Source: Eledone cirrhosa (taxonomy: Eukaryota). Taken from it: a stretch of 64,000 nucleotides of DNA. The notes beneath the pieces were generated by a model. The model was not told the origin of the DNA. It ran no database searches and was given only the letters and a program-made list of their open reading frames with translations. The position numbers and the translations under genes were made by a program. Below, one piece after another: positions 1 through 64,000 of the stretch; within the stretch, counting starts at the first letter, position 1, and every line of letters begins with the position of its first letter. The DNA is taken from assembly GCA_964016885.1 (NCBI GenBank), contig OZ024741.1:293074001-293138000 (forward strand). Direction: 5' to 3'.

Positions 1-148
1 TACGGGTTTGATAAAATAAAGCACCAGTAACGTACTGGGGTCGACTTAATCGACTTTCCTCTTGCCCCAAATTACTGGCCTTGTGCCTATAGTAGAAACC
101 ATTATTACTATTAATATTATTATTAGTATTACTATTATTATTATTATT
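1..148 (+). mobile_element. 3' fragment of tRNA-derived SINE family 1 with (ATT)n tail
   Basis: GATAAAATAAAGCACCAG...CTGGCCTTGTGCCTATAGTAGAAAC followed by (ATT)n; matches the 3' half of the copy at 157-349. Confidence 0.75.
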
Positions 149-156
149 CCGACAAT

Positions 157-349
157 GGGTGGATTGGCAGTATCGGTGGAGGGTCGGACGCCATGCTTTC
201 CTGCATAGTTACATCCCTTTACAAGCTGAGTTCAAATCCAGCCCAGGTTAACTTTGCCTTTCATCTTTACGGGGTCGATAAAATAAAGTACCAATAATGT
301 ACTGGAATAGTTGCTGGCCTTGTGCCTAAAGTAGAAACAATTATTATTC
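157..349 (+). mobile_element. tRNA-derived SINE family 1
   Basis: A-box-like TGGCAGTATCGGT, B-box GAGTTCAAATCC, core GCCTTTCATCTTTACGGGGTCGATAAAATAAAGTACC and ATT tail; at least 5 copies in the window. Confidence 0.85.
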
Positions 350-750
350 CAACAATCTACCATTTCTTCCAGTACACATCTCACTCAATGTTAAATATTG
401 ATTTGTAACATTTTATCTCTAAATATATTGATTTCTAACCAGATAAAATATGGGGAAATGTAACTTGTCTCATACTCAATCATTTCCAGCAACCATCTCA
501 GAGTTATTTCTTGTATTATATTTCTTTTATTTCTATTCCATTTTGCAAAGAATAGGCATCATAGGTTAGAGGATTGCAACAGGAAAATCTTTGGTTCACT
601 GCCCTTTATGATGATGAAAGTGGCATGAGAGAGCATCTGTGTAATTCGGGCGGAACATATACAACTGGTTTATTGGATTTCTCTCACTGATGAGTACAGC
701 TTTCGCTACTATAAAGAAAGAGAAAGAATGATATATATATATATATATAT

Positions 751-3390
751 CATCATCATCATCATCATCATCGTTTAACGTCCATCTTCCACGCTTGCAT
801 GGGATTGGACGGGAATTTTCCCACTAGAGGCAAGATTGGTTGTCTTGCTTGCATAGGACTGTCTGGCGGGTTTTCTATGGCTGGATGCCCTTCCTAACAC
901 CAACCACGTTTACAGTGTGGACTGGGAGGTTTTTACCGTGTTGCCTACACGGCCACATTACAGCGTGGACTCTGTTTTTTTGACGTGACACCTACACGAC
1001 CTCATTTATTTCGGACTGGATGTTGTGGTACCAACATAACTTTACATTGAAAGGGTGGTGTGGATGGGGTGGGGGTAGTGGGACGGGGGTGTATTATGTT
1101 AGAGGTGCCTACTGACTGTAGTAGGTTTCACTTTGCACTTAGGTAAGGTGGGTCTTCACTATTACTGTGTAGCGCCAAAGATCTCGGTCCAGTGACATTG
1201 TCTTGGAGAGGTGTAAGTGTGAAGTTGGAATTTATCAAGTCGTCCCAGGTTTTTCTGGGTCTGCCTACTCCGTGGCTACAGTCTATTTTTATCGTCCTGC
1301 TCATTTTTATACAGCTGTCGTCTTTCATGCGCATCATGTGACCATACCAACGTAGTCTTCTCGCGAGTAAACAACATCTGATTCCTCTTATTCCTAATTT
1401 CTCCCTTAGTTCATTTATGCTTTGCCGTTCACGTATATTACTATTACACATCCAATGGAGCATGCAAGCTTCGTTCCTCTCCAGTCTGTGTATATCCTCT
1501 GCACACAATGCCCAAGTCTCACTGCCATGTAACATTGCTGTTCATATGCAGGCATCATACAGCCTGCCTTTCATTTTTAGAGAGAAACCTTTAGCGGCCA
1601 ATAGTGGTATAAGCTCTCTGAACTTTTTTCATCCCGTTCTGACTCTAGCAACTGTAGTTTCAGAGCACCCTCCACCACTGCTGATTTTGTCACCCAGGTA
1701 ACGGAAGGTGTCCACTATTTCTATAGAACCATCTGTGCAATGGAATGAGCTAGTATTCTGTGGGCACTTGCTGCTACTTATTGCACCTGAGCACCGGCCA
1801 CATATAAAATCTATATTCTTAGTTAGCTTACCTGTGATCCCACTACATCATTTATGCACCCATACTTTGCATTTGGGACATAAAATGGAGTTTCTGCCTA
1901 CTCCTTTCCTACACACTGAGCATGGCCATTTCCCAGATGGGACCAGTGCCCTATTTTCCTTCCTACAAACTAGAACTTTAGTCCTAGACAGGTTAATTTT
2001 AAGGCCTTTTGATTCTAGGCCATGCTTCCATGTTTGGAATTTCTTCTCTAGTTCAGCCATTGATTCAGCTATGAGCATTAGATCATCTGCGTTTAGGAGT
2101 TCCCATGGGCAGCCGGTCTTGAACTCCTCTGTTATAGCCTGAAGGGCAATAATAAATAGTAGGGGGCTAAGGACGGAACCCTGATGAACACCAACTTTTA
2201 CGCTAAACTCTTCACTATATTCGTTGTTAATTTTAACTTTGCTGACTGTTTCTTTATATATGGCTTGTATAGCTCTTACAAGCCATTCATCAACACCTTG
2301 TTTTCTGAGAGCCCACCAGATAATGGGGCGTGGGACTCTGTCAAAGGCTTTCTCCAAGTCAACAAAAGCTAAGTATAGGGGTTTACTTTTAGCTAGGTAC
2401 TTCTCCTGTAGTTGTCTTACAATGAAAAGAGCATCTGTGGTACTTTTACCTGACACAAACCCGAACTGCATTTCATCTAGATCAATTTGCTCTCTGATTA
2501 GTTGCGCTATTACTTTTTCTGTGACCTTCATGACCTGGTCAATTAATTTAATGCCTCTATAGTTTAACCTATCTAGGGCATCTCCTTTACCCTTGTAGCA
2601 GTTAATGATGATGCTGCTACGCCAGTCCTTCGGAACGACCCCATTCTGTATGACTTGGTTTACTATCCGGGTGACCATAGTGTGTCCCACCGTTCCAGAT
2701 GCTTTCAGCATTTTGGCAACTATTTCCAAAGGCCCAGCCACCTTGCCTGTCTTCATATCTTTGATCGCCTTACTTATTATACTACCTTCAATTTGCACTG
2801 CTGGTCCCTCTATTGGATCGATGTGGGGGAGACTTTTTTCTCCCATTTATTCTCCTCATTTAGTAGCCTTTCGTAGTGACACTTCCAAGCTACTTTCTTA
2901 TCAGCGTCAGTGATGGCAAGTACACCATCATCATTTAGGACACACTTCTCCCCGACAATATCATGGTTTTCCTTGACACATTGCCTAGCAATCCTGAACA
3001 TCTCACGTTTTTGGTCCTCGCATTGTAGAACATGCTTGAACTTTCTTTCCTCTGCTTCCCTTCTTGCGAAGTACACTTGTCTCCTAGCTTCCCTCCTGGC
3101 CACTTGATAGTCTTCTCTAGTTCCTCCATCCCGCCATACTTTCCAAGCCTGCTTTTTGGCCTTGATTGACTCCTCCACCTTACTGTTCCACCACCAAGTT
3201 ACTCTCCTCCTGCCTATAGGTCTGCTCCAGCCACAGGTTTCATCTGTCGCCTTCAGCAGGTTACCTTTCAGGAATTCCCACTGTTCCTCTATATTGTACG
3301 ACTCTAATTGCTCTTCCTTACTATCAAAAGCATCAAGTAATATGCTTTTGAAATTATTACTGGCTGTGGGGTCCTTTAGCTTCCATATTT
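751..3390 (-). mobile_element. RTE-clade LINE, 5'-truncated and frameshifted (subfamily A, long 3'UTR)
   Basis: ORFs 2810-3454, 1848-2846 and 1128-1535 give RT motifs ([26 protein letters not shown] for YADD) and RTE C-terminal RLRWYGH/GRPRKTW; (GAT)n tail at 751-772; (TA)n on both sides. Confidence 0.92.
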
Positions 3391-3604
3391 TTATATATAT
3401 ATATATATATATATAGGCACATCCTTGTTTTATGGATTTGTGAAATAAATACACTAAATATGCATGGTTTGGAGGACTTAAACACTGTGCATGGAGTTAA
3501 AATAATATTTAATAATAATACCAATGCCCTCATGCTAGTGTGTAAAGCAAATCTGAAAACAATGATGTTACTACAAGTTTCTCAAAATACCAAATGCTGG
3601 TCCT

Positions 3605-3641
<37 letters not shown>

Positions 3642-3859
3642 GTCTGTGTGTGCATAATAAACAACACAATATAATTATTCCATTACCAAATTTTCGGGAA
3701 ACTAGACGATTCTTACAGAAACGTCCAGTCCGTTTGTCAGACAAGATAATTATTTTGTTGTTTAATATGTAATTAAATAGTTCTATACAATACATCGAGC
3801 ACTCGTCTTTCTTTTATCTTTTCTACAGAAATACTTAACACACACACACACACACACGC

Positions 3860-3902
<43 letters not shown>

Positions 3903-4373
3903 AGGACCAGCATTTGGTAGTTTAATTTTGTGATGAACTGGCATCCTGTCTAGGGGGTTTTTTTGTACTCAGTTGCTTAATATTGAAGAAATTGGGATAA
4001 GCACCTTTCTGATGAGTCTCCAGGCTTGGAATGGACTTTAATTTTCTTCTTTAACTAGAAGAAGAGCAGTGCGCATGTTCCTTTTCAAGGCTTCTAAAAT
4101 TGGTAAGCGAAAGGAAGGCAGGTATCCTCAAATTAGAGACCTGACTTAAATGCTTGCAATAGAGTGGATAGCAGTAAAGGCACCAAAGGGCCAAATGGTG
4201 GTGTTAAACCAGGTGACAGATTAACTCTACTACCCAGGTAAGCCACAGTTAGATTTGAGCTCAGTGTGCAAAAAGCCTAACTCAAGGCTTCCTGTTAGAC
4301 ACTAATAATTTTGCTAATTTAGTGACAGGTAAATTGATCCCAGCAAGGTTTAAATTCGCCAAAGTAAATATCA

Positions 4374-4630
4374 TGAAGGCACATGGCCTAGTGGTAAGTG
4401 TGTTGAACTTAAGATCATAATCTTGTGGGTTTGATTCAGTGACTGGGTTGTGTGTTCTATTCTTGAGCAAAACACTTCATTTCACATTGCTCCAGTACAA
4501 TCAGCTGAAAATTAGTACCAGCAATAGCTGGAGATTTAACCCTGCAATGGACTGGCATCCTGTTCAAGGGGATGTCTTGTACTCTCCATCAGCACTGGCA
4601 TGATGACCCTTTGGAATTGAGACAGACTTA
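4374..4630 (+). mobile_element. tRNA-derived SINE family 2
   Basis: TGGCCTAGTGGT A box, degenerate B box, TTCTTGAGCAAAACACTTCATTTCAC core, CCTGCAATGGACTGGCATCCTGT module; homologous to 31020-31285 (-). Confidence 0.7.
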
Positions 4631-6050
4631 GAAAGTAAATATCAGAGGACATTTGTTCTGATGTGATTTGATATTTTAACTCCTGTTCTCATGTTTATTT
4701 CATTTCGTCTATGTATTGTATGTCTGCACAAGTACTTTTCACACGAACACATTTTCTTTTGATCCAAGTTTAGCCATTAATTGAATAAAAAAAGAGAAAG
4801 TTTGAATCCCATTCTGAAACAATATTTTTGAGACCAAAATAATGCAAAACAAAGCAATGGCAATAATTGTAAAGCATCCATCTAAAATGATGTAAAAATC
4901 AACAACTGATGTTGGTTTCTACTTCAGATAAAATTAATGAAGGAAATAGTTTTATAGATATTTCATTTTAAATTTGTTTAAAATGTTGTTGTTGAAGCCA
5001 TATCTGGAGGAAACATTCAGACATTTCATAAGTAAAACAATAGTTAAAATACAGGTGGGATATTTTCATTAAAAACTTTCAAAGTAAATTCTTATATAAA
5101 TGAAACACCTGCATTGTTGGTGCCATTTCTGCTGGTTGCTTCATTATAACACCTGCTCTGTTGTCTAAACTAAGTGTAACAGCTTGTTTCCAAGAACATA
5201 CTCTTCAGTTTAAATAATCATCCCCCTGACTCTTATTAATTTTTCAGAGCCCACCACCACCACCATCTATTAAATTTGGCTAAACTACTTCCAGCAAAAT
5301 TTTATTTTAACTTGTAGAATTACTGTGACAATTAATTTTCTTTATACATTAAAAAACAGTATACATGGGTAAAGCAGTATATTACTAGAAATTCCATACA
5401 TTATAAAATAAATAGGATGGGTCGGGGTCTCAATATGTAAATTAAATGACTAATTCAGGTTTTTTTTTAAATCAACAGAGAAAATCAAAAAAAATTACAA
5501 ATTTTGCACCACCTTCCCTGCTTATTCCAGCTCCCCTACATATGCCCCCCCCCCCTTATTATTTGCGACACAAGAGTAGGTATTTATTTAGGCTGGCAAT
5601 GTTATACTGTCCCTCTATCCTTATTATCATCATCATTATTATTTTACATGCTGACATGGGTTTGATGGAATGTCATAGTCTAAGACGAGACATGTTAAAG
5701 AACCACATGTTCCGTATCTAAAAGAAAAATATATCAACAAAAGAAAACACATGGGATGGACCACAACAAAACAGACCAAGCTCATTAGCTGATGTTAGGA
5801 AGGGCATCCAGGCATAAAAAAAACATAGCAAAAATGGAACACATAAGCAGGAATACTGTATCAGAATAAAAACTGACACAAACTGTGATGTCATGTCCAA
5901 CTCATGCCAGCTTGGAAATGAAGATGTAAAATGATTTTAATGGTAGTGGTAGTGATAATGCTGGTGCTTCTGCAGTTGTTGCAGGGTGACATTAATGATG
6001 ATAATGATAGGGGGGGAGGGTGATAGTGGTGTGGATGCTGATGAGAGTGT

Positions 6051-6369
6051 TGTTGATGTTAGTGATGGTGATGATGGGGGTGTTGCTGATAGCGGTGTGA
6101 ATGGCGATGGGGATAGTGTTGATGGTGATAGGTGTTAATGGAGCAGGTGATTGCCATGATGATGGTGATGGGGTTGGTGTTGATGGTGGTGGTGATGCTG
6201 CAGGTGAAGCTGTTGATGTTAGTGATGGTGATGATGGGGGTGTTGCTGATAGCGGTGTGAATGGCGATGGGGATAGTGTTGATGGTGATAGGTGTTAATG
6301 GAGCAGGTGATTGCCATGATGATGGTGATGGGGTTGGTGTTGATGGTGGTGGTGATGCTGCAGGTGAAG
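6051..6369. repeat. 160-bp tandem duplication of GAT/GGT-rich low-complexity sequence
   Basis: TGTTGATGTTAGTGATGGTGATGATGGGGG starts at 6051 and again at 6211; units near-identical. Confidence 0.9.
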
Positions 6370-8778
6370 GTGATACTAATGATGATGGTGAGAGTGGTCT
6401 TGATGCTGTCAGTGATGATGATGATGATAATCTACATTGTAAGTGATTTCTACATTATCTTGAAACACTAATATAAGTTTATTTAACACATCATCAAGAT
6501 CCTTTTTCCTTCCCCTTTCCTCTTTCTACCTGACTCCAAGAGATTCATAATTAAGGAGTCACTAGCAAGAAGACTTGAACTCAAGGGAGCTATATTTGCA
6601 CCAATTAAATGAAAACATTGATTGTTTAATTCTGTCGTTATCATCTAATCTGATACCAAGTAGATTTATTCTGGAATTTCCTGAAACACAAAAGCTTTGT
6701 TTCTTTCTTTTTCTCCTTTGAGAAATTGTTATTGAGGTTACTGTTGTTGCTTTTTACTACTATTGTTGTTGTTGTTGCTTCATTACTATTCACTCATTAG
6801 AGAAATTTATATCAACTCCAAATCCTGTTGACGAATATAATTATACAGAGAAAATTATCTCAAGATAATTCGATAATTAAGATGTTACTTCTACTAATAA
6901 TAATGTTGATGATGATGATGATGATTACAGTATGAATAATAATCCTTTTGTACATAGACGCAAGGCCAGAAATTTGAAGGAAATGGTTAGTTGATTAAAG
7001 TGATTTTGCATCTGTTTTCTATGCTATGAGTTGGACAGACCATCACATATACAGTCAGTTCTTATTTGGAGTTACTACATTCTTACATGGGCTGGAGGAC
7101 CACTTTTCATATTCTAGTTTTGGCATGCTTTCTATAGCTGGATTCCTTTTCTAACACTTTCTAACACTAACAATTTTGCAGAGTATGATGGGTGCATTTT
7201 ATCATGAAATATACTGCTTTGATTTTTAATTAGTTTTTTAAATAATCAAAATGTTAAATATAACATTTTTATTATTATATTTGTATTTAGAATATAACTT
7301 ATGAAAAGGTTCTTACTAAAAATTATAACAAAGTTTAAATTCAAACTTCATCATTATCATTGTGACACAGTCAAACATTCTTGACAAAGTCTCTGCATAA
7401 ATCACAAATTTTCTTTTGTTCCTGAAAACTGCTCCTTACTGGGGTTTGTATCATCTGAGAGTTTGTATGTGAGTTGGTTCCCACAATACTAGCTTGCATA
7501 TAACTTTCTGCTTACTTCTTCAGCAATGTCCTGCAAATTATAGCTGTCTTTGAGCAATTGTAGTTGTTGGGCAAACTTTCATTTGTGATACAGTCATTAG
7601 AATTTACAGTCATTAGAATTTAAACATAAGCACTTTAAAACAGGCAATGTTTCCTTCATACAGGCTGGAGCAGTTTCAGATGGGTTGGTCTCATCAAATG
7701 GATTAATGAGTTATTTGATGACTGCTGATAGTTTTGCCAGTAAAAACTCATCCATTTCTGTATATTAGCAACAAAACAAAGAGTAAATTAAATAAGTCAA
7801 GCAGAAGCTAGACTCAAATTACTGGATGTTTATCAACACTCAAAGGAGCTTGTTGCAACTTATATAAAAACTCACCACCTCTGCCCACCCACCAAAAAAG
7901 AAAAAGAATAACAGAAATAATTTATTTGAACAACTACTATTTCATGTTTTCTTGAAATAACCTAACTTTTAGAAGAAAAAAAAAAGTAAAAAGGTGCAGA
8001 AAATGATAAATATATATTCGAGTTCTGAGAAATTTTCAAATATTTAATGAAATGGAGACTTTAGAATTGTTTGAAGATAGTTTACTTTTATAAACTAAAA
8101 AGAACAAATCAAAATGCAACAAGCAACAATATTTTATCGTCTTTACTCTTTCCTTCTTCCTTGCTTGGCAACATTCCAATAAAATATTTATAAAGGAAGC
8201 AAAAAAAAAAGAAGCTGAATCTACAAAAAAAAAAAAATTAAAATTAAAATAAAAAAAAATCAATGAATAAATTAATTTATTGGGTTTTTCTTGGCAACTA
8301 CTCTAAGTCACACACAAGAGAAACGACATCGTCAATATTATACACTCAAACCAGATTAAGAGATTGAAATTAATCTGTGATCAAAGAAGGGTCATGTTGA
8401 GGAAATTATATATAGAAAAATGATACAGATAAAAAATATATATAAACTTTGTTGTAAAAACATTTCTTTACTCATTCAAGATGGAAGATTGAAGATTTGT
8501 TCATCACAAAAAATGAAAAGATGCTAGAAATAAAACATAATAATTTAAGAGGTGCAGTAAAAGATAAATGCAGATGGTGTCAAAATAAGCATTCTTTGGT
8601 TTGCTAGCAGATGTTTCTTCCATGTCCTTCAGAAAAATTATGCTACAGAAATAGGCACCGTTATGTCTGAATTGTTAGAATGTGATAGAGCTGAAGAAAA
8701 GTTGTGAGTGTGTATGTATATATGCATGTGTGTATGTATATAAATATATATATATATATATATATGCATGTGTGTATG

Positions 8779-8820
<42 letters not shown>

Positions 8821-11800
8821 CACACATATATATATGTGTGTGTGTGTGTGTGTGCATTTATGTATATATATATATATATATCTGTATATATTCATTTATG
8901 TATACATATATGGATTTATGTGTATATATATATATATGCACATTTATATATATGCATGTGTGTGTGTGGAAAGGAAAGCTTGATAAAATCATTTAGTTGA
9001 ATATAACTCCTATCAGAACATTGTAATAATTTATCTCTGGGTAAAATATTTGTTAATATTTATGTATAGACACACACACATACACACACGAGAGAGTATA
9101 TATGTGTATGTATGTATATACATATATTGAGTCAACGTCTTTCATCCATTTCAGGTCAATTAAAAATGTACCAGTCAAATACTGGGGTTGATTCTTCCTC
9201 TATATCTCTTTCTCACTTCTGTTCTCTCATTTTCTATCCTTCTCTGGAAGAAATCTGCTGTATTCAAACCTAGACAGGAGATGAGCTCTGCCAAGTTTTA
9301 AAAAAGGCTATAGAAACGCTGTATGTCAATATGGCACCCTACAATTCCCTCAGGAGTTACGGCACCATGCATGCATATACATGTAAATATGTGCAGGAAT
9401 GGTTGTGAGTTTAAGGAGTTTGCTTTATGTGTTTTCTGGCTTCATCATATTTAGATGCTATGTCAGTTTTAGAGCTTACTGCATAAGTAAGTATTCTACA
9501 TAATAGCATTTGATAATAATTTTGTTAAAGTTTGTCTGGGGCTCATCGCAGTTTCATTGGTGTTAAGCAACTCAGAGCACAAAACTTACCCCTGGAAGAG
9601 TGTTAGTCTATCTCATATAGCCCACTCTTTTGATAATTATAAGAAATTTCCTCTAAAATATTTAACTGCTATAGCAAATGTTTCAAAATATTTATGTTGA
9701 TTTACAGAATTTCACTGAACCTTAATAGTTCCTATATAATATGTATTTTAATAATTATATTAAATTTCTTCTATAAGATTTTAGTAACTGGCTACATTGT
9801 ACAGGTCTCAATATGAATACATTGATACATAGTTCATTGTTTGTCTCATGAGAGGGTTATATTTTGATCTTAGTACATTGTGTATTTATCACATTAGTTC
9901 ATATATGATCTGTTCTTTCAATAATTGTCGGGAAATTTCTTCTAAAAAAATTCAGTAGTATATCGAACATATTGAAATGACTACATTGATACATAGAAGT
10001 TCTTTCACTGACCCTTAAAGTGGTTACATTACAAGCTTAGTACATTGGTTTCCCCAATTTGAAATAGGTTAACATATAAGAAAAGGAGATGACACTTCCT
10101 GCTAAGTTCTAGTTCGTTCATTGGAAAAATATTTCTGAAAACAACACATCTAAACTCGTTTATTCTGATTGGAGTCTATTTTTTTATTTGATTTACACAA
10201 ATCTATTTTCTGTTCCTGTTTCTGTGTCAGAATATAAAGTAAATAAAACTAATGTCCTCAGTTGCATTACACAATTTCACTCTGAACAAATGTGTTTATC
10301 CACACGGAAATAATGGAATAATGTGCTTTTAACATTGATGTGTGTTGCACGGGGCTTGTGTGTGCGTGTGTGTGTGTTAGTGAATGTTTGCAGTGTGTGA
10401 GTGTGACTCTATATGTGTGTGTGATTATGTGTTAAATATCTGATTGTATATGTGTGAGAATGGTTGTATATATATGTGTATGTGTGTTTATTTATTAACA
10501 TCTGTGTGTGTATTTATGAGTATGTGTGATTTTGTATTAGATATTATTAAATGTGTTAGGTGCATGTGTGAGTTTGTATATAGCTCTCTGAATATGTATG
10601 TGCGTGTGTGTGTCCAAGTTTGTATGCATCACATATCCTAGATTGTTATATAAAAGTACTTGTGAGAATTGTGTATGTATAAAAAAGATAGAGAAGAGAG
10701 GGAGAGAGTGTGTGTGTGGGTGTATGTATTAATTTGTTGTACACTTGAAGCATATCCTGAACATGTGTGTAAAATATGTTTCGGAGGTTACTTGTGTGTT
10801 TCGGAGGTTACTTGTTAAGAAAGGTGTATATATACAGTAGTGACTGTTTTTAAAAGTTTTGCATGCATATGATTATGAGGGTTGTTGTTTAACCACATGT
10901 AAGCCATGAGTGAGTAAACCAATGATGTCTCTGACCATTCTTCTTTTTCAATGCTAGCATTGGAAGCAGAGATAGAAGGATGAGGAGTATAGGAATGAGT
11001 ATATTGAAGAGTATAGGAATGAGTATATTGTGTGATTTCTTTTCAGCTGATAGTGATGTTTGATGGAGATTTGGGTGTTATTTCAAGTGAATTCATAGAG
11101 GTTTTTTAGTTAGTATGAATGTACTTATGTATGAATCCAAGGTGCAATCTATAAATTGTAATCAAAGGATCTACATGAAACTTGTGGGAAATACGTTCAT
11201 ATGACAGCACAACCATCACACACACGCCTTTAAATTTGGAAATAAAAAAAAAATTCCACATATGTCTCCATCTCTTGAGCCTGAAGGTAAGAGGAGTCAA
11301 CAACACTGAAATATCCTGATTCAATATCAAAACTGCAATTATCTTCTACCTATCTATACAATATAACAAGCTCTTGTTTTTCAAGATGCTGAACAAAAGA
11401 TGAAAGTAAGTATAGAAGTGTCTCTTAAAGGATCATTTTTCCAACTATAAATTTGATATTATTCATGTATAGATGGATTTAACAGTGTAAGAACTTCTTT
11501 CACAATACAATTTCTGCAAATATTACCTCCTTATCATCTTGAAAATAGGTGAATATACCTAATAAAATCATCCAGAAAAGACAGAATTTTCACTGCTTGA
11601 TTGCTGGGTAGAATTATATAAATTCACATGGTCCACCAAACCTGAACTACTCCAGGTCCCCCATGGTCAGATCCTGGTTCTGGCATTCTTTATTGCATGT
11701 GTTAGATGCCAGTTCTTATTTGGAGTTGTTACCCTCCTGGCAGGGTCATGGGACTACATCTTTCTCATGCATTCCATTTTTGGCATGGTTACTATGTTCT

Positions 11801-12631
11801 CTCCATCTATCCAACCACCATCCATCCATTCATCCACTGATTTAATCATCTATGTTATCTATCCATTTATACACATAGACACACATAATTATATATATTC
11901 ACATTTAAAATAAAAAATATACATATAATTATTCACATGTCGACATGCAAATACAAATGTTCAGAAAACCACATATACACACATGCATATGCATGTACAG
12001 TATAAAATTAGGCAGACATGGTATAGGCAATGCATTGTTTTAGGATGTATTCATGAAAATCAATTTGGAAAATGAGAATGGGAAGAACTGGTGGGCTGTT
12101 TGGCCTTCAACAGGTCAGACAAGCCTGTTACATTGATATCAACTGGAGATAATGGGGAACAATGTCATAGCTTGTTAGCTTTGAACTGTACTGAACAATA
12201 TTCCTTCAAGGAATTGTTAGTGTAGTGAAAAGAAAACCTGGTCTAACAGGCTACAGCCAGAATATGGTGAAAGGGTGTGAGTAGGAGGGAAGGGAGGGGG
12301 GAGGAGAAGTAGTAGTAGGAAAGAAGGAGGGAGGAAAAGAGGAAGAAAAAAACTAATCAATATACAAAGTAAATGAACATTGTTATTTCTAGGTGCACTT
12401 GGTGAATGCACAGCAGGAAGCATGATGGGCTTAGAAAGAAATGAGAAAAGAGAGAAGGTAGAGTGAGAAAGAGAGAGAGAGAGAGAAAGAGGGAGTGAAA
12501 GAGATAACTGTTGAAAGGTGGTAGGAAGGAAGGAAGGGGAGAGAGGAAAACTATATCAGGCAAATTTAGATGATTGGCTAATTAAAATGCAAAAGAAAAA
12601 ATAACAATATTATATATATATATATACACAT

Positions 12632-12688
<57 letters not shown>

Positions 12689-12778
12689 TATATAAATGTA
12701 TATATAATATATATATATATACATATATATATATACACACACATATATATATACATATATATATACATATATATATAC

Positions 12779-12842
<64 letters not shown>

Positions 12843-12849
12843 AATATAT

Positions 12850-12888
<39 letters not shown>

Positions 12889-12892
12889 TATA

Positions 12893-12972
<80 letters not shown>

Positions 12973-13414
12973 CATCATATATATATTAACATATAAACAC
13001 GCATAAATATAAACACATATATTGAACGTAAGTAAATATTTTCCTTTTCTTTAACCTGAAACAAATATAAAGAAAGCAGAAAAAAACACTAACAGACTGG
13101 AACTGTTTTAAAATAGCAAGAGTTATATTTATCTCACACATTGTCATCTATGTATGATTAGCCTACAGTCATTAATTCGTAATGATACTGATCACAAATC
13201 ACAGATCAATTGAATGGATTGGAATGACATGAAAGAAACAGATAAACGCATGTAAATGAAGAATAAACAAACAGAAGACAATGCAACAGAAAGAGATCTG
13301 ATCTCTCATCAGATTTTTGTTTCTCATCTCACTATCTTTCTTTCTATAATCCTTTCTGCAATTTCTTTTCGACATCATTTCCTTATATCTCAACCATCCT
13401 TACTCCCATCCATT

Positions 13415-13700
13415 TCACCATCATTTCCACCATCTATACTGTATATTTTCCACATCTCTTCACCATCATTTCCACCATCTATACTCTATATTTTCCACAT
13501 CTCTTCACCATCCTTTCCACCATTTATACTGTATATTTTCCACATCTCTTCGCCATCATTTCCACCATCTATACTGTATATTTTCCACAACTCTTCGCCA
13601 TCATTTCCACCATCTATACTGTATATTTTCCACATCTCTTTGCCATCATTTCCACCATCTATACTGCATATTTTCCACGTCTCTTCACCATCCTTTCCTT
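13415..13700. repeat. 45-bp minisatellite, about 6 copies
   Basis: unit TCACCATCATTTCCACCATCTATACTGTATATTTTCCACATCTCT; explains the repetitive ORF 13256-13858. Confidence 0.9.
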
Positions 13701-15197
13701 ATATCTCAACCATCCTTACTACCATCCATTTCACCAACCTTTCCACCATCTATACTGCATCTTTTTCTCATCTTTTTACCATCCTCATCATCTTTTCTCT
13801 CTCTGGTGTTTTTCGTCATCTTTGCATCTTCCCTTTCACCAATTTTTCCTCAGTTTAGTTTTCATCATCCTCTTCATTATCTCTCTCTATCATCTTTTTC
13901 TCATCTCTGCCATTTTTAATAATGAAATAATTAATAACTTTAGTAAATCCCTCAAAAGTCTTCATTAATTAGTTAAAATAGAGTGTATTTCATTAGAAAT
14001 GCAAGGGTTTTCTGTCTCCTCTTCTGAGATGATCTAATGTTAAGTGTGAAGAATGTTCTTCACATTGAGATACACAACAAAGAAATTAACATGTCCTTTG
14101 GACTGGAGAAATGTAAGGACTAGACAATGAAATGAGCCAGACTGACCAGTAGAGTAATTGATTTGAAAGGTGATGATGATGATGATAGTGGTGGTTGTGG
14201 TAGTAGTGGTAGTTTAATTAGGATATTAAGATGTGTTATGAACTGAAGAAATGTAAGAACATGACAATAAAAAAGGTAAATTCCCTAAAGGGACCAGTGA
14301 TTTAGAAGTCCATGCAAACAATGATATGGTCTGGGTGGTGATGGCAGTGATGATGGTAATGATGATGATATTAAATAGTTTAAGGACATTAAGATGTCCT
14401 TTAGAGTGACAAATTGTAAGAGACTGACAATAAATCAAGGTAGACTAACCAGTGGACCAAGTAATTTAAAAGTCTGTCATGATAATGAGGAGAATGGTGG
14501 TTGTGATGATGATGATGGTGATGAGGATGGTGGTAGTGGTGTTGTTGATGATGGGGGAGTTTGATGGTGGCATTAAACCTTTTGATTTCAAACCCCTTGA
14601 AACAGCCCTTGGTTCTATGATAGGAAAATATTTATTTTAAACTATTTAACTAAAGTCATTCTACCAAAATTCAATGTAAGAAACTTTGTTTTAAATACCA
14701 GCTTGGTTATGAGAAAGTTAGTTATATTACTAAATTCTTCCATTTTTGTTTATTGTTGAAATGGGCCTGTCTGGAAGATCAATAACCACTTGGCCTATAT
14801 TCATGCTTCAGTATTCAGTATTAATGCTTCAGTAATGACTTGTCTATCTAGACCTATCCAACCCTTGCTAGTAAGGAAAGCGGACATTAAAATGATGAAG
14901 ATGATGATACAATCATGGGCAAATCATGGCAGTGTCTTTCATTAGAAATATAGTATTGAAAGGGTGAAACAGTATAACAAGAACATTAGGATGTAATTTG
15001 GACTGAAAAGTATATGAGGCAACAATAAAATTAACTAGACTGACCAGTAGAACAAGTGGTTTGGAAGTCGAGAAATGAGAGATAATAATACAAGAGTTGG
15101 TTGGACAGCATTTGTTAACTTTAAACAGAGGATCAGTAATTTCTTGTAATGAATCATTTATTTATTTCATTTTTTTAGCTTTGCCCATATATATTAT

Positions 15198-15460
15198 ATC
15201 TTCTTCTTCTTCTTCTTCTTCTTCTTCTTCTTCTTCTTCTTCTTCTTCTTCTTCTTCTTTTTTTTTCTTCTTCTTTTTCTTCTTCTTCTTCTTCTTCTTC
15301 TTCTTCTTCTTCTTCTTCTTCTTTTCTTTTCTTCTTCTTCTTCTTCTTCTTCTTCTTCTTCTTCTTCTTCTACATAGTCCTGTAAGAAGCGACTGACTCC
15401 AACTAATCTGGCTGGATCCCCAAGCCGCATCCGGGGCAAAAACCGCACTGTTTATCAGCT
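15198..15460 (-). mobile_element. (CTT)n tract, probably the (GAA)n tail of a short retroelement 3' end
   Basis: about 170 bp of (CTT)n abutting a 90-bp GC-richer unique segment at 15372-15460. Confidence 0.4.
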
Positions 15461-16552
15461 AGCTAGGATTCAACAATCTCTTTGCCAAACATTTAGCATA
15501 GATTTTACTGGGTAGGCTAAATAAGGAGATCCCTCTGTAATTGGAACAATCTCCCTTATATTGAATATTATCAAGAATTTGGAGAGATTATGCAATACAG
15601 CTAATTTTCTCATTGTTAAGCTAGTGTTTGAAATATAACATAAACATGTTCTTATAGGGAACACGTTCTTAGAGGGAATCTTTTCAATTAATATAATGTG
15701 CCACAACAAAAAGCACCCAGTCCACATTGTAAATTGGTAATTTTGGAGTCACAACAAAATGTGGCCAGCCCACACTGTAAAGTGTTCATTTTGGTACTAT
15801 GGTAAAAAGCAACAAGTCCACACTGTAAATATGGTTGATATTAGGAAGGGCATCCAATTGTAGAAACCAATCCAGAAACAGTTCTGTATAAGCAAGACAA
15901 AGTCATCTTATCTCACTTGTCTAACAACGAGACATGTTTAACCCATATTAGTATGGAAAAATTGACGTTAAACGATGATGCTGATGATAGGAACCATCTT
16001 GAAGCAAAAAGCTTTATATTCTAGAATCAGTGGCAGTTTTTCAGTTTGTTATCAAAAAGGGTAACCCTGCTAATTTCTATATTTCTTATGTTTTCTTGTA
16101 CTTGACTAGTACTTTTATTCATTGATGGGATTTGAACTCAGGATATGGTTATAAATATCAAACTATTTGTTTACAAGTAGAATGGAGATTGTTCTGAAAT
16201 TAGATCATTTGTTTTATGAGATTTTCAGATTCTTTTATACTGTACAGAGTCCATGATTGTTGTTGTTGTAGAGGTGGTGCGGGTGCTGTTGTAGTGGTGA
16301 TGGCAGTGGTGGTGTTGTCTTTGTTTTTGTTGTAATGGTGGTGTTATTGTGGTAATGGTGGTGGCAGTGGTGCTGTTGTTGTTTGTAGAGGGAGTAGTGG
16401 TTGTTGTGGTTGGTGAGGAGGAGTGAGGGCAGAAGGTATAAACTAAAATACACCAAAAAAATGTGACAGGAAATGTCTAGCCACAATGTTTCCAAAATTA
16501 GGAAATTTGTTCACTATTGAATGGCTGTTTTCATATTGTATGCATGTGTGTG

Positions 16553-16587
<35 letters not shown>

Positions 16588-17579
16588 GCTAATGTAGTTG
16601 AAGTAGTTATTATTGTCAACATCAAAATCACCATCATCATCATAATCAATATCATTATTATCGTACTTCTCCTCTTCCTCATCATTATTATCCTTGCCAT
16701 CATAATCAATATTGCCATCATTACAATCAATATCATCATACCAAGCCAGTACAAACTCCTCTATGTAGCAACTCAATATGTTAGAAATAGCAGTGAAATT
16801 TGCTTCAAATAATGCATACTGTTGGCTCATAAAAAATATCAGTTTGGTTTACTATATGGGAAAAGAGAAAACTATGTTCATCCACTAACTCCTCTTCATG
16901 AATGACCTAAAATAGAAATAGCAGCCACATTGGCTTCAAATCACACTTACCATCTTTTAAAAAGGAAAGAATAATGTTGAATAATGTACACCTAAACCTG
17001 CTATGCCTAAGGAAATAACGATGGAATGGAAAGAGCTTGAATGACTTTGATCATAGGTCTATGGATCAACCCAGTCCTATAGTTAAACAATAGTAACACC
17101 ATCAAAATCATCCCAAGCCACAGATAAAATTTCTGTGCAGTCCCTCTGCTTGCTAGAAATATCAGTCAAATCTCCTTAAAATTACATATGTAATGTTTTA
17201 GAAAACAAGTAGCACATTGAATAATGTGATCTTAAATACAGTAAATCTGAAAACAAAACGACTGGATGGTCATGGTTGGAAAAATTTCAATCATAGGACT
17301 ACTGCTTGGAAAGAACTGACCTGATAGTAAACAACACCAAGAAGATTTGCTAAAAAGGACAGCAAAATCCCTTCAAATCACACCCTACAGTAGCAATCAG
17401 CAACTTATTCTTCTAATGACACACCTTTGATATTTCAGTTTTGCCAATGGTCCAAATTTATATATTTTACATATAAAAATTTTGAAAATGTTCCACATCG
17501 GCAGAGAACACCTCAGTGGCCCACCTGTTGCCAACCTCTGTCCTACAGACTTAAAAAAGAATGGATATACTAGAAAAGT

Positions 17580-17766
17580 TGTGGATTGGCAGTATCGGTA
17601 GAGGGTCGGACGCCATTCTTTCCAGCATAGTTACGTCCCTTTACGATCTGAGTTCAAATCCCGCCGAGGTTGACTTTGCCTTTCATCCTTACGGGGTCGA
17701 TAAAATAAAGTACCAGTAATGCACTGGGTAATTGCTGGCCTTGTGCCTAAAGTAGAAACAATTATT
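17580..17766 (+). mobile_element. SINE family 1 copy
   Basis: near-identical to 157-349. Confidence 0.85.
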
Positions 17767-17898
17767 TCTGGACAAAGAATAAAAAGACAGTATTGTCACA
17801 GCTGTAATATCTTTGATCATATATCTACTCAAAAGCTATGGATGGAAGAAGGTATCGTCAATCCAGAGATCTGATCTGAATTCTTGCCACTGAGTGGA

Positions 17899-18109
17899 CT
17901 TTAGCATTTAAACAGGTCATATCTGGCCAGAATTATTTCACCTCTTTCTATTTGAACTGGCTGTAACTGGCCACTCATATTGATGTTAAGGTATTTTTTC
18001 TCAAAATAAATAACATCAAAATCTTGTAGATTCGATATTATGTAAGATAAAGTCTTTACCACAAAAATACAATAGTAATTAGAGAGTAATGTAAATGCTA
18101 AAGGGTTAA
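17899..18109. mobile_element. piggyBac-type MITE with eroded left end
   Basis: homologous to 18944-19171; ends TAAATGCTAAAGGG-TTAA. Confidence 0.55.
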
Positions 18110-18943
18110 AGCACTATGGAGCCATGTGGTGATATACTAGGTAACAGATTAAGTCTTCCACTCAAGTTCATCACAGCTGGATTTGAAATTAGAACACAAA
18201 GAACTGAAACAAATACCATACAGCATCTGCTCTAACAATTTTCCAAAACCACTGTCCTGGATTGATCTTTATATTCTTTTATCCCATAACTCCTGCTGAA
18301 ATACTAGGGGCACTGCATTAACATGCAACATTTCCATGGCATAATTTAAACTTGGCGACCCCATCTCCTCTCCAGGTTTGAATACAGCATATTTCTTCCA
18401 GAGAAGGATAGAAAGTGAGAGCATGGAATTGAAGAAGAGATATGAAGAAAGAATTGACTCCAGTATTAGACTGGTACATTGTTTATCAACCTCTAATTGA
18501 TAGAAAGCAGAGTTGACTTTGGTTGGATTTGAACTGAGAGAGAAGAGAACCAAAACAAATACTGCAAAGCATTCTATCTGACATTATAATGATTCTGCCA
18601 ATTCATCCTGTTCCTAGATTGATACTTATTTTATTGTCTTTCAAAAGAATGAATGGCAAGTTGACATTAAAGAGATTTGCACGAAGAGTAGGGAAAACTA
18701 GAACAAATACGGCAAGGCATTTTATCTTATACTTAAAATTTCATCAACAGTTTAAATTATTCTGCCAATACTCCTTTGCAAACTTTGTGTTTGTCTGATA
18801 GGTTTTTCTTCCATATAAGTTATGTATGCAATGAACCAAAGAAGTACAGCTATATGTATGGTATGAGTGGAATTGTAGAGTGGTGGTATAAAAGTGCAAT
18901 TACAACAAATGTCTGCACCACCCAACCTTATAAAGAAACAGTC

Positions 18944-19171
18944 TTAACCCTATAGCATTTAAACCGGCTGTATCCAGCCACAGTTCTCTCACCCCTTTCT
19001 CTTCAAACCACACGTAACTAGTCACTCATACTGATGTTAAGGTATTGTTCTCAAAATAAATAATATCAAAATCTCATTGATTTGATATTATGCAAGATAT
19101 TATGAGAGATAAAGCCTTTACTGTAAAAATACAATAGTATATATAGAGTAATGTAAAAACTAAAGGGTTAA
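18944..19171. mobile_element. piggyBac-type MITE
   Basis: TTAA-CCCTATAGCATTTA ... TAAAAACTAAAGGG-TTAA: imperfect TIRs with CCC/GGG ends and TTAA TSD. Confidence 0.65.
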
Positions 19172-19366
19172 GGAAGCATATGCAGCAGAGACTAGATGCA
19201 TTGCAGAGGCTCAGAATAAAAACATGAGTCACTGAAACATTTATCAACATGCAGGTGTAGTTTTTTGGCTAGGATTGGCCTCACCAGTCTCCTCTGAAAC
19301 CACAGCCAAAGATATTCCATATCACATTGAAGCCATGATCTTTTTCTCTTTGAAAGACGAACAACA

Positions 19367-19411
<45 letters not shown>

Positions 19412-19827
19412 GTGTGTGTGTTGGTGTGTGAATATATATATATATGTGTGTGTGTGTAATGCATGAATTTATATGAAAACGATGATGATGATACATATAT
19501 ATTTTTGTATTTATATATGTGTATGTATATATGAATAGAAATATATGTGGATGTATGTATCTTTTTGTCTTTAAAGGTTGACTTTTTCACTTCTTGATGA
19601 AAGAAATAAAAAAAAAAACTAAGACAGAAATGTGCTTAATATTTTGTCCTTCCTTTGGCAATATAGAAGTATCTACAGAAATGGTAAAGTGCCAACAAAA
19701 TAAATGTTCTTTCTAATTTTTTGGTGAACTTCTTAATCAGACATGTATGGCTGTGAAAGATGACACATACATATTTGACTGTTTGTTTGTATCTATAAAT
19801 CTCTCTTTCTCTTTCCACACACATATA

Positions 19828-20181
19828 TCATCATCATCATCACCATTTTACGTCCGTTCTTCCACGCTAGCATGGGTTGTCACATTGCTCATATGGGAAC
19901 TGATTCTGGGTTGATTTCTACAGCTGGATACCCTTCCTAACACCAATCTCATTTACAGTGAGTGCTGGGTACTCTTTTGCCATGGCACCTCCATGGCCAC
20001 TTTGCAGTGGAATGATAGGGAGTGGGTCCCTATCATCTCATTTCTACAGCTGAGTAAACTGGAGGAATGTGAAATAAAGTGTCTTGTCAAAGGAAACAAC
20101 ACATCACCTGGTCCGAGAATTGAACTCACAACCTTTTGATTGCAAGCCCAATGCTGTAGCCACTAAGCCATGCACCTTCAT
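19828..20181 (-). mobile_element. tRNA-derived SINE family 3 with RTE-derived tail
   Basis: TGGCTTAGTGG...GAGTTCAATTC head, CAAGACACTTTATTTCAC core, TGGTGTTAGGAAGGG.ATCCAGC module and GGACGTAAAA(TGA)n tail shared with the RTE 3' end at 55185-55400. Confidence 0.85.
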
Positions 20182-20532
20182 ATATATATATAAATATATA
20201 TATATGTAAATATATATATGTAAATATCTTTAAGTCGTTTGGAAGCCTCGACAATGCAAATGGGTAAATGAATTACAACCAAAATTAAATAGAAAACATG
20301 AGTGGAACAGCAACATCACAACTTACAATTAAGGACAAAATGAAAACACACACTCACAAGAACAAACAACCAACCAGTAACATGTAAATAAACAAATAAA
20401 TAAACGAATATAAACACACACAGACACCCGTATGTAACACATGCACAAACTAAGCACACAACACACACACAAAAACAAGATGGCGTAGGACAGAACAAAG
20501 GAGAGGCACAAAAACAAAGAAAAGAATCCCCA

Positions 20533-20575
20533 GTCACTGAAGAGGTCACAGAATGTGTGACGAAAGAACTTTGAC
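20533..20575 (+). ncRNA. minimal type-I hammerhead ribozyme motif
   Basis: GTCA-CTGAAGA-G-GTCACA gaatg TGTGAC-GAAAG-AA-CTT-TGAC: stems I and II pair, CUU triplet. Confidence 0.75.
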
Positions 20576-20721
20576 AATATATAAACAACCATCTGGTTGT
20601 GGAACCAACCAACCAACCGGAAATTGATAAATTCCTAAATTTATGAATTTATTATAATAAATTGAAATAAAAGCAACTGGTGCGTGTGTTTCTTATTGGC
20701 AACATGACGCTCCCAAAGTAT

Positions 20722-20779
<58 letters not shown>

Positions 20780-20970
20780 ATACTTGGGGAGAGCCATATT
20801 TGTGTAATATTGCCAGAATTAATAACCGAACACACTGACTGTTTGGTTGGTTTTCGCTTCTGTGTCTTTTATTTGGTTAATTTAATTTATTCTGTCCTCA
20901 ATGTTGCCATTGACTGACCGACGGTTAAAAGTACAGATACAATATAGACACAAACACATATATATAGTTT

Positions 20971-21011
20971 ATCAAAGTTCTTTCGTTGAACATCTGCGAC
21001 ATCGTCAGTGG
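20971..21011 (-). ncRNA. diverged hammerhead motif of the same family as 20533
   Basis: reverse complement CCA-CTGACGA-TGTCG..CAAC-GAAAG-AA-CTT-TGA; upstream AAGATGGCGTA also shared; stems imperfect. Confidence 0.55.
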
Positions 21012-21692
21012 GGCTATTGTTTTCTCCAGTTGCATTGTATTTTCTACGCCATCTTTATTTAGTCTGTTTATATATTTATTTATATATTTATATGGCCGTT
21101 TATTTATATATTTATATGGCCATTAATATTCAAAATATTTAATATTTTGAATATTAAATATTTTGAATATTAACGGCCAACTAAATAAATTTGGATATAC
21201 ATTTGCATATATGGGTAATTGTCTATAAACTTGAACATAAATTGCTCCCCTTTGTCTCTCTCTCTCTCTTTAATCATCTTTCATTTGTTTTTCGAGCCAC
21301 CTACTAAATATATTATCACATCAGCTGTTTCTTCCTCTATACTTTCCTTTCTTTCCTCTTTTTTCAGTAGTTTAAAAAAAAATTTTTTAACTGTTATATC
21401 GATGCCATGTATTTTTTAAGCTGTATTACACGCACCATCTCTATTGTTTGTATTATATATTTTTCTCATATTCTTAATATTAGGGTATAAATATTGAGTT
21501 TTGTCATATGTTAATCACTACCATGACTGAATATTAACCATCTACTATGTCAGGGTATGTCATGCATCATCTTATTTTATCTGATGAGGACGTACTTTTG
21601 AACTTAACTCAGTACCTCTGAAATATGTATAATAAAATATAATTAATCACAAGAATATCTATTATACATATGTATACATATATATGTATATA

Positions 21693-22091
21693 TGAGGGTA
21701 ATCCCAAAAGAAAGGTCTCCAAAGTGATGGGGACGCAGAGAAACTGTTCGTACGGTTGTTGACAACACTGTTCAATTGGTGCTTCCTTCACTCCCAAACA
21801 AGCATGCGCGCGCTTCGCTGGGGTGCTCAATCTTGGCTTGGCAGCCATTGAAAATGGAGCTCCTGTTGAACGCTACTGCCAAGTACGAATTTCGCGCATT
21901 TATTATATAGAGGGCAATCTCGAAAGTAAGGTCTCCTTCCGAGTAAAACATGCATAAAGATCGGCGGATCACTCTGTACTCTGGATGCTCTCTGCATTTT
22001 GGTTCCTGAGGTTTCCCGAAAAACCATCTGCAGGATTTTAACGGAAAAGTTGCAATATCAGAAGGAGATCTTACTTTTGGGATTGCCCTCG
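21693..22091 (+). mobile_element. Tc1/mariner non-autonomous derivative with an internal extra TIR
   Basis: TIRs TGAGGGTAATCCCAAAAGAAAGGTCTCC and GGAGATCTTACTTTTGGGATTGCCCTCG flanked by TA; third TIR copy at 21910-21937; start of a mariner-like ORF (MELLLNATAKYEFRA) near 21854. Confidence 0.75.
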
Positions 22092-22105
22092 TATATATAT
22101 ATATA

Positions 22106-22987
22106 TTTATTAAAATAACAGATTAAAGTTTAAGCAAAGAATCGCTGCTTTCACCCTTAACGGGATCTTCTGAAACTAACAAAGTCAATCTGTAAACGCA
22201 GAACTGGATATTTCAAAAAACGTTGCAACCGGAGGAAGACAGGAAGAAGATACTTTGGTTCATGGTGACGTTCGCTGGCAAAGAACGGGAAAAAACGAAT
22301 ATAATACGTCATTAATAGGAGCGGTGAAAAACAATTACGCGCAAAGACAGAACCACGTTTATGGTATAAAAGAGGTCGTAGACTAATGTTCTCTAAGTGG
22401 TGCATAGAGACGTTCTCTGGCAATGAACGAAAAAACGAAGATAATAAGTCATATGTGGAGCGTGGAGAACAATAGCACACAAAGACAAAACCACGTAAAT
22501 GGTATAGCAGAAGTTGTAGACTAAAATTCTAACTAGGAGACCGAATGAATCTCCGCTACAGAGTTAAGAACAAAGTAAATAAATACAATACAGAAGTAAT
22601 AGAAACAAATAAATACATACACGCAAACAGATACGTACATACACAAGCATACGCAAAACCTTACCATAGGTATACAAAACCATGCACATATAAATATGTG
22701 TATGTGTGTATGCTTGTGTACAAATAAATAAATAATTATATAAACGTATATAAGTAAATAAATACGTATATAACAAGCGCACACACATACCTACAAATTA
22801 ATACACGACGGTTCGGAGACGTAAGTCAACTAAAACAAGAAGTACACATATACACACACCCACCATACGTACGAACCTGCATACTCACGCAGACGCAAAA
22901 CTCCCATATACACATAACCAAACCTTAAATACCAGAATATGTAAAAATTATACACCATAACAGTCAAATATACGTACGAGAAGGTAT
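22106..22987 (-). mobile_element. non-coding Penelope-like 3' module with HHR, copy 1
   Basis: ~880 bp near-identical to 36231-37112; HHR-like motif and AATAAA at the 3' end; flanked by (TA)n. Confidence 0.65.
22127..22177 (-). ncRNA. hammerhead-like motif with CAGAAGA core
   Basis: reverse complement AGTTT-CAGAAGA-T-CCC gttaa GGG-T-GAAAGCA gcgattctt TGCTT-AAACT; all three stems pair. Confidence 0.6.
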
Positions 22988-23038
22988 GTGTATATATATA
23001 CATATATTTACATATATTGTATATACATATATATATAC

Positions 23039-23152
<114 letters not shown>

Positions 23153-23167
23153 ATATATATATAAATA

Positions 23168-23396
<229 letters not shown>

Positions 23397-24062
23397 AGAG
23401 TTTTCACTCAGGAGTCAAATACAATTATTAAGCTCTAAGAAATATTTCTGAGCAGTACAATTCAAGTTAATATAAAAAATTATGATCAACACTAATGTGT
23501 TTTCATTGCAAATTGACAATAATTTAGCCAGATAGAAATACCATAATTCAAATACATATAGTCTGCCTGTATCGATCTAAAAAATAATAAATCTATACTC
23601 ACAGATATCTATCGGCAATAGCCCTGGTGCCCATACAAGTTTAAATTTCAAAATTCAAACCTTTTCAGCAGATCAGTCCGAACTTCAAAAAATAATCCTG
23701 TTTCAAAGGATGGTATACTATTGAAATTAATTAATTATGGAATAACTATTTATGAAATAATTACTAGTGAAATAATTAATTTTCTGTGATTCTCAATAGG
23801 CACCCAGATAAATTGGAGTTACTTCACCTAAGAGAAATATCTTAGGACTGGTCTGTCGTATGCCAAATACATGTGCTTTTGCACACGATTTTTCCCTGCA
23901 GTCTGGCTCATATTCACGGCGCTAGAAATAACAGCCGTTTATATGGGATTACGAATTCAGCTCTACCGAAGGAGCAGATATAATATAATTTAGAGTTTTC
24001 ACTCAGGAGTCAAATACAATTATATATATATATATGTATATATACATACATATATATATATA

Positions 24063-24822
24063 GTCCGAAACAAATGAGGTCGTGTAGGTGTCACGACAAA
24101 AAAACACACAGTCCACGCTGTAATGTGGCCGTGTAGGTAACACGGTAAAAACCTCCCAGTCCACACTGTAAACGTGGTTGGTGTTAGGAAGGGCATCCAG
24201 CCGTAGAAAACCCGTCAGACAGTCCTATACGAGCAGGACAACAAATCTTGCCTCAAGTGAGAAACATCCCGTCCAAACCCACGGAAGCGTGGAAGATGGA
24301 CGTTAAACGATGATGATGATGATGATGATATATATATATATTCCGACCCGACACACTTACACCTCTCCAAAACAATGTCACTGGACCGAGATTTTTGGCA
24401 CTACACAGTAATACAGAAGACCCGCCTTGCCTAAGTACAAAGCGAAAACTACAGTCAGTAGGCACCTCTAACAAAAATACACCCCCATCCCACTACCCCC
24501 ACCCCATCCACACCACCCCTTTCAATATAAAGTTATGTTGGTACCACAACATCCAGGCCGAAACAAATGAGGTCGTGTAGGTGTCACGACAAAAAAAAAA
24601 CACACTGTCCACGCTGTAATGTGGCCGTGTAGGTAATATGGTAAAAACCTCCCAGTCCACACTGTAAACGTGGTGTTAGGAAGGGCATCCAGCCGTAGAA
24701 AACCCGCCAGACAGTCCTATACGAGCAAGTTAGCCAATCTTGCCTCAAGTGGGAAAATTCCCGTCCAAACCCATGCAAGCATGGAATATGGACGTTAAAC
24801 GATGCTGCTGATGATGATGATG
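24063..24822 (+). mobile_element. two tandem 3' fragments of RTE subfamily A
   Basis: 24063-24328 and 24345-24822 are reverse complements of 751-1220, each with a (GAT)n tail and inserted in (TA)n. Confidence 0.85.
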
Positions 24823-25250
<428 letters not shown>

Positions 25251-25252
25251 AA

Positions 25253-25362
<110 letters not shown>

Positions 25363-25387
25363 ACATATATATGTATGTATATAGAAC

Positions 25388-25696
25388 ACACAAGAATCAA
25401 AGCTATGTTAGAATATTTAATTTCTGACAGTTGTTTCTTCCAAGCCTATGCTTGGTGTCTTCGGAGCATTATTAATAATATTTGTACATATAATCAGCCT
25501 CCTATTCCGCTGAAGAATCATACAGATACATATTCTGGACAACAGATACAATATGTATCTCTATGATTCTTCGGCAGAATAGGAGGCTGAATATATGTAC
25601 AAACATTATTAATAATTCTCCGAAGACCTCAAGCTTAGGCTTGGAAGAAACAATTGTCAGCAATTAAATGTTCTAACATAGCTTTGATACTTGTGT
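25388..25696. repeat. fold-back palindrome (~145-bp arms) with an HHR-like motif in each arm
   Basis: ACACAAGAATCAAAGCTATGTTAGAA... and ...TTCTAACATAGCTTTGATACTTGTGT are reverse complements; right arm CT-CCGAAGA-C..CAAGC ttag GCTTG..GAAAC-AATT-GTC-AG at 25616-25665. Confidence 0.85.
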
Positions 25697-25869
25697 AATT
25701 TATATTACTGCTCTATATAACAAATGATGTTCTTACATTGAGCAATTTATCTTACTGGTAATAAGGCAGTAATAAATTACTGACCTTACCTGTTTAGAGG
25801 TGTATGTAGTATAGTATATACATAACTATAAATAGTATCCTTAATATTATGTATGTATATATATATAAC

Positions 25870-26305
25870 ATGTAAACCAGTACAACCTGTCGCATGATCG
25901 GGTCGTCGGCAGCTAAACCGGCAACCCTACCAATTTACTTGCAGAGGAGGGTGATTTTGGACACCCTGCAGGACAAAAAACAAAACCTGCCAAAGGGCGG
26001 AAGAAATCATAAGAGACAACGGCCATCCAAAAGTGTGTAAATATGTATATACACATGTACTGTGCGGTTAAACCACTGGGGGTGATGGACCCCTAACCTT
26101 TGTCAGGGCATTCTTCTAGGAGAAGGCAACTCAGGAAACTAGGATAACTCCGATATAAAACCAGTGGCTCAGTAGTTACCGATGATGTTGATCTTTTCTT
26201 CTTTTGGGGTTATAGCTACTGTCGCTCAGAGAGTGGGATTGGCTTAGTGCACAGTCTTTCCTCACTTAAAAAAATATCTTCACGCATAGGCATTGCACGA
26301 TAGAA
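25870..26305 (+). mobile_element. GC-richer repeat resembling an RTE 5'-UTR-derived non-autonomous element
   Basis: CTAGGAGAAGGCAACTC motif recalls RTE 5'UTRs; 25872-26030 is homologous to 30515-30665. Confidence 0.4.
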
Positions 26306-26399
26306 TTAATTAATAATTATTAATAATGGTATATCTTGCAATGGCCATACTTGATAACGAGGGGGCAGCCATCATACATATATATGTATGTATATATAG

Positions 26400-27160
<761 letters not shown>

Positions 27161-27342
27161 ACAACCCCATATACAATGGCACAACTCAATAATGAAACAT
27201 GTGTAAAAATGTATAATTAAATAATATTTTGTCTAATCATGTTTTGTATGTTTACTTAACACATTTATATATATATATATAAACAGGGATGGATTAACGT
27301 AATCATCTTACTTGTTTATCGTATATATATATATAATATAAT

Positions 27343-27635
27343 ACGTGGAGAAATAAATATAGGAGAACAAACCGTTAAAACATGTTTATTTAAAATAGCA
27401 CCTACGTACGTTTCTCCTGAATGGGCTTCTCAAGGTCATAAATAACTAAAAAGTGTTCCTTACATGACTCGGAATGGGTTGTGAACTTATCTCTAAAAAC
27501 CCATTCCGAGTCATGTAAGGAACACTTTTTAGTTATTTATGCCCTTGAGAAGCCCATTCGGGCGAAACGTACATAGGTGCTATTTTAAATAAACATGTTT
27601 TAACGGTTTGTTCTCCTATATCTATTTCTCCACGT
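27343..27635. repeat. fold-back palindrome (~138-bp arms) with an HHR motif in each arm
   Basis: arms 27343-27480 and 27498-27635; right arm GCCC-TTGAGAA-GCCC attc GGGC-GAAAC-GTAC-ATA-GGTGC then AATAAA (27541-27593); left arm has a GTA triplet. Confidence 0.88.
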
Positions 27636-27802
27636 GCTTACGCTCTGCTAATTCTCTTGCCCACTAGATATTAACACTTCTAATATTTAACACTGCCGGC
27701 ACTAGTATTGAGCACCCTTTGCATTTGCTATTGGCAAATAACTACATGTATCACCTATCCCTCCTTCTCTCTCTCGATATGTAAATATTCTATATATAAT
27801 AT

Positions 27803-27988
27803 AATTGTTTCTACTTTTGGCACAAGGCCAGCAATTACCCAGTGCATTACTGGTACTTTATTTTATCGAGCCCGTAAGGATGAAAGGCAAAGTTAACCTC
27901 GGCGGGATTTGAACTCAGATCATAAAGGGATGTAACTCTATGCTTCAAAGCATGGTGTCCGACTCTCTACCGATACTGCCAATCCAAT
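27803..27988 (-). mobile_element. SINE family 1 copy
   Basis: reverse complement of 157-349. Confidence 0.85.
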
Positions 27989-28007
27989 ATAATATATATA
28001 TATATAG

Positions 28008-28215
28008 TGAAGGCGCACGGCTGGGTCGTTAAGAGAATTAGATTCACAAGCTTGCAGTCGTAAGTTTGATTCCTGAACTGGGTGATGCATTATATCCTTG
28101 AGCAAGACACTTTATTTCACGTTGCTTGTTCTATCTAGAGTTGCGACTGAGAGAGAGTACTAGAAATTGGGGAGACTAACGGAAACATTATTTCCTCAAT
28201 CTGATTTGACGTATG
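28008..28215 (+). mobile_element. tRNA-derived SINE family 4
   Basis: same head and TCCTTGAGCAAGACACTTTATTTCAC core as family 3, different tail (GAGTTGCGACTGA...GATTTGACG); homologous to 54783-55001 (-). Confidence 0.7.
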
Positions 28216-28959
28216 GTGATGATGATTACACATTCTGTTGGCTACAAATTAGTTTCATATTAGGTGTAGCTTATTTTATTTGTAAGCTCTAAGCACTACT
28301 ACCTCTGCTAACAATAGAGAGACTTTCTATTCGGCCAAATTGCTTGGTTACATTATGTCTATGTATGAAGCATGATGTTGTATTGCAGTGATGGGTTTTG
28401 AATGTAGAGGGTGTGTGGTGCTTAGATAGAAATGAGGTTAGCATGTTTCACTTGGTGTGTAATGTTAATGTTTATGAATGACAAATCACTGATGATGTTA
28501 TTTTTAAGGCAATGTTTTATAACCAGATTCCCTTCATTTTTGTCACTTCATATGGCATGCATATACATTGCATTTACATTGATAATGAAGATTATTACAA
28601 GAAACAGTCAATGTATAATGCGAATTGGAGAGAAGATGGACGAAATGCTGCAATAGAACAGCAGGAAATATAAGAAGAAATAGAATCAGTTCTCCAGGAT
28701 AGAAATAAGAATAACTCCTAGGAGACAAAGTGCAGCACAAGAAGAAACAAAGACAAGGCTTGAAAAGAAAGGAGGTAAATAATTCAAAGACTGCCAAGTG
28801 GAAACACAGAAAATGCACAGGAAAGAAGTTTAATTAATAGAGATAGATATAGGGTTTTTATTGCAAAAGAAAGTGAAGAAAATCATATCAACAGAGGACA
28901 AAGAAATGCAAATATTATTCAAAATGGAAGAAATGCAAGAATTCAAAAATAATAGAGTC

Positions 28960-29700
28960 AGCATCAATACTTTTTCAGAAGAGAATCACTGCATCATTCA
29001 TGTGGGCTTTTGAATATTGTTTGCCAATGTTCCAGTGCTAAACATTTTTTTATCAAAACATTCTTCAGATGGCAAATTCAATAGCTGCTGTCATAAATGT
29101 AAAATATTATTGCCTAACCAAAGAGAAAGACCACCATTTGTTCATAATTTAATGAGCAATGCAAGGAATCCTAATTACAAAATTTTCAAAGACAACATTA
29201 GATCTTACAACTCAATATTTTCATTCCTTTCACCAGGAGCTCACATATTTTATAGTTAGGTTAGCAATCATATTTTCCTATTTGTGGCCAAATCTTTCAT
29301 CGTATCAGCTATAAACCTCCTTTTGAAGAATAATCTCAACAATTTTCCCAACTTTACGTAATTGATTTTTAAATGCCCACTGATACTAGATTAGAGAAAT
29401 AGAATAATTAAAGATGTATCCTTCAAATCTAGACTATTATAGGTCATATCATGGGAGCAAACAATATTTATACTTTCATATAGATGTTAGAAGTTGAAAG
29501 TGAACATACACAACAAGCAGCAAAACACGCTATTCCAACATAAGTAGTCAGTATGACATTCAAGAGAAAGCATACAAATAACTGAGAATATTATAATTTC
29601 ACAAATGTGGATGAAGTGACAATTTGATTTTTAGAAATACCAATAGTGAACCCTGCATTTTTTCAAACATGATATTTATATTTACCCTCAAAATCAAAAG
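28960..29700 (+). pseudogene. Helitron RepHel N-terminal relic
   Basis: DGKFNSCCHKCKILLP...FKDNIRSYNSIFSF (ORF 29017-29259), then ICGQIFHRI, QFSQLYVID and YNFTNVDEV across frameshifts, matching the Helitron N-terminal motifs CCxxGK / NIRxYN / GQxYH / AQLY / YNxPxxxEVA. Confidence 0.8.
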
Positions 29701-29790
29701 CTCCTTTCACCAATTTGAACATTTTAAGGAAAAATCTTGAATAGATGACTTTCGCATTATTCTTAGGTTTCTCAGGCTTCTGGCTGCTAC

Positions 29791-30550
29791 TGGTACCATA
29801 TAACCCAGTGCAACCTGCTTCATGCTCAAGTGGTACCATATAACCCAGTACAACCTGCTTCATGGTCAAGTGGTACCATATAACCCAGTATAACCTACTT
29901 CATGGTCAAGTGGAACCATATAACCAGTGCAACCTGCTTCATGGTCAAGTGGTACCATATAACCCAGTATAACCTACTTCATGGTCAAGTGGAACCATAT
30001 AACCAGTGCAACCTGCTTCATGGTCAAGTGGTACCATATAACCCAGTGCAACCTGCTTCATGGTCAAGTGGTACCATATAACCTAGTACAACCTGCTTCA
30101 TGGTCAAGTGGTACCATATAACCCAGTACAACCTGCTTCATGGTCAAGTGGTACCATATAACCCAGTATAACCTACTTCATGGTCAAGTGGAACCATATA
30201 ACCAATGCAACCTGCTTCATGGTCAAGTGGAACCATATAACACGGTGCAACCTGCTTCATGGTCAAGTGGTACCATATAACCCAGTACAACCTGCTTCAT
30301 GGTCAAGTGGAACCATATAACCCAGTATAACCTACTTCATGGCGAAGTGGAACCATATAACACAGTACAACCTGCTTCATGGTCAAGTGACACCATATAA
30401 CCCAGTGCAACCTGCTTCATGGTCAAGTGGAACCATATAACCCAGTGCAACCTGCTTCATGGTCAAGTGCAACCATATAACACAGTACAACCTGCTTCAT
30501 GGTCAAGTGGTACCATGTACTCCAGTGCAACATGCTTTATGGTCGAGTGG
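29791..30550. repeat. 40-bp minisatellite, about 19 copies
   Basis: unit TGGTACCATATAACCCAGTACAACCTGCTTCATGGTCAAG, contiguous with no spacers. Confidence 0.95.
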
Positions 30551-31019
30551 TTGGCAACTAAACCAGCTCCCCCACCAGAGGAGGAGAGTAAATGGAACCC
30601 CAGCAGCACAAAAACAAAAGCTGTTAAAGGGACAGATGAACTCTTCAGAGTCAACAGCTATTCACTCCAACTATGGGCTAAATAGCCTCACTGACATGCA
30701 ATTGGCCAAGTGAGATGGGTATGGCTACACACTTAATCTTACCAAAACCAAAAAGAAAGCATTGGAGGTCAACCAAGGATGAATTCTTCCAATAAGAGTG
30801 AGAAGGGATTGGATTGGATTGGTCATTATTCTATCCCTATGAAAAACCAGGATGGTAACCAAAATTGACTATTAATATAGAACTGATTAACAGAATGATA
30901 TTCCCCAAAGTCTTCTATATAATCGCATCTCAATAACTCCTAATTTATTAGTTAATACTTTCGTTAATGTCCATGTTTCAACTCCATATTATAGAGAGAA
31001 ACATACATCTAAATGTCTT

Positions 31020-31287
31020 AAGTCAGTCTCAAGTGCAGAGGCTATCAGGCTGGTGCTTATTCTGGTTTTTGTGGCGTTAAGTAACTGAGAGTACAAGACT
31101 CCGTTCTGGACAGGATGTCAGTCCATCACAGGGTTAAACTCCCAGCTATAGCTGGTACTAATCTTCAGCTAAGTATACTGAAGTAATGTGAAATGAAGTT
31201 TTGTGTTCATGAACACAACACACAACCCAGTCCAGAAATCGAACCCATGCTATTATGATCATAAGTCTAACTACTATGCCACATGCC
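31020..31287 (-). mobile_element. SINE family 2 copy
   Basis: reverse-complement homologue of 4374-4630. Confidence 0.7.
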
Positions 31288-31959
31288 TCAATGTACAAAA
31301 CACTTCAATAATCTCTTTTCTGATTTTGGTATGAAGATTTATTGTGTTAGTATGTTTGACATGTTTTCAAATAACTTTCAAGCAATCCTACTCCTTCTTC
31401 TGATTCCACATATCCTGTTTTCTGATTGTATATATCTCAGGTATATTATATTTAGAATATTTTTAATTGGTTTCTTCACAATTGTAATATGATGGATAGA
31501 ATACAAAATCAATGATGAAATAATAGAAATGACAAAAACTGAGGAATTTTTATTAGATACATTCAAAGAGAGAAAAATAGTATTTTGGGCATGAGAAAAA
31601 AATAGTTTACAAACTGTTAATAGAAAGCAAAGTAAATGGAAAGAGAAGAAGAAATCCAAGGATTATATTGGTGGATAATATTAAGAATTGGACAAGTTTA
31701 AAATACAGTCAGTAGTGGTAAGAAACTGTCATGACTGCTGAACAACAGAAAGTCTTCAGAGAAGAACCCCCACTCATCCTCAAGCAAGTATTTCGGTCCT
31801 TATCTTCAGTATATATAAGGACAAGTGAAGAAAGACTGAGCTGATATTCTATGGTATTGAACTTGCTGAGTGTGAATAGCTGTTGATGATGAGGATGATT
31901 AGTAACAATAGATGCACCAATATTAGTTTGTCACTCTAAAATAAAATATATCATGCAAC

Positions 31960-32172
31960 CCCACATCTGTAAGGCATTATTTCAGCAAAGGCGTTTTGAC
32001 ATTTGTCTTCAAAGTTAGGTAAATAAAACTCCACATCTGTAAGGCAGAAAATTATTTAAGCATAGGCTTTTTGACATTTATATTCAAAGTTGGCTTAATA
32101 AAACTCCACACCTGAAAGGCAGAATATTATTTCAGCAAAGGCTTTTTGATTTTTCTCTTCAAAGTTGGGTAG
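31960..32172. repeat. ~70-75-bp tandem repeat, 3 copies
   Basis: CCACATCTGTAAGGC...TTCAAAGTT recurs at ~31961, 32031 and 32106. Confidence 0.8.
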
Positions 32173-32311
32173 ATAATTTGAATAATTTGGAGATATAAAC
32201 AATGACATCTCTGAGTTGAACATCTAGCTATGGCTACCAGTGACACAACCACTCATGTAGCACTTACATACAGTTATTTTACTTTCATCATTTCAAGGAT
32301 CTCCAATGAAT

Positions 32312-32421
<110 letters not shown>

Positions 32422-32500
32422 ATTGCCAAAATGCCATGGATACATGAGAAATTTTAGAAAACCATATTTACTTACAACTATGGCATGCAATCCTTTCTAG

Positions 32501-32865
32501 GATGAAATTAGAGATAATATCCCCTTCCCCAGACACATTCAGTTTAGACAGAGCAGACACGATGGCAAGAATGTAAGAATATTTAGGATAAAATTGACAG
32601 AATTATTGAATGTTATCCTGCAATATAATATTTTAGGAAAGGCTAAGGCATATTGTTTTCTATTGAATTTCATGCTCATATTCATTCTGATTATCTTCAG
32701 AAAGAGAAGACAACGTTAAAGTCCGAGGCAACATGGCCGGAGTAGTGTACACTGGAATACCTGATCCATATACAGTGCAAACACTTTACAAAACCATTAA
32801 ACAGTACAATTCAGGGTCCCAGTGGCAATCTCAATCTTAATGCAGCGCACATGAAGAATAATAAA
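32501..32865 (+). CDS. candidate last two exons of an unidentified host gene (32501-32572, 32701-stop)
   Basis: CCTTTCTAG| exon |GTAAGA, 128-bp intron ending TTATCTTCAG, then stop and AATAAA at 32860; spliced frame reads [29 protein letters not shown]; no family recognised. Confidence 0.3.
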
Positions 32866-32939
32866 TGTCATAAAAATTTCTCTGGAGAATATAAGAAGCA
32901 TATTGAAGTAGATACTGATGGATATCAATGCCCTCTCCT

Positions 32940-33042
<103 letters not shown>

Positions 33043-33289
33043 ATGTATATGTAAGTATATATATATGTATGTATATACATATATATATATATATATATAT
33101 ACATATACATGCACACACACACATATACATATATATGTGTGTGTATGTATATGTATATATGTATATATATATATGTATATATACGTATGTATACGTATGT
33201 ATATATATATATATATATATGTATGTATAAATATGTATGTATATGTATATATATATATATATATATGTATTTATATTAATGAAAAAGAA

Positions 33290-35090
33290 CAAAGGAACTA
33301 TTATGACATTATAACAAGTTTATTGCCGACAGCCGTTTCGTTCGACCATATGGTGGGACTTTTCAAGGCATTTAACATGTGATTGTAAGTTCATTATTTA
33401 CATCAACGTTTCACTCAAGATTAGCAGTTTGAAATTGTGGTATACATCAGCAGCTCCGCTTGTATATTTAGGGTCTGTATTCTAAGGGGGCTCTTTTATA
33501 TTAGTTGTCGGAGTTGTAAAAGGGATGGGTTATGGGGAGTTAAGAGAATTTGAAAAGGGCCTAAGAGTCAGGGATTGAAGATTAAAAATTAGATAATTTA
33601 TAATTTACGCATTAAAAGTAAAAGACTTGGGACCTCGTAGAAGCACCTTAAACAATCCCTCAATAAGTGCATAAAGCTTATAAGCCCCAATAAACCTAAC
33701 AAACCAGAAGAGATTAAGAGACTAAAAAAATAAAAAAAATAAAAATATAAAGTTTCCTAAAAAAATCCTTCGAGAGAAAAAAAAGTTTTTTCGAAAGAAA
33801 AAAATTTTCTTCCCCAGAGATCACGTTAAAAAATTTCAGAAAATTTACGAAGTTTTGATAATCCTACTAAGTTGAAAGAAAGTAATCAATTAAAGGTTAA
33901 TTCAAAAAGCCTTCAAAAAATCCCTCAGAAAAGGCCCCTTTAATATTTTTAATAAGAACCTCTCCCGAGAGACCCTTCGAAGAATTAAAATTTTAGAGAG
34001 CCTTTAAGGATATATATAAACGAATTGAGGAAAATTATAAATTAAAAGTTAAAAATTACGGGATTTGGGATATCCGAGGAATTTTCAAAGGGCTGCTTCA
34101 ACAGATACAACTTAGGTATAATAGATAAAATAATTTAAGTAATTTAAGTAATTTAATTAGGGAGCAATTCAAAGAGCTTATCAAGTTGGGCAAGATTAAA
34201 GAAAATGATAAGTAAGAAAATGCATAAGCAAAAAGACAATAATTATAAAATGTATTTTTAAGAAGGTATAAGGTAGCTTCAGTAATCTAATAATATACTA
34301 TCAAAATATTATTATAAAATTATTAATACAGGATTAACAAAGACATAATAATATATTCCTGCCTAATTAACAAATAATCAATAAACAATTAATAGTCAAG
34401 CAAAATTAGCTCAGGGATAACCCGCGCTCGGATACTTTACACACATACAGCAACACATAGGATTAACAAAGACATAATGGTATATTCCTGCCTAATTAAA
34501 AAACAATCAATAAACAATTGATAGTCAAGAAAATGTACTCAGGGATATCCCACGCACGGATACTTTACACACATACAGCAAGATGAACAATACAGGTGAC
34601 CTTGTGGGTGCGATATCCATTGTGCGTATGTAGTCATCTGCATAGCTCCAGGCACAGTTGGTCTTGTTTAAAAGTTCAGAGTTCACGAATCAACTGGGAT
34701 TCACTATCAGCTGTGTGGACTCTCTGGGAAATGTACCTGTGGATCAAATAGCTAGTGGTTGCTGGGTGTGGTCCGTTCGATCTTTTAGTTTCGGGGGTTG
34801 CACACGTTTGCGATAGATCAGCCTGCCGGTTCTAAATCCAAGGTCTCGCTGCATAGGATGTATTGGTTTACATGCTATATTGGTAAAAAAACCAGTGTGG
34901 ATTTGACTGGGGGTGGTATATTGCGTCTCTCGCTAATATCACCTCCTCTCACGAACTCCAAGCACACACGCGACTGGTCAAATGCGAAGGGCTGTCCCCT
35001 CTTTTTGTTGTTGTAGGGGTCGGTTCCAGCTTAGATGGTGGTCGTGTTATCCATATTCCGTCAGACATGCATATTCAAGACAGATCAGGG
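33290..35090 (-). mobile_element. non-coding Penelope-like 3' region with terminal HHR
   Basis: 1.8-kb unique block bounded by (TA)n, with HHR plus AATAAA at its left end; internal 129-bp tandem duplication at 34331-34581. Confidence 0.55.
33324..33370 (-). ncRNA. hammerhead motif with U3-A8 core
   Basis: reverse complement TGCC-TTGAAAA-GTCC..ACCA ta TGGT..GAAC-GAAAC-GGCT-GTC-GGCA then ATAAA. Confidence 0.7.
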
Positions 35091-35274
35091 TATATATTTG
35101 CGGGTATTTATATATATATATATATATGTGTATGTGTGCAGGTATATATTTGCTTATATATTTATATATATATATATGTATGCATATATATATATATGTA
35201 TGCATATATATGTATATATATCTATATATACACATGTAAAAAAATATATGTATTTACATATATATATATATATA

Positions 35275-36115
35275 TAAACGGAAAAAATGAAACGAATTTC
35301 ATTTCCCACTCTTAGTACGGCTGTTACTTAAATATAAGTATGTACACGTACATACATATATGTATACAGACGTATAGTAGTATGTATATATATATACATA
35401 CATGCACACATATATATATGTACGTATGGATTCACCGAACATTTATTATAATGCTCGGTGTGTAATAAGCTTGAAACTAGTACAGTGTTCCTTTGTCGGT
35501 GTTGAACAAACGAGCAACGATGGTTGCTAGACACTACGGCTTAATACGGGATGTTTGTTTACAAACACACCGAGCATTATAATAAATGTTCGGTGAATCC
35601 ATACGTACATATATATATATATATGTGTGCATGTATGTATATATATATACATACTACTGTACGTCTGTATACATATATGTATGTACGTGTACATACTTAT
35701 ATTTAAGTAACAGCCGTACTAAGAGTGGGAAATGAAATTTCGTTTCATTTTTTCCGTTTATCGTTTTCGATGCACCCGGCCGATATGCAAATTGGGCTAC
35801 TCAGCCGTTAATATGCATAAGGTAGGTATATGCGTTCAACAATCTGGCAGGAAGGTATACGTTGCAGACGATAGCTAATAAGCTTGAAACTAGTACAGTG
35901 TTCCTTTGTCGGTGTTGAACAAACGAGCAACGATGGTTTGCTAGACACTACGGCTTAATACGGGATGTTTGTTTACAAACAGACCGAGCATTATAATAAA
36001 TGTTCGGTGAATCCATACGTACATATATATATGCGTGCATGTATGTGTATATATATATATACATACTACTGTACGTCTGTATACATATATGTATGTACGT
36101 GTACATACTTATATA
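35275..36115 (+). mobile_element. retrozyme-like element: 413-bp partial tandem unit with inverted 5' arm
   Basis: TAATAAGCTTGAAACTAG at 35463 and 35876; 35275-35463 is the reverse complement of 35565-35760; ATGCAAAT at 35785; HHR-like motif at 35834-35920. Confidence 0.75.
35834..35920 (+). ncRNA. hammerhead-like motif with CAGACGA core and long stem I
   Basis: GTTCAACA...TTG-CAGACGA-T-AGCT aata AGCT-T-GAAAC-TA-GTA-CAG...TGTTGAAC. Confidence 0.6.
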
Positions 36116-36131
36116 TATATATATATATATA

Positions 36132-37260
36132 TAGTAATAATAGTAATAATAATAAATTTGAAGACTAAAATCCAAAGAGGGCTCGATAAGGATAAATATA
36201 TATCAAATATATAAGAACCTTAGAGCAAATATTTATTAAAATAACAGATTAAAGTTTAAGCAAAGAATCGCTGCTTTCACTCTTAACGGGATCTTCTGAA
36301 ACTAACAAAGTCAATCTGTAAACGCAGAACTGGATATTTCAAAAAACGTTGCAACCGGAGGAAGACAGGAAGACGATACTTTGGTTCGTGGAAACGTTCG
36401 CTGGCGAAGAACGGGAAAAAACGAATATAATACGTCATTAATAGGAGCGGTGAAAAACAATTACGCGCAAAGACAGAACCACGTTTATGGTATAAAAGAG
36501 GTCGTAGACTAATGTTTTCTTAGGTGGTGCATAGAGACGTTCTCTGGCAATGAACGAAAAAACGAAGATAATACGTCATATGTGGAACGTGGAGAACAAT
36601 AGCACGCAAAGACAAAACCACGTAAATGGTATAGAAGAAGTCGTAGACTAAAATTCTAACTAGGAGACCAAGTGAATCTCCGCTACAGAATTAAGAACAA
36701 AGTAAATAAATACAATACAGAAGTAATAGAAATAAATAAATACATACACGCTAACAAATACGTACATACACAAGCATACGCAAAACCTTACCATAGGTAT
36801 ACAAAACCACGCACATATAAATATGTGTGCGTGTATGCGTCTATACAAATAAATAAATAATTATATAAACGTATATAAATAAATAAATACGTATATAACA
36901 AGCGCACACACATACCTACATATAAATACACGAATGTTTGGAGACGTAAGTCAACTAAAACAAGAAGTACACATATACACACACCCACCATACGTACGAA
37001 CCTACATAATCACACAGACGCAAAAACTACCGTATACACATAGCCAAACCCTATGTACCAGAATATATAAAATTATACGCCATAACAATCATATATACCT
37101 ACGAGAAGGTATACGTACCTTCACAAAAAAAGGGTAGTATATACTTACCTATGCAAATAAGTAAAGGAATAAACAAAACATATACTTAGCTCCCACATCA
37201 AGACGTAAAATATCCACGTATAGATCGTACTATCCGTTAGGGTATAACGTGGGGCTGTAT
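36132..37260 (-). mobile_element. non-coding Penelope-like 3' module with HHR, copy 2
   Basis: duplicate of 22106-22987 with HHR at 36253-36303; its 3' extension 36132-36235 recurs inverted at 59580-59676. Confidence 0.65.
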
Positions 37261-37267
37261 ATATATA

Positions 37268-37593
37268 TGGAGGCACATGGCTTAGTGGTTAGAGCATTGG
37301 CGTTGCAATCGAAAGGTTGTGAGTTCAATTCTCAGACCAGGTGATGTATTGTTTCCTTGAGCAAGACACTTTATTTCACATTGCTCCAGTTTACTCAGCT
37401 GTAGGGGTCCATATCATTCCACTGCAAAGTGGTCGTGGAGGTGACACGGGTAAAAAGCACACAGCACTCACTGTAAATGAGGTTGGCGTTGGGAAGGGCA
37501 TCCAGCTGTAGAAATCAAACCAGAGTCAGTTCCCGTCCTACCCTTGCAAGCAGGGAAAAAGCGGACGTAAAATGAAATGATGATGATGATGAT
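37268..37593 (+). mobile_element. SINE family 3 copy
   Basis: homologous to 19828-20181; (GAT)n tail running into (TA)n. Confidence 0.85.
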
Positions 37594-37614
37594 ACATATA
37601 TATATATATATTTG

Positions 37615-37698
<84 letters not shown>

Positions 37699-37708
37699 TG
37701 TAAATATA

Positions 37709-37745
<37 letters not shown>

Positions 37746-37818
37746 ATATATATATATATAAACATATATATATATATGTGTATGTATATATATACATATA
37801 TGTAAATATATATATATG

Positions 37819-37871
<53 letters not shown>

Positions 37872-37928
37872 GTGTATATATATATATATATATGTAAATA
37901 TATATATATGTATATATATATTTGTATG

Positions 37929-37959
<31 letters not shown>

Positions 37960-39014
37960 GTATGTATATATATGTATATATATATTTATAAATATGTATA
38001 TATAGTTATGTAATAAACAACATAAGGCAATTATTCCATTTACCAGTGGTTTCTTAAAAGCAAAACATTTTGCTTTCAATCATCAGAATGAAAAAATCCT
38101 GGTGTATTTATTGATATTGGATTCTAAAAACAAAAATGCAATCTATATGAAAGTGAGGCTGGAGAAGGAAGAAGGAAAGGAAAAATAAAATAAAAACACA
38201 CATGCAAACTCACACACACACGCACACAATTATATACATACACATATATATATATATATACACACACACATATACACATAAATATGTGTATATATATATA
38301 CATACACATACATATACACATACATACATACACACAGAAATATCAACATATCCATACATACACATACATATATACAACCACACACATATATATACACATA
38401 TATATATATATAAATATAAATATATATTTATATATATGCATACACATACACATATATAGCCATACACACATACAATTACATACATACATACATACATACA
38501 CACAATCATACGTATATACACACGTACATACATACACATACATACACACATATATACATGCATACATATGCATACACAATTAGAAATATATACACACACC
38601 TCTACATGTTCACTCACGCAAATAAATATAAGAAAAAATATATATAATAATAAAAGACAAAAAAGAAAATAATAAAGTTGACAGCGATACAGGCAACAAA
38701 TAAATGAAAACTCACGTGGTAAGCAATACACACAAATACACGTACACAAACATACGTAAAAATAAATACATACACACACTCTCACACATAAATATACATA
38801 TACAAATACATAAACACATACATACGCATACACAAATACATACACACACACACATACACATATACATATATACACACACAATTACATACGCATATATATA
38901 TATATACACACACATACATACATAGCCATACAATTATACACATACAAATACGTACATATCACAAACACGCACAACCAAATACAAACACACATATATATAT
39001 ATATATAATATATA

Positions 39015-42000
39015 AGAACAAAAGATGGTTAAAAGAGTTCCATGTATTTTATTATGCGCATTTCAAAAACAAATATCATCATATTTGTGTTTTCATCAGA
39101 TAAAACAGGAAGACATGATATGAAGGTTAAAAAACACCTGTGGATAGTGCAGTTTTAAATCAACATATGAGAAGTAGTTTTAGATTTATGTGTGATATTG
39201 GGAAAAATATTTTATTTTGAGGGGGGGGGGTGAAAAAGAGGAGGAGAGGAGAGTAAAAAGTGGAGAGGGAGGAGTATAATGAGGAAAGATGAGATAGGAG
39301 GAGAGATGGGTGATAGAGAGAGAGAGAGATATCTTTTATAACTGAGAAAGATATATTGTTTTACATAGAGAGGTTGAAAACCGTTGGAAGATAATGTATA
39401 AATTAAAAGAATTTGAAAATTAACGAAGAGAAAAATAATGTAAAGTTAAGGTTTGTATATTGAGGGGTTTAATAATATGTGCAATGAAAAGAAAATGTTA
39501 ATATGTATTAAGAATAATATTTAAGGGTTTAATAACATGTGCGATGGAAAGAAAAAGTTAATATGTATTAAGAATGATATTTAAGGGTTTAATAATATGT
39601 GCGATGGAAAGAAAATGTTGATATGTATTATTAAAAAGAACAACAGGTAATTTAAGTAAGGATATATTATGAGATGAGCATGAATGAGTTAGATGAAAGG
39701 GAGAAAAGAATAATGAATTGAGGATGAATAATCTAACGTCAAAAAAATGTTTATGTTTACGAAGGATTTTTACAAGGTGATATAGAGTAAGAATGTATTG
39801 TATTATGTAATAATTGATTCTATGTTAGGCAACAGTGAGAAAAGGTACAGATTAGGGGTTAGACATTAAAAGAAAAAGAGAAGAAGTGAAGTGATAAATA
39901 GGAGCGATATAGAACGAGTAACAAGTATTATAGAATGAGTGACAAGTATTATATAATGTATAATAAAACCTTTGAAATAAGGTAGAAAGATGGGTATATT
40001 TTTAAAGAAGTGTATATATATATATGTGCCTTTGAGAAAAAGATTCTAAATTGATAAAGATTTGGATATTAGCTGTATACTTTGTGGAATGTTTTGTGGA
40101 ATTTATGCAAGCAGATAGAAAACAAGTCAGTGCGTCTATTTATTATAGAATCTAAATTAGATATAATGGTAAATTTTTCATTTAGACAGAGATTGCAAAT
40201 CTTGGATAGAGAACTGTTCAAGTATGGAGACGCAGAAGAAACCTTCTTCCAAAAGATGCTATATTTAATATTTTTGTCTTTCAAGGACCATATGAGTTCT
40301 GAGAGAGCCGTGTTGGTTCTTTTAAGTTTGTATTTAAAAGACGAATGATGGTTATAAAGACGAGCTTTAAAAGAGGTGGAAGTGGGGCCAAAATAGGTGA
40401 AGGAATTGGTGTCAGTTATAACTTTACATTCGTAAATTAAGTTTTTATCAAGACAATGGTTGTTGAGAGGACATTTATTTTTAACAGGGCAATTGCAATT
40501 GCGATTAGAGAGATTATTAACGAGTGACCTAGTGTTATCTATAGAAGGAATTGGATTGGAGAAGTTATTTGCGATAGGAATAATAGTTTCTTGATTTAGA
40601 ATGGGATTAAGAACATTTAGCGAAGTTGTGTTTGACGTTGTATTTGGGTTTGCAGAAATTAGCCTAGGGTTTACAATGACGTCGGGAGTACTATTACTAT
40701 TATTATGATATTCAGTGTTGGGAGGAAGAGATTTAGTATTTAGTATTTTATTGTTGTGTTTAGAGATAATGTTGGAAATGTTGGGGGATGTAGAATAGGA
40801 AAATTGTATAGTGTGTTTGTTAAATATTTTACTATAGATATGAGAGGGAGGGAAGCATTTATTTAAGGCACTAAAGAATAATTTAGGAATATTATTATTA
40901 ATAGAGATGGAGAAAGGAGCATTATACCAGATTATGTTTTTGTATCTAGGTCTTTTATTAAAGTTATTGGAATGATGATGATTAATTATTCTACTGTAAG
41001 TTCTTCTAGAATTTGTTTCTTTACTATATTTGATTTTATCAGGATAGCCGGCTTTAGAAAGCGCGTTATTATAGTAATTGGCGTTAGCATCAAAGATGTT
41101 TTATTAGAAGATAGGTTAGATATTCTTTTTCCAATATTACTAACTATAGCATTCTTGATATTAGTAGGATGGTTAGATTTAAATTAACATAATTTAGGTT
41201 CTCATTGTTTTTATGGTAAGGGTAATGTAGGCCAGTGTCAAGATTAAGAGATACATCCAAGAAATTAGCTAGTTTGATGCTGTTATCAAATTCAATTTTT
41301 AGGTTATGTTGGTTAAAGAGATTACGTATATTGTTCTTAATAATATTAAGGTTAACTATGTTGCAATTTAAGATAGTAAAGAGTCCATCGTCACGATAAA
41401 TTCCACCGCGAAGTTGAGGAATTTTCCGACTCAAAGAGTTCAAAATAAAGATACCAATTAAATCTGTCAATTGGGATGAATCGGATGCTCCCATTGTGAT
41501 GTCGAAGTTGTTAGCGGCTCTGGTCCAATATTCGTTGTTGAACTCTAGGATGGTTTTACGTGCGGTGAGAATGGTGTGAAGTTCATCTGTGGTGATGTCA
41601 GAATATTTAAGTGCGAAAGATAGAGCATTATTGAGAAGTGAAGGCGAAATAGAAGAATAGTAGCTGGCAATATCAAATTGAACAAATTTTAGTTTGTTTT
41701 TATTATTCAATTTGTTGAACCAGCTAATCACTTCAGAAGTACCAAACCATAAATTTAAGTTCAAAGAAGAGCAATTAGAACGAACCTGTGGGATAATTCT
41801 ATCCAAGATGGCTTTACTAACAACCCCCAGATCTGATTTAGAGGGGGCGATTAATCTAACAGGTAGTTCAGTGCGAAAATTGTTTTTGTGATCCTTGAGA
41901 TTTATCCTCGGAGTTCTTGGGAGGAATGGTACGGTCTTTTTTTCAATGCCAAGTTTTGACATAATCTCAGAGGCTTCAAGGTTTATGTATTCTAAATTTT

Positions 42001-42295
42001 CATGGTTGGTTTTACGATATTTTTTCCTAAGTTCCTTTAGGATAAGGTTGTTATAATTATCCTTGGAAATATTATATAAGTTATTGGTTTTGTCAGAGTG
42101 GACTAAAACATTTTTTGAGGAATTTAGGTTTGAAATTGTGTTCTTGAGATTTACAAGGTGCTCTTGTCCTTTGTAAGGGTATCTCTTGAATTTAAGATTT
42201 TTTATAATTTTAGTTAACTCTTCCTCGAATTGCACTAGATTTTTGTTGGAAGGAGGTTTCTTCTAGAATTAAATTTGTACTACAATAAAACTCAC
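39015..42295 (-). mobile_element. Penelope-like retroelement (Naiad-like), 5'-truncated and frameshifted
   Basis: RT 41144-42235 (LKDHK..VRLIAPSKS, QFDIASYYSSI, ITMGASDS, GIYRDDGL, NFLDVSL); GIY-YIG region ~40069-40505 (CNCPVKNKCPLNNHC, LIYEC, YFGPTS..FKARLYNH, CNLCLNEK); ~1-kb 3'UTR ending in an HHR. Confidence 0.9.
39047..39105 (-). ncRNA. canonical minimal hammerhead ribozyme at the PLE 3' end
   Basis: reverse complement TTTTAT-CTGATGA-AAACACAAATAT gatg ATATTTGTTTTT-GAAAT-GCGC-ATA-ATAAAA; palindromic loop 3. Confidence 0.85.
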
Positions 42296-42304
42296 CTCCT
42301 ACAC

Positions 42305-42340
<36 letters not shown>

Positions 42341-42386
42341 AAAACTCATTCTTAGATAATTCATATGAACCTCATTTAACTCTAAA

Positions 42387-42465
<79 letters not shown>

Positions 42466-42657
42466 CACATACATACACATACATACTTACTAACATACAC
42501 ATATATACCTACACACACATATATACATATACATACGTATGCATACGTACACACACACACACACATACATATACATATATAACTCAATATATATATATAT
42601 AAATCAGGAAAGAAGATTGACACGGTTTGCTATACAAAAAAGGTTTTTAATCTCATA

Positions 42658-42763
42658 GCTGACAATTGTTTCTCTAAAATGGTAGGTCTAGAGATCGCTA
42701 TCCGCTTGTGTTCACGTTACTCGATCGCCAATACAAAATTATAACCAGTCAGTTCTTCGGAGC
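42658..42763 (-). ncRNA. HHR-like motif with CCGAAGA core and ~80-nt stem II insertion
   Basis: reverse complement GCT-CCGAAGA-[~80 nt]-GAAAC-AATT-GTC-AGC; same core and cleavage context as 25620. Confidence 0.4.
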
Positions 42764-42879
42764 ATGCGAGAATGAAGAGGATATACAGGCATGAAAGGAA
42801 TATACAGGCTACTATATGAAGTAGTAATGGCATTCAGTTAGAACAATAACAACAATATCAACTATGGACTGCATATAAC

Positions 42880-43555
42880 TATTATTTGTTCGTGAACGGC
42901 AAAGCATAAACGAACTAAGGAAAAAATTAGAGATAAGAGGGATCAGATGTTGTTTACTCGAGAGAAGGCTGCGTTGGTATGGACACGTGATGCGCATGAA
43001 AGTCGATAGCTGTATTACAAAGTGCAGGGCAATAAAGATAGACGGTAGCCACGGAATAGGCAGACCTAGAAAAACATGGGATGAGCTGATAAACTCCGAC
43101 CTCATACACTTACACCTCTCCAAGACAATGTCACTGGACCGTGACCTTTGGCGGTACTCAGTAACAGAGAAGACCCGCCTTGCCAGTAGGCATCTCTAAC
43201 AAACTACACCCCGTCCCGCCACCACCCCTACCCCATCCACACCACCCCGTTCCATGTAAAGTTATGTTGGTGCCGCGCCATCCAGGCCGAAACAAACGAG
43301 ATCGTGTAGGTGTCACGACAAAAAAACACACAGTCCACGCTGTAATGTGGCCGTGTAGGCAACACGGTAAAAACCTCCCAGACCCACACTGTAAATGTGG
43401 TTGGTGTTAGGAAGGGCATCCAACTGTAGAAAATCTGCCAGACAGTCCTATGCGAGCAAGACAATCACTCTTGCCTCAAGTGGGACTACCCCCGTCCAAA
43501 CCCATGCAAGCGTGGAACACGGACGTTAAACGTTGATGATGATGATGATGATGAT
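42880..43555 (+). mobile_element. RTE subfamily A 3' fragment
   Basis: RERQSINELRKKL..RLRWYGHVMRM..GRPRKTW, then 3'UTR and (GAT)n. Confidence 0.88.
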
Positions 43556-43875
43556 ATATATATGTGAAAGAATATAAATATTATAAAATAAATATTTTAT
43601 ATATAAAAAAATTTGGAATACGACAAATAATAAATAAAAATATATATATATTTAGAAAAGGGTATAAATGCCCATAGCAGGCCTAGAGCACTCAACAAGT
43701 TCATGGAGCAAAAGATCAATGAAAATAATCATCAAATCACTATATATAATGATGCACATACATACACCCTTATACATATATACATATACATACACACACA
43801 CACATAAATATATATACATACACACACACACAAAAAAAACCCAACCACAGAAATACAAACACACATACAAAAACG

Positions 43876-43945
<70 letters not shown>

Positions 43946-44302
43946 TAGGAAGAAGCCTGCCCCTACGGCAGAGCTCAAGCCTTTTCTGACGCTATTATAT
44001 AAAAACACGCAAAACCATTATATAAAAAATTAATATCTAAAAATAAAAAAATTTGTGGTATGTGAAGGGTAAGCCAAAAAAATAAGGGGGAAAAGGAGGG
44101 GGAAAAATGACATAGGAAAAGGTTTAAATATAAGGGGAGATAAGGGAGAAAGAGAATACAAGAGTACAGCAGGTAACAAAACAGTAGTAGAAGTAAAGAG
44201 CAGAGTAGGAGTTCAAGGTGGTTGAGTTATCATTCATACATATATATATATGTATATGTATATATATATATTTGTATATATATATTTATATATATATATT
44301 TG

Positions 44303-44333
<31 letters not shown>

Positions 44334-44337
44334 GTAT

Positions 44338-44460
<123 letters not shown>

Positions 44461-44540
44461 AATTGTATATGTATGTATATGTATATATATATTTGTATAT
44501 ATATATGCATATATATATATTTGTATGTATAAATATATAT

Positions 44541-44680
44541 AGTCCAGAAATAGCCGTCGAAACGGCTTGAGCTCTGCTGTCGGTGTCATACTTTTTCCTA
44601 TTACCCATTCTACTACCCTAAGTATTGAGTACTCTGGTGCGTTATGGTCCATCTGGTTCCTTACCACAATTCCTTCATTA
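44541..44680 (+). repeat. single arm of the 62466-62827 palindromic element
   Basis: GTCCAGAAATAGCCGTCGAAACGGCTTGAGCTC...TTCCTTCATT inside (TA)n; related diverged piece at 43945-43998 (-). Confidence 0.75.
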
Positions 44681-44705
44681 TATATATATATATATATGTA
44701 TATAC

Positions 44706-44748
<43 letters not shown>

Positions 44749-44887
44749 AATGAAAGGTATAGAAAGTATTGTAGCAAGAAGCCAACAATACTCCATAATA
44801 TATATAATATATATATGTATATATATGTATATATATGTATATATATATACATGTATGTTTATATATGTATATGTATATATATACATG

Positions 44888-44986
<99 letters not shown>

Positions 44987-45069
44987 ATATATATATATTT
45001 ATATATATACATGTAAGTATATGTATGTATATATAGCTTTGCCTTTCATCTATAAGAGATCAATAAAAT

Positions 45070-45262
45070 AATTGTTTCTACTTTTGACACAAGGCCAGCA
45101 ATTATCCCAGTGCATTGCTGGTACTTTATTTCATTGACTCCGTACGGATGAAAGGCAAAGTTAACCACGGCAGGATTTGAACTCAAACCGTAAAGGGCCG
45201 TAACTTTATGCTGCAAAGCATGGCGTCCGACCCTCTACTGATACTGCCAATCCATTACCCCA
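45070..45262 (-). mobile_element. SINE family 1 copy
   Basis: reverse complement of 157-349; flanking direct repeat ATCAATAAAATA (TSD). Confidence 0.85.
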
Positions 45263-45748
45263 TCAATAAAATACTGCACCAATAACATACTGGGTTTGAT
45301 TTAATGAACTTTCCCTTTCCCCAAAATTGCTGGCCTTGTGCCTAAATCAGAAACCATTTTTTTATAGCAATCGACTGTGGTTGCAGTTATTTTCTGCATT
45401 CCAGATTTCTACATTTTCTTTGAATATAACATTAGCTATTTGAATGAAAATATAAACTAAATTACATTATGAAAGAAATATAGTAAATTGGTAAGGACTT
45501 TGTAAATTTCCAGTTGTTCATGGCATGGAGGCCCAGTAGGCGTTAGTAACATACATACATCCAAGTCAAATATTTTGATACCAAGGATAAATAGATATTG
45601 GTGCTTCTCAGGCTAAAAATCTATCCACAAAATTGCCAATCTGTGTACACATATGCATACCACTTATATAATATATACGTGAATGTGTGTGTGAGTGTGT
45701 ATAAATACATATGTATATATATATGTGTGTGTATGTATGTGTTTATAT

Positions 45749-45781
<33 letters not shown>

Positions 45782-45782
45782 T

Positions 45783-46256
45783 CTGACCTCACACACTTAC
45801 ACCTCTCCAAGACAATGTCACTGGACCGAGATCTTTGGCACTACGCAGTAATACAGAAGACCCGCCTTGCCTAAGTACAAAGCGAAACCTACAGTCAGTA
45901 GGCACCTCTTAACCAAAATACACCCCTGTCCCACTACCCCTACCACCATCTACACCACCCCTTTCGATGTAAAGCTATGTTGGTACCACAACATCCAGTC
46001 CTAAATAAATAAGGTTGTGTAGGTGTCACGACAAAAAAACACACAGTCCACGCTGTAATATGGCCGTGTAGGTAACACGGTAAAAACCTCCCGGTCCACA
46101 CTGTAAACGTGGTTGGTGTTGGGAGGGGCATCCAGCCGTAGAAAACCTGCCAGACAGTCCTATACGAGCGAGACAACCAATCTTGCCTCAAGTGGGACAA
46201 TTCCCGTCCAGACCCATGCTAGCGTGGAAGATGGATGTTAAACGATGATGATGATG
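45783..46256 (+). mobile_element. RTE subfamily A 3' fragment
   Basis: homologous to 24345-24822. Confidence 0.85.
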
Positions 46257-46317
46257 AATATGTTAAGTATATTTTTATTGAGGGAATTGTATCTTCATTT
46301 CCTTCAGTGTGTGTGTA

Positions 46318-46351
<34 letters not shown>

Positions 46352-46484
46352 AAACATGAGAAGAAAGAAGAATACTGCGTGGTTTGCACATGGGTTACAT
46401 ATGATAAAAATAGTCCTTCGTCAGTGATTTTCCAACCAACATTGGTATTTCATCGACACACACACTGAAGGAAATGAAGATACA

Positions 46485-46516
<32 letters not shown>

Positions 46517-46975
46517 TGAAGGAAATGAAGATACAATTCCCTCAATAAAAATATACTTATGTAGACATTACTAGTATTATAGCTATGCATACATACTCAC
46601 ATACTAATATGTAAATAGTTATATTAACACATATGTATACATATGAACACAAAAACATACGCACTTATGCACACATAAATACATATTGGCATAGATAGAA
46701 ATGGGAACACACACACAGCACACATATTCTTGCTTAGATGTATATATCGGAACTTAAAGACTGTTCAAAAGGCAGGAAGTCTATAATTTCAAATAGGATG
46801 TTGAGGTTAGAATTAAAGGAGAGAATCTTTCATAAGAGATTCCCACAAATACATATGTGAGGAATTGTCTGCTTTAATCAGGATTTGATTACATAGTAAA
46901 CACCTGTCAGATATTAAGAATACATATATATATATATGTGTGTGTATGTATGTGTGTGTATGTGTGCTTGCATGC

Positions 46976-47026
<51 letters not shown>

Positions 47027-47600
47027 GTACACATATTCACACACTCACACATATATAAATGTTTGTAAAGATTTTGTGTATGGAAGTGTATATATATATA
47101 TGTATGTATGTATGTATGTGTATAGATATGTATATATGCAATATCTTATAAACATTTATACATATAAAACCAGTAGTTTACACAATTATACATCTTTGGA
47201 AATGTGAAAAATGTGGTGTGGAAAAAATCTGTGTTGAAAAAGTCTATATGTATGTGTATAAAAGCAAATCTGTCTGCATATATGCAGACCTAAATCTGCC
47301 TGTATTATTTAAAACCTTTCCATCATAATTTTATGGAAGCAATTTTGCTAATCTCTGTTTCAAAGAGCAATTTAATAATAAGAAAACTAGTCATTTTACA
47401 AACTTCCTTGAACTCCCTGACTATTTTCAAAATGATTTGAAAAACATGGGCAGAGTCTTTCATTAGAAATATATTAATGGATGAGCTAAAGGAACTCATC
47501 CCTTTTTATTTTTTTGCATTCATTGATAAGCAATTAATGAAGATTCTGACTTTAGCTATGCAATTAATAGATGTTTAGATATACAATTCTGTCATAGAAA

Positions 47601-47790
47601 TAATTGTTTCTACTTTAGGCACAAGGCCAGCAATTACCCAGTACATTACTGGTACTTTATTTTATCGACCCCGTAAGGATGAAAGGCAAAGTTAACCTCG
47701 GCGGGATTTGAACTCAGACTGTAAAGGGACGTAACTATGCTAGAAAGCATGGCGTCCAACCCTCTACCAATACTGCCAATTCACCGCCCT
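47601..47790 (-). mobile_element. SINE family 1 copy with 18-bp TSD
   Basis: TTCTGTCATAGAAATAAT at 47587 and 47790. Confidence 0.88.
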
Positions 47791-49679
47791 TCTGTCATAG
47801 AAATAATAATCACATTGTAGGGGACACGTTCATTTGAGGTGCCAGCTGTCTGGGCTTTGCAGAACTTATGTTTAGTTTCTGCTACTTGAATGTGTCTCTC
47901 TTGTGAGGTTTTTTTAATCTTTGCTGATGACGATGTGCCAACACTACAAGTTTAACTCTTTTGATAGCAGCCCACCTGAAACTACTTTTAGTTTTATGAT
48001 AGAAAATTTGTTCGTTTTAAAGTGTTTATATTTATCTAAACAATATATATATAAAATCATTTTATTTTAGAAACTTTATCTTTCGAACAAAAGATGAATA
48101 ATAAGAAAGTTTGTTGTTTTAATCAATTTAAATTCTTGGTTATTTTCAAAATTAATTGAAAATCATGTGTACTGTTTTTCATTAGAAATATTGTCATAAA
48201 CCAGTTAAGGAAATTGTATAAATTATACAATGATGCAGTGTAATCCACTGGTGAGCTGTAGCTGCACTTAACCACGAAACCATTTTGAAATAAATTAAAT
48301 ATGGGGTTTGATTCCTCATAGCAGCTGATGGCAACTTCTTTCTCCATCTTTCAGGATCTTCACCCTATTTCTTAAGCTATTTTATAGCATCTCTATACAT
48401 GAGCACACTTTTTTTTATTAAAAAAAAATATATTTACATTTCACACCTCAGTGTCACATGAGGTTTCATCTCATAGGAAGTTTCACAGGTGCTTTAAACC
48501 TTTTGATACCAAACTGCCTTGCTCAGCTTCTACAACACAAAACTGTTTATTATAACATATTTATATTTATTTCATGTAAGATCTTAGATCTTAATAATGA
48601 GAGTGATATGTTACTAAATCCTTCCAAATTCTTAATTAATTGAAAACCATACACAGTGTATTTCATTAGAAATATAGCAAGGAATAAGTTAATGATAAGG
48701 GCCTTCAGCACTATTATTATGACACCCCTTTACAACAAGGTGGGCTGTTGTTATGTGAGGTAAGAATCATCATCATCATCATCATCATCATCTTCGTTAA
48801 CGTCCATCTCCCATGCAGCAACAAAAGTATGGCATCTAAAGGATACAAACAGATCAGTACCATTGACAACATTGAAAGTATCGACCTCTCTGATTGATAC
48901 TCAGGCACTTTATTGATTCACCATTGTTCTCAACTCTAAAATCAATGTAAAACAGTTTTTTAAAAAGTCACAAACAATAACAATAATAAAAGAAGAAAAC
49001 AAATTGTTTAACTAACTAGCTCATTTGTCTTAATCATCCTTTGGCCTACTGAATCTTCACTCTCTCCTCTCTGACTTTACCTTTATCTCTGTCTCATTCT
49101 CTCCTCTTTGCTACTTTCTCCTCTCTGTCTCTTTATCTCTATTTATCTCTCCTCTCTGTTACTTTCTTCTCTCTGTTACTTTCTTCTCTCTGTCTCTCAC
49201 CTATAATTACCTGCCTGCTGCTGCTATTTCTGTTCTCATCCATTATTGGTAGTAACAGTATAACAGTATAACAGTACAACTGTATAACAGTTCTATGTCT
49301 AATTGGCTTGCTATAATTCATGTTCTCCACCCCTGCCACCACCACCACCACCACATTCTACCTACCAGTCCATACCAGCTGAAATCATTTGTTCTGATTT
49401 CTGCTGTCACCTTATTGATTTAATCTCCTTGAAAAACTAAAACTTCTCTTTCCAAATGTTCATTTTGGTTAAAGAATCAGTTATAGCCAACCTCACAAAC
49501 ACATAGAATCCAATGTTACCATATCTTTATCTTATGGGGTCGATAAAATAAAGTACCAGTAATGCACTGGGTAATTGCTGGTCTTGTGCCAAAAGTAGAA
49601 ACAATTATTTTATTATATTTGTTTGTTTTTGTATGTGTGTGTGTCCGAGTGCATATAAATGAATGTGTATATATGAATG

Positions 49680-50015
49680 TGTTCAAGTACATACATGTGT
49701 GTTCAAATGTATATATGTGCTGTATATGTGTGTGTGTTCAAATGTATATATGTGCTGTATGTGTGTGTTCAAATGTATATATGTGCTGTATATATGTGTG
49801 GGTATTCAAATGTATATATGTACTGCACATGTGTGTGTCTGAGTGTATATATGTACTGCATATGTGTGTGTCTGAGTGTATATATATGTACTGTATATAT
49901 GTGTGTGTCTGAGTGTATATATGTACTGTATATGTGTGTCTTAGTGCATATATGTACAGTATATATGTGTCTGAGTGCATATATGCATGCATATGAGTGC
50001 ATATATGTGTGTATA
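49680..50015. repeat. degenerate ~26-30-bp minisatellite
   Basis: recurring GTGTTCAAATGTATATATGTGCTG / GTCTGAGTGTATATATGTACTG. Confidence 0.7.
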
Positions 50016-51162
50016 TGAATTGCTTATATATGTTATATATCAATGAATGTAAATATATGTGTTTCTGTTATTTAATCTTTATTGGTTCGTCTTGGTTTAT
50101 ATATATTTTGTTAAATGTATTTTATATCCTTTGCTGCTGTGATATTTCCACCCATGTGTAATGTTTTATTGAATTACCAAAGTAACTTTATTGTGTGTTA
50201 ATTATTTATCTTCAGGATCACTGGCTAAAGAATTAGAATTAATGGCATTTGTGAATGGAGTGTAAGTGTGTGTAAGTGTGTGTAAGTGTCTAAAGTGTGT
50301 GTGGTTTTTGCTTTGCATTTAGATTATTTTCATCCTTGTTTTTTTATTTTGGGTGTTTTTTTATTGACTATTTTTGAGATTGCTAATGAATGGCACCAAA
50401 CAGCACTGTCTACTTCTAATGACATCAGACATAATGTCTGATAGCAATAGAACCTAATGAATCAGACATAGCACTCTCTGATACCAATGCCACCAAACAT
50501 CGCAATGTCTGATAGCAGTGTCACCAAACATAAGATGTGTGATAACAAATTTTCTTCTTCTGTATGTACATACAGTACCTAGGTTTCACTATGAATATAC
50601 ACTTGGGTATGTCCATGTCTGTGTTAATATTTATGTTTATGTAATAAATCAATGAAGTAGGTATCTGACTTGAAAACAAAGTACTGGTGCTGTCTTAACA
50701 TGACCACAGTCTAATGACTTAAACTGGTAAAAGAATAATAGAATATTATTATTGTCATCTTTCTTTTTGTTAATCTTAAATTCAATAGTTGGAAACGTTA
50801 CACAATTATCTAGTGAAGTATGAATACAGAGTTAATGATGGTGGAGGATGTCATTGGTGATGGCCATGGTGAGATTCTAGAGAGAGAAAAGAGTGGTAGG
50901 CCATGCCATTACAACATTTGAAAATGCAGTTTGAATGATTGGCTAAACAAAACGAAAAGCAAAGAAACAAAAAGAAAAACAAAATAATACAGTATAGGAA
51001 ATAAACAAAAGTAAAATCAGTATACATCACAACTGACTTGCTGCTGTCATTTTGAGTGAAGTTTTAAGGATGAAATGAGTGAAATTTGCCAACTTAAATA
51101 ATGAAAATAATCTTTTGAATGGATTTCATATAAAATGTATAAGAAACTAATTTGTATATATG

Positions 51163-51231
<69 letters not shown>

Positions 51232-51341
51232 CATGCATATTTATATGTATATATATAATATTTGCTATTATATATATATAATCAAGATTTTAAATATACT
51301 TCTCTAATTCTCTCTCTCTATACATATATATATATATATAA

Positions 51342-51382
<41 letters not shown>

Positions 51383-51556
51383 ATACTTGGGGAGGGTCAT
51401 ATTGTTGCAATAATATTGCCAGAAATAATAACAGAACACACTCACTGTTTGGTTGGTTTTTGGTTCAGTATCTTTTATATGTATATATATATGTATATAT
51501 ATGTATATATATATATATAGATACTCATATATGTATATATATATAGATATATGAAT

Positions 51557-52076
51557 GTATGTATAGTATATTAGGCAATGTAACGTGTGTTTAATTAAAA
51601 ACATTTTGAAGACCATGCGCTATGATTTTTAAAGTAGTGACTATGTCACTTCTTTTTTTCGGCAAAAGATGGGAGAGAAGCTGACAGTCTGATTCACACT
51701 GTTGGTGATCATCAGAGCAATGTACTCCCCCCGCCTTTGCCGAAAACTATAGAAGTTGGATTCTTATAGAATTCCAGTAATAATCAGGAGCTGATTACAC
51801 AGAGCGATTGCCGGCCCAGCAAAAATTAGGTATTAGGATTGGTGCTCCTCTCTCACTAGTCCCTACTTTAAAAATGATAGCACAAAGTCTTCAAAATATT
51901 TTTAATTAAACATACGGTATATTGCCAAATATATTATACATACCTTCATGTATACATCGCTATTTCAGAGCACCAATCCTAATACCAAACTTTTGCTGGA
52001 CCATCAATTGCTCTGTATAATCAGCTCCTGATTATTACTGGAGTTCTATAAGAATCCAGCTTCTATAATTTTCGGG
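51557..52076. mobile_element. retrozyme-like unit (~310 bp) with inversion and HHR-like motif
   Basis: 51557-51643 inverts 51857-51942 and 51740-51846 inverts 51968-52075; minus strand 51658-51744 reads TTCGGCAAAG..GGGAG..GCT-CTGATGA-T-CAC caaca GTG-T-GAAT-CAGACT-GTC-AGC..CTCCC..TTTTGCCGAA. Confidence 0.7.
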
Positions 52077-52084
52077 ATAGATAG

Positions 52085-52363
52085 TAGTGTGTGAGAGAGG
52101 AGACTGCAATGGTATGGACATGTGATGCATATGGAGGATGACCGATGGGTGAAGAAGTGCCAGGAAATGCCAGTTGAAGGAAGACGTGGTAGAGGTAGAC
52201 CACGAAAAACATGGGCGGAGGTGGTGAGAGCAGACCTCAGATTGCTGAAGTTCAGAGTAGAGATGACGAAGGACTATGACAAGTGGAGAGATGCTGTGCT
52301 GATTAGGACCCGTCCCACCCTTGCAAGCAGGGAAAAGCGGATGTAAAATGATGATGATGATGA
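52085..52363 (+). mobile_element. RTE subfamily B 3' fragment
   Basis: RRLQWYGHVMHMEDDRWVKKC..GRPRKTW; short 3'UTR and (GAT)n. Confidence 0.88.
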
Positions 52364-52381
52364 TATGTATATATATGTATA

Positions 52382-54138
52382 TCATCATCATCATTTTACA
52401 TCCGCTTTTCCCTGCTTGCAAGGATTGGACGGGTCTTATTCAGCACTTGTCACGGTCCTTCATCATCTCTTCCGTGAGTTTCAGCAATCTGAGGTCTGCT
52501 CTCACCACCTCTGCCCATGTTTTTCGTGGTCTACCACTACTGCATCTTCCTTCTACTGGCATTTCTTGGCACTTCTTTACCAGTGGTCATACTCAATGCG
52601 CATCACATGACCAAAACATCTCAGCCTTCTCTCCTACACACCACAAATTATCACTCTTATACCCAGTTTCTTTCTCAACTCATCTATGCTTGGTCGTTCA
52701 TGCACATTGGCATTGCATGTCCAACGGAGCATGCTTGCTTCATTTCTCTCCAGCCGTAGCATATCTTCTGCTGTTGCTGCCCATATCTTACTACCATGCA
52801 GCATCGTGCATCTCACACAGGCATCATATAACCGTACTTTCAAACGCAGGGAGAAACCCTTCTTTGTCAACAGAGGAAGCAGCTCCCTAAACTTCTTCCA
52901 ACCCATCCTTATTCTAGATACTATGGCCTCGGAACCCCCCCCCCCCCCCTCTCCCATGCTATTCTGATCACCTAAGTACCAGAAGACATCAACCACTTCT
53001 ATAGAACCCACCTGCATTGGAAAAATGTGTCTATCACTGCGATTCCTACTGCCAACTTACCCTGTACATCTACTGCATACATATTTCTCCCTACCTGTTA
53101 GTTTGCCTGCTATCACACTACATCTCTTGTGTACTCAGGATCTGCATTGTGTACATTTTATGGAATTTATGCCAGTTCTTTCCTACATATCGAACATGGC
53201 TATTTCCCTGATGGAATCAGAGTATTGTCCTCTTTTCTACTTATCAACACTTTTGTTTTAGCTATGTTCACTCTCAGTCCTCTTGATTCTAACTGCTGTT
53301 TCCATAGCCAGAATTTATTCTCTAGCTCCTCTACTGATTCTGCTATAAGAACAAGATCATCAACATAGAGAAGTTCCCATGGGCAGCCAGTCTTAAACTC
53401 CTCTGTTATGGCTTGGTGGACTATAATGAACAAGAGCGGGCTGAGGACCGAGTGATGATGTACACCTACTTGTATCTAGAATTCCTCACTAAACTCCATT
53501 CCAATTCTCACTTTACTGACAGCACCCCTGTACATAGCTTGCACTGTCCTCACAAGCCATTCCTCTACACCTAGTTTCCTTAGGGACCACCAGATGATAG
53601 TTCAGGATGCCCTATCAAAGGCCTCCTTTAGGTCAACAAAAGCTAACTATAGTGACATATTCTTCTCTAAGAACCTCTCTTGTAGTTGCCTCACTAAGAA
53701 GAGGGCATCTGTTGTACTTTGCCAAGGCACAATACCAAACTGCATCTCAGCTAATTTGACCCTTTCTCTCATCAGTTGCGCAAATATTCTCTCTGCCACT
53801 TTCAAAACCTGATCCATCAGCTTTATGCCCCTATAATTGCTCCTCTCTAGAGCATCCCCTTTAACTTTGTAGAAATTTATGAGAATACTGCTCCACCAGT
53901 CTTTGGGTATGACACCGCCATATATAGCTTGATTGATGATGCGTGCAACTAGTTTAGTGTCTACTTCTCCTGATGCTTTCAACATCTCAACAACTATGCC
54001 CGACGGTCCAGCAGCCTTACCATTCTTCATTTCCTTAATTGCCTCTTGTACCCTATATTCATCAATCTCAATAGCTGGTCCCTCTGTCGGGTCTACTGGT
54101 GGTAATTTCTCTCCGTCCCATTTGTTCTCCACATTCAT
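52382..54138 (-). mobile_element. RTE subfamily B LINE, truncated and disrupted
   Basis: ORFs 53647-54138, 53200-53433 (LLYVDDLVL) and 52634-53017. Confidence 0.9.
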
Positions 54139-54243
54139 ATGTATTTATATATATGTACATATATATGTATATATGTATATATATATGTACATATATATAT
54201 ATGTATACATATAGATGTATATATATACATATATATATATATA

Positions 54244-54632
54244 TCATCATCATCATCATCATCAACGTTTAACGTCCGTGTTCCATGCTTGCATGGGTTT
54301 GGACAGGGGTTTCCCCACTTGAGGCAAGAGTGATTATCTTGCTCGCATAGGACTATCTGGCGGGTTTTCTACAGCTGGATGCCGTTCCTAACACCAACCA
54401 CATTTACAGTGTGGGGCTGGGAGGTTTTTACCGTGTTGCCTACACGGCCACATTACAGCGTGGACTGTGTGTTTTTTGTCGTGACACCTACACGATCTCA
54501 TTTGTTTCGGCCTGGATGTTGTGGCACCAACATAACTTTACATTGAAAGGGGCGGTGTGGATGGGGTGGGGCTGGTGGGACGGGGGGTGTATTTTGTTAG
54601 AGATGCCTACTGACTGTAGTAGGTTTTACTTT
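54244..54632 (-). mobile_element. RTE subfamily A 3'UTR fragment
   Basis: homologous to 751-1135. Confidence 0.85.
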
Positions 54633-54782
54633 GTATATATGTATATATATAGATGTATATATGAACATATATATGTATATATATATGTATGTATATATAT
54701 ACGTACATATTTATGTTTATATATATATGTACATATATATATGTATATGTATGTATATATACGTATACATATGTATATATGA

Positions 54783-55001
54783 CAGTCGATTGACTTTCGT
54801 CAAATCGGACCGAGGAAACAATGTGTCCATTGGTCTTTCCAATTGCTTATACTATCTATCAGTCGCAACTCCAGGTAGAAGGAGCAATGTGAAATAAAGT
54901 GTCTCGCCCAAGGACATAACGCATCGCCCGGTCCAGGAATCGAACTCACAACCTGATGGTTGCGAGTTGAATTTTCTTACCACTCAGCCATGCGCCTTCA
55001 C
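54783..55001 (-). mobile_element. SINE family 4 copy
   Basis: TGGCTGAGTGG, GAGTTCGATTCC, core and tail as at 28008. Confidence 0.75.
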
Positions 55002-55021
55002 AATATATATATATATACATA

Positions 55022-55091
<70 letters not shown>

Positions 55092-55184
55092 TAAATATAT
55101 ATGTATAAATATATATATACGTATATATGTATATATGTATAAATATATATACAAATATATATATGTATGTATATATGTATAAAT

Positions 55185-56492
55185 CACCATCATCATCATC
55201 ACTATTTTACGTCCGTTCTTCCACGCTAGCATGGGTTAGACGGGTTGTCCTGTTGTGGGCAGTGTCCGGTCGGCTGACCATACCTAGCTCATACAGGAAC
55301 TGATTCTGGCTTGATTTCTACAGCTGGATGCCCTTCCTAACACCAACCTCATTTACAGTGAGTGCTGGGTGCTTTTTTCCGTGGCGCCTATACCTCCACT
55401 TTGCAGTGGGAGGGAGTGGGGGCATATTGTCTATATGCTTCAGCTTCGGCTTGTACCCGTGGGGAATCGGGTCTTCTGTATTACTGTGTGACGCCAGAGG
55501 TGTAATTGAGTAAGGTCAGCTTTTAACACCTCATCCCAGGTCTCCCCATCTTGGGTCTCCCCACTCCACGCTTTCCATCGACTTTTAGTTCTCTGCACCT
55601 TTTTATGCAGCTGTCATCCTTCATATGCATCACATATCCATACCAACACAACCACCTCTCCTGCACACAGCATTTGATTCCTCTTATGCTCAGTCTCTCT
55701 CTCTCAATTCATTTATGCTTTGCCGTTTGTGTATATTACTATTACACAACCATCGGAGCATGCAAGCTTCGTTTCTTTCTAATCTACGCAAGTCTTCCAC
55801 AGACAGCACCCAGGTCTCACTACCATGTAATATTGCTGTTCGTATACACCCATCATAGTGTCTGCCTTTCATTTTGAGGGAAAAGCCTTTTGCAGCTGGG
55901 AGTGGCAGTAGCTCCCTGAACTTCTTCCATCCCGTTCTTACCCTAGTTATTTTACTTTCCGAACACCTACCTCTGCTGCTAATTCGGCCACCTAGGTAGC
56001 AGAAGCTGTCTACTGTTTCTACAGAGCCCTCCCAGAGTTTGGTGTTACTTGTTTCCTGTGGCTGTTTGCTAGTTGCCGTCCCAGCACAGTTGCTACATGT
56101 GAAGCCTACATTCTTAGTTAAGCTTCCTGAGATCCCGTTGCATCTCTTGTGTACCCATTGCATTTGGGGCAGAGAATGGAGTTCCTACCTACACCTTTCC
56201 TACACACTGAGCAAAGCCATTTCCCTGAGGGGATCTGGGTTCTGTTTTCTTGTCTACTTACAAGGACCTTAGTCTTTGTCAGGTTGGCCCTGAGACACTT
56301 TCTCTCTAGTCCCTGCTTCCATGTGTGGAATTTCTTCTCTAGTTCTAACATAGATTCAGCTATAAGTGGGAGGTCATCTGCCTACAGGTGTTCCCATGGG
56401 CATCCGGTCTTAAACTCCTCTGTTATTGCCAGCAGAACTATGATGAACAGGAGAGAGCTAAGAACAGAGCCCTGGTGGACACTGACCTGTAT
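55185..56492 (-). mobile_element. RTE subfamily C LINE fragment
   Basis: ORFs 56118-56351 and 55690-56163 (WKKFRELLP, LHGSETW); 3'UTR nearly identical to the SINE family 3 tail. Confidence 0.88.
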
Positions 56493-56899
56493 GCTAAATA
56501 TACATATAAATATATATATATGTATGTATATATGAATAAATATACATATAAATATATATATATATATATGTATGTATATATGTATATATATGTATGTATA
56601 TATACACACATATATATGTATATATGTTTGTATATATACGTACATATATATGTGCATATATATGTATGTATATATATGTACATATATGTGTATATGCATG
56701 TATATATATATACGTACATATATATGTGTATATATATATATATGTATATATACGTACATATATATGTATATATATATATGTAGTTTCATTAACAAATATA
56801 TCAATGTGCCCAGACACGCAGATATATTGCCCTTCGTATGACAGTGTGGTTTTACCTCAATGTAGGATAACTAGTATATTACAGAGCCGTTATAATTAT

Positions 56900-59218
56900 A
56901 GGAATAACCAAAGAGTGCTTAGAAATACATTGTTTTGTTAGCTAACAGTGTTTCATCCATACCCCATGGCAGGAATCATCAGAGCTTATAAAGAAGAGTA
57001 TATCAATAGTTGCATGCTCCATCGAGCTGCGTCACCAATACAAGGTTAAAGGACCACCAGGTGTGTCCCGAGGCCAGCGCTATATGGAAAAAGACAGAAT
57101 ACATGATGCATATAATGTTATAAATGTCATAAAAAATTACATTAAAAATTAAAAATAACAGCAAAAATTTATCACTTAAATGGTGCAATAGATGATAAAG
57201 AGGTTTGGGAGAGGGTAGCAAGGAATGAGTGAAGGTATTACTCAGTATGATCAAAAACAATAAAAAAAAAGTACAAAAATACAAAGATAACAAAAGAAAT
57301 AAATATAAAAATAAAATATAAAAAACAATAAAGGACCCCCCCCCCCCCAAAAAAAAAGCAAAGCATAGATGCCTCAAAATATAAGCAGTGCAAAAACAGG
57401 CTGTACAGGCAGATTAAGAGAGTTTGCAAGCATGAGTCTGTGAGAATAGTTGGTTAGCAGTGTTGCAGCCTTACATGTATGATAGTCCATAGGAAGGACT
57501 ATTTTTACAAAACATATACTCAAGGCGGTCAGCGATATACACCTAAAATCTAAAATAAAAGAAAGTACGAAGAGTTGAAGAAATGTATCGTACATGTACA
57601 GCCGGCACACAAGTGAGGAAATTGAAGATATGACAGGTCCACTGTAACTGGCATCCCTCAAAGTCCTCACGTTCGGTCGCTCGACCCAACGTCCAAGTGA
57701 AATTCACTGTATGTCCGAGTTGGCATCCAACCAATGTGTCGTACCGTATACGGCCGGAGTTCAATTTTCAGTGTCGCACATTGCCTTGAGTGTGGTTCTA
57801 TAATTCATCAAAGCTGGAGCACAATTCATATTCAACAAATTCAAACTTTCAAAGGTTAGCCTCTCGCTAGTAACACACAACGGTTGTCAGAATATACACT
57901 CAGGAAGTCGTAGTGTGCTTATGAAAAGTACGGGAGGCAATACGCGTCATAAAGGGCGGATTCATTAGATATCCAAAGGGACGCGTGGGGCGAGTCATTT
58001 GTTCGATTCAAACCCCTCAGCGATCAACTACCCGTTCCCCCTGGCGATTGATCGATTCTGCGGCACCTAGCCCACACGATTTGCTACCATAGTTCACTAT
58101 ACTATGTTAGATCTATCACACACTTTAAGGTTAAGGCCAACTGGACCCCGGGTGCCCAATTTACCCGCTTTGTGGCTGCGGCGGGGTTTTCTGGGCTTTT
58201 GACAGACTATTATGCTGTGCTATCAGTTAACGCACAATGGGTGTGGTTATAAACCATATTAATATGGTTAGTGTGGGTAGGTGCCTATATAGGGTCAAAC
58301 TATGCTAGGTAAAGTGAAGAGCCTTAAGTAGGTCGCACCCTATGGGTTCTTGGCCTGGGGTAATAAGATGAACTAGGGAAGAGAGGAAGAAAAAAGTAAT
58401 AGAGAGGGAAGAGGAGAAAAAAATGGGAAGAAATATTAGAGTAGTCTATATACACTTGAAGGGCAGTTATCGTCACAAAGGAACCAGGGTGCAGTGCGGC
58501 GTGGTTTTATGTAGGCCAGACAGGAGGGAGGTATGCAAGTCCTACAGCGTTAGCTAATTGGTCTAATGTAATAGAAGGAGCTAAGATTTATGTGCAGGCA
58601 AGAAGAGAATATTTCTGATTTCCTATTTAGCAGGTTCAGTTTGGAGTATATTATGGCATGTGATTCAGGGAGACAAAGTCACAGGTTTTGCTAGGGGGTC
58701 TGTACTGCGATGATTTAGTGATGATTCCCCAATCAAGCGTGTATTGAATATCAGTGTTCTTCAGGAGGGATATGTAACTAGCTAGGGATGTTGTGGTATT
58801 CTTAGGTCTATTATGTCTAAATGTATATCGATGGGAGTTGTATCTAGTCTTAAAGGGGGTCGATGTAGACCCTATATATGTTTTGGAGGAGGTCCGAGTT
58901 GTAACATCACATGCGTAGACAATATTGTTTATAAGGCATTGCCCCTTTAAGGGGCACTCCGACTTTTGTCTACAGTTACATTTGCGGTGCATGTGAGTCT
59001 GCGGCACAGGAGGTGTTTGGTTTTCCGTGCGTTCCAGAATTGGCAAACGTACACCAGATGTGTGGATAGTATTGGTGGTTGACGCTGCAGCAGGTCCATC
59101 TAGTGGGTGCGGGTGCCTCGCAGCTGCAATGGTATCGAAGCCCTTTCTAATTTTTTTATTGTTCGTTATGGCTAGGTGACGAGCTAGATTTGGAGTGGTG
59201 GAGAATGATAGCTTAATT
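56900..59218 (-). mobile_element. Penelope-like element 3' part (GIY-YIG plus long 3'UTR)
   Basis: ORF 58651-59046 [34 protein letters not shown]; downstream frameshifted LLNRKSEIFSSCLH; ~1.6-kb tail ending in an HHR. Confidence 0.85.
56940..56986 (-). ncRNA. canonical-core minimal hammerhead motif
   Basis: reverse complement AGCT-CTGATGA-TTCC TGCC atgg GGTA T GGAT-GAAAC-ACT-GTT-AGCT. Confidence 0.7.
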
Positions 59219-59281
59219 GTATATGTACATATATATGTATATATATCATCATATATATCTATATATCTATATATATATCTA

Positions 59282-59340
<59 letters not shown>

Positions 59341-59344
<4 letters not shown>

Positions 59345-59529
59345 TCATCATCACCATCGTTTAACGCCCATCTTCCATGCTTGCATGGGTTTGGACGGGA
59401 GTTTTCCCACTTGAGGCAAGATTGGTTATCTTGCTCGTATAGGACTGTCTGGCGGATTTTCTACGGCTGGATGCCCTTCCTAACACCTACCACATTTACA
59501 GTGTGGGCTGGGAGGCTTTTACCGTGTTT

Positions 59530-59530
<1 letters not shown>
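59341..59530 (-). mobile_element. RTE subfamily A extreme 3' fragment
   Basis: homologous to 751-940, between (TA)n tracts. Confidence 0.8.
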
Positions 59531-59569
<39 letters not shown>

Positions 59570-59687
59570 TAAAATAACAGATAAATATTTGCTCTACGGT
59601 TCTTCTATATTTGATATATATTTATCCTTATCGAGTCCTCTTTGGATTTTAGTCTTCAAATTCATTATTATTACTATATATATATAT

Positions 59688-61597
59688 ATCATCATCATCA
59701 TCATCATCATCATTTTACGTCCGCTTTTGGGTGGGACGGGTCTTATTCAGCACAGCATATCTCCACTCGTCACGGTCCTCCGTCATCTCCACCGTGAGCT
59801 TCAATGATCTGAGGTATGTTCTCACCACCTCAGCCCATTTTTTTTCGTGGTCTACCTCTACCACGTCTTCCTTCGACTGGCATTTCCTGGCACTTCTTCC
59901 CCCATCGGTCATCTTCCATGCGCATCACATGTCCATACCACCTCAGTCTCCTCTCCCGTACTCTACATTCTATCCCTCTCAGACACAGTTTCTCTCTCAA
60001 CATTTATGCTGGGTCATTCACGCACATTTACACTGCACATCCAACGGAGCATGCTTGCCTCATTTCTCTCCAGCCGTCGCATATCCTCTGAAGTTGCTGC
60101 CCATGTCTCACTACCATGCAGCATCGCGCTCCTCAAACAGTCATCGTACAACCGGCCTTTTGTACGCAGGGAGAAACCCTTCTTCGTCAACAGAGGAAGC
60201 AGCTCCCTAAACTTCTTCCAACCCGTCCTTATTCCAGATACTATGACCTCGGAACACCTTCCTGCCGTGCTAATCTGATCTCCTAGGTACCGGAAGCTAT
60301 CCACCACTTCTATAGAACCCTCCTGCATTTGAAAAATGTGTCTATCAATGCGACTTCTACTGTCTAATTTCCCTGTACATCTACTGCATACATATTTCTC
60401 CCTACCTTTTAGTTTGCCTGCTATTGCGCTACATCTCTTGTGTACCCAGGATCTGCATTGTGTGCATTTTATAGAATTTATATCAGTTCCTTTTCTGCAT
60501 ATCGAACATGGCCATTTCCCTGACGGAATCAGCGTTTTGTCCTCTTTTCTACTCATCAACACTTTTGTCTTAGCTAGGTTCACTCTCAGTCCTCTTGCTT
60601 CCAACTGCTGTTTCCATAGCCAGAATTTATTCTCTAGCTCCTCTACTGATTCTGCTATAAGAACCAGATCGTCAGCATAGAGAAGTTCCCTTGGACAGTC
60701 AGTCTTAAACTCCTCTGTTATGGCTTGGAGGACTATAATGAACAAGAGCGGGCTGAGGACCGAACCCTGATGTACTCCTACTTGTATCTGGAATTCCTCA
60801 CTAAACTCCATTCCTACCCTGACGTTACTGAGAGAACCTCTGTACAAAGTTTGCACTGTCCTCACAAGCCATTCCTCAACACCTAGCTTCCTTAGGGACC
60901 ACCAGATCACAGATCGGGGTACTCTAGGTCAACAAAGGCTAAGTATAGTGGCTTATTTTTCTCTAAGAACCTCTCTTGCAATTGTCTCACCAAGAAGAGG
61001 GCATCTGTTGTACTCTTCCCATGCACAAAACCAAACTGCATCTAGTTTGACCCTTTCTCTAATTAGTTGTGCTAATATCCTTTCTGCCACTTTCATAACC
61101 TAATCTATCAGTTTTATACCCCTATAATTGCTCCTCTCCAGAGCATCCCCTTTACATTTGTAGCAATTTATGAGAATGCTGCTGCACCAGTCTTTGGGTA
61201 TGACACCACCATATATAGCCTGATTGATGATGGGTGCAACTAGTTTAGTGCCTACGTCCCATGATGCCTTTAGCATCTCAGCAACTATTCCCGATGGTCC
61301 AGCAGCCTTACCATTTTTCATTTCCCTAGTCGCCTCTTGTACCCTATATTCGTCAATCTCAATAGCTGGTCCCTCTGTCAGATCTACTGAGGGTAATTTC
61401 TCTTTCTCCCATTCGTTCTCCACATTCATCAGTCTCTCATAATGACATTTCCAGGCCTCCTTTTTCTGATCATTCGTGACACTAAGTACACCGGCATCAT
61501 CCCGGACACATCCCAACAACATCCTGATTTGCATTGACACACTGCCTTGCAATGTGGAACACCGCATGCCTCTCTGCATTCTAAGTACACCTGACGT
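59688..61597 (-). mobile_element. RTE subfamily B LINE, 5'-truncated
   Basis: ORFs 61100-61579 and 60014-60910 ([22 protein letters not shown], Cys/His finger); (GAT)n tail; (TA)n flanks. Confidence 0.92.
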
Positions 61598-61627
61598 CTA
61601 GCTTCTATATATATATATGTATATATA

Positions 61628-61752
<125 letters not shown>

Positions 61753-61869
61753 TAAACGGAATAGAAAATGCTGACAAATTGTTCACAGTTGAAATATGGT
61801 TTAATTAGGAATAAAAGAGTATTAGTGATTGTATGGGTTAGTATTCAGTTGTGGTTTTAAGTTTTTAAG

Positions 61870-61907
61870 TTTTTACCGGTTGCGCATTTCTAAATGCTTT
61901 TCAAAAA
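61870..61907 (-). ncRNA. degenerate HHR motif (U3-A8 core)
   Basis: reverse complement TTT-TTGAAAA-GCAT ttagaa ATGC-GCAAC-CG-GTA-AAA; GAAA changed to GCAA. Confidence 0.45.
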
Positions 61908-62204
61908 TAATTTTGAGATAGAGTGTCCGTGCTGTTTGCTCTGATCTGATTAGTTTTGGGAATTCTACCTGTTTTTATGTTAAAAAAGTGGCTCCAGCGT
62001 TATTTTTGTGTTGCAAAAATGCTTGTGGTCAAAACAATTTTGATTGGTCGGTAGAGGTCATGTGAATGTAAAAAGTTGATATATATATATATATATATAT
62101 ATATGCATATATATCTATATATATATATATATAGAAAAAAATATGAAATCGAAAATGCAACTGGAGTCTTATTTTTTTTAAAAATCTATATATTTATTTG
62201 GTTC

Positions 62205-62240
62205 CTTTACCGGTTTCGCAGTTCTTCTGCTTTTCAAAAG
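62205..62240 (-). ncRNA. minimal HHR motif (U3-A8 core)
   Basis: reverse complement CTT-TTGAAAA-GCAG aagaa CTGC-GAAAC-CG-GTA-AAG, then AATAAA; palindromic ACCGGT. Confidence 0.7.
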
Positions 62241-62380
62241 TAGAGTTGAGATGGAGGGTCTGTGGTTTTTCTATATATATATATATATATATACATATAT
62301 CCTACCCCCCACTCTCCTGAGCGTGAATTTAATAAACATTTATCGTACTGCCTCTCTGTTCTGTCCATGTTCAATTTTTC

Positions 62381-62451
<71 letters not shown>

Positions 62452-62465
62452 GTATATATATATAT

Positions 62466-62825
62466 AACGAAGGAAATGTGGTAAGAAAGCAGGTGGACCA
62501 TAACGGACCAAAGTACTCAATACTTAGGGTAGAGTGGGTAATAGGAACGAGTAGGACCCCGACGGCTGAGCTCAAGCCGTTTCGACGGCTAATTCTGGAC
62601 TAAATGAACATTTTTATCCTGGTATCTGAATAGCCGAGCTTCTCAGAGAAGTTCGGCTATTCATATACCAGGATAAACATTTTCATTTCGTCCAGAATTA
62701 GCCGTCGAAACGGCTTGAGCTCAGCCGACGGGGTCCTACTCGTTCCTATTACCCACTCTACTACCCTAAGTATTGAGTACTTTGGTGCGTTATGGTCCAC
62801 CTGGTTCCTTACCACATTTCCTTCG

Positions 62826-62827
<2 letters not shown>
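62466..62827. repeat. near-perfect palindrome (~180-bp arms, 1-nt centre) in (TA)n
   Basis: AACGAAGGAAATGTGGTAAG... / ...CTTACCACATTTCCTTCGTT; centre TTCTC-A-GAGAA at ~62645. Confidence 0.92.
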
Positions 62828-62896
<69 letters not shown>

Positions 62897-63700
62897 TGTA
62901 TGTAATGTAGAATTATTTTGTATTATGAAATCCAAAAACATTTTATTAAATAACAGAATAGAGCGATCGTTATACTGTAACCATCGCTTAAAATCTACAT
63001 TTTCATATTATAAATACTACCAGGATTGAACGCCTGTCTCTATCCCCGTTTGATTGTCAAAATAGATATGAACATTCTTTATTAGTCTTAATTCTATCAA
63101 CTCTTCTATTATTTACCTTTTAATACAAACTGCTATAGATAAAATGAGATTTCTGATTTCTTGATTCAATTCCCTAATGCATATACCAGCTGGCTACTAG
63201 CATTGATGTTATTTAGTAGCAATCGAAATCTCCCCCTTCACCAATTGACACTTTATAATTAATACTACTGCACCAAATGACCAGCCCTGTTCACTGTCCA
63301 GTTGGTCAAGTAGAGATTAAAATTGGCACTCCCAAAATTCTTATTTAGATTTACTCATGGGATTCTCATTAGAAACCCATTATATACTTGTTTAGCAGTA
63401 AATTATTTTACCATCTGTCATATACTATCCCCTCTGTTCCTTCCTCTTTTACTAATATAAATACTTCAATTTTTCTGATTTTATCCAGTGACCAGTGAAA
63501 GACTTGGTACATCTACATATGTATACGTGTGTGTATTCATATGCATACTAGTATTTCAGTATACATATGTGGATGTACATTTTTAACTTAATTGTTTAAG
63601 CGTCAGTCATACAAAAGTGAGTTACAAACGAAACGAAATTTAATTTCGTTTCGTTATTTGTTTTTATCGTCTCCGTTGAACCGGTACGTACTCACACTCT

Positions 63701-63748
63701 ATGCAAATTGGTCTGCTCACTACTAATTTTCATAGAAAAAGCATATAA
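63701..63748 (+). promoter_or_regulatory. octamer plus PSE-like/TATA-like box (putative snRNA-type promoter)
   Basis: ATGCAAAT at 63701, then CTCACTACTAATTTTCATAG and ATATAA; equivalent ATGCAAATTGG..CTCAGCCGTTAATATGCATAAG..GTATAT at 35785. Confidence 0.4.
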
Positions 63749-63765
63749 CGATATGTGCTTTTACG

Positions 63766-63861
63766 ATTCTCCAGAAAGGCCGGTAGATAGGTAAATATTG
63801 CTGATGAGTTGTAACAACAACGAAACTAGTTCAATATTCCTTGTCTGGCTTTCTGGAGAAT
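63766..63861 (+). ncRNA. canonical type-I hammerhead ribozyme with long stem I
   Basis: ATTCTCCAGAAAGGCC..AGATAGG..AATATTG-CTGATGA-GTTG taacaa CAAC-GAAAC-TA-GTT-CAATATT-CCTTGTCT-GGCTTTCTGGAGAAT; palindromic ACTAGT for dimeric stem III. Confidence 0.9.
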
Positions 63862-64000
63862 AGAGGAAAAGTGTTTCCTCAAAAACCAGTATGACTCTAA
63901 AAACCGGTTTGTCTGTGTGTTTACATACAGAATAGCTGGCCACTCACAGTAAAGTGACCAGTGAAAGACTTGGTACATCTACATATGTATACGTGTGTGT

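Follow-up and report, generated by a model that had tools for sequence, protein, structure and literature searches.

The satellite 2 repeat of newts, for which a 1994 study by Coats, Zhang and Epstein is said to be the source and the octamer of which is reportedly distal, and the SINE-like Sm-alpha repeats of schistosomes, the Pol III promoter of which is of the A/B-box type, are among the systems closest to the element described in the present study. Newt satellite 2 is a hammerhead repeat with a weak stem III that is transcribed by Pol II from an internal snRNA-type promoter and cleaved as a dimer (PMC2220036, PMC6765202). In the Sm-alpha repeats, a Pol III promoter is followed by the hammerhead, the upstream copy drives the next one, and single copies cannot propagate (PMC6765202). 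Animal non-LTR retrozymes have been described as non-coding tandem units of ~170-400 nt with type I hammerheads, a GC content below 45%, and tens of thousands of copies; cleavage and circular RNAs were demonstrated, axolotl members have a short stem III and need dimers, and Penelope-like elements (PLEs) were proposed as the mobilizer (PMC7229834). In the accessible part of that article, the word "promoter" appears only for T7, and octopus and cephalopod are absent. A preprint gives unit lengths of 51-972 bp, bases the connection between retrozymes and PLEs on their co-occurrence and on pLTR homology, and reports in vitro cleavage for one of nine retrozyme dimers, with no mollusc and no promoters in its accessible part (bioRxiv 10.64898/2026.07.22.740005). 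PLEs themselves show inverted partners, tails, and (TA)n targets (PMC8557442), and an anole PLE used two internal start sites in vitro and extended both strands, hammerhead cleavage being dispensable for insertion (PMC11167929).

Judged by structure and by analogy, the element at the end of the window, by which we mean the whole stretch of 64,000 nucleotides of Eledone cirrhosa DNA that was analyzed, may be regarded as an animal non-LTR retrozyme that would work like newt satellite 2. It shares with the retrozymes of PMC7229834 the non-coding tandem type I hammerhead units, the low GC content, and the copy number, and with those of the axolotl the short stem III and the need for dimers; its unit of 466 bp is longer than the ~170-400 nt given there and falls within the range of the preprint. 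As in Sm-alpha, a putative promoter precedes the hammerhead, an upstream copy would drive the next one, and single copies cannot propagate, whereas the upstream motifs are of the snRNA type here. With PLEs and their derivatives, the element has in common partial tandems, 5' truncation, an inverted 5'-truncated partner, a tail, AT-rich or (TA)n targets, and a hammerhead in the repeat; unlike PLEs, it has no ORF, its tail is ~70 nt instead of 30-40, and no homologous pLTR was found in the PLEs sampled. Retrozyme structure, the proposed PLE link, and a promoter of the satellite 2 type are already known. New are the host-calibrated promoter in two forms, the scale, and the rule by which two 3' end sites, A and B, are combined at the junctions. 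While cleavage and circular RNAs are documented in PMC7229834, promoter motifs and junctions are mapped here, and the link to PLEs is one of junction anatomy, unlike the co-occurrence and pLTR homology of the preprint. A search of the literature, with Repbase/Dfam, supplements, and subscription papers, which may contain these families, outside its range, brought up neither the families nor any invertebrate retrozyme with an snRNA-type promoter, and in the accessible parts of the literature examined a retrozyme promoter had been identified before only in the newt and schistosome cases.

The last 514 bases of the window consist of one unit followed by the initial 48 bases of another (Table 1; fetched loci are cited by L numbers). 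The period of 466 bp follows from an exact 48-nt repeat at 63487 and 63953, which bears out the partial tandem reported in the first-pass annotation, and the hairpin, the octamer at 63701, and the PSE-like box listed there are all in place (TATGCAAAT begins at 63700 and ATGCAAAT at 63701). The family 1 unit is non-coding, with a GC content of 0.356 and a longest ATG ORF of 50 aa. Past the window edge, the second unit reaches unit position ~181 and is followed by (TA)n, so that the insertion comprises 1.37 units with one hammerhead; an inverted arm is absent. The window locus with one hammerhead cannot make a monomer alone, and with respect to circles this copy probably leads nowhere. The 466-nt monomer or circular RNA that the first-pass annotation had considered possible could only come from longer arrays.

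Table 1. Features of the family 1 retrozyme copy at the end of the window (window coordinates).
Feature	Position	Strand	Remark
Complete 466-bp retrozyme unit, family 1	63487..63952	+	abrupt 5' truncation at 63487
Second unit, start	63953..64000	+	rest outside the window, to (TA)n (L001 1967-2137)
Long hairpin, 5' of 3' end site B	63507..63578	+	circular fold
T5 run, unit 94-98, potential Pol III stop	63580..63584	+	
Site B, where family insertions have a fixed 3' end; unit 107-112	63593..63598	+	putative reverse-transcription start
Perfect hairpin, 5' of 3' end site A	63627..63655	+	
Site A, likewise a fixed 3' end, with T5 run; unit 175-181	63661..63667	+	
Octamer-containing box TATGCAAATTGG	63700..63711	+	TATGCAAATTAG in the majority allele, exactly as in host U6 L072 and both tRNA-Sec genes
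YCA box, box+17	63717..63720	+	counterpart of the [TC]CA that host small-RNA genes of the Pol II class carry at -55 to -58
TATA-like element CATATAA, box+42 to +44	63742..63748	+	TATATA in family 2
Predicted transcription start, box+73, C|A	63773	+	predicted from host spacing
Type I hammerhead, extended bulged stem I	63766..63861	+	core at 63801-63831; stem III ACTAGT, palindromic; cut after GUU predicted at 63831|63832

Regarding the hammerhead, the core begins with CTGATGA at 63801, and GAAAC-TA-GTT ends at 63831. Stem I folds into a bulged helix of ~29 bp (z = -5.3, from 200 shuffles), in good agreement with the bulged stem of ~30 bp claimed earlier. Stem III of the monomer has a 2-nt loop and a pairing probability near zero, and two copies cofold through ACUAGU, the sequence that had been described as self-complementary. 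Since a palindromic stem III with a 2-nt loop cannot close in a monomer, the hammerhead needs a dimer. GUU is a weaker cleavage triplet. The assignment of a type I hammerhead ~100 nt downstream of the promoter motifs is supported by the core, the fold, and an Rfam model; the word "textbook" overstated the case, given the GUU triplet and the lack of a closed monomer stem III. The Rfam/Infernal check proposed with that assignment gave a divided answer, with zero matches over the window at the gathering score and a match of Hammerhead_HH9 at 63783-63854 with 38.6 bits (gathering 52) and an E value of 8e-8. Between subfamilies, stem II shows a compensatory change from GTTGT/ACAAC to GATGT/ACATC. 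The cut-site base is U in 275, C in 145, A in 138, and G in 1 of 559 matches in the fetched loci (overlaps included), and the stem III loop is palindromic in 50 of 56 distinct cores, most of which descend from families 1 and 2.

Young insertions of this non-coding element with its ribozyme number in the thousands, and the 466-bp repeat belongs to them. A DNA search returned 966 candidates, and full-length matches among the 40 that were scored are 97-100% identical. The genome-wide copy count that had been suggested yielded 62,007 matches to the hammerhead pattern against 654 in the reversed control. Family 2 is related to family 1, has a unit of ~420 bp, and is abundant. Family 3 is without the octamer, has a unit of 311 bp (e.g. 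L184 1301-1611; L214-L217) and two 3' ends 26 nt apart, and accounts for 17,574 matches (control, 4). Array sizes range from partial units to at least 28; satellite-like arrays of family 1 comprise at least 28 (G000:C1:5738326-5751969) and at least 14 units (C1:14044535-14050763), and two or more hammerheads in tandem are present in 35 of 132 resolved family arms. Four sequencing runs of unrecorded kind yielded only contigs that resemble DNA and are nearly identical, with great depth in X1 and little depth in X4-X6, and were set aside as evidence for expression, copy number, and host range.

Two further observations concern related copies. A head-to-head copy of family 2 lies in the window at 35274-36117, with the identical octamer box at 35784 and the core GCAGACGA, and is probably inactive. 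An old dispersed single-copy family (L138, L141, L142, L149, L154, L155, L159, and L203-L212) combines the box and CCAGC with a hammerhead-like core in which the palindromic stem III is longer (e.g. ACAGCTGT), and many of its members appear decayed.

The promoters of host small-RNA genes were used for calibration. Loci of U1, U2, U4, U5, U6, U6atac, MRP, RNase P, U3, tRNA-Sec, U11, and U12 were compared; near-identical array copies, U6 L077 (promoter insertion), L084, and L085, five of six U6atac loci (L107-L111; without promoter motifs and read as pseudogenes), and tRNA-Sec L289-L292 (weak matches) were dropped, and RNase P was kept separate as ambiguous. The U3, U11, U12, and tRNA-Sec loci were fetched only after the motifs had been defined. 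In 7 of 7 retained U6/U6atac/MRP/tRNA-Sec promoters (hereafter the U6 class), TATG(C/G)(A/T)AAT(T/G)AG is located at -77 to -80 and TATA at -30 or -31, the box-TATA spacing is 47-49, the start is T|G, and YCA is found between -66 and -52 in 0 of 7, while [TC]CA at -55 to -58 is present in 21 of 21 Pol II-class promoters (U1/U2/U3/U4/U5/U11/U12); these counts are partly non-independent because of paralogues. The 12-mer is weak in U1/U2/U4/U5/U11/U12 (scores of at most 4.6). Host U3 (L279-L286), which we take to be a Pol II gene as in animals generally, has a degenerate octamer-like box (6.1-10.5 bits) at -74, YCA at -56, and TATA at -31. TATA-like boxes were also observed in host Pol II-class snRNA promoters, and a distal motif, TTACCTCCCTT, with two mismatches at most, at -257 to -288 in 17 of 29 host promoters of both classes. 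Host RNase P (L278) carries ATCAGT/YCAG and TATA without the box and ends in a T-run, from which it is probably a Pol III gene; YCA-TATA spacing is therefore no proof of Pol II. As a by-product, the comparison provides the promoter grammar of host small-RNA genes of the Pol II and the Pol III type.

When the box of the element was compared with the host 12-mer, the match of the window copy, which has one change, was equaled by 5 of 1000 shuffles and that of the majority allele by none of 1000. The alignment to host snRNA upstream regions proposed in the first-pass annotation thus led to the U6/tRNA-Sec box in the case of the majority allele, and the box is conserved in copies across the genome. 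An exact box lies 57-97 nt upstream of 29,146 of the 62,007 hammerhead matches (reversed control, 0). Among 30 loci picked by the hammerhead alone, it was present in 10 of the 15 non-family-3 matches, the remaining five being four apparently 5'-truncated copies and one of another family. When the main alleles were removed from the search, 868 box matches remained in diverged families. Across 19 clusters (72% identity), YCA occurs at box+17 in 13 and at any other offset in at most five, the TATA position peaks at box+43 to +46, and a pyrimidine-A step is found at box+73/74 in 10 of 13 clusters; these three positions lay outside the search pattern, whereas conservation of the box across clusters was partly built in by the search.

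The spacing corresponds to that of the host Pol II class, with YCA ~26 nt before the TATA-like box and Y|A ~56 nt after YCA; in family 1, the TATA is degenerate and situated inside a hairpin. The box-TATA spacing of 42-46 is that of the host Pol II-class core, unlike the U6 class. The box, YCA, and TATA follow the layout of U3, with the YCA of the element 1 nt nearer the box, and U3 is the best ungapped match for five of the eight element promoters tested. Both motifs of the octamer/PSE layout proposed earlier were therefore recovered, and the layout was refined: in contrast to newt satellite 2, the octamer is not distal and directly abuts the PSE-like YCA box within the U6-class 12-mer, in a U3-like arrangement, and promoter function, shown for the newt, is predicted here. 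Families 1 and 2 have no AATTA at ~-89 and no distal TTACCTCCCTT element (the best distal match of family 1 has three mismatches), and their U1/U2-type composite of AATTA and YCAG does not stand out from shuffled sequences (297, 255, and 80 of 1000). In family 3, we found the host distal element at -256, in the 3' arm of hammerhead stem I of the preceding unit, AATT at -89 (one change from AATTA), YCAG at -56, TATAA at -29, and a T|A start; its composite was equaled by 68 of 1000 shuffles, and by 3 of 1000 with a TATA flag in a test defined after family 3 had been seen. Broken octamers occur in 45 of 254 family 1 promoter copies (overlaps included), and some recur within arrays. Since Pol III would be expected to terminate at one of the T5 runs (unit 94 and unit 175) before the next hammerhead and the units contain no 3'-box-like motif, Pol II read-through is favored. 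Taken together, the promoter of family 1 appears to be a hybrid, the element probably has a working snRNA-type promoter, and Pol II is predicted as its polymerase with a considerable preference over Pol III. The comparison with host genes and the conservation across diverged families back the original idea of a retrozyme with a promoter of this type.

The 3' ends of insertions fall at unit 107-112 (site B) or 179-183 (site A), in each case after a hairpin and joined to (TA)n. Exact A-(AT) junctions number 1,957 genome-wide, and B junctions 387 on the plus strand, minus-strand matches being multiply counted. The comparison of arms started from 140 on contig C1; eight of them ran off the locus and were left out, and the other 132 were resolved. 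The 5' ends are spread across the unit, and an adjacent inverted arm accompanies 84 of the 132 resolved arms. All 16 head-to-head pairs in which both arms were identified consist of one A and one B arm, and 4 of 4 pairs or arrays of family 3 likewise mix their two ends. The fixed 3' end, variable 5' truncation, partial tandems, inverted partner, and two start sites that characterize PLE-type insertions are thus all present.

The genome also contains a young PLE with many intact 821-aa ORFs (RT and GIY-YIG) and its own hammerhead, near which there is no octamer box. Copies of this PLE have two 3' ends into (TA)n and a head-to-head arrangement, as in the retrozyme. Pfam gave no match for the PLE proteins; their Atlas neighbors carry GIY-YIG, RVT_1, and HTH_animal, and their homologues are 31-40% identical, with one named match, from Argonauta hians (38%). 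When homology of the terminal repeat to one PLE family was tested, the best blast hit had an E value of 0.017 over 24 nt, and a homologous terminal repeat was found in none of 30 GIY-YIG loci (of 150 listed, from 10,595 candidates). From the anatomy of their ends, the retrozyme insertions were likely copied by a Penelope enzyme. Retrozyme units adjoining the 821-aa PLE in L219, L231, and L247 were considered as partners and rejected; they belong to other families and are read as nested insertions. In the window itself, a frameshifted copy of the young PLE lies at 39099-42262 on the minus strand (frame 40069-42262), ends into (TA)n, and carries in its terminal repeat a hammerhead with a ATGCGCAT palindromic stem III.

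The arms also bear on the template for reverse transcription. Among arms reaching the cut site, 100 of 102 run through it and two stop within 8 nt, none of the 92 arms reaching the predicted start stops there, and the promoter is included in 81 of 132 resolved arms. Because most arms cross the cut site and the promoter, neither a cleaved linear monomer nor a single-unit primary transcript can be the main template, and a circle or multimer is the likely one. The difference between adjacent units is 49/10901 (0.45%) and that between two copies of one template position 21/4769 (0.44%); the units of L420 show zero substitutions among themselves and at least four differences from all 264 other units. 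This homogeneity fits a circle, and a homogeneous linear multimer, i.e. an array transcript, fits equally. The 5' insertion ends do not pile up at the cut (unit 338-354; 5 observed, 4.5 expected) or at the predicted start (2 observed, 4.1 expected), and the genome therefore bears no trace of cleavage or of this start site; 13 ends fall within unit 342-366 against 6.7 expected (p 0.02), an interval that was picked afterwards.

In our assessment, it is fairly probable that the window repeat belongs, as a truncated copy, to a young non-coding hammerhead family with host snRNA-promoter motifs and Penelope-type ends, which promotes itself and is copied by a PLE. SNAPc-type initiation would occur near 63773, more likely by Pol II, which would read through the T5 runs into the next unit. 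In arrays with at least two hammerheads, dimeric ribozymes would cut after GUU, and the monomers would be ligated into a 466-nt circle. A Penelope-like reverse transcriptase/GIY-YIG enzyme would nick both (TA)n strands and prime at sites A and B on one RNA, and reverse transcription may roll through the unit and thereby carry the upstream promoter along into new insertions. Counting against this account, ribozyme cutting in vivo leaves no sign in the arm data. The unlikely alternative that Pol III acts from a U6-type (type 3) promoter, with most transcripts stopping at the T5 runs and rare read-through yielding monomers, draws on the identity of the 12-mer with the U6/tRNA-Sec box, on CC at +16/17, which the majority allele shares with three U6 genes, on the T5/T6 runs that in families 1 and 2 follow a hairpin and lie just before the promoter, on the YCAG, TATA, and terminal T-run of RNase P, and on the Pol III transcription of schistosome hammerhead repeats (PMC6765202). 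It is at odds with the box-TATA spacing (42-46 against 47-49 in all seven U6-class promoters), with the YCA where the U6 class has none, and with predicted starts of Y|A against T|G. Moreover, B ends lie 9-14 nt past the T5 run and family 2 ends ~8 nt past the T6 run, and terminated transcripts thus cannot be the templates.

We regard it as less probable still that the promoter motifs are inherited remnants or an enhancer for a POU factor, the RNA arising by read-through from host genes or Penelope elements and the hammerheads being perhaps largely dispensable. The 5'-end positions without a trace of start site or cleavage, the propagation of broken octamers in some arrays, the shared ancestry of families, and the autonomous PLE without an octamer box near its hammerhead agree with remnants; however, the box, YCA, TATA, and YA hold the host spacing across clusters below 72-75% identity while the spacers drift, and a separate family, family 3, bears a different and equally host-like promoter set. 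Ordinary satellite DNA amplified at the DNA level by unequal crossover and fold-back repair, without an RNA intermediate, appears highly improbable. Long arrays of at least 28 units do occur, and DNA repair can create palindromes, but the dispersed copies, which number in the thousands and combine 3' ends fixed at (TA)n with variable 5' ends and a strict pairing of A and B, bear the marks of target-primed reverse transcription, as does the coding PLE. For the dispersed copies, this explanation is largely refuted, and it may still account for the growth of the longest arrays.

Beyond the self-promoted, PLE-copied element preferred above, we propose tentatively, as a possibility somewhat short of even, that animal retrozymes are self-promoted parasites of the snRNA transcription system, which in this genome acquired the host SNAPc promoter grammar in two forms, and that they spread by way of a Penelope dimer, which would prime both strands of the target from two fixed sites of a single, rolling circular RNA. 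The two promoter forms, a U3/U6-like one with the octamer and a complete U1/U2-like one, together amount to ~46,000 promoter-ribozyme units. Tens of thousands of snRNA-type promoters could compete for SNAPc or fire into neighboring genes. If true, this proposal would generalize the isolated case of newt satellite 2 and offer the first junction-level picture of retrozyme integration. With young near-identical copies, a predicted start, mutable boxes, two priming sites, and intact candidate enzymes, expression and spread are directly testable.

Other elements were noted in and around the window. A palindromic non-coding element at 62466-62830 (second copy, 44537-44682), with (TA)n flanks and without a hammerhead match, is likely another head-to-head family mobilized by PLEs. 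A palindromic (TA)-flanked element with TATGCAAATAAG near its center, antisense to the apparent 3' end, is present at L001 2160-2600 and at ~37150 in the window. Retroelement-like fragments were recognized by translation at 1848-3496, 53647-56184, and 60014-61597 (minus strand), which are presumably decayed RTE-like LINE fragments, and at 58651-59460 (minus strand), which we take to be a PLE endonuclease fragment.
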